From Alphaproteobacteria bacterium (GTDB lineage Bacteria > Pseudomonadota > Alphaproteobacteria > UBA828): 64,000 nt of DNA. Position numbers and translations under genes: made by a program. The notes under the pieces were generated by a model. It made no database searches. It was not told where the DNA came from and was given only the letters and a program-made list of their open reading frames with translations. This document shows positions 1 through 64,000 of the stretch, in pieces; positions within the stretch are counted from its first letter, which is position 1; each line of letters begins with the position of its first letter. The stretch is taken from contig OZ243972.1 in assembly GCA_965214705.1 (NCBI GenBank), positions 384,001-448,000 of the forward strand, given 5' to 3'.

Positions 1-56
1 GGACCCATGGGGCAACCCCCTGTTCCCCGGCTGCAACCGCAACCGGGAGACCGCGA

Positions 57-1178
57 ATGACCAGACCCGCCCTCACCGACGCCCGCGTGAGCGCGCTCAA
101 GCCCCGCAACGCCGCACGCGACCTCCGCGACGGCAAGCTGAAGGGCTTCGGCGTCCGTGTCCTGCCCTCGGGACGCAAGCGCTTCTTCGTCCACTGCCAG
201 CACTGCGGCGAGCGGGTCTGGAAGATCATAGGCGACGCCGGCACCATGAGCGTGGAGAATGCGCGTTCGCGCGCACGCGAGACGCTCGCCGCCATCCGGC
301 GGGGCGGGGACGCCCCCCGCGATCCCGCCGAGACCCTCTTCGAGGCCGTCGCCGAGACCGTGTTCGAGCGTCACCGGCGCCTCTGGAAGACCGGAACCCT
401 CGAGGTCAACCGCTGCTACCTCAAGAACCAGATCCTGCCCCATTTCTCGGGACGGCAGATCGCCGACATCGACGGCAAGGACGTCCGGAGCTGGTTCGCC
501 GCGCTCCGCGCCACCCCGGTCGCCGCCGACCGCTCGATGCCGGTGCTCTCCGTCATCATGCGCGAGGCCGAGGCGATGGGGCTCAGGCCCGAAGGCTCCA
601 ACCCATGCCGGGGCATCCGCAGATATCGCCGCAAGGGGCGGGAACGCTTCCTGTCCGACGAGGAGATCCGCCGCCTGTCGGCGGTGCTCTCGGCCCGTGA
701 GGAGCGGTGCCCGGAGAAGGTCGCGGTCGTCCGCCTTCTTCTGCTGACCGGATGCCGCAAGAGCGAGGTCCTGACGCTCCGCTGGTCCGACTACCGCGAG
801 GGGCTTCTGTTCCTGCGCGATTCCAAGACCGGACCCAGAACCGTCTGGCTGTCCACACCTGCCCGCAAGGTGCTCAATGCGCTCCAGCGAAAGGGCCGCT
901 GGGTCTTCCCGGCGCAGCAGGCCGGAGGGCCGCGCAGCAAGAGTTGGCTGAACCGGTTCTGGTACGGGGTTCGCGCCGAGGCCGGTCTTCGCGACGTCCG
1001 GCTCCACGATCTCCGCCACACCAACGCGACCCTCGCCCTGAAGGAAAACGTCCCCGTCCTCGCCATCGGCCGGCTGCTCGGTCACCGCAACGCGGAAACA
1101 ACGCTCAAATATACCCATCTCGCCGACGCCATGGTTGACGATGCCGCCGAGACCGTCGGGGCCGTGCTGGAGCGCTAA
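57..1178 (+). CDS. Tyrosine recombinase/integrase with N-terminal arm-DNA-binding (DUF4102-like) domain, gene A of pair 1
   Basis: N-terminal LTD..V.ALKP...D..L.GFGVRV.PSG.K; catalytic GCRKSE, HDLRH, LGH and Tyr (TLKYTH). Confidence 0.92.
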   Translation: MTRPALTDARVSALKPRNAARDLRDGKLKGFGVRVLPSGRKRFFVHCQHCGERVWKIIGDAGTMSVENARSRARETLAAIRRGGDAPRDPAETLFEAVAETVFERHRRLWKTGTLEVNRCYLKNQILPHFSGRQIADIDGKDVRSWFAALRATPVAADRSMPVLSVIMREAEAMGLRPEGSNPCRGIRRYRRKGRERFLSDEEIRRLSAVLSAREERCPEKVAVVRLLLLTGCRKSEVLTLRWSDYREGLLFLRDSKTGPRTVWLSTPARKVLNALQRKGRWVFPAQQAGGPRSKSWLNRFWYGVRAEAGLRDVRLHDLRHTNATLALKENVPVLAIGRLLGHRNAETTLKYTHLADAMVDDAAETVGAVLER

Positions 1179-1181
1179 GCC

Positions 1182-2330
1182 ATGGCCGGCAAGCGCGTCA
1201 GGCTCAGCGACGCCGCCATCGCCCGCCTCCGGCCGCGCGAGCGGGAATATACCCTCTGGGACGACCGCGTCCCCGGCCTCGGCGTCCGGGTCCGGCCCAC
1301 CGGCGGGAAGACCTTCGTCCTCCTCGTCGATGACGGAGGCCGCTCCAGGCGGGTCTCCCTCGGGCCGGTCTCGACCATCGACGTCGCCGAGGCGCGCAGG
1401 CAGTGCCACGCGCGCAAGGCCGGTGGGGAGCCGGACGCGATTGCCCGCCCGGCGCGCACCGCCCCCCTGTTCCGCGACTTCGTCGAAGGCGAGTGGAAGG
1501 AGGCGCATTTCGGGGGGTACAAGCCATCGTCCCGCAGGACCGTGTCCAGTCTCCTCCGGGCTCGGCTCCTGCCCGCCTTCGGCGAGACGCCGCTCAACCG
1601 CATCGCCCCGGCCCGGGTCCGGCGATGGTTCGACGACTTCAGCCGCACCGCCCCCGGCAACGCCAACCATGCGCTCGGCCTGTTGCGCCGGATCATGAAC
1701 TACGCGATCGCCCGCGGCCATGTCGACGCCAACCCGGCACGCGGCATCAGGGACAACCCCAGGCCCAGGCTCACCCGCTTCCTGTCGCGCGAGGAGATCG
1801 CGCGGCTTCACGCCGTCCTCGACGAAGAGGCCGGGCGGGGCGAACGGTTCAGGCCGCAGGCCGACATCATCCGTCTTCTCCTGCTCACCGGGTGCCGCAG
1901 GGGAGAAATCGTCGGGCTCCGCTGGTCGGAGGTCCAGGGCGGCGCGCTGATGCTGGCCGACAGCAAGACGGGGCCGAAAAGGGTCCCGCTCAATACCCCG
2001 GCACGGCGCGTCCTCGAACGACAGCCGCGCGAGGGAAGCCCGTTCGTGTTCCCCTCGCCGCGCGACCCTTCGCGGCCGCGCGGCCATGGCATCGCGCTCT
2101 GGTACAGGGTCCGCCGGGAAGCCGGCATCGAAGATGTCCGCCTTCACGATCTTCGCCATACCGTCGCAAGCCATGCGGCGATCGCCGGCGTGCCCATCCC
2201 GGTCGTCGCCAGGCTGCTCGGGCACCGCCGCGTCGGCGCCACGCTGCGCTACGCCCATCTCGGAGACCGGGAGATCGAGCAGGCGGCCGAGAAGGTCGGG
2301 CAGTCCATCGGCGAGATGCTGAACATATAG
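1182..2330 (+). CDS. Second tandem tyrosine recombinase/integrase, gene B of pair 1
   Basis: WDDRVPGLGVRVRPTGGK arm domain; GCRRGE, HDLRH, LGH, TLRYAH; starts 3 nt after the gene A stop. Confidence 0.92.
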   Translation: MAGKRVRLSDAAIARLRPREREYTLWDDRVPGLGVRVRPTGGKTFVLLVDDGGRSRRVSLGPVSTIDVAEARRQCHARKAGGEPDAIARPARTAPLFRDFVEGEWKEAHFGGYKPSSRRTVSSLLRARLLPAFGETPLNRIAPARVRRWFDDFSRTAPGNANHALGLLRRIMNYAIARGHVDANPARGIRDNPRPRLTRFLSREEIARLHAVLDEEAGRGERFRPQADIIRLLLLTGCRRGEIVGLRWSEVQGGALMLADSKTGPKRVPLNTPARRVLERQPREGSPFVFPSPRDPSRPRGHGIALWYRVRREAGIEDVRLHDLRHTVASHAAIAGVPIPVVARLLGHRRVGATLRYAHLGDREIEQAAEKVGQSIGEMLNI

Positions 2331-2759
2331 CCGTCGGTGGCAAGCCCCGGGACGGCGGGCCGGAGAAGACGTAGGAGCCGAAGCGGACCGAACGCGATCC
2401 CGGGCTGTGGCGGAGGGCCGGGTTGGCGCGAGGCCCGACCGGCAACAGGCAGAGACGGGGACGGGCGCCACCACCGCATCCACAGGATGGGGGAGACGCC
2501 GTGCTCGGCGGGTTCTTCGCCCGCCTCCCGGCGCTCACCTTCGAGGTCGAGCTCGAACGTCGGCCCGATCCCGAGGCGCCCGCCCAGGCTGTAGCGCCCG
2601 TCGCCACGGCCACCGGGGTCGTCAGCGCAGGGTGGTTGACGTTGTGCACCGTCACCGCCCGCGCCTTGGTCGGCGGCGGCCTCGGTGACGGAGTAGAACG
2701 TCACCTTGAACCACTAGTGTCCCAACGTTAGCGGAATAAATTCAAAAGGCTTATCCCTC

Positions 2760-4263
2760 GAGCCACTTGCAAAACTCCCAGGCGCGGTCTTCTTTTCCCG
2801 AAAGCCCGTCGTGAGGACATTGACGGTCGGAACGTAACATGAACTTCGGGACGAGCGGACGTCGCTGGCTGCCGCCGGGGCGCCGATTCGCGGCAAACCG
2901 ATGCCCATGCGGGCGCATTCTGGACCCGCCGTCGCGATGCGGACATGGCTTTTTGCGCCTCCGCCGAGGGGAGGCGTGCCGGCGTGACAGGGACGGAGGC
3001 GCCCGCTCAGGCCAGGAGGCGCATCAACTGGTCGACCGTCAGCACCAGGATGCCGAACATCAGGTGGCAATGAACCTTGGCATGGCCGCGCACGCGGACA
3101 TGGCGGCCCCCGCAGTTGTCCTTCAGCCCACCGTTGATGCGCTCGATGTTCGAGCGCTCGTTGTAGCGCTCGTCCGCCGGGTGGCGGTGACCGACGCCTC
3201 TCTGCGCCCGGGCCTCGCGCGCCAGTTCCTCCTTGTACTCCTTGTCGCGAGGGTTGATGTCGATGATCGGGACGTGGCCCAGCAGGTAGCTGTGCCAGCC
3301 GATCTCGGGCGCGTCATAGGCTGAGTCCATGAGGTCGTACAGATTGGTGACGCGGTCGGCGGTCATACTCGCCAGCGGGATCGCGGCCTGGCTGTCGTGC
3401 AGCGAGGCGGACGTCAGGATGCAACTGATCGGAATGCCGCCATCGGCGGCGTCGATGTGCAGCTTGTAACCGATCCACGATGTGGTATGGCCCTTGGCGT
3501 TCCGCTTGGTGCCGACGTCGCAGGCTTTCGGCAGGTCGTCGAGCATCTGGGGCAAGCTCATCGTGAGTTGGCGTTTCACGCGGCGCTCCTCCCTGGGCCG
3601 CTCCTCGCCCTTGCGCGGGCGGCCGCGCTTGCGCTTCGGCTTCTCCGCCCTGGGCTTGGGCTGAGGCTTCTCGCGCGCCTCGATCGCCGTCGAGTCGCGC
3701 GAGACGTGCCCGACCAGATGGTCTCCGAGGGTCTGCTTGATCAGCGCCTCATGCACGCGAGCGGGCAACGCACTCTCGGAGAACTCCGCAAACGCCCGCG
3801 AAAACGTCGCCTCGCTCGGGATCTCTGCGGCATAGGTCCAGCCGCAGAGACGGCGTAGCGTCTTGTCGTTCTCAAGGCGCTCGATCAGGGCGCGCGTCGT
3901 GGGTACGTCGAACACCGCCTTGGCGATGAAGGCGCGGGCCAAGGCCGCCCGATCCTCGACCGGCCGACCGGGCAGGCCATGGAAATGGGGAAGGAAGCTC
4001 TCGACCCGCGCAAGCTCAAGCACGGTGACGAAGCGCCGGTACCTCTCGCCGAGCGGCCCGAGCTCCTCCTCAAGCCACGGGAAAAGATCCGCTTGAATGT
4101 GATGCCAGAATCCGGATAGTGTCTGTCCCAGCGACATGGGGCCGCCCTCTCCGTCGACGTTGTCCGAAACCCGACAGGAACAGAGAGCGGTCCCGATTTC
4201 CAGGACAATCTGACCGCCACGGCGGCAAAATCCCGCTCAAATGCGGAATTTTGCAAGTGGCTC
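2760..4263 (-). mobile_element. IS5/IS1182-like insertion sequence
   Basis: TIR GAGCCACTTGCAAAA / TTTTGCAAGTGGCTC; 4-bp TSD CCTC at 2756-2759 and 4264-4267. Confidence 0.88.
3007..4137 (-). CDS. DDE transposase (IS5/IS1182-like)
   Basis: PSEATFSR, RDSTAIEA, GYKLH, MDSAYD and YNERSNIERIN motifs. Confidence 0.9.
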   Translation of the reverse strand: MSLGQTLSGFWHHIQADLFPWLEEELGPLGERYRRFVTVLELARVESFLPHFHGLPGRPVEDRAALARAFIAKAVFDVPTTRALIERLENDKTLRRLCGWTYAAEIPSEATFSRAFAEFSESALPARVHEALIKQTLGDHLVGHVSRDSTAIEAREKPQPKPRAEKPKRKRGRPRKGEERPREERRVKRQLTMSLPQMLDDLPKACDVGTKRNAKGHTTSWIGYKLHIDAADGGIPISCILTSASLHDSQAAIPLASMTADRVTNLYDLMDSAYDAPEIGWHSYLLGHVPIIDINPRDKEYKEELAREARAQRGVGHRHPADERYNERSNIERINGGLKDNCGGRHVRVRGHAKVHCHLMFGILVLTVDQLMRLLA

Positions 4264-5487
4264 CCTCTGGCTCCGGTTCCCCAACATGTTGTACCGGCCG
4301 CCTCGGCGGCGGTATCCGACACGGTCGCAGTTCCTTCCGTGTCTCAACGGATTGCCCGTTAAGTGCCCAGCGATCCGGCACCCCACATATGGAGAAGCCG
4401 GATGTAAGGGGATAAGCCTTAAATTCAATTGGTTAGGGTGGTCTAGTTGGCCGATTTGCAGGTCCTCTGGGTCAAACAGTTGATAGAGAGGCGTTTTCTC
4501 GAACACCGTAAGGCTCAGGATCTGTAGAATTGTGTAGAGGCTCTGCTCCAGCTTCAGCCGCTTGCGGATGATGGCGACCAGGACATGGACCGACACCGCG
4601 ATCCAGATCTGGGTCTTCACAGCGTTCTCCGAGGTGCCGAAGAAGGACTTGATCCGGAGGTGCTGCTTGATCCATTTGAAGAACAACTCGATGTGCCAGC
4701 GGGCACGGTAGAGTTCGGCGATCGTCAGAGCCGGCAGAACGAAGTTGTTGGTGAGGAAGACGAGGGTTTTGTCGCGCTCGGCATCTCGGTACCGGATCCG
4801 CCGTAGCTTGTCGGGATAATCGGTCGCGCTGTTGACGCCGCTTGGCCGTACGACCTGATCGCAGATGAGACCGCGGGTGCGATCGACAGGGCGGGAGTAG
4901 AGGCGGCGGAGCTTGGTGTTGGATTTCGCGCGCAGGACAAGGAAGCTGCCACTGTGATGCAGGTGATGGAGACGGCTGAAGTCGAGGTAGGCCCGGTCCA
5001 TGATGTAGAAGGCTCCGGCCTCCGGCAGCAGCATGTCCATCACATTGACGTCGTGGAGTTTTCCGTCGGAGATGTGGATGAAGGCGGGGATGTGGCCGTG
5101 CAGGTCGAGCAGGGTGTGGAGCTTGACGGCGCCCTTTGTCTTGCGGAACGGAGCCCACGGGAACAGCGACAGGCAGAGGTCGATTGTCGAGGAGTCGAGG
5201 GCATAGACGGTGTTATCAAGATCAAGGCCGAGCGTATTGTCGTCGGCGTAGAGGTTTTGAACGAAGCCGCTACGCGGAGTTAGCGGCGTAGAGTTCATTC
5301 ATTTCCGAGGCGTCGCGGGTGCCGTTTGCCCTGTGCGTTCGCTTCCCGGTTGCGTCAGTGGCGCTCCGCCCGTCGAGTGGCGGATCCCCAGCAGCCTCCC
5401 GATCACCAGTGGTTAGCATCGACCCCTGCGACGGACCGTCGCCGGATCGGTCCGGCGGCGCGCCGTCGCGATCCAGGGAGATCGATC

Positions 5488-6366
5488 ATGACCGGGACCG
5501 CGTGCGACACGAACACCGTCACCCCTCTTCGCCAGCGCATGGAGGAGCAGCTCCGCATCGCCAATCTGGCCGCGAGCACGTCCAAGGCCTACATCTGCGA
5601 GATCAAGAACCTGGCCAGGTACTACGACGCCTCGCCGGACGAGCTCGACGCCGAGCAGGTGCGCCAGTGGTACCTGGGGCGGATCGACAAGGGGCTCAGT
5701 CCGGGCACGACCAACGTCTCCTTCGCCGCGCTGAACTTCCTCTACATCGACACACTCGGCTGGCCTGACCACGTCGCCGGCCTGCGCTCCCGCAAGAAGC
5801 CCGGCAAGCTGCCGCGCTACATGTCGGAGCAGGAGGTCGAGCACCTCATCCTTGCGACGCCCGACCTCCGCCACCGTGCTGCCATTGTCACCGGCTATGG
5901 CGGCGGGCTCCGCATCTCCGAGACCTTGGCCATCAAGGTCGGCGACATCCTGTCGGAGAAGAAGCTGCTACACATCCCCTCCGGCAAAGGCGGCACCGAG
6001 AGAATGGCACCGTTGCCGGACAGCGTCATCCACTACTTGCGCGCCTACTACAGGAACATCTGGCCGCGTCCGACGAGCTGGCTCTTCTACGGCGTCTCGC
6101 TCGACAGGCCCATCGCAACGGAGACCTTGCAGGCCGCCTTCAGGAGGGCGCGCGACATTGCCGCGCTCGACCGCAGCTACACCTTCCATTGCCTGCGCCA
6201 TTCGGCGGCGACCCATCTCCTCGAGCGCGGCGGCGATATCGAGGTGATCCGGGACATGCTCGGCCATCGAAGCGCGAACACGACCCGTCACTACGCCCGC
6301 GTCACCGGCAAGATGTTCGAGGGCCTCGACCACCCGATCTCAGGCTTCGCAGCGTTGCGCAACTGA
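5488..6366 (+). CDS. IS91-associated tyrosine recombinase (integron-integrase/XerD-like)
   Basis: SAM-like N-terminus, GLRISE, GKGG, HCLRHS, LGH, TRHY. Confidence 0.9.
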   Translation: MTGTACDTNTVTPLRQRMEEQLRIANLAASTSKAYICEIKNLARYYDASPDELDAEQVRQWYLGRIDKGLSPGTTNVSFAALNFLYIDTLGWPDHVAGLRSRKKPGKLPRYMSEQEVEHLILATPDLRHRAAIVTGYGGGLRISETLAIKVGDILSEKKLLHIPSGKGGTERMAPLPDSVIHYLRAYYRNIWPRPTSWLFYGVSLDRPIATETLQAAFRRARDIAALDRSYTFHCLRHSAATHLLERGGDIEVIRDMLGHRSANTTRHYARVTGKMFEGLDHPISGFAALRN

Positions 6367-6372
6367 CGGCGC

Positions 6373-7614
6373 GTGGAGGCCGAACGCGCGGGCGTGGCGG
6401 AGATCTTCCGCCGCGCCGGCGCCGCTTTCCGTGAGCGCCACAAAGGGCGCATCGACGCCGCCCGGCTCAAGGTCATGGGCGCCATCGAGGCGTGCCGCAC
6501 CGCCGTGCTCGGCGGCCACATGTACGCCTGCGAGGGCTGCGGGCGCGAGCATCCGCTCTTCAACTCCTGCCGCAACCGCCACTGCCCGACCTGCCAGGGT
6601 CTCGCCGCCAACCTCTGGAGCGAGGCCCGCGCCGGGGACATCCTGCCGGTGCCCTACTTCCATGTGGTCTTCACCCTGCCCAAGGAGGTCGCCGCCATTG
6701 CCTTCTGCAACCGAAGGGTGGTGTTCGACATCCTCTTCCGGGCCGTCGCCGAGACCCTGCGCACCATCGCCGCCGATCCCCACCACGGTGGCATGCGCAT
6801 CGGCGGCACCGCGGTCCTCCATACCTGGGATCAGAAGCTCCGCTTCCACCCGCACCTGCACGTGGTCGTGCCCAACGCGGGCTTCGACGTAGACAGCGGC
6901 GAGTGGAAGACGGGGAGCACCACCTTCCTCGCCCCCGTCAAGGTCCTCGGCAGCCTGTTCCGCCGCCTCTTCCTCAAGGAGCTCGCCCGCGCCCACGGCC
7001 GGGGGGACCTGGAGTTCCACGGCACCGTCGCCCACCTCGCCAATCCCGGCGAGTTCCACGCCACGCTTGCCGCCGCCCGGGCCAGGGACTGGGTGGTCTA
7101 CGCCAAGCGGCCCTTCCGCGGGCCTGAGCAGGTCTTCCGGTACCTCTCGCACTACACGCACAGAATCGCCATCTCCGACAGCCGCATCGTCTCCTTCGAC
7201 GGCGAGACGGTCTCCTTCCGCCACCGAAAGCCCAAGGCGCCGGGGCAGAGAAAGCCGCGCTACGGCATCGCCACCGTGAGCGCAGACGAGTTCATCCGCC
7301 GCTTCCTGATGCACGTCCTGCCGGACGGCATGCACCGCATCCGCTACTTCGGCATTCTCGCCAACGGCTGTCGCGCCAGCACGCTGGAGAGAGCACGCCA
7401 GACTCTCGGCGCCCTCGGCTGCGCCGTCCCCGAGGAAAGCGTGGGCGGCGCTCGGGCCGAGCCCGACGAAGAGACCGTGATCGACACCGCGCCCGTGGCC
7501 TGCCCCCACTGCGGCGGCGTCATGCGCCTCGTCCGCGAAATCCGCCGCCGCCATGAGCCCCGCTCGACGCGCGGTCCGCCGGCCGTGCCGCCGACCCACA
7601 GGGGGAAACCGTGA
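6373..7614 (+). CDS. IS91-family Y2 HUH transposase
   Basis: Zn-binding NSCRNRHCPTCQ, YFHVVFTLP, HPHLH (HUH), YLSHYTHR (Y2), FLMHVLP..HRIRYFG. Confidence 0.93.
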   Translation: MEAERAGVAEIFRRAGAAFRERHKGRIDAARLKVMGAIEACRTAVLGGHMYACEGCGREHPLFNSCRNRHCPTCQGLAANLWSEARAGDILPVPYFHVVFTLPKEVAAIAFCNRRVVFDILFRAVAETLRTIAADPHHGGMRIGGTAVLHTWDQKLRFHPHLHVVVPNAGFDVDSGEWKTGSTTFLAPVKVLGSLFRRLFLKELARAHGRGDLEFHGTVAHLANPGEFHATLAAARARDWVVYAKRPFRGPEQVFRYLSHYTHRIAISDSRIVSFDGETVSFRHRKPKAPGQRKPRYGIATVSADEFIRRFLMHVLPDGMHRIRYFGILANGCRASTLERARQTLGALGCAVPEESVGGARAEPDEETVIDTAPVACPHCGGVMRLVREIRRRHEPRSTRGPPAVPPTHRGKP

Positions 7615-7876
7615 GACGCCCGCTCGCTTCGGCCCCGCGCAACGGCGCCAAAGCGCCGACGCACGACCGAACCTGTCTCCGCTTGGGCCGGGCTGACAGC
7701 CCTCGGCTCACACCCCGCTCAGTCCTCGCAGCGTGCGCCCGCATGCCTGCCGAAAGGCCGGCGCGAGCGTCGATCTCATGCGCAACTCTGCTGCCGGTGG
7801 ATGCCGCCTGACGCTGACATCAGCGCACTTTCCACATAGCTCAACTTCGCCTCTCGTGGCCCGCGCCTCCGTTCAA

Positions 7877-7918
7877 AAGGGTTGGGCAGGCTCTCGAGAG
7901 AGAGCCTGCCCAACCCTT
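7877..7918. repeat. Perfect 19-bp hairpin at the IS91-like end (oriIS candidate)
   Basis: AAGGGTTGGGCAGGCTCTC-gaga-GAGAGCCTGCCCAACCCTT. Confidence 0.8.
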
Positions 7919-8494
7919 AACCTTGGGCGATGTGGATGAGATGTTGAGCGAAGTCGGCGTAGATCTGCCATTCGCGAACGGCGTTGGCATTGGCGAGGGT
8001 GTTGCGCGAGACCCTGCCGCGGATCCCCATGTGATAGAGCTTTGTGGGTTGAACGTTGTGGGTTGAACGCGCAGGCAGGTCTCGATGTCGCGCAAGCTGG
8101 CCCGATAAGTGAGCTGAGCGAAGGCCATGCATCGGTACTGATCCGCGCAGGTGAACGACTTGATCTTGCGGTTTCCGTTGTAACGGGCCACGCAGCGACG
8201 GAAACTGTGCCAGGGTAGGTGATCCATGATTTGCGCGAAGACCAGCTTACCAGAATACATCGGCCATCCTCTCCTGATACATGTTGGACAGGAAAAGCGT
8301 GCCGAACCGGCGCTACGATCTCAAGTCGGTGACTCCCTTGAACAGGATTTCTCGGACGAATATCAATCTGTTAACCGCATCAGCTTCGAAAACGTTGGGT
8401 AACTGCCCAGGTCTGCTTCCGCCGAGCACTCACGCGTGATGGACTGATGCCTCTGGCCTGGTGCCGCTGACGTGGAGCGGAGCGGCGGGGGATT

Positions 8495-10036
8495 TCAGAA
8501 GCGCAGTACCGGGATTAGCTGCATGGGATCGGGGTGCGCCAGGGTTTCGAGGACATTCCAGCGCTGTTTTCGAGCGGTGGCGATGACGGACCGCAGGTTT
8601 GCGAAGTCGCAGGCACCTTGCATCGAGCGGAAGCCGCCTGAGATTTTCTGACGCAGCTTGCCCATTCGCAGATCGCGCTCCGCCTCATTGTTCGAGAACG
8701 GGGTTCGCGGGTCGGTGAGGAAGCGCAGGCAGCCCTCCTTGTACTTCTGGAGCCGGAGCGCGAGGTTGTGACCGATGTGGCGCTTTTGTCGTCCGCGCTT
8801 TCCGGTCTGGAGCGGCGGCATCTCTTCGTGAGCGGCGATGGCACGTTCGAGGATGCGGTCCCAGGCTCGCGAGATGCGGGCGACCAGTGATGCGGGCACG
8901 TCGCGATCATTCTTGCGGGCGAAGCGGGCGGCTCTGTTGGCACGGGAGAGCAGCTGGTGCGTGCTCGTTGCCCAGTCTTCCTTCTCGATCTCGATCAGGG
9001 CCTGGAGCTCACGCAGGTGATGGGCGTTGCAGGCCCCGTGGCGCACGCCCTTGAGAGCGAAGTAGGTGGCATAGTCGTCATGGATGACGATGCCGTTGAG
9101 CTTCTCGTCGAAATGGCCGCGCCCGCTGGCGACGCGCAGGATGGTCAGCAACGGGGTGCACAGCACGTGGAGCCAATGGGTCCGGGCGGCGATGCGGATG
9201 CCGGTCTCGTCGAGGTGTTTGACCGGGGCTTCGGTGCGGATGATCTCTGCGACACGATCGAGGAAGCCCTCGAAGCGCCGGGCGGTGCGCCTGCCCATGG
9301 CGGCGATGGTGGCCGTTGAGATCTTGACCGCGAAGAGATCGCTCATGACCTCGGCGACGCGCTTCTCCGGAATGAACTGAGCGTGCAGCAGGTAGGTCAC
9401 CCACGCGGTGATGCGCGGCCCGTACTGGACCGGGGCGCTCACGCCGTTCGGGAAGGCGGCTGTTGTCATGGTACCGCAGGCGGCGCAGAGGCAGCGATGG
9501 CCGCGATGCTCGGTGGCCTCGAGGGGCTGCGGCTCGGGCACATCGAAGACCTGCCGGCAGACGGCGGCTCCGTGACGGTCGGCGTCCGACAGCGGCGCGC
9601 CGCAGCCCTCGCAGGCGGACGGATCATGATCCACGACGTGGTCCGGGTTCTCGGTCCGCTCCAGGGTGGTTCCCTTGTGGCCCGGCTGACCGCCGCTGGG
9701 CCTGTCGGATTTGCCGCGCCGGCTCCGGGTGCGCTTCTCCTGGTCTCCGCTCTTCTTCTTCAGGCCGTCGCTGGCCGGTGGCTTGGAGCTGGTGGTGCTG
9801 TCGAGCGCGGCGCTGCGCTCAAGTTCGGCGATCCGCTCGCGCAAGCGGGCGTTCTCCCGCTCCAGCGCGTCGTTCTCCTTGACCAGCGCCGCGCTCAGGC
9901 GAAGCAGCCCCTGGCCCCATTCCCGGATGGCTTTGACGGCGGTCATCGCGAAGGATTGTGGGGTGAAAAGGTCCTGCAGGCACGCGAAAGCCTCGTCGTG
10001 AGCGGCGAGGTCCGTGTGCCAGCGCGACACTGTCAC
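8495..10036 (-). CDS. IS66-family transposase
   Basis: Coiled coil, SSKPPASDG, GGQPGHKG, zinc finger, HLDETG, CNAHHLREL, NNEAERDLR. Confidence 0.92.
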   Translation of the reverse strand: MTVSRWHTDLAAHDEAFACLQDLFTPQSFAMTAVKAIREWGQGLLRLSAALVKENDALERENARLRERIAELERSAALDSTTSSKPPASDGLKKKSGDQEKRTRSRRGKSDRPSGGQPGHKGTTLERTENPDHVVDHDPSACEGCGAPLSDADRHGAAVCRQVFDVPEPQPLEATEHRGHRCLCAACGTMTTAAFPNGVSAPVQYGPRITAWVTYLLHAQFIPEKRVAEVMSDLFAVKISTATIAAMGRRTARRFEGFLDRVAEIIRTEAPVKHLDETGIRIAARTHWLHVLCTPLLTILRVASGRGHFDEKLNGIVIHDDYATYFALKGVRHGACNAHHLRELQALIEIEKEDWATSTHQLLSRANRAARFARKNDRDVPASLVARISRAWDRILERAIAAHEEMPPLQTGKRGRQKRHIGHNLALRLQKYKEGCLRFLTDPRTPFSNNEAERDLRMGKLRQKISGGFRSMQGACDFANLRSVIATARKQRWNVLETLAHPDPMQLIPVLRF

Positions 10037-10701
10037 AAACCCTCGTCAGCCTCGACGGCCATGATCGCGGCCAGCACCGCCAGGCGTTCGCCCGCCGGCA
10101 TGGCCTCGTAGCGCCGGCCCCAGTTGGCCGCCTTGCGCTTGATGCGCTGGCGGTCGGTGAAGTTGCGGCCCGCGCAGCTCGCCCAGTGCACCCGGTCGGG
10201 CGCGAAGTTGAACCACACCACCTCGGTCCGCACCCGGGCCTGGGTCGTCACCTGCAGCGCCAGCCGGCGCCAGCCCGCCAGCAACTCGTCATAGAGCGCA
10301 GACGGGTGGCCCGAGACCATCACCTGGCAGGGCAGACCCTTGAGCAGTTCGAGGAGCGCGACGTGGTCGGCCTCCTCGTACTCGAAGCGGTAGCGCTGCG
10401 ACGAACGCCGGGTCGCGTGCAGATAGGGCGGATCGCTGTAGACCAGCTCCGGGCCCAGGAACGGGAACGAGGCCAGAAAGGAGTGGGCGCAGCCGTGCAC
10501 CAACTCCACCGGGTAGCCACAGTCGAAGGACTCAAGCGCCCGCTCGTCGCGGTCAATCCCGATCGAGCGCACGGCCGCAGGCTTGCGCTTCATCAGCGCC
10601 CCGCCCCCCAAGTGGCTCTCAATATAGACAGGGTGCGGGGGCATCAGCGCAATCAGCGCCTGGCTCAGACCACTCGTCGCCTTCGATCCGAAATACCCCA
10701 C
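10033..10701 (-). CDS. Small DNA adenine methyltransferase (Dam/D12-like)
   Basis: YFGSK, YIESHLGGGA (SAM-binding motif variant), YSDPPY (catalytic motif), VMVSG, TEVVWFNF; overlaps the transposase start by 4 nt. Confidence 0.85.
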   Translation of the reverse strand: MGYFGSKATSGLSQALIALMPPHPVYIESHLGGGALMKRKPAAVRSIGIDRDERALESFDCGYPVELVHGCAHSFLASFPFLGPELVYSDPPYLHATRRSSQRYRFEYEEADHVALLELLKGLPCQVMVSGHPSALYDELLAGWRRLALQVTTQARVRTEVVWFNFAPDRVHWASCAGRNFTDRQRIKRKAANWGRRYEAMPAGERLAVLAAIMAVEADEGL

Positions 10702-11189
10702 CGGCTGCTCCTCTCATGCGAGAGAGCAACCCATAGGCGAGCGCGCCTATACAGTCAAGGGGCAGATCATCGACGCGCCGACGGCCAAACGGCACCGGCG
10801 GCGACCAACATCAGCACGCACTCAGATCTGGCGGCGGGGTACCTGGGTAGTTACAACGTTGGGACACTAGTGACCTTGAACTGCACCTTCAGCACCGGAA
10901 CGTTCAGTGTCACCCCATCCCCCGCCTTCCGCCTTGTCATCGCCGGCATCATGGAGGCCGATGCCGTTGCGGCATTTCGGCGCCGCCGGGCCGCCCCGGC
11001 GCGTCACCCGAACGCTGCCCCGCGCTCGGCGCCCTTCCGCAGCGGCGCCGCGGCCGGCCGGGTGCTCGCCCTCATCGCAGACGAGGCGGCGCACGCGCAC
11101 GCGCACGCGCCCATCTGCGCTGCCGCAGCCTCCGCCGCGCTAACCTCCCGAGCGCCCGCACCCCGAAAAGAGCGAGAGGCCTGCCGTGA

Positions 11190-11941
11190 CGGGGCCGCGG
11201 GCGGGCATTCCCGAGAGGCGCGCATTGCGGCCGGCCTCTGCCGCCGGTGCGGCCGCCGGCCGCCTGCGCCCAAACGCACTTCGTGCGAGGAATGTCTCAA
11301 GCGCAAGCGTGTCGCCGACCGGGCCAGGTATGACAAGGGCAAACTTGCCGGCCTGCTCTACGGCGGGTTCGATGCCGAGGTTCGAAGGCGCAACGCCCGC
11401 GCCAGGTCGAAGCGGCGCTATGAGGCGCGCAGGGCCGCTGGAACATGTACCCATTGCGGCCACCGCCCTCCCGCAGACGGGCGAACCAGGTGCGAGCCAT
11501 GCCTCAGCCGGCGCAGTGCCGCCGACCGGGATCAATGGGCAAGCAGACGGGAGCGCCGCCCCGGCGCCCGACGGTGCCGCGAGGTGCGGAACCTGCGCGG
11601 CGAAGCAGGCGGGCAGGCCGTCACGACGGGAATATGCCAGGAAGCAGTACGCACGGCGGCGCGTGCGAGGGGCATGCGCGGATTGCGGCGAGCACGCAGC
11701 CGGCGCCTCGCGATGCCCCACCTACGCACGCAGGTCGTGGCACCGCTCGACGGAACACCGCGGACTGCCCGCAGGTCCGCCCCGCTTCCGGGTCGTCGTC
11801 ATCGACACCGGCGAGACCCTCGAGGGCGAGTGGGAAACCCTGGCCGAGGCCCGCGCCTCGCTGGCCTTCGCCAAGCTCGGTCCCGACGACGTCGAGATCG
11901 GCTGCGACATGCCCGGGATGACGACGCTGGCCTCGTGGTGA
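11190..11941 (+). pseudogene. Cys-rich repeat (CxxCG..PP....CxxC) protein, frameshifted
   Basis: Repeats GLCRRCGRRPPAPKRTSCEEC and GTCTHCGHRPPADGRTRCEPC continue in another frame as GACADCGEHAAGASRC; C-terminal domain shared with 29085-29570. Start uncertain. Confidence 0.6.
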
Positions 11942-12490
11942 TCGTCCTCGACGTGTCCACCCGACGCCGGGCAACTCCCTGGAAGAAGCGCGCGGGAGCC
12001 AGGACAGGGACTCGGATCGGCTCCCGCGCACCCAGCAGGGACAGCGCCAATGTGGGCGTGGCGAGCCCATATGCTCATGCCCGTGCCGCACAAGATCCGC
12101 GGCGTCAATCCCGTGCGGACAGCAATGTCCCAGCCTTCCCGGTAACCCGGCACTTCCCGCTCCAGCGCGAGAACGCCTTCGCCGCGATCCTTTCTCCCTG
12201 AGCGTCGCCGCACCGTCCGTCCGTCCGGACGGCGGACAAATCGCGTTGTGCAGCCTCGTCACCGCTGGTCTGCCAGCACTGACGCACATTGCGGCCAAGC
12301 CAACCTCTCGCCCGAACCGAGAGCCGCGAGCCTGCGAATTGGGCCATCGCGCGTGAGCTGCAACACCCGAAAACGCCCGAACGCAGCCCGGATCGTCCGT
12401 AATTGGGGAACGTGGGATGGTCCTGGAATGTTTACTGCTTGTTGAAGACTGCCCGGAGCAACTAAGCTGGCGGCGGACATTGGTCTGGCA

Positions 12491-13699
12491 ATGTATGGAT
12501 ACAGAATGCCACGCTGGATAGACCTTGCTGCGCTCCTCACGGCGTGCGCTGACGAATCTCACGACGACGGCATCCGCATTGACAGCCATCTTGAACCGCT
12601 TTCCGGCGCCGGTGGCACGGTCAAGCCGGCGGTCTACAAGGGCGGGATATATCAGCGCGACCGGCGGTGGGTTTCTCCTGAAGATGAGGAACCGGCACAG
12701 GTCATCGTCATCGACAACGTCCCTTCGCAGGCCAACCGCCTTGAGGAAGCCTTGCGGCGGAACCGCGAATCCACGTCGATACCGGAGTTCGTGCTTGACC
12801 TTTCGGAACTGCCGCATCTTCCCGCGCACCTGCCCCGATCCATGTCGAGCCTCCAGTTCCCTCACCGCAATGCGGATGCATACCTGCGCGACGCGCAATT
12901 GGACGGGAAGGATTTCCTCAAGACCGAGATCGGCCAAGCGATCTTCGGCGCAACGGCTCAGACCTGCGGACCGTTGATCGCATGGTTCCCACAAGCACTG
13001 CTTTACGGCTTCTGGCAATCTCATCTGGGCAAGAAGCGCCAGAACACCAAGCACGCGCGTGCGTGGGTCTCGGAGATCATCGGCTGGCAGCCGGCTTCGA
13101 CAGAGACAAAGGTTCTCGGGTTGAAGGGGGATGCCCTCAATCTGAACACGGACGACACCGTGACGTTCAATCCCGACGACCGCACGACATGGGAGGTCGG
13201 CAAGGGCGCGAGGGACAAGGGCGAGAAGAGCGACAAGCTCTCCGAGATCGGTCATGGGCAAGTGCCGTTCATGGGAAGCGACGCTTCGGCGGCGGCAGTG
13301 TCATTTGCGAAGGTGACGCAGCGCGCGACGGTGTCCTTTGCCCAGCTCCGGCGAGTGAGCCTGGGGAGCGATTCGGGGGACGAGGATGCGGCCGTCAGGG
13401 CGCTGCTGGTCGCGCTCGGACTGCACGCCCATCAGCTAGCCTTCGGCCGGGGATTCGCACTGCGGTCCGGCGCCGAACTCCGGCCCAGATCGACGACGGC
13501 GATCTGGCTTGGTGCGGGAGGCGACGAGCCAATCGACCTCGGCGGGCCCGAAATGACGAGCGCACTCCTCGAGTCGGCAAGAGAGCATGCGGCCTCCCAG
13601 GGAGTGCCACTCGACGGTTGGGGAGCGCCCGCAACGAGGCTTACTCCGAAACCGAACCTCAGCGCCGCAATCCGGTCGACCTGGCCCGAACTGGCCTGA
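12491..13699 (+). CDS. cas7: Type I-G (I-U) Cas7 (Csb1)
   Basis: VKPAVY, IDNVPSQANRLE, FPHRNADAYLRD, ALLYGFWQSH, SEIGHGQVP, LRSGAEL; first gene of the operon (start may be 12506). Confidence 0.9.
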   Translation: MYGYRMPRWIDLAALLTACADESHDDGIRIDSHLEPLSGAGGTVKPAVYKGGIYQRDRRWVSPEDEEPAQVIVIDNVPSQANRLEEALRRNRESTSIPEFVLDLSELPHLPAHLPRSMSSLQFPHRNADAYLRDAQLDGKDFLKTEIGQAIFGATAQTCGPLIAWFPQALLYGFWQSHLGKKRQNTKHARAWVSEIIGWQPASTETKVLGLKGDALNLNTDDTVTFNPDDRTTWEVGKGARDKGEKSDKLSEIGHGQVPFMGSDASAAAVSFAKVTQRATVSFAQLRRVSLGSDSGDEDAAVRALLVALGLHAHQLAFGRGFALRSGAELRPRSTTAIWLGAGGDEPIDLGGPEMTSALLESAREHAASQGVPLDGWGAPATRLTPKPNLSAAIRSTWPELA

Positions 13700-15144
13700 T
13701 GCTGGCGATCAGCGTCGAGTTCCTGCACGGGACCTTCCGCGGTGACCCGGATGGCACCGCGGTCACCGGAAGGCTGACCCGAGGCGAGTGGCCGCCGTCT
13801 CCGGCACGGTTGTTCGCCGCGCTCGTGGCGGCCGACGGAACCCGGCAGGCTTCGCGAGTCACGGATGGCCGCGAGCTCGTCTGGCTGGAAAGACTGCCGC
13901 CCCCTGCGATTCATGCGCAACCCGACCCCTGGCATCAGAAGCTTCATCCCAGGTATGTCGTCGAGCACGTTTCGCGCGGCAAGCCGACGAAGACAACGCA
14001 TCATGAGTATGCTGCTCGAAGGGGCATTCTCTACCGCCCGGGCGTGCGGGTTGTGCCTCGCAATCCCCAGGTGGTCTACCGATGGGACGTCGAGCCGCCG
14101 AATTCGGTGATCTTCGACTCGATAGTGCGCCGCGCTGCGCGGGTGGGCTATCTCGGTACATCCGACTCCCCCGTGCGCGTCCGCGTGGTGACAGAGATGC
14201 CGCGCGGCGCGGCAGTCGAGGTGTTCGTTCCAGATCCGAAAGGCGGTGCCCGAATCGGTGTCCCAAGGTCGGGCGATGTCGATGCGCTGGACCGGATGTA
14301 CGACATCTGGCAGGAACGGGGTGCGTCGGCGACGCGCTCACAGTTTGCGGCACTCCTCCACTTGGCAACCTACCGGTCGCCCGGCGATCGTGAAGAGACG
14401 AACCGCGGAGAGGTGGTGGCGTGGCTGCGACTGCGCCCGGCGATCTCGGGGCGAAGGATTTCTGCTGTTGCCGCGTTGTTCAAAGATGCCGTCCTCAGCC
14501 GCCACCAGCGCGTGCATGGGGAGCCGCCTGCAATTCTGCACGGTCACGGGTTCGCGCGCTCGGGTTACGACCTGGCCCGTTATCTGGCGCTGCCTGATGT
14601 CGGCTTTCCACGTTCGCGGGGCCGCATCCACGGCCTGGCCCTGTGGCTTCCGCCTGGGTCCGACCGCGTTCAACGCCGGCAGGCCCGCGATGCGGCTCTT
14701 TTCATCGACGCGCTCGTCGGCCGGGACATCAAGGCGTCCGTGGAACCGCATGGAGACGAGGAACGCCCCTGGGCCGCGAATCCACGCCGCTGGCAGGGGC
14801 CATCGGCGGCTTGGATAACGGCGTTCCCCGTGATTCACGAGAGGCGGGGCGTTCCCGGTCTCTCGGAAGCCGTTCGCTGGTGCCGTCACGCCGGCCTGCC
14901 TGAGCCGGTGGCCTTTCGTTCACTGCGCACCCCGCTGATTCCGGGCGCGGTCGATCTGGCGCCGGCGGAGGTCAACCGTCCGGGGCGTCCAGCGCTACCG
15001 TATTCTCACGCCGAGTTCCGCTTCGCCGAACCCATCACGGGACCGGTCGTCGTTGGCGCCGGGCGGCAGCGTGGTCTTGGACTCTGCGCGCCAGTCGATG
15101 AGTGGCGCGAGGTCAGCACCTGGCGGCTTGGTGCGACCGTCTGA
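13699..15144 (+). CDS. csb2: Type I-G Csb2 (Cas5/Cas6 fusion)
   Basis: EWPPSPARLFAALVA, YLGTSDS, C-terminal GPVVVGAGRQRGLGL loop; TGATG coupling to cas7. Confidence 0.9.
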   Translation: MLAISVEFLHGTFRGDPDGTAVTGRLTRGEWPPSPARLFAALVAADGTRQASRVTDGRELVWLERLPPPAIHAQPDPWHQKLHPRYVVEHVSRGKPTKTTHHEYAARRGILYRPGVRVVPRNPQVVYRWDVEPPNSVIFDSIVRRAARVGYLGTSDSPVRVRVVTEMPRGAAVEVFVPDPKGGARIGVPRSGDVDALDRMYDIWQERGASATRSQFAALLHLATYRSPGDREETNRGEVVAWLRLRPAISGRRISAVAALFKDAVLSRHQRVHGEPPAILHGHGFARSGYDLARYLALPDVGFPRSRGRIHGLALWLPPGSDRVQRRQARDAALFIDALVGRDIKASVEPHGDEERPWAANPRRWQGPSAAWITAFPVIHERRGVPGLSEAVRWCRHAGLPEPVAFRSLRTPLIPGAVDLAPAEVNRPGRPALPYSHAEFRFAEPITGPVVVGAGRQRGLGLCAPVDEWREVSTWRLGATV

Positions 15145-17926
15145 TCCCGCGCGGATTCCGCCATTGCCTACGTTCACGGAGTTCTACCGCGCCATCAATG
15201 GACGCGATCCGTTTCCATGGCAGGCGCGTCTGGCCCGTCACGTCGCGAGCAAGGAGCAATGGCCAACCGAGATCGGCATACCCACCGGGCTCGGCAAGAC
15301 CGCCTGTCTCGACATCGCAGTGTGGTGGTTGGCGTCTCAGTCGGACCGCGTGCCGAAACGTCGCACCGCACCAACGCGCATCTGGTGGGTCGTCAACCGG
15401 CGCCTTCTCGTGGATTCGACGGCCGCGCACGCGAGGGATATCGCGAGCGCGCTCCGCAATCCCGCGTCGGTGGGGTCGGATACTATGGCGCGTGAGGTCA
15501 TCGAGCGGATCGCCGAGCGGCTCCGTGCGCTTTGGGTCGACCCCGACGCGCCTCCACTGGACGTGATCAGCCTCCGGGGCGGCATTGCTTCGCGCACCCC
15601 CACGGACCCCGCACGGCCGACCGTTGTCCTCTGCACGCTGCCGATGTACGGCTCGCGTCTGCTGTTTCGAGGCTATGGGTCGAGTCGACGGCCGGTCGAC
15701 GCGGCGATGGCCGGTACCGACAGCCTGGTGCTGCTGGACGAGGCGCACCTTGCGGGGCACCTGAGAACGTTGATCCCTGCTCTCGCCGCTTGTACTGCAA
15801 CTGCGCGCGAGGTACTCGGTCCGGAGCGCTCACGGCCGACGGTCGTCTCATTGACCGCGACAGGGGAGTCCGCACAGAGCGAACGGTTCGATCTGGACGG
15901 CGAAGACCAGGCGCACCCGGTCGTTGGTCAGCGGCTGGACGCCCGGAAGCCTCTGCAAGTGAACATCGCAAATGGCGAGTTGGCGAGACGGCTCGCGGAG
16001 GCTGCCGTCGCGCTCGTTCAGAAGGCTCCCGCTCCCGCTGCATGTCTTGTGTTCAGCAACACGCCGAAGACGGCACGAGAGGCATTCGAATTCTTGCGCA
16101 AGATGCTGCCGGAAGCGGAGATCCTGCTCCTCACGGGGCGCGTGCGTGAACGCGAAGCGACGCGGACCCGTGCCCGAATTCTCGATCCGGAGACAGGGAT
16201 GGCAACGGCCCGTGCCGCGGACGCACCGCGCGAGAATCACTTGATCGTGGTGGCGACGCAGACCTTGGAAGTAGGGGCTGATATCGACGCCGAATATCTT
16301 GTGACGGAGGCCTGCGGTGTCAGAGCGCTTACCCAACGATTGGGGCGGCTGAACAGACTCGGGCGTTTTCCCCACGCGCGTACAACTTACGTCCATGTGC
16401 CGCCATCGAGGTCTCGCCGAGTGAGTGGCTCGGCTACGGACATGGACACGTGGCCGGTGTACGGTCCGGAACCGAACACGGTACTCGATCGGCTGCAGAA
16501 ATCGCGATCCGGGAGCGCTGCCGAGACCGTCGATCTTTCTCCTCGGTCGATTGCCTCGGTATTGGGGCCGCCGCTCGACGACTCTGGCCGTGCACCAGAA
16601 ATCCTTCCGGGACTGCTGTATGAATGGACGAAGACGACAACGCCCCCCGAGGGCGAGGCGCCGGTGGAACCGTACTTCAGTGGCATCGCCGCCTCCCGGC
16701 TGTCGGTGGCCTTGCTTTGGCGCGCACACGTTCCGGCCCCGGGCCGGCGGCTATGGCCCCGGGGTACGGATCGCGAGGCCATCGAGGTGCCGTTGGTAGA
16801 GGCGCGCGAGGTTCTTGGGGAGGCTGTGATGTGCCGGTTGGCGCCGGATGGCGTCACGGTCGAGGAAGTATCCACCGGCAAATTGCATCCTGGGGACCGG
16901 ATCGTCGTCGCCAGCGACATGGGACTCATGGACCGGTTCGGTTGGAATCCCACCGCTTCAGATCCCGTCCCGGACGCGTCTCTCGCCAACCTGGGTCTGC
17001 CGCTCGATGCTGTCGCAATCAGGCGACTGTGCGGCGCGAACCTTGGTGGGTTCGTCGACACCGCATTGGGTATTGTCGACGACGACCGCGACCTCGACGA
17101 GACGGAACGGTCAGAAGCGGTGTCCGACATCCTTACGATACTCAGAGATACGCCAGTGCCGGCCGGGTGGGAGGAGGCGGAGTGGACCGAATTCATCGCC
17201 CGGCTGCGCCCGCGCGTTCTCGAACCTCGCAACGAAGTACCACGCCTGCTTGTCGACCAGCCTGGCGACGAGGCCCTGAACGATGAGTTTGACGAATTGT
17301 CGCTGGGCCCCGTCGCCGTCGAACTGGACCAGCATGGTCACGCTGTCGGGACCCGTGCAAGGACGGTGGCGGAACGGATCGGCCTGCCCGATGACTTACT
17401 GGAAGTGGTCGAGCGCGCCGCTCGGCTCCACGACATCGGCAAGGCCGACGAGCGCTTTCAGCGGTGGCTGGACTCACGGCGCGAATCGGGGCCGCTTCTT
17501 GCGAAGTCGAACGCGCCACGGCACCGCTGGGAGGCGATGCGCGTGTCGTCCGGCTGGCCCAGGGGAGGGCGGCACGAGGATCTGTCCGCGCGGCTGGTAA
17601 GCGCGTGGCTGGCGCTGACGCCCGATTGGGGCACGCCCCTTCAACGCGACCTCCTGGTCCATCTGGTGATCAGCCATCATGGAAAGGGGCGCCCGCTGGT
17701 GCCGCCCGCGGCCGACGGTTCCACCGGTTCTGTGGGTGGAGTCGTGGAGGGAGTATCGATATCGGCGGACGCGGACCTTGCCATCGTCGACTGGGAGCAG
17801 CCAAGTCGATTTCGGCAGCTGCAGGACCGGCTCGGGCCTTGGGGACTGGCATTGCTGGAGTGCGTCGTCATCCGCGCCGACCATGCCGTTTCGGCCGGCG
17901 TCGACGGGACACTGGGGGACACCTGA
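15131..17926 (+). CDS. cas3: Type I-G Cas3 (helicase with C-terminal HD nuclease)
   Basis: PFPWQ, IPTGLGKT, DEAH, LTAT, TQTLEVGADID, QRLGRLNR, LHDIGK, RHE, SHHG, RADH; GTG start inferred. Confidence 0.93.
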   Translation: MRPSDPARIPPLPTFTEFYRAINGRDPFPWQARLARHVASKEQWPTEIGIPTGLGKTACLDIAVWWLASQSDRVPKRRTAPTRIWWVVNRRLLVDSTAAHARDIASALRNPASVGSDTMAREVIERIAERLRALWVDPDAPPLDVISLRGGIASRTPTDPARPTVVLCTLPMYGSRLLFRGYGSSRRPVDAAMAGTDSLVLLDEAHLAGHLRTLIPALAACTATAREVLGPERSRPTVVSLTATGESAQSERFDLDGEDQAHPVVGQRLDARKPLQVNIANGELARRLAEAAVALVQKAPAPAACLVFSNTPKTAREAFEFLRKMLPEAEILLLTGRVREREATRTRARILDPETGMATARAADAPRENHLIVVATQTLEVGADIDAEYLVTEACGVRALTQRLGRLNRLGRFPHARTTYVHVPPSRSRRVSGSATDMDTWPVYGPEPNTVLDRLQKSRSGSAAETVDLSPRSIASVLGPPLDDSGRAPEILPGLLYEWTKTTTPPEGEAPVEPYFSGIAASRLSVALLWRAHVPAPGRRLWPRGTDREAIEVPLVEAREVLGEAVMCRLAPDGVTVEEVSTGKLHPGDRIVVASDMGLMDRFGWNPTASDPVPDASLANLGLPLDAVAIRRLCGANLGGFVDTALGIVDDDRDLDETERSEAVSDILTILRDTPVPAGWEEAEWTEFIARLRPRVLEPRNEVPRLLVDQPGDEALNDEFDELSLGPVAVELDQHGHAVGTRARTVAERIGLPDDLLEVVERAARLHDIGKADERFQRWLDSRRESGPLLAKSNAPRHRWEAMRVSSGWPRGGRHEDLSARLVSAWLALTPDWGTPLQRDLLVHLVISHHGKGRPLVPPAADGSTGSVGGVVEGVSISADADLAIVDWEQPSRFRQLQDRLGPWGLALLECVVIRADHAVSAGVDGTLGDT

Positions 17927-18831
17927 TGCATGCTCTCACCTGTCCGGGTCTACCCGCTTCGTGGGTCAATGCCTGGCTCGCGGGTATAGGTGCGACGGTG
18001 CTGGATTGCCGCATTCGACTGCACTGGACCGAAGAGGATGCGCCCGTGGCCGTGCTCTCATCGGTCGAGATCGATCCGGTTGCGGCGTTGGTCGAATCGT
18101 GGCCGGACGAAGCATTTCTGAGTGAGCTGCCGATTGCCGAGAACTGGCGCGTGGATGGCGAACTGAAGCGGAAGGTATCGATCGAGCAGTTCGTTGCACG
18201 AGTGCAGGGGGCGCGTGGAGATCCGCATGCCTGGACGCTCTCCTCAACAATGACGGATCTAAGTGTCTACCAGGACGGAGAGGTTGCTCACGCTCCCCTC
18301 GACCCCGCCGCTACCGGAACGACGAAATGGCTGCATCATCGGTTGCTGAAGGTTCACGAACTGATCGGGCCGGGACGCGAGGAACGTCTGCGTGATTCGC
18401 TGATCGGGCGGGCGCAGCGAGTCAAGAGCAACGGCCTTGGGTTTGACAGCACGCGGCTAGGGTCTTTGGCGGACTCATCGGATCCGTGGGTCGAACCCGT
18501 GATTGAGTTGCTGGCGTTCTTCGGTTTGGCGGTGTTTCCGGTACGAGGTCGGGGCGTGGACCGTCGGCTCAGTCGCTACGGTGATCCGGACGAGCGGCAG
18601 CGGGGGTGGCGGAGAGCGCCGGGTAGTAACGAGCCACGACGGCTCGTCTGGCCTGCATGGCACCAACCTCTTTCCGCTGCCGGCGTCGATGCGTTGCTGG
18701 ATGTATGGAGACCCTTCTCCCCTAAGCAAGCTTGGGGCGTCCTCGGCGTCCACGCTGGTTGGCGGAGCGTCGAGTATGAAGCCAGGGCCAAGGCCGATCC
18801 CACGAGAGGCATCGGATCGGAAATGCTTTGA
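17926..18831 (+). CDS. cas8: Short type I-G large subunit (Cas8u2/Csb3-like, about 301 aa)
   Basis: Between cas3 and cas4 with TGATG couplings; WLAGIG..RLHW, ELLAFFGLAVFPV, WPAWHQPLS motifs. Confidence 0.75.
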   Translation: MHALTCPGLPASWVNAWLAGIGATVLDCRIRLHWTEEDAPVAVLSSVEIDPVAALVESWPDEAFLSELPIAENWRVDGELKRKVSIEQFVARVQGARGDPHAWTLSSTMTDLSVYQDGEVAHAPLDPAATGTTKWLHHRLLKVHELIGPGREERLRDSLIGRAQRVKSNGLGFDSTRLGSLADSSDPWVEPVIELLAFFGLAVFPVRGRGVDRRLSRYGDPDERQRGWRRAPGSNEPRRLVWPAWHQPLSAAGVDALLDVWRPFSPKQAWGVLGVHAGWRSVEYEARAKADPTRGIGSEML

Positions 18832-19445
18832 TGCTCGAACCAATCATTCTTATCTCCGCGATAGAGCACTTCGTCTATTGTCCGCGTCAATGTGCACTCA
18901 TCCACTGCGATGGCGTTTGGTCCGACAATGCTCATACCGTCCGGGGCTCGCGGGCCCACCGGCGCGTTGATGGTGGCCAGCACAGCGCGGTGCGGGGTCG
19001 TCGAGTGCTGCGCGGCATTCCTCTCTGGTCGGAGTCGCTGGGGCTGTCCGGGCGCGCCGATGTCGTCGAGATGGACGGCGATGCGATCCGGCCAGTGGAA
19101 TACAAATCTGGCGTCCGGCACGGAGTTGCCGCTGATCTCCAACTCTGCGCGCAGGCCCTTTGCCTGGAAGAGATGCTCGGAGTTGCCGTCCCGTCAGGCA
19201 GCGTCTGGTACGGGGGGACACGACGGCGCGTGGAGGTCGAGTTCACCGGCGCATTGCGGGATCAGGTGTTAGTCGCCATCGCCTCTATTCGCGAGCAACT
19301 GCTCAAAGGGAAGTTGCCCGCCGCAGTGAACGACGACCGATGCAACGCGTGCCAACTCCTGCATCATTGTCTGCCCGGGGTGACCAATGCGACACGCAAG
19401 GTCCGGCGGTACCTGTCCGACGTCGTGTTCGAATGCGCTACCTGA
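18831..19445 (+). CDS. cas4: CRISPR-associated Cas4 (stand-alone, not fused to Cas1)
   Basis: ISAIEHFVYCPRQ, GRADVVE, PVEYKSG, QLCAQALCLEEM, C-terminal CxxC..C. Confidence 0.93.
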   Translation: MLEPIILISAIEHFVYCPRQCALIHCDGVWSDNAHTVRGSRAHRRVDGGQHSAVRGRRVLRGIPLWSESLGLSGRADVVEMDGDAIRPVEYKSGVRHGVAADLQLCAQALCLEEMLGVAVPSGSVWYGGTRRRVEVEFTGALRDQVLVAIASIREQLLKGKLPAAVNDDRCNACQLLHHCLPGVTNATRKVRRYLSDVVFECAT

Positions 19446-19542
19446 GCACCCTGTACGTTCGCAACGTAAGCGGTACGCAGACCCCATACCGGAATCTGGG
19501 TTGACTACGGAGAGTTTTGGATGAGCGCCGTGAGCGCGCGAG

Positions 19543-21237
19543 TCACTTTGCCTCGGGCTGGAAGTTCCACGGCAGAAGCTCCTGGATGCCCGACTGCGGG
19601 TGGCCCTTGGCGATCTTCTCGAGCGTGCTCCGCATCCAGGCGTAGGGCTCGACGCCGTTCATCTTGCAGGTCTCGATCAGCGAGGCGATGCGGGCCCAGG
19701 CTTGCGCACCCTCGTCGTTGCCGGCGAAGAGCGCATTCTTGGCTGTGAGCTTCAGCGGCCGGATTCGGTTTTCCACCAGGTTCGAGTCGATCTCGACGCG
19801 GCCGTCGTGCAGGAACTCCAGCAGCCCGTCCCACTGGTTGGCGATATAGGTCAGCTTCTCGCCGAGACGGGAGCGCGGTGAGACGCGCGAGCGCTGCTCG
19901 TCGAGCCAGACACCGAAGGTGTTCACGATCGGCGCCGACTCCTCCCAACGGATCGCGCGGCGCTCCGCCGGCGGCTTACCCCGGATCTTCTTCTCGATCG
20001 CATAGAGCTTCGCGATCCGATTCAGACCGGCCAGCGCGATCGGCGATGCGCTCGAGTCGTATACCTCTTTCAGCTTCCGTCTTACATGCGCCCAACAGAG
20101 GGCCCGCGTCACAGGGCCTTCCGCCCGGTCCGGCCGCGCCAGGATGTTGTGGCCCGAGTAGCCGTCGAGCTGCACCGTCCCCGAAAAGCCCTCCATAAGC
20201 TCGGCGCCATACTTGCCGCCGCGGCCGGGCGCATAGCGATAGACGACGCCCGGCGGGTCCGTGCCGCTCCAGTGGCGCTCGTCACGCACAAGGGTCCACA
20301 TGTAGCCCGTCTTCGTCTTGCCCCGGCCCGGGTCGAGAACGCGGATCGTGGTCTCGTCCAGACCCAGGTGATCCGACTTCTTCAGCTCATCCTCCAGGCA
20401 AGCGACCACGGGGCGCAGGTGAAACGACGCCTGGCCCACCCACGTCGCCAGCGTCGCGCGGTGAACCTCGATCCCCGAGCGCTCGTAAATCTGCGACTGA
20501 CGGTAGAGCGGGCAATGATCGCCGTACTTCGCGATCAGCACCTGCGCCAGAAGAGCCTCGGTGGGAAGGCCGCCCTCCACCAGAGCGGCCGGCGCCGGCG
20601 ACTGCACCACCCCGCCCCCCTTGCACTTGTTGCAGGCGTAGCGGGGGCGCACGGTCTCGATGACGGTGAACTTCGCCGGCTCATAGTCCAGACGCTCGCT
20701 TCGGTCCTCGCCGATCTTCGTCATCTCGCCGCAGCCGCAGGGGCACATGATCGTGTCCGGCTCGATCACCTCCTCGCGCCGGTCGACCTGGGGCCCGAAG
20801 CGCACCCCGCTGCGCGACCCCCGGGAAGAGCGCCGCCGGCGCTTGCCGCCAGCCCCCTCGTCCTGCTCCTGGTCATCTGCCTCGGGCCGACCGCCGGCTT
20901 CAGCGATCGCCGCCCAAAACTCCTCGAACGTAAGCTGGCGCTCGTCCTCGTTGAGCTTCTCGGAGCGCGGACCGAACAGCGCCTTCCTGAGCTCCTTGTT
21001 GAGATGCTCAAGCCGGCTGATCTGCTCCGCGCTGTGCGCGTTCTCGGCCTCCAGCCGTGCCGCCCGCGCTTCCGCTGTCTGCCTCGCCGCCTCCGCTTCG
21101 CACAGGGCCGCTTCGGTCGCACGGCGCGCCGCGCGCTCGTCGTCAAGCTCCGCATGCAGGGCCACCAGCGCCGCCGAAACCACCGCAGGCGACGGCGAAC
21201 CGGCGCTGCTGGGGGGTGAGGGCGTGGCCTTCGGCAT
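19543..21237 (-). CDS. tnpC: IS66 transposase TnpC
   Basis: FGPRSEK, KYGDHCPLYRQ, LDETT, CWAHVRRK, DSNLVENRIRP, ELLPWN. Confidence 0.95.
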   Translation of the reverse strand: MPKATPSPPSSAGSPSPAVVSAALVALHAELDDERAARRATEAALCEAEAARQTAEARAARLEAENAHSAEQISRLEHLNKELRKALFGPRSEKLNEDERQLTFEEFWAAIAEAGGRPEADDQEQDEGAGGKRRRRSSRGSRSGVRFGPQVDRREEVIEPDTIMCPCGCGEMTKIGEDRSERLDYEPAKFTVIETVRPRYACNKCKGGGVVQSPAPAALVEGGLPTEALLAQVLIAKYGDHCPLYRQSQIYERSGIEVHRATLATWVGQASFHLRPVVACLEDELKKSDHLGLDETTIRVLDPGRGKTKTGYMWTLVRDERHWSGTDPPGVVYRYAPGRGGKYGAELMEGFSGTVQLDGYSGHNILARPDRAEGPVTRALCWAHVRRKLKEVYDSSASPIALAGLNRIAKLYAIEKKIRGKPPAERRAIRWEESAPIVNTFGVWLDEQRSRVSPRSRLGEKLTYIANQWDGLLEFLHDGRVEIDSNLVENRIRPLKLTAKNALFAGNDEGAQAWARIASLIETCKMNGVEPYAWMRSTLEKIAKGHPQSGIQELLPWNFQPEAK

Positions 21238-21330
21238 GGCCGATCCCTTAATCCGATTCGCCGATGCGTGACCAGGGAAAAGTGCAGACGGGACCGCGAC
21301 CGAAATCTGCGGCCCCGCCTGCGTGCCGCC

Positions 21331-21681
21331 TCACTCCGCCGCCAGCGGGCGGCGAACCGGGAGGGCCTTCACCCGGCGCCAGTCAAGGCCCTCGAAAAGA
21401 GCCTCGAACTGGCCCTTCGTAAGGCGCATCACACCGTCCTCGATCCGGGGCCAGGCGAAACGACCCCGCTCAAGACGCTTGTAGGTCATCACCAGACCGG
21501 TGCCGTCCCACGCAAGGAGCTTGAGCCTGTCGCCGCGGCGCGAGCGGAAGATCACGATCACCCCGGAATAGATATCGAGATCCAGCTCCCCCGCCGCCGT
21601 CGCCGCAAGCGCGTCGTGGCCGCGACGAAAATCAACCGGCCGCGTCGCCAACACGATGCGAAGCGAGGGCACCGCGATCAT
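21331..21681 (-). CDS. tnpB: IS66 accessory protein TnpB
   Basis: PVDFRRGHD, FRSRRGDRLKLLAWDGTG, KRLERGRF. Confidence 0.93.
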   Translation of the reverse strand: MIAVPSLRIVLATRPVDFRRGHDALAATAAGELDLDIYSGVIVIFRSRRGDRLKLLAWDGTGLVMTYKRLERGRFAWPRIEDGVMRLTKGQFEALFEGLDWRRVKALPVRRPLAAE

Positions 21682-22133
21682 GACGACGCCCGACCCAGAC
21701 CCGAGGCCACAGCCACGATCCGATCGACCGCGCTCTCCACCGGAAGGCGAACGACCACGCCCAGCGCCTCGATCGCCACCGTCCGCTCGGACGTCACGCT
21801 ATCAACCACCACGGGAACAAATGGCGGTGCAGAGCCACCAATCCGAGCGCCCGGAAGAGTTCCCTCCCGCGCGCGCCGCCGCCACTTGGTCAGGGTCGTA
21901 TCGCTGACGCCATGGCGGCGCGCGACCGCCGCAACCGAAGAGCCCGGCTCAAAGCTCTCCGAGACAATCCGCGCCTTCTCATCGTCCGGCCAGCGTCGCA
22001 TGGGGGCCGGCTCAGACGGAGCCGGGGCGGCTCCCTCAGAAGCTGGGAGCTCAACCGAAGCAACAGCGACACCGTCGCCAGATGCCAAAATCGAATCTGT
22101 CATCGCGATCTCTCCTGTGTGGCTCGTGGTCAA
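21678..22133 (-). CDS. tnpA: IS66 accessory protein TnpA (HTH)
   Basis: RRWPDDEKARIVSES..PGSSVAAVARRHG..L.KWRR; start uncertain. Confidence 0.88.
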   Translation of the reverse strand: MTTSHTGEIAMTDSILASGDGVAVASVELPASEGAAPAPSEPAPMRRWPDDEKARIVSESFEPGSSVAAVARRHGVSDTTLTKWRRRAREGTLPGARIGGSAPPFVPVVVDSVTSERTVAIEALGVVVRLPVESAVDRIVAVASGLGRASS

Positions 22134-23188
22134 GGCGGAGAGTCAGCCCCGAAATCAGATCCGCTGGAAGTATGGGGGCCCGATACCGCTTACTTCGCAA
22201 CCACCGCGCCCGAGTCCAGCACCGGCGGGGATCGTTGACGGTGTCGTCACCCGATGGGAGCCAACGTGTCCCACTTGAGGCGATCGACGCGTTGATAGTG
22301 CTGGGCGGGGCGCAGGTCACCATGCAGGCATTGGATGCATGTGTGCGGCGGGGCATACGCGTCGCGGCCCTCCACCGGAGCGGTGCCGTGCGCTTCCTCG
22401 TAAGCGGCGCGACCAAAGGCAACATTCACCTCCGCACAGCGCTCTTTGAGGCGGTCATGGATGAATCCCGCTCGCTCGAGTTGTCGAGGGCTATTGTCGC
22501 GGCAAAACTGCAGAATAGCCGGAGGGTCGTTGGCCGCTGGTCGCGTGACGAAAGGGATACGGTAAAAAGCAAGCGACTCGCCGACCGGAGCGAGCAGATT
22601 CGGCAACGAATTGCGCGACTGGCGGACGCGGTGTCGGGCGATTCCGTGCGCGGTATCGAAGGAGATGCGGCCCGGATTTACTTCCGGGCGGTGGAGCAGG
22701 TCGTGGCGCCGGCCAAACTGGGCTTCTCGTCGAGGTCGCGGCGACCGCCTCGTGACCCCGTCAATGCGATGTTGAGCTTCTGCTACGGGCTGTTGGTGAC
22801 CGAGTGCTGCGGTGCGCTGGAGAGTGTCGGTCTAGACTACCAGATGGGGTTTTTCCATCGCCCGCGGGCAGGCCGTCCCTCCCTTGCGCTGGATCTGGCA
22901 GAAGAGCTGCGCGCGTTGACGGATCGGTTCGTGGTGTCGCTGGTACGCCGCCGGCAAATCGGACCTGCAGGCTTCGACTATACGCCTGGCGGCGGCGTTT
23001 ACCTGAACGACGACGCGAGAACCGCTCTGATCGAGGCGTGGGAAGAATACAAGGAAACAGAAACTGCGCATAGAATACTCGGGCGACCAGTTGGACGATG
23101 GGCGATCCCCTCGGTCCAGGCAACACTGCTTGCGCGGCATCTACGCGGAGACCTCGCTGCGTATCCGCCATTTGTTCTCCCATAACCG

Positions 23189-23479
23189 ATGGACGTATTG
23201 GTCACCTACGACATCGCAGATACGGAATCCACTGGAGCGTTGCGCCTTAGGCGGATCTCGGACGTGTGCGAGAAGTATGGGCAGCGGGTGCAGTTCTCGG
23301 TCTTCGAATGCCGCCTCTCCAAAGCGAGGCTGGTCCGGTTTGTCGGGGAGGTGGAAGACATCATCGACCGCGATCGCGACTCCGTGCTCGTCTACCGTTT
23401 CCCCGGTGGAATTGAGGCCGCGACGCTGCGTTTAGGTCGGCGTCCGGAACATGCTCTTGGCAAGCCTTGGATCCTATGA
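23189..23479 (+). CDS. cas2: CRISPR-associated Cas2
   Basis: VLVTYDI, RLRRI, YGQRVQFSVFEC, DRDSV. Confidence 0.95.
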   Translation: MDVLVTYDIADTESTGALRLRRISDVCEKYGQRVQFSVFECRLSKARLVRFVGEVEDIIDRDRDSVLVYRFPGGIEAATLRLGRRPEHALGKPWIL

Positions 23480-23674
23480 GACAGCTTGCGAACCTCCGGT
23501 GACTCTCGTTTCAGAGCGTCGAATTGGCGAATTGTGGCATGATCGGAAAGTGGGAGTGTCTCGCTATCCTGCGGCTTTGCGGCGGATGAGACAATTCAGC
23601 CACCCTCTCGGCGGTCTGACGACTGGATTGGGACGAAATTTCTCCGAGCAGACAGCAGTTCGCCGTGATTAGGG
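23480..23674 (+). promoter_or_regulatory. CRISPR leader
   Basis: Non-coding, lower-GC segment between cas2 and repeat 1. Confidence 0.7.
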
Positions 23675-24817
23675 GTGTCGCCGGGGTTTCGACTCCGGCC
23701 TTCGTTGAGCGACGACGCATGTGCAATCCGGGACGGCGACGGTCGCGCGTCGCCGGGGTTTCGACTCCGGCCTTCGTTGAGCGACCGGGGCCTCCACCGA
23801 TACCGACACCGTGTGGCGGTGTCGCCGGGGTTTCGACTCCGGCCTTCGTTGAGCGTCGCTACCCGCCATGGGAACTAGCTGGGGGCAGGGGGTGTCGCCG
23901 GGGTTTCGACTCCGGCCTTCGTTGAGCGAGCAGCGTGTCGGCGACGATCACGATGCGCTCGGCGTGTGTCGCCGGGGTTTCGACTCCGGCCTTCGTTGAG
24001 CGCACCTAGGGGACAGGGTGCTCACCGCGGACGGCAGGTGTCGCCGGGGTTTCGACTCCGGCCTTCGTTGAGCGTACCCGCGCCAGCGCGCTGGCCTGCC
24101 CGGCCGAGTGGTGTCGCCGGGGTTTCGACTCCGGCCTTCGTTGAGCGGCCCACGTCTGCGACGACGCGCGCGTCTACGGCGACGGTGTCGCCGGGGTTTC
24201 GACTCCGGCCTTCGTTGAGCGATTTCGGGCAGCGATTTGGTCCATCCCGGACCGCGAGTGTCGCCGGGGTTTCGACTCCGGCCTTCGTTGAGCGGGATAG
24301 CGGGGAATCGGAGGTACCGGACCCAGTCAGCGTGTGTCGCCGGGGTTTCGACTCCGGCCTTCGTTGAGCGCCCGTCGAGTAGTAGTTGCACGACGGACCG
24401 GGGTGGGTGTCGCCGGGGTTTCGACTCCGGCCTTCGTTGAGCGACGACGCGGGACGAGCGGCGGCGTATCTGGAGACGCAGGTGTCGCCGGGGTTTCGAC
24501 TCCGGCCTTCGTTGAGCGCTGGCGCCGGTCGATACCTATACCGTGCCCACCATGGACGTGTCGCCGGGGTTTCGACTCCGGCCTTCGTTGAGCGAGGCGC
24601 GTATGTTGAGGTGGTTCATGTCACGTCTCCCGGTGTCGCCGGGGTTTCGACTCCGGCCTTCGTTGAGCGTCCGAGGTGGCGACTGCGACGGGCAACCGTT
24701 CACGGGGTGTCGCCGGGGTTTCGACTCCGGCCTTCGTTGAGCGGCCATGCAGGTCGGGCTGTACCGCAGGGTCGTCGGAGGTGTCGCCGGGGTTTCGACT
24801 CCGGCCTTCGTTGAGCG
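23675..24817 (+). CRISPR. CRISPR array, 16 repeats of 37 bp and 15 spacers of about 35-39 bp
   Basis: Repeat GTGTCGCCGGGGTTTCGACTCCGGCCTTCGTTGAGCG with an internal GCCGGGG/CTCCGGC hairpin; repeat 2 starts GC instead of GT. Confidence 0.98.
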
Positions 24818-24883
24818 ACGTAGAGGTCGCAGGCGTCAGGGCAAATTCGTCCATGGGGTTGGTAGGCTGCTGAGTTTTCGGTA

Positions 24884-25912
24884 GGCTCAATTCGCAAACC
24901 GTAGGCATGGCTTTGCCATCGCAGCCTCAAGGCAGGCTCTCGGCGATGGCTGATCGTCGAGTGCGATGAGATGGAACCACCTCAGATAGCTGTCCAGGTA
25001 CTTGGTGGCGATGCCGCGGCGGATGCGCAGAAAGCCCTTGATCTGGCTGTGGCGGCTGTTGACCGTCTGGATGTGCACGGCACCCCGGACCCGCTCCCCT
25101 GCAGAGCCGTTGATGCTCTCGTGAGGGATGTCGAGCGCGGCTGCGACGGGCGGATAGCAGCGGTTGGCGTCGGAGACCAGCAGGGCATCCGGGGCGAGGA
25201 CCGGCTCCAGCACCGCCTTCACGTTGTCTGCGTTCAGCGCGGGCAGGGTGTGGCTGAGGGTCTCGCCGCCACGGTCGGCGGCGACCAGAACCGGCACCTG
25301 CTCGCGCGAGAGGCCGCGCTTCTTGGCCTTGCCGCCGCGCCGGCGCGGCTTGCGGTCGAGCTTCCGCTGCCCCTTGCGGCTCTCCAGGACGAAGGTCTCG
25401 TCCGCCTCGACGATCCCGGCAAGCCGCTCCGGCGCCTGGCGGACCGCCGCCAGGAAGCGGTGGCGCCAGCGATGCGCCGTGCTCGGCGCAATCCCGCAGC
25501 GCGCGGCGGACGCCTTGATCGTCTCGCCCTCGGCAAGCGAGGCGCCAAAGGACAGCCAGCGCTCCTTGTGGTGAAGGCCCGACAGCGCCGTGCCCGTGAG
25601 CGCACCAAAGGTCCTCCCGCACTCCTTGCAGCGGAAGCGGCGAAGACCGCGCGCCTTGCCCCGCGACACAGCCCCGCCGGCGCCGCAGTGCCGGCAGCGC
25701 CGCTCGTCATCCACACCAAGCTCGATCGCCGCCAACGAGGCCGCGCCCTCCGGCGGGTCCGACAGCATCGCCGCCACTTCCTTGCGCTGCGCCGCAGTCA
25801 ACTCATCGACACGCGAGAACCAGTCCCGAAACCGCTCGTGATCCATCTCTCTGACTCCATAAACGAATCCGGCATGATTCTACCATCACGCATACGATTC
25901 ACGAATTGAGCT
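24884..25912 (-). mobile_element. IS1595-family element
   Basis: TIR GGCTCAATTCG / CGAATTGAGCT; 8-bp TSD TTTCGGTA at 24876-24883 and 25913-25920. Confidence 0.9.
24887..25846 (-). CDS. IS1595-family transposase
   Basis: Zn ribbon CRHC...CKEC, GIVEADETF, HIQTVNSRH, GIATKYLDSYLRWF. Confidence 0.92.
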   Translation of the reverse strand: MDHERFRDWFSRVDELTAAQRKEVAAMLSDPPEGAASLAAIELGVDDERRCRHCGAGGAVSRGKARGLRRFRCKECGRTFGALTGTALSGLHHKERWLSFGASLAEGETIKASAARCGIAPSTAHRWRHRFLAAVRQAPERLAGIVEADETFVLESRKGQRKLDRKPRRRGGKAKKRGLSREQVPVLVAADRGGETLSHTLPALNADNVKAVLEPVLAPDALLVSDANRCYPPVAAALDIPHESINGSAGERVRGAVHIQTVNSRHSQIKGFLRIRRGIATKYLDSYLRWFHLIALDDQPSPRACLEAAMAKPCLRFAN

Positions 25913-26009
25913 TTTCGGTAAGGGGCGTGCGGGTCTCGTTTCGTGCGGCATTTGCAGGCGCTTCGGCGCAGATCCGGCTCGGGGCGGCGGTTTCTCGCAG
26001 CATCCTGTG

Positions 26010-27639
26010 GGCGCGTCTTCACCAGCTCGACGATCCTGGCGGCGGCGGTCTCCGGGTCGTCCGCCGGCACGAAGTAGAAGTCGCTGTCGCCGTCGGGCCG
26101 TGACAGGTCGGGGATGGCGCCCCGGTTGATCCCGTGAGCCGAGGTCACGATCCGGCTCCGCACCGCCTGGCGGAACACCTCGGTCAGCCGCGCCACAGGC
26201 ACCGCGCCCGAGACGATGATGTCGGCGAGCACCTGGCCGGGTCCCACGGAGGGCAGCCGGTCGACATCGCCCACGATCAGCAGCGCGGCTTCGTCGGGCA
26301 CCGCCGCCAGCAGCGAGCGCATCAGCGCGACATCCACCATCGAGGTCTCGTCGATTACCAGAAGGTCGCAGTCAAGCGGGTTGGCCGCATCGCGCCTGAA
26401 GCCGCCGTGCCCGGGGTCCACCTCCAGCAGGCGATGCACCGTCTTCGCCTCCATCCCGGTGGCCTCGCTCATCCGCTTCGCGGCGCGCCCGGTCGGCGCG
26501 CACAGGAGAATGTCCACGCCCTTGGCCGAGAGGATGCGCAGGATCGCGTTGACGATCGTCGTCTTGCCCACGCCAGGCCCGCCCGTGACCACGGTGGCCT
26601 TGGCGGTGAGCGCAATACGGACCGCGTCGGCCTGGCCCGCTGCCAGGGCAAGGCCGGTCTTCCGCTCGACCCAGGGCAGCGCCTTCCCGATATCGATGTC
26701 CGGCCAGGGCAGCGGGCCGGCCGCGATCCGCAGAATCCGGTCCGCGATCGCCTGCTCCGCCCGGTAGAGGCCCCCGAGGAACACGCAGGGGGTATCGGCC
26801 ACCGTGTCCGCGACCACGCTGCCTTCGGCCAACTCAAGGTCGAGCGCGCTTCGGACCAGGTCGTCGGGAACCTCCAGAAACCGGGATGCGAGCGGCCCCA
26901 GCTCTTCCGCCGGCAGGCCGCAATGCCCCTCGTCCATCGCCTCGGTCAGCGCATAGGAGATGCCCGCTCTAACCCGAATCGTCGCCGTCTTCTCGATGCC
27001 GAGCTTCATCGCGATGGTGTCGGCGGTCCTGAAGCCGATCCCGCGTATGTCGCGGGCGAGGCGGTAGGGGTTCTCCGTCATCACCTCGATGGCGTCCGCA
27101 CCGTAGGTCCTGAATATGCGCACCGCCCGCGCCGTGCCCACGCCATGGCCGTGCAGGAATACCATGATCTCGCGCGACGCCTTCTGCTCCGCCCACGCGC
27201 CGGTGATGCGCCCGGCCCGGACCTTCCCGATCCCGGTCACCTCGCGAAGCCGTTCCGGCTCCGCCTCGATCACGTCGAACATCTTCTCGCCGAAGGCCCG
27301 CACTAGCTTGCCGGCATAGACGGGGCCGATGCCCCGGATCATGCCCGAGCCCAGGTACTTCTCGATGCCCTCCACGGATGACGGTGTGGACGTGCGCACG
27401 AAGCGCGCCTTGAACTGGTGCCCGTGGGTGCGGTCGTTGACCCATTCGCCCGACGCCGTGATCCATTCCCCGGCTCCACCATCGCGGCTCGGCCCACCAC
27501 CGTGACAAGGTCGCGATGGCCCCCTGGCCTTCGTCCTGAGAACGCAGAAGCCGTTCTCGGGGTTGTGGTAGGTGACGCGCTCCACCAGGCCGGCCAGGAC
27601 CTCCCGCTCCTCGGACGGCCGCTGCCGGCCGGCGGTCAA
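26010..27639 (-). pseudogene. recD2: RecD2-like SF1 helicase, 3'-truncated
   Basis: VERVTYHNPENGFCVL, ENPYRLARDIRGIGF, TGGPGVGKT, APTGRAAKR, DETSM, GDVDRLPSVGPG, LTEVFRQA; homology ends at VELVKTR; a short N-terminal stretch looks frame-shifted and restored. Confidence 0.85.
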
Positions 27640-27730
27640 GCCGCGCCGGGCGCGGATTGCGCCGCCCGCTCCCCGTTGCGCGAGGCGGGCATGCGCGTGT
27701 CGTGCGCTGCCGCTCCGGCGTCCCTGCGGT

Positions 27731-28417
27731 TCAGCACGATGCCAGGGTCACCATGACCTCGTTCCTGCGGAGCATCGGGATCGTCCAGGGCGGGTTGTAG
27801 CCTGCCATACGCCAGTCCCCCGCATGCTCCAGATCGCGCGCTTCGATCCAGCGCTCAAGCCGCTGCCGCTCCGCCTCGCCCGCCTCGTTGTCCAGCTTGT
27901 CGCTGAAGCGGATGCTCGCGACACAGCGCGCGCCTAGGTCCCTGACCGCAACGCCGCCGTCCACCGGCGCCGTCGCGGCCGTGTACCCGTCCGGCAGGAC
28001 GAAGCCGACCCGCCAGCCGCCGATGCCGGGGCCGGCCAGCGCCTCCGGACTCTCCCCGTCATCGGCGCCGAGGTCCGGCTCCAAGACCGTCGTGCCCGTG
28101 TTCACTATCGCAGGCGCTGCCAGCACCGGCGCGGTCATCGCGATATCGGAGCCGCCCGCGTTGGCCCCCGTGATGTACTCGAACAGCCGCCGGAAGCCGG
28201 CGCCGACCGCCTCGTCGAACGAGCCCGCCGCAGCGGTCCACGCCATCGCATGGCCGTCGTACTCGCGCATCTCGATGTCGCCGTCGGCAAGCACGATCCT
28301 GTACGGGGGTTCCTCGGCAGCCTTGCCGCCGAACACGGAACAGGCGCCCAGGAAGAACGGCCGTGCAATGGCGACCAATGCGCCTATCAACTTCGTTCGC
28401 ATCGACATCGAACCCAA
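27731..28417 (-). CDS. SOUL-family heme-binding lipoprotein
   Basis: Lipobox-like LGAC, EEPPY, EMREY, GFRRLFEYITG, IAMTAPV, YNPPWT..LRRNEV. Confidence 0.88.
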   Translation of the reverse strand: MGSMSMRTKLIGALVAIARPFFLGACSVFGGKAAEEPPYRIVLADGDIEMREYDGHAMAWTAAAGSFDEAVGAGFRRLFEYITGANAGGSDIAMTAPVLAAPAIVNTGTTVLEPDLGADDGESPEALAGPGIGGWRVGFVLPDGYTAATAPVDGGVAVRDLGARCVASIRFSDKLDNEAGEAERQRLERWIEARDLEHAGDWRMAGYNPPWTIPMLRRNEVMVTLASC

Positions 28418-28689
28418 CCTCCGCTCGGTGCGACCTCTCGCGCCGCGGCGATGCGCCTCAGTATATGGCCTCCCGGAAGCGTCGTCCTACCCGTGCGACT
28501 TCGGCAATAAACAGCCCCCGGTGCTCGGTCGAATCGCATGCCGCGGGGCGCGACCGCGCCCGGACAGGCAGGAGACCCGTTCCCGCGCGCATTCCTCATG
28601 TCGCAGCCGAGAGCTGGGCTCCTTCCGGCCCATGACGAACGTGCCATAATCCACTTGCGGCTCCGCCGCGAGCAGCATCCGCACTCGAT

Positions 28690-28745
28690 GAGGCCGCGCG
28701 CCGTCGGCAGGTGTCAGGAAGCCGAACCCTTTCACCGGGTCGCAT
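28690..28745 (-). pseudogene. Cold-shock domain remnant
   Basis: PVKGFGFLTPADG matches the first CSD of 55474-56316, then similarity is lost. Confidence 0.55.
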
Positions 28746-28993
28746 CACGTCAACCTCCTCATGAATGACCGAAGCGGCAGCCCCGACGACCTTGATGCCT
28801 GGCGCCCCGTCGCCGTCGTCGGCGTCTTTTCGCTGCACGCGCGCCGGAAAGAGAAAGAGCCAGCCGGAACGGGGCGGCGGGCGGGGCGTCCCGGCGAGGG
28901 GCGCGTCGTTCCTCGCCGTTCGGGACGATGGCAGGCGGTTGCGCTGCGGAGAATAGCCCCTACATTCGCCGCTAATCATGCGGAGTATGGACC

Positions 28994-29570
28994 ATGTACA
29001 TCTGGGAACACCCGCATTGGCCGCGCTTAGAGCAGGATCGGACCCGCCTCGCGGACGCTCTCGCCGAGACGCGCCACGCGCAGGGTGAGCGCATCGCTGC
29101 GGGGCTTTGCCCCAATTGCGGTGTCCATCCTCCGGTGCCGGAACGCCGGCTGTGTGCCGGCTGTGGCGAGCGGAAGCGCGCCGCCGAGCGCGAGCGCTAC
29201 GCCCATCGCAAGGCCGAAAGCCGCTGTGTCCGATGCCGCGAGCCAGTGCCGACGGGCACCTCCTGCTGCCGACGCTGTGCAGCCATGGAGGCGTCGCGGC
29301 CGAAAGAGCGGAAGAATGCCGCCGATCGAAAGCGGTACGCTCGTCGGCGTGCCAGCCGGAGTTGTTCGCGGGCGCGTTCGCCGGATCGTCGCGGAGCGCC
29401 GGTGCCCGAGGCGCGCTTCACCATCGTCGAGATCGCCACCGGTCTGGCGTTGGACACATTCGAGACCGAAGCCGAGGCCATGGCCTCCCTGGCGTTTCCG
29501 GGCCTCGGTTCCGACGAGGTCGAGATTGTCTCGGATATCGACCCGGCGTTGACTGCGTGGGAGCCGGCCG
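28994..29570 (+). pseudogene. Fic-family N-terminal (DUF4172-like) fragment fused to a Cys-rich repeat protein
   Basis: MYIWEHPHWP...LAETRHAQG followed by GLCPNCGVHPPVPERRLCAGC repeats and the FTIVEIATG..FETEAEA domain. Confidence 0.6.
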
Positions 29571-30216
29571 AGACAGGGATTGCCGGTTCCCACGCTCTCC
29601 TCGCGGAGACCCGTCCGGGCGGCCCGAGGCTACATCCCGGTGTGGCGCTCCGGCAAGGCGCCGGCCACCCAGGCGGAAGACTCCTCTGGCCTTTGCTGCA
29701 GCTGCGTGCGCCTGCCGAATTCTCTCCACGGGGCATCGCTCCTTCGCGGCGCCTGGCCGTTCATCTCGTGCACCCGCTTCTGCTGCAATTGCCTGGAACC
29801 GTCTTGGTCTGTGGGTGTTATTCTGTCGGCGGATGGCCGTTTCGCGGTCCGCGTCACGCGGATCGGGGAGGCGCGTGGCGGCCGGCATTGCTGACGTGCC
29901 CTTCGCATGTCGGCATGAGAGGAGCGCGCCATATGAGTTCCACCAACAACAATGGAAACCAGTCCCCGCCGCCGGACGATGAGGATCGCAGTCTTCTGTT
30001 CGGCCCCACGAAGGCCGCAGCGGAGCGGGCTGGTGACAGGCAGAAGCCGCGCCGACCACATGCGGGTGCCGCGTCGCCACCACCCCCAATTCCCCGCCCG
30101 CGGCGGAGGCGGCCACGGACCCTGCGGGCCGGGCCAGGCCGGTCCCGTCATCGGACGTTGCGCCGACCGCGGTTGCGTCGACCGAGGTCGCGTCGTCCGA
30201 CGCGGTTCTGCGTCGG

Positions 30217-31089
30217 ATGCTCGCCCTGTTGGAGGATATGGACAAGAAGGTCGCGGTCTTGTCGGCTGGCGAGACCGATCTTGCAGGGGCAGCCCGGACC
30301 ATCGCCGGGCAAACGGAGCAGGTCGGCGCGGCGACCGAGTGGGTCAACGACATCAAGGCGGCGATTTCGGAGATCCTGGCGTCGACCGGCAAGCAGATCG
30401 AAGGGCTGAAGAGCGGGAACAGGGATCTCGACGCGGCGCTGGCGCAGCTGAATGTGCTGAAGGAGGGGCTGGACAAGGTCGTGGCGTTGCTCGACGCCAC
30501 GGCGAAGGGCCTCGACCGGAGATCGTCGGAGCTGGGGGCGGTCAAGCAGGAACTCGCCGGGTACTACCGGGAGTGGATCGCCGAGGCCAAGACCGGCCTG
30601 GGCGAGATGAGGGCGCTGTCGAAGCGTCTCGACGCGGGTGATCACATGGTGACCCGTCTGGAGAAGTCGATCGGCCCCTGGACCGAGCGCATGCAGGAGA
30701 GCATCGGGGCGAACAGCGCGGCGCAGCGCGATGCTGCGGCGAAGACCGCCGACAACGTGGACAAGCTCGCCATGACGGGCTTCAGGTTCCTGCAGGAATT
30801 CGGCACGGCCAGGGGGGAGGCGCTGAAGGAGGCCCGGCAGGAGTGGACGCGCATTCGGCGCTGGACGCTTCCGGCGCTGGCAATCGCGCTGGCGATCGCC
30901 GCGCCGCTGTTCGTGTTTGCGGGCGCGCTTGGGCAGAGCGAGTTCGGCGTATTCGCCCCCTACGACGACACCGGGGGCTGGAAGCAGGGGGTGTGGGAGC
31001 GTCACGGCCAGAAGGTCAAGGACTGCATGGTCAAGTCCTGGCGGGCAGGTGATGTCGTCAAATGCAGCTTCGACGTCCGACACCCGTGA
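30217..31089 (+). CDS. Coiled-coil protein with C-terminal transmembrane segment, upstream of the relaxase
   Basis: Heptad-rich body and hydrophobic WTLPALAIALAIAAPLFVFAGAL; probable true start at 29933 (GAGGAG RBS) with a frameshift. Confidence 0.65.
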   Translation: MLALLEDMDKKVAVLSAGETDLAGAARTIAGQTEQVGAATEWVNDIKAAISEILASTGKQIEGLKSGNRDLDAALAQLNVLKEGLDKVVALLDATAKGLDRRSSELGAVKQELAGYYREWIAEAKTGLGEMRALSKRLDAGDHMVTRLEKSIGPWTERMQESIGANSAAQRDAAAKTADNVDKLAMTGFRFLQEFGTARGEALKEARQEWTRIRRWTLPALAIALAIAAPLFVFAGALGQSEFGVFAPYDDTGGWKQGVWERHGQKVKDCMVKSWRAGDVVKCSFDVRHP

Positions 31090-31135
31090 TCGGCGCGGCG
31101 AACGCGGCAGCTCTTGCCGCCAAGGGCCGAGAGGC

Positions 31136-34100
31136 ATGGTCGCGAGCCTGAGCGATCTCGGCTCGAGCGCGATGACGGTGGCGTATTTCGAGCGCGAGGG
31201 CTACTACGCGAAGAACGACGCGCGGCACCGGCGCGCGAGCTTCTGGCACGGCGAGGGGGCGGCGGCGCTGGGCCTGCCGCAGCACGTCTCGCCCAGGACC
31301 TTCGAGCGCGTTCTTGCCGGCCACGTTCCGGGGACGGAGATCCGGCTCGGCCGGGCGCGCGGCGGGGAGCACGAGCACCGGCCTGGGCTCGACCTCACGC
31401 TGTCCGCGCCGAAGTCGGTGTCGCTGGAGGCGCTGCTCTACGGCAACCGGCAAGTGCTGAGCGCCCACGACGCGGCGGTCAGGTCGACGCTGGACTGGGT
31501 CGAGGCGGAGCTTCTGCAGACGCGCGGCTATGACCCGGCGACAGGGCGGCGCCCGCGGGTGGCGGCGGACGGCCTGGTGGCGGCGGGGTTCCGGCACCTG
31601 ACGAGCCGGGACCAGGACCCGCAGCTGCACACGCACTGCATCCTCGCCAACATGACGCGCAACCGGGCGGGAGAGTGGCGGAGCGTGGAGCCCACGGAGA
31701 TCCGCCGCAACGTGAAGCTGATCGGCGCCTGTTACCGCCACGAGCTGGCGCGGCGGCTGATCGATCTGGGCTACCGCACGGAGACGACGATGATCGGCGG
31801 GGTCCCGGGCTTCGAGATCGCGGGCTACCCGCGCGCGCTGCTGGACACGTTCTCGTCGCGGCGCCGCGAGATCCTTGCCTGGCTGGACGAGCACGGTCTG
31901 CCCTACAGCGCGGCGCTGACGCAGCAGGCGGCGCTGATCACGCGCAAGCACAAGGTCGACAAGGATATCGACGCGCTGAAGACGGAGTGGAAGGGGCGGG
32001 CCGAGGGGATATCTCATGACCGCAGCCTCTCCCGGCAGGATCGCGCGCAGGACAGGCGCCAGTCGCGAGAGACCCACAAGGGCCGGCCCTATGTAAGGAC
32101 GGAACAGGAGCTGCGGCCCGACCACCAGGGCCTCAGCCCCCGCGAGATCGTCTGGCGGGCGGTGGAGCATCTTGCTGAGCGCGCGTCGGTGCTGCGGGAG
32201 AGCGATATCCGGGCGATCGCGCTGAGCCATGCGCCTGGCCGGCACGAGCTCGGCGAGATCGACGCGGCGGTGACGGGGCTGCTGGCTGACGGCCACCTGG
32301 TGGAGGCCAGGGTGCGGAGCGGCCGCTCCTTCGTGACGGGCGAGGCGCTGCGGTCCGAGCGCGAGATCGTGGTCCGCATGCGCGATGGCGTAGGTGCTGG
32401 GGACGCGCTGGCGGAGGAAGCGCGCGTATCGCATCGAATGGAACAGACCACCCTCACCGAGGGTCAGAGGGAGGCGGTGCGCACGATCCTGCTGTCGCGC
32501 GACCGGTTCGTGGCGGTGCAGGGCGCGGCGGGGACGGGCAAGACGACGATGCTGCGCGAGGCGCTGGACCTTATCGGCGAGCGCAAGGCGATCCTGCTGG
32601 CGCCGTCGGCGGCGGCGGCGCGGGTGCTGGCGGACGAGACCGGCGCCAGGGCGCGCACGCTGCAATGGTTCCTGACGCGCTACGGCGACATCGGCAATGC
32701 GCAGAAGATGGCCAGTGCAAGGCGCGAGCACGAGGGCTCGGTGCTGGTGCTGGACGAGTCGTCGATGACGTCGACGGCGCAGATGGAGCTGTTGATGCGG
32801 ATCTCGGAGCGCCTGCGGGTCGCCCGGCTGGTGCTGGTCGGCGACCGCGGCCAGCTGCGCGCGGCCGGCGCGGGCGAGCCCTTCCGCGCCCTGCAGGATG
32901 CGGGCATCGCGATGGCGGAGATGGACGAGATCCTGCGCCAGCGCGATCCGGGCCTCAAACGCGCCGTGGAGGCCCTGCAGCAGGGCCTGCCGGCGGAGGC
33001 GGCGCGGGAACTCGAAGTGCGCGAGGTGGCACACGAGGAGCTGGGGGCGGAGGCGGCCCGGCTCTGGCTCGCGCTCGACGGGGAGCAGCGCGAAGGAACG
33101 GCGATCCTCGCGCCCACCCACTTCCTCCGCGCCGAGATCCACCGCGTGGTGCGCGAGGGGCTCGCCCGGGAGGGGGTCTTGCACGGCCGCGAGATCGAGT
33201 TCGAGCGCTACGTGAACCGTCACCTGACGGCGGCCCAGAGGGCGGACGTGCGCAACCACGAGCCGGGCGACGTGGTGATCTTCCACTCGCGGGTGCCGCC
33301 GCTCAGGGTGGACGATGGGGACGCCTGCCGGATCGCCCGCGCCGAAGGCGGGCTGGTCTTCCTCGAGCACCCCTCGGGGCGCACGGTCCACATCCGGCCG
33401 GACGACCACTGGGTGCGCTACCGCTTCGGGATCTACGAGACGGCGCGCATCCACATCCGGGCGGGCGACCGTGTCCGCTGGACCAGGAACGACAAGCGGC
33501 ACGGGCTCGTCAACGGCGGGGAGGCGGTGGTGCTGGGGATCGACTCCCGCCGGGTGAAGTTCGACCTCGGCGGCGGAACGCGGCTGTCGCTTTCCCGCGA
33601 CGACCCGCAGCTTCGCCATATCGACCACGCCTGGAGCACGACGGTGCACGGGGCGCAGGGCATGACGCGGGATGCGGCGATCGGCGTGCTGGATACCGGG
33701 CACGGCCGTCTGACCGGCCAGGCGGGTCTCTACGTGGAGGCGAGCCGGGCGCGGGACCGCTTCGTGCTGGTGACCGACAACCGGGAGAGCCTGGAGGAGG
33801 CGCTGGAGGAGAACGCGGGTATCCGCATGACGGCGCTGGAGGCCGTGGGGGACGACGATGCGCCCCCCGGCCCGGCTGATGCAACCATCGGGATGCTGCG
33901 CGAGCTGAGGGACGACTGGCGTGCCCTCGTGGCGCGGGCCGCGGCCGAGCGTACCGCGCTCGACCGGATTGACGGCTACGCCCGGATCGTGACCGGCGTA
34001 CATGCCCTTGCTGCCGAAACGGATCTGCCGCCGGAGATGCAGGGCTTCGTCGACGAGGTGCGTGAGCGGGACGCCGGGATCGTGGAACGGCGGCGCGACG

Positions 34101-36295
34101 CGCTGGCCTTCGTGCACGAGGCGGAGATGCACTGCCGCCGGCAGCCTCTCCTCAAGTGGGCGGCGGAGGAGCGCGGCGTGGCGGTATCCGCGCTGCCGGA
34201 GCATGCGGCGTGGCGGGCCGAGGGCGCGGCGCTGGAGGAGACCGGTAGGCGGATGCAGGAGACCCCCGGCTTCATCGGGCGGATCGCGGCCGCTCTGGGG
34301 CGGATCGCGCAGGGCTTCCGGCTCGACGAGGGAGAACGGTTTTGCGAAGCGGTCGCCCGCCATGAGGCGGAGGCGCAGAGACTGGGGATCGACCCCGGCG
34401 GGATGGCGGGGGCGGCGGGGCTCGTGCAACGGGCGGAGGCGCTGGGGCGCCACGAGCTCCCCGAAGCCGTGCGCCGGACGGTCGCGGCGTGGGTCCCGAT
34501 CACCGAGCCGTCTTCTCGGGAAACGGTGCAACGACTCACTCCGGATGACCTTGAGGCCGGCCGCCGCATCGAGGCGTTCATGCGCGACTGCCGGCAGTGC
34601 CTGGAGGCAGCCGTGCCTGCGGCGCAGGAACTGGACCCGCGGATCGACGCGGCTGAACAACTTCGCCGCGAGGGACTTCGGCTGCTCGGCGAGGGCGAGG
34701 GAGCGAAGCTCGACGATCCGGCGCGTGCGCGCCTGTCCCGCGCGGCCGACGAACGGATGAGGGTGCGCGATGCCGTGGACGCGCTGGGGGCGGAAGTTCA
34801 AGGGCTCCGTTCGCGGGCGTTCATGGAACTCAGCGGGACCGTCACCCGGCAGGGCCTTGAGGCGCGCTGCGATCCGGTCGACTTGCCGGCATGGGGGAAC
34901 TTGCGGGATCGCGCCGAGGCGCTCCGGGGCGAAGCGGGCCTCGCGCCGGACGCGCGGGAGGCGGTCGATGCGGTGCTTGCCCGTTCTGCCCGCGTGGAGG
35001 CCGAGATCGCCCCCGTCAACGCGTTCCTCGAAGAGGGTACCCGGCACCTGGATCGGCGCGCGGCGCTGGACGAAGGGCGCGGCATCGTCGAGCCTCCATC
35101 CCCGGATGCGGTCCCGGTCTGGCGGGAACGCTCGCGGGAGCTTCGCGAGACCGCCCTGAGCCTTCTGGGAGAGTCGCCCGCCGACAACCGGCAGACACAG
35201 GCGGCGGCCCGGCTTGCCGACATGCCGCGGCTTCAGGCCAGCGTCCGGGAGGTGCTGGACCGGCTGGAGACCGTGGAGCTGGGCGACGAGGTCGCGGACT
35301 TCCGCAAGCTCGCGGCCACGGTCGAGGGGCGGGCCAGGCGGCAGGAAACGCTGCCGCTCCACGCCGAGGGCTACGGCCAGGTGACCGCGATGGCGCAATC
35401 CCTCTCCAGCAACGCGGTCTTGCCGGAAGCAGAACGCCATCAGGCGGCGGCGTGGCTCGACCGCGACCGGGACTGGAACGAGGAGCTCGCCGCGGCGCGG
35501 AAACTCACCGCGACGCAAGAGCAGGATGTCGACACGGCGGGCCTTGCCGAGGCCCTCCGCCAGGCCGCGCACCTGCCCGCCGCGAGGTCGGCCATCAGGC
35601 AGGAAACCGCCCTGCTCGCACGCTCGACGGCGCCGGAGCGGTGGACGGCGTGGACCGGCGACGCGCCGCTGGTCGCGGGCGACCGTATCGCCTGGCGCGC
35701 GCGCGGCACGGTGCACCAGGGGGCGGTGGCGTTCCCGGGGGAGACAGGCGGCGTGCGCGCGAGCGACACGCTGCTGGTGAAAATCGTGCAGCCGGCAGAC
35801 GGCTCCGTTCTCGAAGACGCGGGCCAGATTGTAGAGATCCATGCTCAGGCCCTGCGGGACGTCAGATGCGTCCGCGCCGCGTGGTCCGACGAGGGGCTCA
35901 GGCAGCTGGAAGCCGCCCGGCAGTACTCGGTGCCCAGCGCCGCCTGCCGGCTCGCCTGTCCCGAGCCTGTCGCGGGCGACCGCATCGCCTGGACCGAGGC
36001 TGTCGGCCGGAACGAAGCGGTGCGGACGGTCGAGGCCGTGGTCGCCACACGGACCGAAGTCTCCGACGAGCACGAGTTGGGGCTGCGGGTGATCCACGCC
36101 TCAGGTCCCGACGCGCCGGAGCCCGGCGCCTCGATCCGGCGCACCGCAGACGAGGTCACCGCGCGCGGCTGCTACCGCGCCGCGTGGTCCGACGAGACCC
36201 GGCGCGAGGCCGAACTCGACCCGCAGAAGGAGGTGCGGGAGCAGACCCTGAAACAGGGCCTCGAGCACTCCCGCGGCGGGGGGATCGGCATGTGA
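31136..36295 (+). CDS. MOBF (TrwC/TraI-like) relaxase-helicase with long C-terminal extension
   Basis: AYF..GYY, DLTLSAPKSVS, HLTSRDQDPQLHTHC (HUH), FSSRR, QGAAGTGKT, DESSM, HAWSTTVHGAQG, YVEASRAR. Confidence 0.95.
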   Translation: MVASLSDLGSSAMTVAYFEREGYYAKNDARHRRASFWHGEGAAALGLPQHVSPRTFERVLAGHVPGTEIRLGRARGGEHEHRPGLDLTLSAPKSVSLEALLYGNRQVLSAHDAAVRSTLDWVEAELLQTRGYDPATGRRPRVAADGLVAAGFRHLTSRDQDPQLHTHCILANMTRNRAGEWRSVEPTEIRRNVKLIGACYRHELARRLIDLGYRTETTMIGGVPGFEIAGYPRALLDTFSSRRREILAWLDEHGLPYSAALTQQAALITRKHKVDKDIDALKTEWKGRAEGISHDRSLSRQDRAQDRRQSRETHKGRPYVRTEQELRPDHQGLSPREIVWRAVEHLAERASVLRESDIRAIALSHAPGRHELGEIDAAVTGLLADGHLVEARVRSGRSFVTGEALRSEREIVVRMRDGVGAGDALAEEARVSHRMEQTTLTEGQREAVRTILLSRDRFVAVQGAAGTGKTTMLREALDLIGERKAILLAPSAAAARVLADETGARARTLQWFLTRYGDIGNAQKMASARREHEGSVLVLDESSMTSTAQMELLMRISERLRVARLVLVGDRGQLRAAGAGEPFRALQDAGIAMAEMDEILRQRDPGLKRAVEALQQGLPAEAARELEVREVAHEELGAEAARLWLALDGEQREGTAILAPTHFLRAEIHRVVREGLAREGVLHGREIEFERYVNRHLTAAQRADVRNHEPGDVVIFHSRVPPLRVDDGDACRIARAEGGLVFLEHPSGRTVHIRPDDHWVRYRFGIYETARIHIRAGDRVRWTRNDKRHGLVNGGEAVVLGIDSRRVKFDLGGGTRLSLSRDDPQLRHIDHAWSTTVHGAQGMTRDAAIGVLDTGHGRLTGQAGLYVEASRARDRFVLVTDNRESLEEALEENAGIRMTALEAVGDDDAPPGPADATIGMLRELRDDWRALVARAAAERTALDRIDGYARIVTGVHALAAETDLPPEMQGFVDEVRERDAGIVERRRDALAFVHEAEMHCRRQPLLKWAAEERGVAVSALPEHAAWRAEGAALEETGRRMQETPGFIGRIAAALGRIAQGFRLDEGERFCEAVARHEAEAQRLGIDPGGMAGAAGLVQRAEALGRHELPEAVRRTVAAWVPITEPSSRETVQRLTPDDLEAGRRIEAFMRDCRQCLEAAVPAAQELDPRIDAAEQLRREGLRLLGEGEGAKLDDPARARLSRAADERMRVRDAVDALGAEVQGLRSRAFMELSGTVTRQGLEARCDPVDLPAWGNLRDRAEALRGEAGLAPDAREAVDAVLARSARVEAEIAPVNAFLEEGTRHLDRRAALDEGRGIVEPPSPDAVPVWRERSRELRETALSLLGESPADNRQTQAAARLADMPRLQASVREVLDRLETVELGDEVADFRKLAATVEGRARRQETLPLHAEGYGQVTAMAQSLSSNAVLPEAERHQAAAWLDRDRDWNEELAAARKLTATQEQDVDTAGLAEALRQAAHLPAARSAIRQETALLARSTAPERWTAWTGDAPLVAGDRIAWRARGTVHQGAVAFPGETGGVRASDTLLVKIVQPADGSVLEDAGQIVEIHAQALRDVRCVRAAWSDEGLRQLEAARQYSVPSAACRLACPEPVAGDRIAWTEAVGRNEAVRTVEAVVATRTEVSDEHELGLRVIHASGPDAPEPGASIRRTADEVTARGCYRAAWSDETRREAELDPQKEVREQTLKQGLEHSRGGGIGM

Positions 36296-37560
36296 GCCAG
36301 CCAAGCCTGCACCGCTGCCTCCAGAGAGAGCATGTTCGGATATCCCGTTCAAGCTGCTTGCCGGGGACGCGTCCGAGGATGATCGCAGCGTCGCTCAACC
36401 GAGCAGCGGCGGCTTGCGCGCCATCCAGTCCCGGAACTGCCGCTCGACCACCGGCCCGGCGTCCGGGCCGAACACCGCCACGAGCAGCGGCCCGAGCTCG
36501 TGCTCCCGGCTCTGCAGTACGAGGTCGTCCAACGTCGTCATGAGCAGCAGCTCGACCGACTGCCGCAGCCGTTCGATCGACCCTCCGGAGGCCGTCGACA
36601 GCATACTCTCGGCCAGGCGGTCCACACGGTCGAGCAGCCGGCGCTGTTCCGCCTCGCTCAGCGCCAGAGCCGGCGCGTTCGCCTGCGCGGGGTCTAGTGT
36701 CCTGATCCATAAGTTCGTATTACTGCATTGTTGATTGAAGCGAGGAGGCTCATTCCGTGGCGAGAACAGCGGTGGACATCATCCTGACAGATGAAGAGCG
36801 CAAGGAGCTGGATCGGCTGAGCCGGAGCCGCAAGTCGTGGCAGGCCTTGGCGCTGAGAGCGCGGATCGTGCTGGCGGCAGCGGACGGTCTGTCCAACAAG
36901 GAGATTTCGGCCCTTTTGGAGGTCACGGAGTTGACCGTCGGCAAGTGGCGCCGCCGCTTCGCCGAAGACCGCCTCGACGGTCTGCATGACGCGCCGCGTT
37001 CGGGCGCGCCCCGGCGCATCGGCGACGACGAGGTTGCCGAGGTCGTTCGCATGACGCTGGAGGAAACACCGCCCGACGCCACCCACTGGAGCCTGCGCTC
37101 GATGGCGCGCGCCACCGGTTACGGCGCCTCGACCATCCATCGCATCTGGCAGGCCTTTTCCCTGCAGCCGCACCGCAGCGAGACCTTCAAGCTGTCGGCG
37201 GACCCGTACTTCGTGGACAAGGTGCGCGACATCGTCGGCCTGTACGTGGACCCGCCGCAGCATGCCATGGTTCCCTGTGTGGACGAGAAGTCCCAGGTTC
37301 AGGCCCTCGACCGCACCCAGCCCTTGCTGCCGCTGCGGCCCGGCCAGGTTGAGCGGCGCACCCATGACTACAAGCGCAACGGCACGACCTCGTTGTTCGC
37401 CGCCCTCGACGTCGCCACCGGCGAGGTCATCGGCAAGTGTTTCCACCGTCACCGAAGCCGGGAGTTCCGCAAGTTCCTGGACCACATCGAGGCCAACGTG
37501 CCCGAGGATCTCGACATCCATATCGTCATGGACAACTACTGTAAGAGGGGCAAATCTTGG

Positions 37561-38231
37561 GAGCGCCAGGCTAACTCTGTCGTGGATAGCCGGTGAAAGT
37601 CCGGTGAAGGGAAGGACTAACGAACCACCCTTGCCTTGAGCCGTGCGTCGGCCTTCGCGAGGAGGCAGGCGAAGCGTCGGTAGAGGTGCGCGTGGGCAGG
37701 ACATTGAGCACCGAAAATGCCGTCATTCGGAGTGCCGAGGCCATCCAGAAGGTCGAAGGCAACACCGGCCGCCCGCTTTCGTGAGGGCCGGCAGGGCTCC
37801 GCGGTGTCCAAGACCCCAGGCACGCGCGTACGTCCACACAGGGGACCTGGGAGGCCTCTTCATCACCCGTGCCTCAGAGTGCGGGTCGTGACGGGAAGGG
37901 TGGATGCCCATAGCCGTCGATGTACGATGGGGAGGAATCTGACTCGGTCGTAGTACCGTTGAAACGGGGGAACAAAGGGGCGTGACAACCTTGGCGGACT
38001 TCGTGGAGGAAAGGACCGGGGCCAACGGGAGATCGGGGACCTGAAGCATGTGCCGGGCACAGAACCGGGTAAGCATGTCACAGGAGGGTCTCCGAACACG
38101 CCGCCGTGCGAGACGTCGCAAGAGCGACGAGAGTGCGCCGGACGTCTGACCGGAGGCAGGAGCCGGATGCCTTAGCGGGCACGTCCGGATCTGCGCGGGG
38201 GGCGCTGGGTAACCAGCGTCCCTACCGCGAA
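37561..38231 (+). ncRNA. ORF-less group II intron ribozyme
   Basis: Domain V GAGCCGGATGCC-TTAG-CGGGCACGTCCGGATC (38160-38191, AGC triad); domain VI GGGGCGCTGG-TAA-CCAGCGTCCCT-A-CCGCGA; domain I motifs GGTGAAAGTCC, GAAGCGT, GAAGGCAACA; TCTGAC..GTAGTACC and GTGGAGGAAAGG; no RT ORF. Confidence 0.85.
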
Positions 38232-38278
38232 GATGAAGCGGCGTGGTTCCGGCTTTGAGGTCCGGTTTGGGCAGGACC

Positions 38279-39946
38279 TCAGATGGCCTGCGGAGCGAGC
38301 ACTGGGCCAGCGGTCGGTCGCTGGCGCGCGAGGTCGGGGAGCCAGGGGACACTTTCGGCACCTGGGATGCCCAGGCGGTCACCGAGGTAGTTCCAGAATG
38401 AGATGCCGTGGCGGGCACAGGTCTTCATGTGGGTGAGGAAGGCGTCGCGGCAGGCACGGCCTTGATCCGAGCGGGTTCCGCCCGAGACCTTGCGGCGGAC
38501 GACACAGACGCGCAGGTCGTTCTCGGTACCGTTGGTGTGGGCCGGCACGTCGGGACGGTCGAGCACGGCGAGCAGCTTGTCGCGGTTGGCGAGGGTGCGC
38601 CCGATCTGCTCGTCGAGCAGGCGGTAGCCGGTGCCGGTCCGGAAGGTACGCGCGAAGCTGCGCTCGACGACGGCGCGTCTGCGCGGACTTGGCTGGCGGC
38701 AATAGGCACCGAGCAGCCGGTACGTCCGCCAGATGCCGCCGCGCACCTGATCGACGGCCGCACGGCTCGCGTCGCTCCAGACCGGCAACGTGCGATAGAG
38801 CCTCTCGGCATGGATCCAGCACAGGAACTGGTGCAGGCCGAGGTCGAACTGGCCGGCGTCGTCGCTCAGGATGGCGCTGTCCTCGCGCAGCAGGCCATGG
38901 GCGAACAGACAGCCGAGCCGGGCGCCCTCGGTGGCGAGGAGCCGGGCCCTGGGGGCGTCGATCCCGAGCCCGTCGAGGAACGCCATCCACAGGTCAGGCC
39001 CGTCAAACCGACCACCGGCATGCCCCCTCAACGCGTCAAGCGCCCGACGCGGCATGCTGTGGCTCTCCATGTGCCGGAACGCTTCATCGTTCAGCACGTA
39101 CTCGTCGAGGGCGCCGCACATCGTGTCGAGGAAGCTCAGACGGCTCTTCGACCCCGTCGTTCCGAACCAGCCGAAGCAATCGTTGCCGATCGAGATGCAA
39201 TAGCCGTTGCGCCCTTGATGGCGCGCGCCAGTGTCGTCGACCGAGATCCAGGCCGCCCCCTCAAGACCCGCCTTCAGTATCTCCGCCGCCTCGCCGACGA
39301 ACGGTTCCCTGTTCCCGGTCAGCAGGCGCCGCACCTGACGCTCCGAGATGTCGAGGCCGATCGCATCGAGCAGGGCAGTGATGCGCGGGATCGTGCTCTG
39401 GCCCTGGTGGTAGAGCATCAGCACGAAGCGATGCAGCTCCAGGTTGAAGCCGCCGATCACGCCGTCGGGCAGCTCAGCGACGATGATGCGCCCATCCGGC
39501 GTCACCACGCGCTCGCGCTGAAAAACGACGTTGTGGACTTCGAGTTCCAGCAGTTGGGCGTGATAGTCCTGGTAATCTTTGTGGACCGAGCCCTCGGGCG
39601 CGTCCTCTACGCAGACGACCACGCGCTTCGCGTCCTTGCGGCCCTGCTTGGGGCCTCGCCGCTTCTTCGAGGCGCCCGAAGAGCGCCGGCCTCCCTCCAG
39701 GCCCTTGCCGCCCGAGCCCTTGCCGTCTCCGTCGCCCGCGCCCGGTTTGATATCCGGCTTGCCGGGCAACCTCTTGAGTTGGCGGATCTCGGCCTTGAGC
39801 ATCTCGATCGTCTCGGTGTGCACTGCGACCGTCTCCTTGAGACGCTCGTTCTCGGCACGCAGCTCAAGGATCGTTTCCGCCTGCGCGGCGTTCGTCGCCC
39901 GCAGTTCCTCGATCAACCGAGCCTGGGTTTGAAGCGAATCGACCAT
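38279..39946 (-). CDS. IS66-family transposase
   Basis: Coiled-coil N-terminus, SVDDTGARHQG, SKSRL, SDDAGQF, CWIHAER, HTNGTENDLR..RKVSGGTRS. Confidence 0.88.
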   Translation of the reverse strand: MVDSLQTQARLIEELRATNAAQAETILELRAENERLKETVAVHTETIEMLKAEIRQLKRLPGKPDIKPGAGDGDGKGSGGKGLEGGRRSSGASKKRRGPKQGRKDAKRVVVCVEDAPEGSVHKDYQDYHAQLLELEVHNVVFQRERVVTPDGRIIVAELPDGVIGGFNLELHRFVLMLYHQGQSTIPRITALLDAIGLDISERQVRRLLTGNREPFVGEAAEILKAGLEGAAWISVDDTGARHQGRNGYCISIGNDCFGWFGTTGSKSRLSFLDTMCGALDEYVLNDEAFRHMESHSMPRRALDALRGHAGGRFDGPDLWMAFLDGLGIDAPRARLLATEGARLGCLFAHGLLREDSAILSDDAGQFDLGLHQFLCWIHAERLYRTLPVWSDASRAAVDQVRGGIWRTYRLLGAYCRQPSPRRRAVVERSFARTFRTGTGYRLLDEQIGRTLANRDKLLAVLDRPDVPAHTNGTENDLRVCVVRRKVSGGTRSDQGRACRDAFLTHMKTCARHGISFWNYLGDRLGIPGAESVPWLPDLARQRPTAGPVLAPQAI

Positions 39947-40195
39947 GGACCCTCCGCGCGCAGGCTGTCCATAAAGCGCGCGAAGTCCAGCGAAAAATGC
40001 GCGCTCAACCCCCTGATCCGGATCGGCAACGCGGTCGCGTCACATGGCCGGGCCCATGGCCGCTGCACCCGGAACTGGAAGCGCGATGGCCAGGAAACGC
40101 TGAAGGTGGCCCGATGCCATCACCAAGGACTACCGTCAGCGCCGGGCGTAACAAACAGGTACCCCCAAGCGACATCACACCAGTTGCGCGCGCTC

Positions 40196-40485
40196 ACCAA
40201 GTCCCCTGTGTGGACGTACGCGCTCACCTGGGGTCTCGGACACCGCGGAGCCCCGCCGCCCTCACGAAAACGGGCGGCCGGTGTTGCCTTCGACCTTCTG
40301 GATGGCCTCGGCACTCCGAATGACGGCATGTTCGGTGCTCGATGTCCTGCCCACGCGCACCTCTACCGACGCTTCGCCTGCCTCCTCGCGAAGGCCGACG
40401 CACGGCTCAAGGCAAGGATGGGTCGTCAGTCCTTCCCTTCACCGGATTTTCACCGGCTGTCCACGACAAAGTTAGGCTGGCGCTC
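40196..40485 (-). ncRNA. Truncated inverted copy of the group II intron 5' region (domain I)
   Basis: Reverse complement aligns with 37561-37850 with scattered substitutions; no domain V/VI seen on this strand. Confidence 0.8.
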
Positions 40486-41369
40486 CCAGGATTTGCCCCT
40501 CTTACCAACTACTCGACGCACAAGACAAAGGAAGTCCGCGCCTGGTTCGCCAAGCGGCCTCGCTGGCATGTCCACTTCACGCCGACCTCGGCGTCGTGGC
40601 TCAACCAGGTGGAGCGGTTCTTCTCCGATCTGACGGAGAAGCAGATCCGTCGCGGGGTTCACCGCTCGACCGTCGAGTTGGAGCAGGCGATCACCGCGTA
40701 CATCGAGGCCGTCAACGAGGACCCCAAGCCGTTCCGCTGGCACAAGTCAGCCGACGAAATCCTGGCTTCCATCAAGCGCTTCTGCCTGAGAACCCTCGAA
40801 CTCGCGCCAGCTCAATCATAGCTATGCGAACTTCGGAATCAGGACACTAGTGTCGTGTCCCACAGATACGCGTAGTATAATGATGACCTCTCAAGCGCCA
40901 GGAGGTCGTCATGCCGCGCGGACGCCAACTCCCGCCACTGGTTCTCGCTGCCGATCAACGGGATCAGTTGGTGACCCTTTCGCAATCGACCTCGATGCCG
41001 CACGGCCTTGTGCAGAGGGCCCGCATGATCCTGGCCTGTGCGGAGGGCCTGACCAACACCGCCGTGGCCGAGCGGCTGGATGTCTCGCTGTCGGCGGTCG
41101 GCAAATGGCGGCGCCGGTTCCTGGAGCAGGGGGTTCAGGGGCTACATGACGAACTTCGCCCGGGACGTCCCCGCAGCTATGGCGACGAGAAGGTGGCCGG
41201 ACTGATCAACCGCGCCCTGCAGAAGAAGCCGGACAACGCCGACGCCTGGAGCGTCCGCCTGATGGCGGAAGCCGAGGGTGTGTCAAAGAGCACCGTGCAA
41301 CGCTGGTTCTCGCTGTTCGGGGTCAAGCCGCACCGGAGCGACACCTTCAAGCTGTCCAGCGATCCGTTC

Positions 41370-43141
41370 TTGCCGTGAAACAGATTCCGGCGAGGCACGC
41401 GTGGTGACGGTCCAACCCGCGAGTTGTGCGGAGTTGGCTGAGATCGCCGGCGTCGGCGCGGCAGTGACGAGCGGTGGACTTCCCCGATGTGGCCCGAAGC
41501 CGGTCCCGCGTAGCCGACAGGCGTGATGCAGGCTGCTCAGGCGACCTTGAGTTCCGCGTCCACGGGCTCGATGTAGCCGTAGCGGCGGAGCATGCGGATC
41601 CACCGAGGGGCGTTGCGCTTGACCATCAGCGCGTCGTAGTCGGCCGTGCGGTCGTAGTAGGGCCTGCCGGTCTTGAGGACGACATAGATGATGCGCAGCA
41701 TCTTGTGTGCGCCGGCGACGATGGCGCGCTTGTAGCCGCGCCGGGCGGCGAGGGCGCGGTGGTGAGCCTCGAACTGGCACCCCTTGGTTCGGGCCGCGCC
41801 GTGGGCACACTCGACGAGGCAGGCGCGCAGGGTCTTGGAACCCATGCGGGTGCGCGCGTTGCGGCGCTTGCCGCCACTTTCGTTGTTGCCGGGGCAGAGG
41901 CCGGCCCAGGCGGCGAAGTGCTCCTTGGAGGCGAACGCCTCGATATCGGGGCCGATCTCGATCAGGATCGTGGACGCGGCGATGCGGTCGATGCCGGGGA
42001 TGGTGGTCAGCAGGCGGAGCTGCTCCTCCCACGGGGTCATCTGCCCGTCGATCTTCTTGGTGTAGGACGCGATGCGCGCCTCGAGTGCGTCGTGCTCCTC
42101 CAGAAGATCGTTGAGCATGAAGCGATCGTTGTCGCCCAGGCTCAGGGAGAGCGCCTCGCCGAGCCCCTCCAGCTTGTTCGCGACGTGGCGGGTGAGGGAG
42201 GCGAGGATGACCTCCCGCTCCGTGCCTTGAGCCAGGCCGTCGAGGATCTTGCGGCCGTTGACGCCGAAGACATCGGAGATGATGCCGCCGATGCGCGCAC
42301 CGGCACGGTCGATGATCTTCTGCACACGGTTGCGAACGGTGGAGCGCTGCCTGACCAGGACGCGGCGCTGGCGGCTCAGAGCGCGCAGCTCCCGGAACGG
42401 CTCAGGCGGAACATGGGACGGCGTGCAGAGCCCGAACTGGCACACACAGGCCAGCCACACGCTGTCGGCCACATCGGTCTTGCGCCCCTTCAACTGCTTC
42501 ACCTGGCGCGCGTGCACCAGGATCGCCTCGATCCCGGCCGCCTCCAGGGCCGCGAAGGGCGCCTGCCAGTAGACCCCGGTCCCCTCCATGACCGCAGCCT
42601 CGACGCCGTGAGCGGTCAGCCATGCGACCATCTCCTCCAGACCGCTCGGCAGCGTGCTGAAGCAGCGCGTCTCCACCACCGGCTCGCCCTCGCCCTCGCA
42701 GAGGCGAACCGTCGCGGTGATCTCCATCTTGTGCACGTCCAGACCCGCCGCGCGCGGCCGGACGACGTGCAAGCCTTCCGTCTTCATCGCCTTCCTCCTC
42801 ATTTGCGCTCTCGCCACGGCGGCGTACGATCACGCCGTGGCATCGCCACGGTGGAGGCGGGGACAGCGGTCGGAAGGACACGCATCCGCCGAGCGGGTGC
42901 GGTTCGATTTGCCGCGCGTCCACGGCCAAAGGCCGGGTACAATACGGGGTGCGGAGCCGACCGCCGGAAGCAGTTTTGTCATCGGGAACTACGTCACCGA
43001 TATAACGACGCTCACACGTCCCCGCCTCCGCCAACACCCATCCTGACACGGCAGAACCAGTGCAGGCGTGAGAAAAACGTCAGCCCAAGCGCCCCTGTTT
43101 CATGCCACGGGGTGGCTCAGAACCGCGGGGACCATGACTGT
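41370..43141 (-). mobile_element. IS110-family element
   Basis: Inserted at a TT core in the IS630 gene, no long TSD; non-coding ends of about 165 and 320 bp. Confidence 0.85.
41537..42817 (-). CDS. IS110-family DEDD recombinase
   Basis: [43 protein letters not shown]. Confidence 0.95.
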
Positions 43142-43911
43142 TTTGTCGAGAAGGTTCGGGACTTGACCGGTCTGTACCTGAACCCGCCGGACCACGCGCT
43201 GGTGCTGTGCGTCGATGAAAAGAGCCAGATCCAGGCCCTCGACCGCACCCAGCCCACGCTGCCCATGGGGCTGGGCTACGTCGAGGGCTACACCCATGAT
43301 TACGTCCGTCACGGAACCACGACGCTGTTCGCCGCGCTGGATGTGGCGACCGGCAAGGTGATCGGTAAACGCAGCAAACGCCACCGTCATCAGGAGTTCC
43401 TCGCCTTCCTGCGGATCATCGACCGGGAAACGCCGCCCGAACTCGACATCCACCTTGTCCTGGACAACTATGCCACCCACAAGCATCCCAAGGTCTGCGC
43501 TTGGCTGGCCAAGCGACCTCGCTACCATCTTCACTTCACGCCCACCTCCGCCTCCTGGCTCAACCAAGTGGAACGCTGGCTCGGCCTGATCGGCCAACGC
43601 GCCATCAAGCGCGGCTCGTTCCACAGCGTCCCCCAGTTGGTCGAGACCATCGAGACCTTCATCGCCAGCTACAACCAATCCGCAGCCCCTTTCGTGTGGG
43701 TCGCAACGGCCGAGTCGATCTTCGAGAAACTCCAACGCCTATCCACGCGTATTTGCGGGACAGCACACTAGCTGCACGTTCAGCCCCGCCGAGATCACGT
43801 GGTCGTTGATGGACACGTCCCGGCTCTCCGCGACCTCGCGGATCCGCTCCCACTCCGATTCCAGGCACGAGATCGCAATCCGCGCCCGGGGCGTCGCGGG
43901 CTGCTCCGCCA

Positions 43912-44232
43912 TCACGGGCCGCTCCGGCGCGACTGGATCGCGCGCTGCATGAAGGCGATCGCGCCGAACACGGAAAGGTCGGTGCCCGACAGCGACTCCC
44001 CCAGCGCGCGGCGCACCCGGTCCATCGCCTCCACCCGCTCGTACAGGGTCCGCTGCCGGTCTTCCGACAGCACCAGCCGCGGCTCGTCCCGGCGTGGCCC
44101 ACCCGCATCCTCGTGCAGCGCGCAGGCGACCAGGTATCCCGAGACCGGCATGCCGAGCGCGGTCGCGCGTTCCCTGATCTCGGCCCTCTCCGCCCGGCTG
44201 CAACGCAGCGTGCGGCGCACCACGTTCCCCAT
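43912..44232 (-). CDS. RHH/MobC-like small protein (paralog 2)
   Basis: TLRCSRAERAEIRERATALGMPVSGYLVACAL fits the MobC/RHH pattern. Confidence 0.72.
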   Translation of the reverse strand: MGNVVRRTLRCSRAERAEIRERATALGMPVSGYLVACALHEDAGGPRRDEPRLVLSEDRQRTLYERVEAMDRVRRALGESLSGTDLSVFGAIAFMQRAIQSRRSGP

Positions 44233-44273
44233 CGCTCAGGGCTGCGGCACGGGGCCGCCCTCGGGATCGGCGC

Positions 44274-44618
44274 TCACCGAGACCGCGCGCAGCGTTCGGC
44301 AGTACCTGGATCGGTCAGCCGGTCGAGCTCCGCCTCCCGGTCGAGCCACGCATCGACGGCATCGCCGAGCGCCTTCCAGTGCTCCTCCAGCCCCATGTCA
44401 GCCATGCGCCGTTCCTCGATCTCCGCGAGCAGCAGAAGCTCGCGCACCGCGCGGCGCAGAACGGTATCGGGCAGCGGGTCTGCCACGGTCGCCCTGTGCA
44501 CGATGTAGCGCGAGAGATCCATGCCTGCGTCGGCCGCGAGTTCGCGGATGCGTGCCCATTCGCTCGCGGTCGCCATCACCGCGTGCTGTGTGCGGCGCTC
44601 CGCCGGCCTGCGCCTCAT
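44274..44618 (-). CDS. RHH/MobC-like small protein (paralog 1)
   Basis: VMATASEWARIRELAADAGMDLSRYIVHRA; C-terminus shortened by a small deletion relative to 45708-46091. Confidence 0.72.
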   Translation of the reverse strand: MRRRPAERRTQHAVMATASEWARIRELAADAGMDLSRYIVHRATVADPLPDTVLRRAVRELLLLAEIEERRMADMGLEEHWKALGDAVDAWLDREAELDRLTDPGTAERCARSR

Positions 44619-45707
44619 GAGAGCGCCCCGGAGGCAGTGCGACAAGGCGTGACGCGCCTCGTCCGGCCCGCATTCCGGCCACAATCACCTATATTTCTCC
44701 ATATAATGTCGATGACACGCTGCCATCCCGATACGCCGCGAGCCGCCATCGCCTTGTCGCCTCTATACAAGCATGTTTCCACCGCAACTCCTTCGCAACG
44801 ACAGATCCGATCCATCAGACATACGGCTTTACTTCCCAGATTGCAACTGAGGCCCAGCGTCTCGAATTTTTATGTCAGACAAGAACCGCCACATTTTACT
44901 TGCGCCATCCCACAACCATCTGTAACATAACACATAACTGAGAGACAAAGCGACCCGCCCAAACGACTGAATCACTCCACCAAAATCAGTTAAGGACTCA
45001 CACCGAGCCGGCCGAGCTAGGTCGAGACGCGGCAAACAGGCGTCTTGGATGCGCGCCGCTGCCACCGGGCTCGGCACGGGCTCCTGTGTCTGAATAGCCC
45101 GGCCACGGCTTGGAGTTGTCCGCAACCAACAAGAACTTTGGCTGGACGCCGCTTCTCTGAGCGATGTGATCCAAGAGCCCACCTGAGTCGAAACGGTCGT
45201 AGTTGCCGCCGAATCCGTGATCCTGAATCACCGCGAGAAACGGCGGTGGAGTGCCATCGTCCTGGCAGTACAGTGCGTCGTAGCTCGCAATACCGTCACC
45301 GCCGATGAACAGGATCGCAAGGTGTGAGTCCTTAACTGATTTTGCTGGAGTGATTCAGTCGTTTGTGTGGGTCGCTTTGTCTCTCCGTTATGTGTTATGT
45401 AACAGATGGTTGTGGGATAGCGCAAGTAAAATGTGGCGGTTCTGGTCTGATATAAAAATTCGGGGCATTGGGGGCCCAGTTGCAATCTGGGAAGTGAAGC
45501 CGTATGTCTGATGGACCGGATCTGTCGTGGCGGAGGGAATGCGGTGAAAACATGTTTCGATCGAGTACATAAGGCGGTGGCAGGCTTCGACGTATTTGGA
45601 AGGCATTGTGTGATCTGTATTATATGGAAATATGCAGGTACTGAAAGCCGAAATAGGGGCTTGGCGAGGCGCGTCACCCCGTGTTGCACTGTCATCGGGG
45701 CACCCTC

Positions 45708-46091
45708 ATGAGCCAACGGCCGGCGGAGCGCCGCGCACAGCACGCGGTGATGGCGACGGCAAGCGAATGGGCGCGCATTCGCGAACTCGCTGCCGACGCG
45801 GGCATGGATCTCTCGCGCTACATCGTGCACAGGGCGACCGTGCCGGACCCGCTGCCGGATAGCGTTCCGCGCCGCGCGGTGCGCGAGCTTCTGCTGCTCG
45901 CGAAGATCGAGCAGCAGCGCATGGCCGACATGGGCCTGGAGGAGCGCTGGAAGGCGCTCGGCGATGCCGTCGATGCATGGCTCGACCGGGAGGCTGAGCT
46001 CGACCGGCTGACCGATCCGGGCGCCGCCGAACGCTGGCACGCGGTCTCGGTGAGCGCCGATCCCGAGGGCGGCCCCGCGCCGCAGCCCTGA
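45708..46091 (+). CDS. RHH/MobC-like small protein, second copy of paralog 1
   Basis: Near-identical to 44274-44618; followed by a paralog 2 fragment cut by IS3. Confidence 0.72.
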   Translation: MSQRPAERRAQHAVMATASEWARIRELAADAGMDLSRYIVHRATVPDPLPDSVPRRAVRELLLLAKIEQQRMADMGLEERWKALGDAVDAWLDREAELDRLTDPGAAERWHAVSVSADPEGGPAPQP

Positions 46092-47036
46092 GCGATGGCG
46101 AGCGTGGTGCGCTGCAGCCGGGCGGAGAGGGCCGAGATCAGGGAACGCGCGAAGGCGCCCGGCATGCCGGTCTGGGGATACCTGGTCGCCTGCGCGCTGC
46201 ACGATGAGGTGGCCCCGGAAAATCGGACAGGTCGTTAAGGTGTATTCCACCGTCTGACGGAGGAATGCAGATGAGCGGCAAGCGACGCAGGTTTTCGGGG
46301 GAGCAGAAGGCGAAGATCGCGCTTGATGCGCTACGGGGCGATCGGACGCTCCAAGAGATCGCCTCGCGTCACCAGGTGCATCCGAACCAGGTCGGCGCCT
46401 GGAAGCGCCAGGCGATCGAGGGACTGGCGGAGGTTTTCTCGAACGGAGGCGAGCGCCGGGCGCGGGATCATGAGAGCGAGGTCCGCGAACTCCATGCCAA
46501 GATTGGGGAGTTGATCGTAGAGCGGGATTTTTTGTCTCGCGGGTCCGGTCGATGAGCCGGGCCGAGCGTCGGGCGATGGTGGTGCGCGACCATCCGTCGT
46601 TGAGCCTGAGCCGGCAATGCCGGCTGCTGTCGATCGGGCGCTCGTCGCTCTATTACGAGCCGAAGGGGGAGAGCGCGGAGACGCTGGCGCTGATGCGTCG
46701 GATCGACGAGCTGTTTCTGAAGTATCCGTTCTACGGCGCCCGCCAGATGGTTCGGCATCTGCGCCGCGAGGGGGTGCGGATCGGGCGGCGCCGGGCCGCT
46801 CGGCTGATGCGCCTGCTGGATCTTGAGGCGGTCTATCGGGCGCCGCGCACCAGCGATCCGCACCCCGAGCACCGGGTGTGGCCCTATCTTCTCAAGGGCT
46901 TGCGGATCGAGCGGGCGAACCACGTCTGGTGCGCCGACATCACCTACATCCCGGTGCGCCGCGGCTTCCTCTACCTGGTGGCGATCATGGACTGGGCAAG
47001 CCGCCACGTCCTGGCCTGGCGGCTGTCGAACACGCT

Positions 47037-47926
47037 TGAGCGCACGCACAATGATCGATGATGTCGCTTTCAGATTATTTGATGGTCGTGCTGCGGTACT
47101 TGGCTGATCCGCGACTGCCGTGGGCGCCTGGGGCGGTTCAGCACGGCCGGAGCAGCATCTCGATCCAGGGCAGGACTGCGGCGCACGACCCCAGCGTTAC
47201 CCGTTACCGTTACCGTCGCTCCGTAGGGGTTGGAGGCGGTAACGGTTTTCGGTAACGGCCCCTCATCGCGTGCCGTTGGTGGTGGCGGCTTTGCGGAAAG
47301 TGCTACTTGGAAAGGAATGCTCGCTCGGTGTGTCGTTCCCGTTCCCGTTCCCTTCAACGCTTAAGCGTTTGCCCCGGGAACGGGCTCTGGAACATTTACT
47401 CAACTGGTTGGCATTGATGCTGTTGGCCCTGGTGGGGCTGCGGGCAGCTCTGGAGACCCGTATGGGGGTCTGCGCGGCTGAGCCTTTGGCGGCCGTCGGG
47501 AACGGCTGCGACCGCAGATTCGGCGCCGAAAGAGCGCATTTGCAGCCTCATGAGGGGAAGTGCGTTCACGGTAATTGCTGGGAATCGGGGCACAAAGAGG
47601 CGGGAACGAGAGGTTTTATTGTTCTACATCAGTCCACTACCGAAGAATTTCATGAATCTAAGCGTCACGATACGTGAGGGATTCCTCCCAGGAAATGCCT
47701 GTCCATCGACGACCGCGAACGCGACATCGCGTTCACAATCGGCTCCAGTTGCGGAGTCACGCACCTGCTTATGCAGAAAACCCCTTGTCGGGCTGCTCAC
47801 GCCGCTCAACAGCAGCTTTCAGTAGGGCCGCATATGCTCGCAGTGATTGAGGGAGATAAAACACTTTCCATCAAGTAATTTGAGCGGATTCGACCGAAAT
47901 TCCATCGATTATTGTGCGCCCTCTCA
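47037..47926. mobile_element. 890-bp non-autonomous TG...CA element, copy 1
   Basis: Imperfect 24-bp TIR TGAGCGCACGCACAATGATCGATG / CATCGATTATTGTGCGCCCTCTCA; 6-bp TSD CACGCT; removal restores IS3 orfB. Confidence 0.93.
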
Positions 47927-48061
47927 CACGCTGGATGCGGGCTTCTGTGTCGAGGCGCTCGAGGAGGCCCTGGAGCGCTATGGCTCGCCGGAGATCTTCA
48001 ACACCGATCAGGGCAGCCAGTTCACCGGCTTCGCCTTCACCGGGTGCCTGCAGGCGGCCGG

Positions 48062-48952
48062 TGAGCGCACGCACAATGATCGATGATGTCGCTTTTCAGA
48101 TTATTTGATGGTCGTGCTGCGGTACTTGGCTGATCCGCGACTGCCGTGGGCGCCTGGGGCGGTTCAGCACGGCCGGAGCAGCATCTCGATCCAGGGCAGG
48201 ACTGCGGCGCACGACCCCAGCGTTACCCGTTACCGTTACCGTCGCTCCGTAGGGGTTGGAGGCGGTAACGGTTTTCGGTAACGGCCCCTCATCGCGTGCC
48301 GTTGGTGGTGGCGGCTTTGCGGAAAGTGCTACTTGGAAAGGAATGCTCGCTCGGTGTGTCGTTCCCGTTCCCGTTCCCTTCAACGCTTAAGCGTTTGCCC
48401 CGGGAACGGGCTCTGGAACATTTACTCAACTGGTTGGCATTGATGCTGTTGGCCCTGGTGGGGCTGCGGGCAGCTCTGGAGACCCGTATGGGGGTCTGCG
48501 CGGCTGAGCCTTTGGCGGCCGTCGGGAACGGCTGCGACCGCAGATTCGGCGCCGAAAGAGCGCATTTGCAGCCTCATGAGGGGAAGTGCGTTCACGGTAA
48601 TTGCTGGGAATCGGGGCACAAAGAGGCGGGAACGAGAGGTTTTATTGTTCTACATCAGTCCACTACCGAAGAATTTCATGAATCTAAGCGTCACGATACG
48701 TGAGGGATTCCTCCCAGGAAATGCCTGTCCATCGACGACCGCGAACGCGACATCGCGTTCACAATCGGCTCCAGTTGCGGAGTCACGCACCTGCTTATGC
48801 AGAAAACCCCTTGTCGGGCTGCTCACGCCGCTCAACAGCAGCTTTCAGTAGGGCCGCATATGCTCGCAGTGATTGAGGGAGATAAAACACTTTCCATCAA
48901 GTAATTTGAGCGGATTCGACCGAAATTCCATCGATTATTGTGCGCCCTCTCA
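48062..48952. mobile_element. 891-bp non-autonomous TG...CA element, copy 2
   Basis: Matches copy 1 apart from one extra T that I could see; different 5-bp TSD GCCGG. Confidence 0.93.
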
Positions 48953-49291
48953 GCCGGCATCCGCATCTCGATGGACGGCCGGGGCCGGTGCATGGACAAC
49001 ATCTTCATCGAGCGGCTGTGGCGCTCGCTCAAGTACGAGGCGGTCTACCTCCACGAGATCGCCGACGGCTTCACCGCCCGGCGCGTCATCGCCGAGTGGA
49101 TCGGCTTCTACAACACCGAGAGGCCTCACTCGGCGCTCGGCGGGCGGACGCCGGCCGAGGCCTACCGGGACGGTGCGCCTGTGGATATGATGGACAAGCC
49201 GCTACGCGCCTTGCCCACAGATCCACAGGCGCAACAGCAGCAACGGGAAGATCGATTCAAGGGGATTCTGGCGGCCTGAGGAACAACCGGA

Positions 49292-49458
49292 AAGGCTTAT
49301 CCCCTTACATCCGGCTTCTCCATATGTGGGGTGCCGGATCGCTGGGCACTTTACGGGCAACCCGTTGAGACACGGAAGGAACTGCGACCGTGTCGGATAC
49401 CGCCGCCGAGGTGATCGGTACAACATGTTGGGGAACCGGAGCCAGAGGGATAAGCCTT
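49292..49458. mobile_element. 167-bp IS1595-derived MITE, copy 2 (intact)
   Basis: TIR AAGGCTTATCCC / GGGATAAGCCTT; 8-bp TSD CAACCGGA at 49284-49291 and 49459-49466. Confidence 0.92.
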
Positions 49459-49597
49459 CAACCGGAATACACCTTAACACGCACCTGCGGTGCTAACTAT
49501 CTGAACAAGGGTTGTTTTTTCTCCCCCACATTGTTGCATCCGGACGGATCCGTCAACTCCCGGTTCCCTGGCTGCAACCGAAACTGGAAGAGGGGAG

Positions 49598-50722
49598 ATG
49601 CCTAGAACCCACCTTACCGACGCCCGCGTCCGCGCCTTCAAGCCCCGCAAGACCGCATACGACATTCGCGACGGCAAGCTAAGGGGGTTCGGCCTCCGGG
49701 TATTGCCCTCGGGCGCCAAGCGCTTCTTCGTCCACTGCCAGCATCGCGGCGAGCGCGTCTGGAAGATCATGGGCGACGACGCCACCATGGATGTCCGCGA
49801 GGCGCGATCGCGCGCCGTGACCGTCCTCGCCGCGGTCCGCCTGGGGGAGAACCCGCCACCCGATCCTGCCGAGACCCTCTTCGAGGCCGTCGCCGAAACC
49901 GTGTTCGAGCGCCGCAGCCGGGTCTGGAAGGCGGGAACGCTGGCGGTGAACCGGGCCTACCTGCGAAGCCAGATCCTGCCGCACTTCGCGGGACGGCAGA
50001 TCGCCGACATCGACAGCCGGGACGTCGCCAACTGGTTCGCCTCGCTGCGCGCCACCCCGGTCGCCGCAGACCGGTCGATGCCGGTGCTCTCCGTCATCAT
50101 GCGCGAGGCCGAGGCAATGGGCTTCCGTCCCGAAGGCTCGAACCCGTGCAAGGGCATCCGGCGCTGCCGCCGTGAGGGGCGGGAGCGCTTCCTCTCGGAC
50201 GATGAGATCCGCCGCTTGTCGGCGGCACTCACGGCCCATGAGGGGCTGCATCCGGAGCAGGTGGCGGTCGTGCGCCTCCTCCTGCTGACCGGATGCCGGA
50301 AGGGCGAAATCCTGACGCTGCGCTGGTCCGACTACCGAGAGGGGCGCCTGTTCCTCCGCGATTCGAAGACGGGCCCCCGAACCGTCTGGCTGTCCGAGCC
50401 GGCCAGGAACATTCTCGACGCCCTGGAGCGAAAGGGCCGCTGGGTGTTCCCCTCGTGCCGGACGGCAGGCCCGCAGGGCAACAACTGGCTGGACCGGTTC
50501 TGGTGGAAGCTCCGCGCCGAGGCGGAGCTGGACGACGTTCGTCTCCACGACCTCCGCCATACCCATGCCAGCATCGCCCTGCGCGAGGGAGAGACCGTGC
50601 TCGCGATCGGTCGGCTGCTCGGCCATGCCAACCCGGAGACGACCCTCAAGTACACGCACCTCAGCGACGTCATGACGATGGAAGGCGCCGAGACCGTCGG
50701 CGCCGTGCTGGAAGGAAACTGA
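49598..50722 (+). CDS. Tyrosine recombinase gene A of pair 2
   Basis: Colinear homolog of 57-1178 with all catalytic motifs; upstream sequence also similar. Confidence 0.92.
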   Translation: MPRTHLTDARVRAFKPRKTAYDIRDGKLRGFGLRVLPSGAKRFFVHCQHRGERVWKIMGDDATMDVREARSRAVTVLAAVRLGENPPPDPAETLFEAVAETVFERRSRVWKAGTLAVNRAYLRSQILPHFAGRQIADIDSRDVANWFASLRATPVAADRSMPVLSVIMREAEAMGFRPEGSNPCKGIRRCRREGRERFLSDDEIRRLSAALTAHEGLHPEQVAVVRLLLLTGCRKGEILTLRWSDYREGRLFLRDSKTGPRTVWLSEPARNILDALERKGRWVFPSCRTAGPQGNNWLDRFWWKLRAEAELDDVRLHDLRHTHASIALREGETVLAIGRLLGHANPETTLKYTHLSDVMTMEGAETVGAVLEGN

Positions 50723-50725
50723 TCG

Positions 50726-51895
50726 ATGGCCGGCAGGGAACGCATGCGGCTGACCGACGCAGCCGTCGAACGTCTCCGTCCGCGAGAACGGGAATTCACC
50801 GTCTGGGACGACCGTACCCGCGGCCTCGGGGTCCGGGTCCGGCCCGGCGGCGGGAAGAGCTATGTGTGGCTGCGGCGATCCGGCGGGCGCTCGAAACGCA
50901 TCTCGCTGGGCCCGGTGTCGCTCAGGACCGTCGCCGAGGCGCGCAGGGAATGCCTCGCGCGGCAGCTCGCCCCGGAGCCCGACAGGGAGAGCGTGCCCAA
51001 AGGCCGCGCCCCCTCGTTCCGGGAGTTCGTCGAGGGCGAGTGGAAGGACGCGCATTTCGCGCGCTACAAGCCCTCCACGAAAACGGGTGTCCGCTCGCTC
51101 CTCGCGAGCCAGCTGATGCCGGAGTTCGGCTCGATCCCGCTCGACCGCATTGCCCCCTCGCGGGTCAGGCGGTGGTTCGACGCGTTCAGCCGGACCGCCC
51201 CGGTCAACGCCAACCGCGGCCTCGACGTCCTCCGCCAGATCATGAACTTCGCCATCGACCGCGGTCACGCCGGCGCCAACCCGGCCGCAGGCATCGAACC
51301 CAATCGCCGGCCGAAGCTCACACGCTTCCTCTCCCGCGAGGAGATCGCCCGCCTCCACAGGGCGCTCGACGGGCAAGCCGGGCGGGGCAACCGCCAGCAG
51401 GCCGACCTGATCCGGCTCCTGCTGCTGACCGGGTGCCGCAGGGGCGAGATCGTGCGCCTGCGCTGGTCCGAGGTCCAGGGCGACATGCTCATGCTGGCCG
51501 ACAGCAAGACCGGGCCCCGGAAGGTCCCCCTCAACTCGCAGGCCCGGCGTATTCTCGAACGGCAACCTCGGGGAGAGAGTCCATTCGTGTTTCCGTCGGC
51601 GCGCGATCCGTCCCGGCCGCGCCACCAGGACTTCAAGCTCTGGTACCGGGTCCGCAAGGAAGCCGGCATCGAGGATGTGCGCCTCCACGACCTCCGTCAT
51701 ACCGTGGCTAGCCACGCAGTGATGAACGGTGTGCCGGTGCCAGTGGTTTCGCGGCTGCTCGGACACTCCAATGTGCGAATGACCTTGCGCTACGCTCACC
51801 TCGCAGATCGCGACATTGAGGCAGCAGCCGAGAGGATCGGCCAGGCAATCGTTAGGAGAATGGGACTGGACGCACAACTGCCCCCCTTGGGTTGA
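50726..51895 (+). CDS. Tyrosine recombinase gene B of pair 2
   Basis: Colinear homolog of 1182-2330; again 3 nt after the gene A stop. Confidence 0.92.
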   Translation: MAGRERMRLTDAAVERLRPREREFTVWDDRTRGLGVRVRPGGGKSYVWLRRSGGRSKRISLGPVSLRTVAEARRECLARQLAPEPDRESVPKGRAPSFREFVEGEWKDAHFARYKPSTKTGVRSLLASQLMPEFGSIPLDRIAPSRVRRWFDAFSRTAPVNANRGLDVLRQIMNFAIDRGHAGANPAAGIEPNRRPKLTRFLSREEIARLHRALDGQAGRGNRQQADLIRLLLLTGCRRGEIVRLRWSEVQGDMLMLADSKTGPRKVPLNSQARRILERQPRGESPFVFPSARDPSRPRHQDFKLWYRVRKEAGIEDVRLHDLRHTVASHAVMNGVPVPVVSRLLGHSNVRMTLRYAHLADRDIEAAAERIGQAIVRRMGLDAQLPPLG

Positions 51896-51921
51896 GCCCG
51901 GCAAACCGACCCCATCCGGGC

Positions 51922-53151
51922 TCAAGATTTGGGCGGCCCGAACACCATCGGCGCATGGACAGCCGCAAACAGCGCGAAAGCGAGAGACCAGGCGCCGGCG
52001 GTTGCCCACAGGAGACTGACCTCGTAAGCGATTTCGAAGGCTGCGCGCGTGAACACCGGCACCGTGGCCAAAACGTAGATCGCCACGACCCAGGGCCCGG
52101 CGTGGAGATCGCGTCCGGTGTGGCCGCGGATCGCACGCGTCATGACCGCGAGCGTCATGCTTGCCATCGCGCCGATGGTCAGCACGTGCAGTGCCATTGC
52201 CTCGGACAGCCACTCCCCGAGCAGGGAGACCCCAAGCAGGCCGAGGCCGATGGCGAGCCACAGATAGCCGACATGTAATATGGTCAGAAGCGGCTCGGCC
52301 AGCGTCCTCCAGCCGCGCCAGCGCGCGAGCCGCGCGAGGTGGAGCAGACCCGCTGCGGTCAGGAGACCGCCCGCAACCGGCGCCGGCGCCGATGCCACCC
52401 AGGTCGCCAGTCCCACCCCCGTCACGGCGAGCGTGACTTTGTCGAACCTGCCCATGGGCGCCGCGATCTTCGGGCCGTCCCGCTTCGCGAACCAGTTGCG
52501 CGTGAAGCTCGGCACGATGCGCCCGCCGACCAACGCCAGCAGCAGCGACGCCACGGCGATTGAAAGCCGAACGGCAACCTCCTCGAGGTTCGCCGCGTCC
52601 ATCGCGGAGAGGTGGAACAGCACGTTGGCGGCGACCATCAGCCCGAGCCCGGCGAGGACCGGCAGGTTGCGCCAATTGCGGCCTGCGACGATCTCGTTGG
52701 CGACGAAGACCGCGAGCCCGGCCAGAAAGACGAGATCGAGGAGAGCCGTCGGAACCGGGCCGATTGCGTTGCTCCACCATATGGCGGCCCGGCCGGCGAG
52801 CCAGGCGAGCGCGAGCACGGCAAGCGGCAAGCCGCGCACGGGCAGGCGCCCGGTCCAGTTCGGCACTGCGGTCAGCACGAAGCCGCCGAGCACGGCACCG
52901 ACATAGCCGAACATCATTTCGTGGGCGTGCCATGTTACGGGACCGAACCGACCAGGGTACGAAATCGCGCCCGTCCACACCGCGATCCATAGCGGTGTGG
53001 CGAGCGCTGCCCAGAGCCCGGCCATGAAGAACAGGGGCCGAAATCCTTCGCGCAGAAACTGCGGACCGGAATAGCGGCGGCGCCATTCGAGCCGTGTCTC
53101 GTTGGATATGTCTGTGCTCATGATCGCTTCGTCCCTCCCAATGGCAGACAT
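51922..53151 (-). CDS. nnrS: NnrS-family membrane protein
   Basis: GFRPLFF, WHAHEMMFGY, LTAVPNWTG, GGRIVPSFTRNW, ILHVGYLW, MTRAIRGHTGR; start may be 53121. Confidence 0.93.
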   Translation of the reverse strand: MSAIGRDEAIMSTDISNETRLEWRRRYSGPQFLREGFRPLFFMAGLWAALATPLWIAVWTGAISYPGRFGPVTWHAHEMMFGYVGAVLGGFVLTAVPNWTGRLPVRGLPLAVLALAWLAGRAAIWWSNAIGPVPTALLDLVFLAGLAVFVANEIVAGRNWRNLPVLAGLGLMVAANVLFHLSAMDAANLEEVAVRLSIAVASLLLALVGGRIVPSFTRNWFAKRDGPKIAAPMGRFDKVTLAVTGVGLATWVASAPAPVAGGLLTAAGLLHLARLARWRGWRTLAEPLLTILHVGYLWLAIGLGLLGVSLLGEWLSEAMALHVLTIGAMASMTLAVMTRAIRGHTGRDLHAGPWVVAIYVLATVPVFTRAAFEIAYEVSLLWATAGAWSLAFALFAAVHAPMVFGPPKS

Positions 53152-53154
53152 GCC

Positions 53155-54645
53155 CTAACCCGAACTTCCTGAGCAGATATTGAGCTAAGTCGTTGCGGTG
53201 GCTTTCCAAACCACCGTTTCGCGGAGTCGCGTACTGGGTACGCTACAGGCTGACGCCGAGCAGATCGAGCGCCTGGCGCTGTACCGGCGTCGGCTTGGTG
53301 ACCAGATCGAAGGGCGGTGCTCCGGCGAGTTTCGGTTGAACGCGGTTCCTGGCGATGGTCGCCAAATCATCGAGGAGCGTGCGGAAGCTGTGCACCGGCA
53401 TCCCGTCTGGCGTGCGTTTGCCGGCGGCCTTGCGACGGGCGGAGGGCGAGGGCTTTGCCGGTGAGACGATGGAAGCGCGCGCGGCGTCCGCAGCGGCCGG
53501 GTCGTCCTCGTCGAACAGGATGGGGGCGAGCCTTTGGCGCATGTGCCATTCGACGTGGTAGGCGAGCATGCACAGCAGCACGTGGGCGCGCACGCGCTCG
53601 GGGAGGTAGTGGTGGATGGGCCGCACCTTGAGGTCGACGGTCTTGACGCTGCGCAAGGCGCGCTCGATGCGGCTCAATCCCTTGTAGGCGCGCACCGTGT
53701 CCTCGGCTCCGAGCTCGCCCTCGGGCACGCTGGTGCGGATGACGTAGAGACCATCGAGCGCCGCCTCCTCGGCGATCCGCTCCCGGTTGCGCTGCCAGGT
53801 GAAGCCGTCATCGGCGATCTCCAGCTCGAAGTGCCTGGCGACCTTGTGCCTGCCGATGACCTTGCCCACGCGCAGGCCGATCTTGTCCTTGCCGGCGAGG
53901 CGGCGCTTGGCGCTCGGATCTCGTCGAGGTCGCGCTCGGTGGCCTGGAGCAGGGCCTCGCGCTTGCGCGCCCTCTCGACGGCGAGCAGCGGGTTGCGGCA
54001 GGCGATCAGGCGTTCGCCGGGGAAGTCGGGATGATGGATCTCGGCCAGGTCGCGCTGGTCGAAGAGCGAGGGCTGCAGCGTTCCGCCGGAGGCCAGCTCC
54101 CGGATCGCCGGCGCCCGCAGCGCGCTGATCCACTCCAGCCCGGCCGGCTTCACTTCCTCGCGGATGCGCGCCTCGGTGAGCATGCCGCGATCGCCCACCA
54201 GCACCACCCGCGAGAGGCCGAAGCGCCGGCGCAGCTTGTCGATCTGGGAGCCCAGGGTGGCGGGATCGGCGGTGTTGCCCTCGAACACCTCCACCGCCAC
54301 CGGGCAGCCCTGCGCGTTGCACAGCAGCCCGAACACGATCTGCAGCTTGCCGCGCTTGCCGTCGCGGGAGTAGCCGTGATGCGCCAGCGGGCAGCAGCGC
54401 CCCTCCAGCCATGTCGAGGTGACGTCGTAGAGTACCAGAGCGCCGTCCTCGAGGTGACGCTCGGCCAGACGCCGTTCGACCCTGCCCTGGCGCTCAAGCA
54501 GCCAGTCCATCGCCTGGTAGAGTTCGTCTTCGTCGACCTCGCCCAGGTCGAGGGCCTCGCCGAGGCCGCAGCTCAGGGTGTCGCCGCTGAGCCCGCGTGC
54601 GGTGGCGAGCTTCGAGCGCGGCGCCACGATGCGGGCGGCGATCAT
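53155..54645 (-). pseudogene. IS1634-family transposase remnant (5'-truncated, frameshift near 53915)
   Basis: LYDVTSTWLEG, GYSRDGK, VGDRGM, DGLYVIRT, YKGLSRIERA.R, RPIHH. Confidence 0.88.
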
Positions 54646-55205
54646 GGCTGGAGGTCCGCGCCGGTCCCCTCCCGGATGATGGTGAGCGCATGTCGCACCT
54701 CGGTCTCGCAGCCGAGCGCCCGCGCATCGGCCGCAAGCTCCTCCACCCGTTCGGACGCATAGTCGTCGATGTCCGCTCGCCCGATGCCGGAGTCACGGTC
54801 GCCGAAGAAGGCTAGGATACCGTAGCGCTGGGCGATCCAGCGGTCCTCCGCGACAATCTTGGTCAGCGGCTCGGGCGCCAGCGTCCCGTCGCGGTCCTGG
54901 CACGAGAGCCGGCGGATGAGGCAGGCATGGAGCGCCGCGATACACACCGCATCCTCAAGGCGCGTGCAGACGTCGCAGATGCGCAACTCCATCGTTGGAT
55001 AGGCGTGGGAGGGGCGGATGTCCCACCAGAGCGCGCTGGCATCCGCGATGAACGTCCGCCGCCGGTACTCCGCGACGAGCGCGTCGTAGTCCGAGCGCGA
55101 CTCCAACAGGCGGGCAGGCCGCCGAAGAGCGTGAGGCGGTAGGACTTGAAACCCGTCTCGCGCCGGGCAACGAAGGGCGAGGAGGTTGAAAGCGCATGGA
55201 GCAGC
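54642..55205 (-). pseudogene. Carboxylate-amine ligase (YbdK/GCS2-like) fragment
   Basis: ALSTSSPF...TGFKSYR, then frameshift to LWWDIRPS..YPTMELRICD, RWIAQRYG. Confidence 0.8.
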
Positions 55206-55473
55206 GGCAGATGCCGTCCGCTGCCGGCCGGGCTTCGCCTCCCGTCGGCGTGCGGGCAGCGGCGCGGCGCGAGGCGTGCCGGGGTGGCGGACGCCGCCGC
55301 TTCGTCATCCGGGGACGCTCGAGGCGGAGGACGGGTCGTGCGTCGGCCTGTCGCAGCGTTCCGGCCGTGGCTATGATGGCGACCCGGCGGCAGAGACCAC
55401 TCCGCTGCAACCATTCGGCCGGTGGCCCGGCGGCGGGTAGGCCCGGCAGCTCAAGGAAGGCAAGTCGTTCGGA

Positions 55474-56316
55474 ATGCGGGAAGGCGGTTCAGGATCGGCG
55501 CCCGGCGCCACGGTCGTTGCAACGGTCAAATGGTTCAATCCGGTGAAGGGGTTCGGCTTCCTGGCGCCCGCCGACGGCTCTCCCGACGTGTTCTGCCATA
55601 TCTCGGCGGTGTCGCGGGCGGGCTTCGACACTCTGCCCGAGGGCGCGACCGTCACGTGTGAGGTCGAGCAGGGTCGTCAGGGTCTGCAGGTCTGGCAGAT
55701 CCATGCCGTCGATACGTCGACCGCGACTGCGGGCCCGGCGAGGAGCGGCGTGCCGCCGCGCGGCGATTACGGACATTTGCACGGCGAGCGGGGTCCGGCT
55801 CCGTCCCGCCGCGTTGTGGCTGCCGTGAAGTGGTTCAATCCGGCGAAGGGTTTCGGCTTTCTGGTTCCCGACGACGGCTCGCCCGACGTGTTCTGCCATG
55901 CCTCGGCGGTCCGGGACGCCGGATACGACACGCTGCTGCAGGGCGCGAACGTGACCTGCGAGGTGGCGGAAGGCCAGCGGGGTCCGATGGTGTCGTCCAT
56001 CGTGGCTGTCGATACCTCGACCGCCATCGTCGAACCAGCGGGCCGCGACGAGCCGTACCGGGACCGGCGTGAGCGAAGGTGGGACCGCGTCGAGCCGGCC
56101 GGGCCGGTCGAGGAGCGTTCCGGCCTGGTCAAGTTCTTCAACGCCGCCAAGGGATACGGCTTCGTGGTGCCGGACGACGGCGGGCCGGACGTGTTCGTGC
56201 CGGGCAGCGTGCTCGATCGCGCGGGTCTGGGCGGCCTGCATACGGGCCAGCGCGTGAGCGTGGTGGTGGAGCAGGGAGCGCGCGGCCTTCAGGCGAGGGA
56301 TATCGAGCTCATCTGA
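55474..56316 (+). CDS. Protein with three tandem cold-shock domains
   Basis: Three VK(W/F)FN..KG(F/Y)GF...DG..DVF units. Confidence 0.92.
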   Translation: MREGGSGSAPGATVVATVKWFNPVKGFGFLAPADGSPDVFCHISAVSRAGFDTLPEGATVTCEVEQGRQGLQVWQIHAVDTSTATAGPARSGVPPRGDYGHLHGERGPAPSRRVVAAVKWFNPAKGFGFLVPDDGSPDVFCHASAVRDAGYDTLLQGANVTCEVAEGQRGPMVSSIVAVDTSTAIVEPAGRDEPYRDRRERRWDRVEPAGPVEERSGLVKFFNAAKGYGFVVPDDGGPDVFVPGSVLDRAGLGGLHTGQRVSVVVEQGARGLQARDIELI

Positions 56317-56403
56317 GGCGGAACTCCGGCGCGCGCCGGTACGTCTCACATGCCGGGATGTACAGCCGGATCGAGGGCGCCGTTCCGGCAAAGCGGCGGG
56401 GAG

Positions 56404-56745
56404 CTATTCCACCATCCGCCTGAGGCCCGCCAGGGGCTGAAGCTTGACCGCCGCCGAGGCCGGCTTCGCAGGCACGTCGATCTCCTCCCCCGTCCGCGGC
56501 GAGATCATCGTCCGCGCCTTCCTGGCGGACTTGCGCACGCGCCTGATCCTGAGCAGACCGGGCAGCGTGAAGGTGCCGACGGCGCGCTTCCTGATATGGC
56601 GGTCGATGACGAGCCCGAGCTCATCGAGGACCGCAGCGACGTCCTTCTTCGGAAGCCCGGTCGACTCCGAGAGCGACGCCAGTAGCTGGCTCTTGGTCAT
56701 CGCTTCCTTGAGCGCCGTGGCCTTGCGGGAACGGGATGTCGTCAT
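56404..56745 (-). CDS. HU-family DNA-binding protein
   Basis: MTKSQLLASLSESTGLPKKDV, FTLPGL, ARKARTMISPRTGEEI.VPAKPAS. Confidence 0.88.
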   Translation of the reverse strand: MTTSRSRKATALKEAMTKSQLLASLSESTGLPKKDVAAVLDELGLVIDRHIRKRAVGTFTLPGLLRIRRVRKSARKARTMISPRTGEEIDVPAKPASAAVKLQPLAGLRRMVE

Positions 56746-57056
56746 GTGCTGGACCTCCGGTGATTGTGGGGCGGCTGCATACTACGCCGAGGAGCGGGCG
56801 CCAAGGACCGCCGCCCCATTCCGGGGCCTCGCCGGCAGTTTCCGGGTCCTCGAACCGGGTCTGGGCCGGCCGGCGGCCGAGCGGGCGGTCTCCACACGGT
56901 TCGGTCGGGCGCTCCCGCTTGCGCTCCGGCAGGCGTGCAAGCTCGTCCAGGAGATCGCCGCTGAAAGACTGCGCCCTCTCACCCAGGTGCGCCGGTCTCG
57001 CGGCTTGCCCGAACAATCCGTGTGGGTAGTTTGACGGGTAGAGGGGGCCAGCAAGC

Positions 57057-57830
57057 ATGGCAGCGAGGACGGACAACGATCGGCCCACGGTCCGCATCGC
57101 CACCTGGAATGTCGCGTGGGCAGTAGCGGACAGCGAGCGGGGCACTCGGATTGCCGCTGCCCTGAAGGCGCCCGATTGCGACATCGTGTGCGTGACCGAG
57201 GGGTGCGCGGACATCCTCCCGGCCGGCGGCCATGCCATCGATGCCGGACCGGCTTTGGGCTACGGCCTCGAAGAGACGCAGCGCAACGTCCTGCTCTGGA
57301 GCAGGCACCCGTGGGCCGCCGCGGACATCGGCATCTCGAGTGCGCTCCCGGCCGGGAGGCTGGTGGCGGGGATCACCCTGACCGCACTGGGCCCGCTGAC
57401 GGTGGTCGGGGTCTGCATTCCCCGGCGGGATGCGAACGTGCGCTCGGGCCGCAAGGACCGCAGCCAGTGGCAGGAGCACGAGGCGTGGCTGGCGGGGTTC
57501 GAGAGTCTGCCGTACCGGCATGCGAAGAGACGCACGGTCGTTCTCGGCGACTTCAATCAGCGGGTTCCGCGACGGTCGCAGCCGAAGGGGGTGCATGCGG
57601 CGCTGCTGCACGCGTTCGAGGGTTTCTGCTTCGCGACTGCCGGGGAGATGGAGGGTGCACCGGGCAGGGCGCTCGATCACATCGCCCATACGCCGGACAT
57701 GGCGCTGGCCGGCGGCATCGGGTTGTGGCCCCGGGAAGACCGTCACGACAATCGCCTGTCCGGCCGCTTCGGAGTATGGGGCGACTTCGCCTTCGGCGCG
57801 ACCGGCAGGCGGCTCGCAAGATGGGCTTGA
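57057..57830 (+). CDS. Endonuclease/exonuclease/phosphatase (EEP) family protein
   Basis: RIATWNV, DIVCVTE, VLGDFN, LDHI; the terminal SDH motif reads SGR, so it may be damaged. Confidence 0.82.
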   Translation: MAARTDNDRPTVRIATWNVAWAVADSERGTRIAAALKAPDCDIVCVTEGCADILPAGGHAIDAGPALGYGLEETQRNVLLWSRHPWAAADIGISSALPAGRLVAGITLTALGPLTVVGVCIPRRDANVRSGRKDRSQWQEHEAWLAGFESLPYRHAKRRTVVLGDFNQRVPRRSQPKGVHAALLHAFEGFCFATAGEMEGAPGRALDHIAHTPDMALAGGIGLWPREDRHDNRLSGRFGVWGDFAFGATGRRLARWA

Positions 57831-58084
57831 GGATTGTCGCGTCATTGCCGGAGGGAGCGTGCCGGACCGGCGCGTCCGGTCGTGGCCGTTCCCGGATCGA
57901 TGGTCACTTGGCGGGATGGCTGAATTGCGGGAGGAGAAACCGGCGGCTTCGCGTTGACGCGGCCGGTCAGCGCGAGACCGTCTTGCCCGGGATTTAGTCC
58001 TTCTGCCGGGCTTGAACGCAGTCGGGAATCTTCCCATCCTGACGAAGGATAGTTCCATGGTCGTCGGTCCGCGTCGAGCAGCGC

Positions 58085-60079
58085 ATGCGCGCCGGCGGGC
58101 GACTGGAGTCTCGCACGGAGGAAAGGTCGATCCTGGTGCAACCCATCGCTTGCGTGCCGGAGGCGGCCGCGGAAGACGGCCTCCAGCCGGCGGTGCTGCC
58201 GGAGTTCGTGACGCCGGACTGGCTGAAGGAGAACCACCACCTGATGAGGGCCGACCTGCGGAAGCTGGCGTCGGCGATGGCGGAGGACTATTCGGACTGG
58301 CCGGCGGCGGTGGACGGCAGCGACGAAGGGACGTTCTGGCGCGCCGTTCACACCCTTGCGCAGCGCTGGGCGTGGTTCCTGTGGCTGTTCGAGGAGCGGA
58401 TCCTCGAACTGTTCGGCCGGGTCAAGGGGCGCAAGAAGCAGCTCGGCCGGCTGGTTCTCAAGTCGGCCTCCGAGCGGGCGCAGGCGCTGCGCCCCGCCAC
58501 GCCGGGCGTCTCCGAGGAAACGATGCTCGACCATCTCGAGACGCTCTGGGAGGAGGGGGAGCGCGAACTTGTCGCGCAATCGGTCTGGGTCCTGTGGTGC
58601 ACCGGAGGCCCCGAGGCCCGCTATATGATGTCATCCTGGCTGGAGGAGCCCGAGATCGAGCGCCTGGTAGGGCATGCGGTCCATCGCAGCCGCTTCCGGG
58701 GCCTTGGCGATCGCGACGATCTGGTGGATCGGCTGGCCTGCGAGGCGGCCGGGCCGCATCTGGAGAGGCTGGCCGCGCGCGCCGACGACGACTGCGCCCT
58801 GCTGCGCAAGGACATGGCCGATGCCTACAGCAGGCTGAAGACGTATGTCACCGAGCATGACGAAGCGTCAGCGAGCCTTTTGTCGTACCTGGTTCTTGAG
58901 TTTGCAGCGCTCGCTGACGAGCTTGCCGAGATCGAGATCGCGCGGAACCTGGCCCTTGCGCGCAGCCGCCACGGCGCCCTGCGCACGCTGCTGGAGGGAG
59001 CCGTCGGGGCGGCGGGGCAAACGGCGCCTGCCGAGGAGGCGGGTGCGCTGACGGGGCGAATCGAAGCGCTGTTGCGGGACACCGCCCTGCCGCGCTGTAT
59101 CCCCGACCCCGAGTGGGAGAACTGCCGTGAGCAGGCGGAGCGCTTCCGCAGCGCGATCGTCGAGCCGGGCGCGCACGAGCTTGCCCTGCGGGAGGCGTCC
59201 GGCCGCTACGCCGAGAACCCCAGCGCGGAGAACCTCGAGGCGCTGCACGCGGCGGCCTCGGCCGAGCGCGAACACCCGCGTTCGCTCGAGCCGGCGAAAG
59301 AGGCGCTGGACGAGGTCACCGCCTGTCTCGGCGATCTCGTGCAGCGTTTCGGTTCCCTGGCGGACCGCGACGGAGCGGAAGAGGAGGAGGTCGACGGCGG
59401 GGAGGCGTTCGGCGGCAGGACGCGTGATCACGAGCGCGCGCTGCGCGCCGAGATCGGCGATCTGAAGGCTGCGAACCGGACGGCGGAGGAGCGGATTGCA
59501 GCTCTCGAGCAGGCTCTCGCCGACGCCGGAGCGGAAAACGACGGGCTGCGGCGCGAGAAGCACCGGCTGCAGCAGCGGCTCGCCGCCATCGATGGCGCAC
59601 GGGATCCCTCCCCGGCGGAAGACGAGACGGTGCCTGCGCTTGAGAGCTACGCCGATCTTCCGTCCTGGGCGGAGCGGCATTTTCAGGGGCGCGTGGTGCT
59701 CGCCGGACGCGCGCTCAGGGCGCTCAAGAGCGCGGGGTTCGAGGACGTGGGTCTCGTCGGCAGGGCGATCGAGGTGCTGGCAGGAAGCTACTGGCGGATG
59801 AAGACCGGCGGCGGCGGCAAGGCGCTGCGCGATGCCTTCGAGGGCGAACTGCGCGAAGTGCGGCTGCAGGAGACGAAGAGCATCAGCCGGGACCGGCAGG
59901 GCAAGGCGCGCGACGACTTTTCGATCGACTGGGACGGCCGCAGGCTCATGCTGGACCGCCAACTGAAGAACAACACGAAGACGCGCGATCCCAGGCACTG
60001 CCTTCGTGTGTATTTCACCTGGGACGAGGCGACCCGGCAGGTCGTGATCGGTCATCTTCCCGGACACATGAGAACATAA
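58085..60079 (+). CDS. Hypothetical coiled-coil protein with C-terminal RelE/ParE-like domain
   Basis: Long ORF with consistent codon bias, heptad region, C-terminal RDPRHCLRVYFTWD..VVIGHLPGH; fold assignment is inference. Confidence 0.6.
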   Translation: MRAGGRLESRTEERSILVQPIACVPEAAAEDGLQPAVLPEFVTPDWLKENHHLMRADLRKLASAMAEDYSDWPAAVDGSDEGTFWRAVHTLAQRWAWFLWLFEERILELFGRVKGRKKQLGRLVLKSASERAQALRPATPGVSEETMLDHLETLWEEGERELVAQSVWVLWCTGGPEARYMMSSWLEEPEIERLVGHAVHRSRFRGLGDRDDLVDRLACEAAGPHLERLAARADDDCALLRKDMADAYSRLKTYVTEHDEASASLLSYLVLEFAALADELAEIEIARNLALARSRHGALRTLLEGAVGAAGQTAPAEEAGALTGRIEALLRDTALPRCIPDPEWENCREQAERFRSAIVEPGAHELALREASGRYAENPSAENLEALHAAASAEREHPRSLEPAKEALDEVTACLGDLVQRFGSLADRDGAEEEEVDGGEAFGGRTRDHERALRAEIGDLKAANRTAEERIAALEQALADAGAENDGLRREKHRLQQRLAAIDGARDPSPAEDETVPALESYADLPSWAERHFQGRVVLAGRALRALKSAGFEDVGLVGRAIEVLAGSYWRMKTGGGGKALRDAFEGELREVRLQETKSISRDRQGKARDDFSIDWDGRRLMLDRQLKNNTKTRDPRHCLRVYFTWDEATRQVVIGHLPGHMRT

Positions 60080-60254
60080 CCAGGCACCGGCCTCCGATGA
60101 CCGCAGCCCGATCGGCGAGAGCCGGCCGGCCCGGCTGGCATCCCCGTTGTCCTTTGCGCTCAGCAGATCCTCCCCGATGCTGGCGGCGATCCGCGAAGCA
60201 GCCTCGTGCACGGAGTCCTGCGCCAAGTGCGCGTGTCTGGCGATCGTCTCCACT

Positions 60255-60680
60255 TTGGGGTGAGCCGGCCGGCGTCGATGCGCCCGTCCCGGCGCTCACG
60301 GAAGGCGCCGCCGGCGCAGCGGAGGATCTCCGCCACGCCAGCGCGCTCGGGCACCACGGCGGTTCAGCTGCGCAGGACCGGGAAGCCCGAGAGGGGGTGG
60401 TCGAGGGCCTCGAACATCTTACCGGTGGCGCGCGCGTAGCCGCGGGTCGTGTCGGCGCTTCGATGCCCGAGCGCGTCGCGGATCACCTCGATGTTGCCGC
60501 CGCGCTCAAGCAGATGGGTCGCGGCCGAATGACGCAGGCTGTGGAAGCTGTGGCAGGGGGCGATGCCAACCCGCTCGCGGGCCTTCTTGAAGGCACGGTG
60601 CAGGGTCGCCGCCGAGATGTGCTCGTCGAGCGAAGCGCCGTAAAATGGCCAGCTTGCCGGCTGCGGCCAGGCCTCGCTGG
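60255..60680 (-). pseudogene. Remnant of a second IS91-like element (recombinase C-terminus plus transposase start)
   Basis: FHSLRHSAATHLLERGG..LGHRSADTT followed by VPERAGVAEILR; homologous to about 6060-6470. Confidence 0.85.
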
Positions 60681-60865
60681 CGGAGACGATCACCTGGCTG
60701 CCCGCCGTCGAGAACCGGGGCGAAGGCGTGTTCGTCTCGTTCAGGCAGGACCGGGTGGAGAAATGGCTGTCGCGACTTGGCGTTCAGGCGCGCGCCCGCC
60801 GGATCGAGGCCGGCTGGACGGCATGGGCCCGGGAGCGTCAGCGTCCGGAGGATGGATTCCCCGGA

Positions 60866-62353
60866 AAGGCTTATCCCTCTGGGTCCGGTTGCACAAGATG
60901 TTGGGGGGGGGGGTCTTTGCGAACGGGGTGGACGAGGCGCGGGGCTCACGGGCCTGGAAAGGCGCTGTCGGAGCCGTCCGGCGAGTTGGGAAGCCGCTGT
61001 GGCGGCGCCGATCGGATTGGCTCGGCGAGCGTCGTCGTCGGCCGGCCGCTGGGATCAGGCGCGTTGTTCGACGATGTCGCGGTAGCTGGCGGGTGGCACT
61101 CGGGTGCCGATGGCGAGCAGGGTGTCGAAGGCCGCCGCAGTGTGGCGGCGGCGGTTCCATCGGAACACGAACTCGTCGAGGTAGCGGGGCAGATGGGCGC
61201 GGCGCAGGCCATGGAAGGTGCCGAGCGCCCAGCGTTTCAGGTTCGAGAACACGCGATGGGTCCACTTGAGCACGAGATGGGCGGGCGTCTCGCCGACCAC
61301 CCTGGGCTCGTGGTCGTGCTCGGACAGGCCGCCATAGCCGCTCCAGCCGTCGGTGATCACCAGCGCGCCCGGCGCCGAGGTCTCGGCAACGAAGGCGTGA
61401 AGGCTGGCTGCGGAGAAATCCTCGATCGGCGCCAGCCGGATGCGACGCGGCTCGCCCGCAGGCGACAGCTCGACCGCGCCGGCAATCGGCATCTTGCCTT
61501 GCGCGGTGTGCAACGGCAGCGAGGCTTCGTCGATCTCGACCAAGTCCTCAAGAAGGCTGCGCTCGGGATCGACCATGGCGCGGCGCAGCTTGTGCAGCAG
61601 CAGCCACGCACTCTTGTAGCTGCCGAGCCCGAGCTGGGGCCTGGAGTTGCAGGGCGAAGATGCCGTTCGAGTGGCTGCTCACGATATGCGCAGCCGTGAA
61701 CCAGGTCTTCAAGGACAGATGGCTGCGGTGCATGATCGTGCCCGCGGTCACCGAGGTCTGCTTGCCGCAGGCCGCACATTCCCAACTCGCTCGCCCCCGC
61801 TTCAACCCCCAGCCCTTGTCATGGCCGCAGGCGGGACAGACGAAACCGTCGGGCCATCGCTGGGCCGCAAGGTGCTTCGCACAGGCTTCGTCGTCGGGAA
61901 AGCGCGCCTCGAAAGCGGCGCGGGACATGGGGCGGTCGTTTTTCCAGCGGCTGGGCATGCCCAGAACATTACACGAACACTCAGCCCCTGACAACTCTCA
62001 TCTCAACATCTTGTCAGGGCTCGTTTTTTGTCCGACAAGGCGCGGCGTGGGCATGTTCAGCGACCCATTTTGGGACGCATTTTGTTGTCTGAGCGCCGGT
62101 TTGGGCCTCGTGTGAGGTAGAACCAACCGTGCCTATCCGCTTGTCACATACACCCGCTAGGGATGGGGTGTGGGCAGAATGGACGTGAGTGGACGCATCC
62201 TAGATGTAGTGGCTGTCTGCGCTAACCGGATAGGCACGGAACCAATTTCGCGGGCGGCCACTCCGCACTGATTCCTGGCACTCGATGACGACAAAAAATT
62301 GGTCCTGTCTCATCTCAGCATCTTGTGCAACCGGACCCAGAGGGATAAACCTT
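60866..62353 (-). mobile_element. IS1595-family element (frameshifted transposase about 61055-61958); shares TIRs with the 167-bp MITE
   Basis: TIR AAGGCTTATCCCTCTGGGTCCGGTTGCACAAGATG / CATCTTGTGCAACCGGACCCAGAGGGATAAACCTT; RWPDGFVCPACG, VEIDE, TDGWSGY, YLDEFVFRWNRR; flanks do not match, so no TSD. Confidence 0.85.
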
Positions 62354-62600
62354 CCGTACTTTACGGCACGTGTTCTCGTGAGCGCCCCGTTCCCGGCAAG
62401 GAAGCGGCGGACTTCATCCTCGCCCACCGTGTCACAGTCCCTGTCCTCTCCGATCCGGCGACAGAACGTATCGAGGGTCTCGGCGCTTGAGCGGAACTTG
62501 GTGCCGTGGTCACGCTGCCACGCAACATAGCGGTCAACGGCCTCACGCAGCGTCATCGAGCAGCTCCTTCAGGCAGATGTCGGCGACCGGGCGAAGCGAG
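62354..62600 (-). pseudogene. Fragment of an RIT-type recombinase operon (end of one gene, start of the next)
   Basis: LRPVADICLKELL overlapping MTLREAVDRYVAWQRDHGTKF...L..F, resembling RIT recombinase junctions. Confidence 0.55.
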
Positions 62601-62641
62601 CGCGATTATCCCCTTGACACGTCAGCACGGGAATCCTTAGC

Positions 62642-63133
62642 ATGACGGGATGCGTAAACATGCCGCTGTCGCCTCGGGAGAAATATCGGCTTTTTGGTGG
62701 AGGTGGAGTAGTGGAGGCCCTGGGAGTTTCTGTGCCCCTGGAGGCGTGGGCCGCTATGACAGCTATTGGCGTCGGGGGGTTGGTGGCTGTTTATGCGCGA
62801 GAGATGCAGGCGCTCGCGATGGGAATGTGGAGTGGTTTCCCGGACAGAAAATTCAAGGCTCTCCACGACGCCATTGTTGCAGAATTAGATCGGATTGAGA
62901 GAGGAAACCAAGAATCCGAGGCCGTGCGGATAGCCAAACGACAGGTTTTGGAAAGCAAGCTGAAGCGCCTGAAAATCCGCTGCCCCGCGCCGCAGAGCGA
63001 GGCCACATGGCGGATTTTCCTGATGCGCCTTTTGGTCTATTCGAACGATGGCGATGTGAAGAGCGCTCGTTCTTGGCTGGACAAGTTGGAGCAGCACATC
63101 GTTGAGCGCCAGATAATGAAGCGGGACGTCTAA
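62642..63133 (+). CDS. Hypothetical protein with N-terminal hydrophobic segment
   Basis: Lower-GC ORF; no family recognised; start uncertain. Confidence 0.45.
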   Translation: MTGCVNMPLSPREKYRLFGGGGVVEALGVSVPLEAWAAMTAIGVGGLVAVYAREMQALAMGMWSGFPDRKFKALHDAIVAELDRIERGNQESEAVRIAKRQVLESKLKRLKIRCPAPQSEATWRIFLMRLLVYSNDGDVKSARSWLDKLEQHIVERQIMKRDV

Positions 63134-63411
63134 TGAATCCTGGTCCGATGCCACACGTTCACAGTGAGGACGATCAAAGCGGCGGGTGCGGCGCTTGCTA
63201 CGAGCACGGTTGCAGCAAGTATCTCGCCGTAGCCTCTCATGGTGTTGATCCAGTGATAGTGAGGGACTGTCTTGGCACCCCGAACTGCCGGCAGACCTGT
63301 CAGTTCTCTCACAGCAACAAACAATTCGTCGATCAGAAAAATGGTCGCAAACCACCATGTCGATGCGGCGGCGAGACTGAACAGAAGGGTGATGAGCATC
63401 CTCGAAAACAT
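63130..63411 (-). CDS. Small hypothetical membrane protein
   Basis: Two hydrophobic stretches; convergent with the previous ORF. Confidence 0.35.
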   Translation of the reverse strand: MFSRMLITLLFSLAAASTWWFATIFLIDELFVAVRELTGLPAVRGAKTVPHYHWINTMRGYGEILAATVLVASAAPAALIVLTVNVWHRTRIH

Positions 63412-63636
63412 CGCAGTGCTCCCCGTCAGTCACGGCCCGACGTGGTGTCGGGCCGTTGTCATCGCCATGCGTGAAGCACAGGGACCCCGCCTATTCGCCT
63501 TGACCCGGGGAGCAACCCCAGGTCCGGTACAGGCTCTTGTATTCAACGGGCGACCCGACGCAGCGGGACGCATGGCGATGACAGGGGAAATGGTGGACCG
63601 GCTGGGGCCGGCTGTCTACCCCATCGGAGGACAGGC

Positions 63637-63966
63637 ATGACGGACGACGAAAAACGGGTCGAGACAGGTCGCCTCGTTGAGCGCTACGCGGAAATCAAGC
63701 GCACCATTGCGTGCTTGCGAAGCCGGCTCCGCGAGACGCAGCGCTCATTCGTTTCGATGGGGCAGGCTTTGAGAAATCCTGAAGAGATCGATCCGTCCCC
63801 TACAGCCAACGCCTATGATCTGATGGGGATGAGGGGCCAGCCTCGGGTCGTTATCGACGAGGCGCAGCTACGCGCCGATATCTCCGACCTCCGGGAGGCT
63901 CTGGATGAACGGGAGCGGATTGAGCGCGACCTGCGGCATATGAATCTCGGGGATGTTCTCGAATGA
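63637..63966 (+). CDS. Hypothetical helical protein
   Basis: GGAGGA RBS upstream, coiled-coil character, ATGA overlap into the next ORF at the window end. Confidence 0.55.
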   Translation: MTDDEKRVETGRLVERYAEIKRTIACLRSRLRETQRSFVSMGQALRNPEEIDPSPTANAYDLMGMRGQPRVVIDEAQLRADISDLREALDERERIERDLRHMNLGDVLE

Positions 63967-64000
63967 AGCCGGCTGACGTGCTGCCGCCCGAGATCGCGCG

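Follow-up and report, generated by a model that had tools for sequence, protein, structure and literature searches.

The 2965-bp unit at positions 37541-40505 of the window (the whole 64,000-nucleotide stretch of DNA that was analysed) is very probably an IS66-like insertion sequence (IS) that was colonised by a group II intron without an open reading frame (ORF), with the terminal inverted repeat (TIR) of the IS serving as the homing site of the intron and the two intron-derived arms representing two insertions of different age. As the arms would have been acquired at different times, the 310-bp inverted arms would be a by-product and not a functional module. The unit is not a new class of ribozyme–transposon fusion. 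It offers a natural example of one selfish element specialised on another, in which an ORF-less ribozyme finds its home in the TIR of a single IS family and presumably obtains its protein from other introns.

The 8-bp target-site duplication (TSD) CAACTACT was present at both flanks of the unit (37533-37540 and 40506-40513, no strand assigned). The insertion target was an IS630-like transposase gene (HTH_32, DDE_3), and the empty target site, in which 37532 is joined to 40506 with eight shared letters, was found in contigs from three of four public runs. The outer 20 bp of the left TIR (GTAAGAGGGGCAAATCTTGG; 37541-37560, + strand) form the 5' exon of the left intron, with IBS1 in the last six nucleotides; the outer 20 bp of the right TIR occupy 40486-40505 (- strand), and the repeat reads GTAAGAGGGGCAAATC(T/C)TGG at both ends. 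The native IS sequence beside the left TIR (GATGAAGCGG...; 38232-38278, no strand assigned) is the 3' exon of the left intron, and it directly adjoins the TIR in the IS copies with an empty site, where the 20 bp are followed by GATGAAG.

The transposase gene (38279-39946, - strand) encodes a 555-aa DDE transposase and is intact in copies 1-4 of the IS, the present unit being copy 1. Pfam PF03050 matched the transposase with 42.6 bits (cut-off 23.1) only over aa 371-496, corresponding to profile positions 147-281 of 284, and NCBIfam NF033517 gave 83.2 bits, under its cut-off of 180; to judge from its sequence, the transposase appears to be only a distant relative of the IS66 family. Terminal repeats of this family start with GTAAG (ISfinder), and the TIRs of the unit, which begin with GTAAGAGGGGCAAAT... 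at both ends, match this start; the homologue in Sinorhizobium meliloti GR4, which is 41% identical, has the terminal repeat GTACGTGGGGCAAAT.... The 8-bp TSDs CAACTACT, CATCTCTC, GATTGCAA, and TGGCCATG also fit the IS66 family. The classical IS66 group carries tnpA and tnpB before tnpC, and a single-ORF subgroup exists; the element studied here has a single ORF, as in that subgroup, with the accessory tnpA and tnpB absent upstream of tnpC. The native sequence that precedes the transposase gene (39947-40196, - strand) is conserved in an intron-free relative in the same-genus genome G004; its outer ~18 nt (about 40179-40196, beside the right arm) match nothing in copy 4 or in the G004 relative. 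Without the intron, the IS measures ~2.07 kb, encodes a single 555-aa transposase between its GTAAG... TIRs, and is flanked by an 8-bp TSD.

The left intron is a complete ORF-less group II intron of 671 nt (37561-38231, + strand), the boundaries of which were derived from the comparison of filled and empty sites and are accurate to 0-2 nt since GA is shared. In the Infernal/Rfam search proposed by the initial annotation, RF02005 matched both arms (gathering score 49), with 168.1 bits for the domain I core of the left intron (37596-37816, + strand) and 154.7 bits for the right arm (40231-40450, - strand), and RF00029 gave 32.8 bits, under its gathering score of 40, for domains V and VI (38158-38231, + strand). 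The domain V/VI sequence (83 nt) is 92% identical to that of RT-encoding introns in the same genome, and the bulged branch-point A of domain VI, 8 nt from the 3' end, is visible in CCCUACCGCGAA. EBS1 (CCAGAA; 37745-37750, + strand) lies in an 8-nt hairpin loop, and no RT frame was found in domain IV of the 671-nt intron. The initial annotation had described a TSD-bracketed IS with intron sequence starting 20 bp inside each TIR, a left arm that is a complete ORF-less ribozyme, and a right arm that stops within domain I, upstream of and co-directional with the transposase; this architecture was borne out by the coordinates and the covariance-model matches.

The intron starts with 5' GAGCG and ends with ...CGAA, as had been described, and thus departs from the canonical GUGYG and AY. 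A GAGCG or GAGUG start was also found in two other intron families of the genome and in one intron of genome G039. Of these two families, one likewise ends in AA, and the one that was checked for coding capacity (C2:402) encodes an RT. The GAGCG...AA ends are, by sequence comparison, a natural variant of the clade and not a sign of decay, and their occurrence in five identical copies suggests that non-canonical ends are compatible with mobility.

The insertion point lies between TIR bp 20 and 21, at 5'-GGGGCAAAT(C/T)CTGG^G, and the inverted TIR would offer this target twice per IS, once on each strand. EBS1 forms 6/6 pairs with the UUCUGG variant of the TIR, and 5/6 with UCCUGG; the left TIR of the present copy (UCUUGG) pairs weakest of the four occupied sites (five pairs, one wobble). 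In four further intron families of the genome and in three from other genomes, this loop likewise complements exon positions -6 to -1 (the pairing in G047 was read by eye), and the covariation of the EBS1 loop with the exon extends over eight intron families overall. The EBS/IBS pairing with the TIR that had been suggested as a check was found for EBS1-IBS1; for EBS2-IBS2, the only candidate was UGUCC (intron positions 245-249) with GGGCA (-13 to -9), a tentative assignment, with no convincing column across all families. Each of the four sites continues downstream with a G, which is also the first base of the intron; insertion thus regenerates the site, and head-to-tail tandems arise.

Five full-length intron copies were identified at four different sites of the genome, and the left intron of the unit was 671/671 identical to each of the other four. 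Two of the five occupy the left ends of copies 1 and 2. Another two stand head to tail at the tnp-upstream end of copy 4 (95% identical), where they follow a TIR variant and precede the native sequence GGACGGATTG..., which is not present in copies 1-3. The fifth lies inside an IS91-family transposase gene, at the look-alike site GGGGCAGAATCTGG followed by G. The left sites of copies 3, 4, and 5 are empty, with the 20 bp of the TIR followed by GATGAAGCGG, and the right ends of copies 1-3 hold a truncated intron. The TSDs of copies 2 (both arms) and 3 are CATCTCTC and GATTGCAA, respectively, and the two copies, the left intron aside, show no differences in 2271 nt. A comparison of copies 1 and 2 gave 22 differences over 1961 body positions (1.1%) and seven over 309 right-arm positions (2.3%), while their left introns are identical (0/671 differences). 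Given the full identity of the introns against a divergence of 1.1-2.3% between these two IS copies, the left intron would be the product of a recent and independent event, presumably retrohoming, into an IS already in place. At the sequence level, recent mobility of the intron is suggested by the presence of five identical copies over four sites; the 671/671 identity could also come from gene conversion among the copies, and copy 3 may have lost an intron instead of copy 2 having gained one.

The search for further copies, which the initial annotation had recommended, also yielded relatives of the IS that are free of the intron, in addition to the different TSDs of copies 1-3. The relative in G004 is 2073 bp long, 87% identical, flanked by the TSD TGGCCATG, and encodes an intact 559-aa transposase. 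In the genomes of other species, all 12 matching TIR ends (11 loci) continue into IS sequence with no intron, and the search of other genomes for the TIR–intron junction pattern gave zero matches. One of the two readings offered by the initial annotation, namely that an intron directed at the TIR inserted at either end, agrees with the empty sites, the identical copies at four sites, the EBS1-IBS1 pairing, the tandem, and copy 4.

The right arm (40197-40485, - strand) corresponds to intron positions 1 to about 290 and comprises domain I only. The inverted arms, TIRs included, span 37541-37850 and 40197-40505 and align in two blocks (I1, 248 nt at 96%; I2, 65 nt at 89%), with a blastn identity of 94.2% over 310 nt. 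The arm keeps the EBS1 hairpin and lacks intron positions 291-671 together with ~30 nt of the adjacent IS. Copies 1-3, which have different TSDs, share this truncated arm, which was also present in contigs of other runs, and 13 substitutions relative to the full-length introns are common to the three arms. Such a pattern indicates that the right arm is an older insertion shortened by deletion and carried through at least three transpositions. An earlier full-length insertion would have lost intron positions 291-671 and ~30 nt of the IS, and with the outer 20 bp of the TIR left intact, the IS would have continued to transpose, carrying the dead fragment as a passenger. The initial annotation had considered that a decayed insertion with intron-free relatives would speak against its proposal, and this description applies to the right arm, which we infer to be neutral. 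The IS thus appears to transpose with just the outer 20 bp of its repeat at one end, which bounds the sequence that the transposase needs there, and a stable passenger of this type creates 310-bp inverted arms that can be mistaken for a new type of element.

Reverse transcription begins at the 3' end of the intron, and abortive events therefore give 5'-truncated copies. An origin of the right arm from abortive or partial retrohoming, and not from later deletion, is accordingly very unlikely, since it is the 3' end, not the 5' end, that is missing from the arm. Moreover, the ~30 nt of adjacent IS seen in copy 4 and in the G004 relative are gone, with ~18 unmatched nt in their place; a point in favour of this origin is that truncated group II intron copies are described as common in bacterial genomes (PMC5894124). 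A less remote but still improbable explanation is that the IS and both intron sequences transposed as one and the left intron arrived by DNA transposition. This would be in line with the single 8-bp TSD around the whole unit in copies 1 and 2 and with the right arm, which shows that 20 bp of TIR suffices at that end. However, the identity of the left introns of these copies against the divergence of their bodies and arms, the equivalence of copy 3 to copy 2 minus the left intron, and the occurrence of the identical intron at two non-homologous sites argue against it. The earlier statement that the unit moved with IS66 ends thus holds for the IS plus the right arm and probably fails for the left intron.

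The other reading of the initial annotation was a functional chimera that co-opted intron RNA, with the right arm as a 5' leader, or with arm pairing or the left intron as antisense control of the transposase. The right arm does lie upstream of the transposase gene in the same direction, with its EBS1 hairpin, and has been retained in three IS copies and in the contigs of other runs, and the arms are 94% complementary over 310 nt. Nevertheless, we consider such a chimera highly improbable. As a leader, the right arm has lost domains II-VI, including the catalytic ones, through deletion, is absent at the 12 TIR ends of other species and from relatives with an intact transposase, and shows no sign of constraint, since its divergence between copies 1 and 2 is no lower than that of the body. 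The left intron is not an obligatory part, as copy 3 lacks it and is otherwise identical to copy 2, and it ends 47 nt past the transposase stop codon with no overlap, so that it is not antisense to the ORF. It is equally doubtful that the IS took over the 290-nt domain I remnant as a decoy or as an intron-sensing leader that brakes the transposase, for which the retained EBS1 hairpin, the regenerated target (the 20 bp of the TIR followed by G), and the two tandem introns at the same end of copy 4 would speak. If true, the decoy would draw intron insertions or intron RNPs to the tnp-upstream end, and the leader would pair with read-through antisense RNA of the left-end intron, switching the transposase off once both ends are occupied.

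For the colonisation of the IS by the intron, the lack of a reading frame in the intron RNA points to mobilisation in trans, probably by the RT/maturase of another full-length intron of the genome. Possible helpers were plentiful, with 43 GIIM matches and 33 RF02005 matches (27 above cut-off) in the genome. As to the RT-encoding parent intron that the initial annotation had advised looking for, identity to the closest full-length introns reached just 69-72% over domains I-III. No endonuclease domain was detected in the 513-aa RTs of related introns, and the class D motif LX3AX3PXLF[V/A]HW was absent from two 513-aa candidate helper RTs and from the 436-aa RT of a nested intron. Bacterial group II introns reportedly home into IS elements, and ORF-less group II introns of bacteria and archaea are said to be mobilised in trans; Thermosynechococcus is a case of such mobilisation. 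The present intron resembles the trans-mobilised introns in being a ribozyme-only derivative that is present in several identical copies alongside many RT-encoding relatives, and differs in that the TIR of one IS family serves as a target of its own.

IStrons, in which a group I intron is fused to IS200/605 or IS607, similarly combine a ribozyme and a transposase in one repeated unit, and their ribozyme is described as splicing the whole unit from host RNA, with both parts moving together (Tourasse et al. 2014, PMC4227781). In contrast, the present intron is not an obligatory part of the IS and is unable to splice it out. The unit was not classed as an IStron, as its ribozyme belongs to group II, with a left copy that is self-contained and a right arm reduced to domain I. 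RmInt1 in ISRm2011-2 and other IS-homing introns likewise use a mobile element as a safe home and have an RT without an endonuclease domain, as reported in PMC5894124; their targets lie inside the IS or the transposase gene and not in the terminal repeat, and these introns are autonomous.

By analogy, the closest precedent is RmInt2, which is reported in both inverted repeats of ISRm17 in S. meliloti GR4 and forms head-to-tail copies (Martinez-Rodriguez et al. 2014, PMC4615759); the parasite-on-parasite arrangement is thus already known. As described for RmInt2, the target in the IS inverted repeats gives two sites per IS on opposite strands (PMC4615759; Toro et al. 2018, PMC5894124), tandems form through the first G of the intron standing in for the first 3'-exon base, and target specificity is relaxed, with mismatches tolerated. 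RmInt2, however, is reported to have its own 419-aa class D RT, whereas the present intron is ORF-less and the candidate helper RTs checked here are without the class D C-terminal motif. ISRm17 is assigned to the ISNCY family (PMC10194956) and the present IS is IS66-like, and it now carries one decayed intron copy as a fixed passenger.

The initial observation on the element was confirmed. The IS66-like insertion sequence (IS) at 37541-40505, hereafter IS copy 1, was enclosed as one unit by an 8-bp target-site duplication (TSD; CAACTACT at 37533-37540 and 40506-40513), as the initial annotation had reported, and its ends were 20-bp inverted repeats, GTAAGAGGGGCAAATC(T/C)TGG. Group II intron sequence, claimed for both ends, was found by the Rfam model RF02005 as domain I at 37596-37816 on the forward strand (168.1 bits) and at 40231-40450 on the reverse strand (154.7 bits). 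The inverted arms (37541-37850 and 40197-40505), put at about 310 bp, were 94% complementary over 310 nt. The left arm did continue into a complete ORF-less ribozyme, which a comparison of filled and empty sites delimited to 671 nt (37561-38231), with a boundary uncertainty of 0-2 nt as GA is common to both sides of the junction. Its domains V/VI (38158-38231) matched RF00029 with 32.8 bits, under the family gathering score of 40.

The sequence interrupted by IS copy 1 is an IS630-like transposase gene (HTH_32, DDE_3). This gene occupies 36757-37540 and resumes from 40506 onward, and thus the arrangement is an IS within an IS. In contigs of three of four public runs, 37532 was joined straight to 40506 with eight letters in common, which is the empty target site with the IS630-like gene uninterrupted; only window parts covered by contigs from these runs were used as evidence. 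A promoter and terminator scan of 37400-40650 returned zero sites of either kind and was uninformative in either direction.

The sole ORF between the arms (38279-39946, reverse strand) encodes a transposase of 555 aa, and the classical tnpA and tnpB genes were absent from the element. The ORF matched DDE_Tnp_IS66 only at aa 371-496 (42.6 bits) and scored 83 bits against the NCBIfam IS66 model, under its cut-off of 180, and the closest homologues on plasmids, with about 40-47% identity, carry no annotation beyond "transposase". The element was therefore named IS66-like. We take its 8-bp duplication and GTAAG ends to fit the IS66 family.

Further copies in the 7.9-Mb genome of the window were located by BLAST, and their ends were read from the junction sequences. 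IS copy 2 (C1:2635785-2638746, TSD CATCTCTC) carried, like copy 1, an intron at the left end and a truncated arm at the right, transposase-upstream end. IS copy 3 (C1:1501614-1503904, TSD GATTGCAA) had the truncated right arm and an empty left end, where the terminal inverted repeat (TIR) ran straight to GATGAAGCGG; its blastn match to q692 stopped at 1503884 and was followed by the left TIR. IS copy 4 (C1:1861218-1863187, match ending at 1863167; 95% identical) was empty on the left, and on the right a TIR variant, GTAAGTGGGGCAAATTCTGG, was followed by two complete head-to-tail introns and then by native IS sequence. These two introns (L006 and L008, G000:C1:1859825-1861187) were identical, and the TIR variant before them pairs perfectly with EBS1, described below. 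No matching 8-bp duplication was found in the flanks of this rearranged copy. IS copy 5 (L005, C1:4122988-4124596, match starting at 4123008) was also empty on the left, and its right end was cut off elsewhere: it broke off at query position 2280 (G000:C1:4124596) with unrelated sequence beyond, where another insertion or a rearrangement probably struck. The transposase frame was intact at 555 aa in copies 1-4 by frame-specific reading. A solitary intron copy lay in contig C3 between GGGGCAGAATCTGG and G, inside an IS91-family transposase gene (Zn_Tnp_IS91 upstream, Y2_Tnp downstream). This copy (L007, G000:C3:1787674-1791360, about 1515-2185) was identical, ORF-less, and in the sense direction, at a site resembling the TIR of the IS66-like element.

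The motif CCAGAA (37745-37750, intron positions 185-190) was placed by the minimum-free-energy fold in a predicted 8-nt hairpin loop. Exon positions -6 to -1 pair with it at 6/6 positions for UUCUGG (the copy 4 variant and the TIRs of the type in G004, a genome of the same genus), and at 5/6 for UCCUGG (the usual TIR), AUCUGG (the IS91 site), and UCUUGG (the left TIR of copy 1, one pair being a wobble). The homologous loop was complementary to the same exon positions in four more intron families of the genome (loop CUCAUC with exon GAUGAG, UGAGCA with UGCUCA, CAGAUU with AGUCUG, and UUCGUU with AGCGGA) and in three families from G004, G017, and G047, the last read by eye after correction for a one-base offset. 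As the loop covaries with the exon across families, we identified it as EBS1. For EBS2, exon complementarity was searched column by column over five intron families, and no shared position was convincing. All four kinds of site have G as the first 3'-exon base, which is also the first base of the intron, and this explains the head-to-tail pair.

The initial annotation had offered two readings, either insertion at both ends by an intron with the TIR as its target, or a chimera in which the IS co-opted the intron RNA. Filled and empty sites and the pairing of EBS1 with the TIR supported the former. Copies with different TSDs were found in the genome, as the junction search had envisaged, and the left intron was optional; with intron-free relatives in other genomes, the chimera or co-option reading was not supported. 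All five full-length introns were identical at 671/671 positions. IS copies 2 and 3 differed at 0/2271 aligned positions, with the left intron in copy 2 only, and copies 1 and 2 differed at 22/1961 body and 7/309 arm positions. For these reasons, the left introns are younger than the split of copies 1 and 2 and entered ISs already in place, barring gene conversion or precise loss.

The three right arms shared 13 substitutions relative to the full-length copies and ended at about intron position 290. The common ancestor of copies 1-3 already had the truncated arm, which was then carried through at least three insertions. An alignment of the transposase-upstream ends showed that, after the TIR, copy 4 and a relative in a different genome have a native IS stretch of about 30 nt that copies 1-3 lack; in its place, these copies have about 18 nt without counterpart. 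Accordingly, the arm originated in a deletion that took out intron positions 291-671 together with the neighbouring IS sequence. Abortive reverse transcription is an unlikely origin, as the 5' part would be lost instead.

Among 60 related genomes, the IS body was found only in G004 (87% identical over query positions 773-2597). The G004 IS (2073 bp, TIRs GTAAG(T/A)GGGGCAAATTCTGG, TSD TGGCCATG, 559-aa transposase) had intron sequence at neither end. One genome per species was scanned, in a set that may not include the window's own genome or very close ones. There were zero TIR-intron junctions, while the TIR alone was found at 11 loci comprising 12 TIR ends, with G004 among them; 12/12 were followed by IS sequence and not by intron. 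Intron occupation of the TIR is thus confined to the window's own lineage within the collections searched. In Dehalococcoidia MAG-labelled contigs (L033, L034, and L037 compared with L038), the first 90 nt of the IS ends matched the alphaproteobacterial G004 letter for letter, which suggests either misbinning or a very recent transfer. An IS on plasmid pRmeGR4b of S. meliloti GR4 was 41% identical, with a related TIR, GTACGTGGGGCAAATCGGGTGGC; this element (L027, 3089-11660) is 2239 bp long with perfect 23-bp TIRs and adjoins a gene that bears the annotation of a retron Ec67-type reverse transcriptase (RT).

Here an ORF-less intron exploits an IS66-like element in the manner of RmInt2. The report on RmInt2 in S. 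meliloti GR4 places all copies within the inverted repeats of ISRm17, which offers two targets per IS, one on each strand, states that mismatches with the target are tolerated, and explains head-to-tail copies by the ability of EBS3 to pair with the first G of the intron (Martinez-Rodriguez et al. 2014, PMC4615759); Toro et al. 2018 (PMC5894124) repeat this account. In contrast to the autonomous RmInt2, the intron here is ORF-less, and a decayed intron copy has become fixed in the IS. The host also differs, since ISRm17 is called an ISNCY-family element in PMC10194956. An IStron was ruled out, as the ribozyme here is group II, complete alone, optional, and unable to remove the IS from a transcript. 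No description of this intron/IS pair was found among the papers listed, and PMC9769881 proved irrelevant.

The start GAGCG instead of GUGYG does not reflect decay, because the same kind of start recurs elsewhere. In two other intron families of the genome, the start is GAGCG or GAGUG and lies 35 nt ahead of the RF02005 match, at the very position where GUGCG opens their relatives; the one checked (C2:402) encodes its own 513-aa RT, and one of the two also ends in AA. An intron of G039, another genome, starts with GAGCG and ends with GAU. Covariation of intron base 2 with the last base (GAG...AA versus GUG...AU) seemed possible within the genome and was broken by this GAGCG...GAU intron. The nearest intron relatives in another genome (G004, L024-L026; 82% identical over domain I) start with GAAUG by alignment, have an open frame of about 500 aa, and are located in a repeated gene, with a flank that may encode an IS6-family transposase.

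The genome contained 33 RF02005 matches (27 over the cut-off) and 43 maturase-domain matches. Related RT-encoding introns, of the kind sought as a parent, were found and were only 69-72% identical to the ORF-less intron in domains I-III (81-92% in domains V-VI). In the two full-length introns inspected, each encoding a 513-aa RT in which no endonuclease domain was detected, a second, nested intron encoded a 436-aa RT (363 aa in L029). No class D motif of the RmInt1 type was detected in these candidate helper proteins, whether the two 513-aa RTs or the 436-aa RT. As the nested intron lies just upstream of the 513-aa RT gene, the RF02005-type introns reach 3.9-5.6 kb, e.g., L028 (G000:C2:398000-403000) and L029 (G000:C3:1609000-1615800). 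In L029, the opposite strand also carries an ORF of the UPF0236 (transposase-like) kind.
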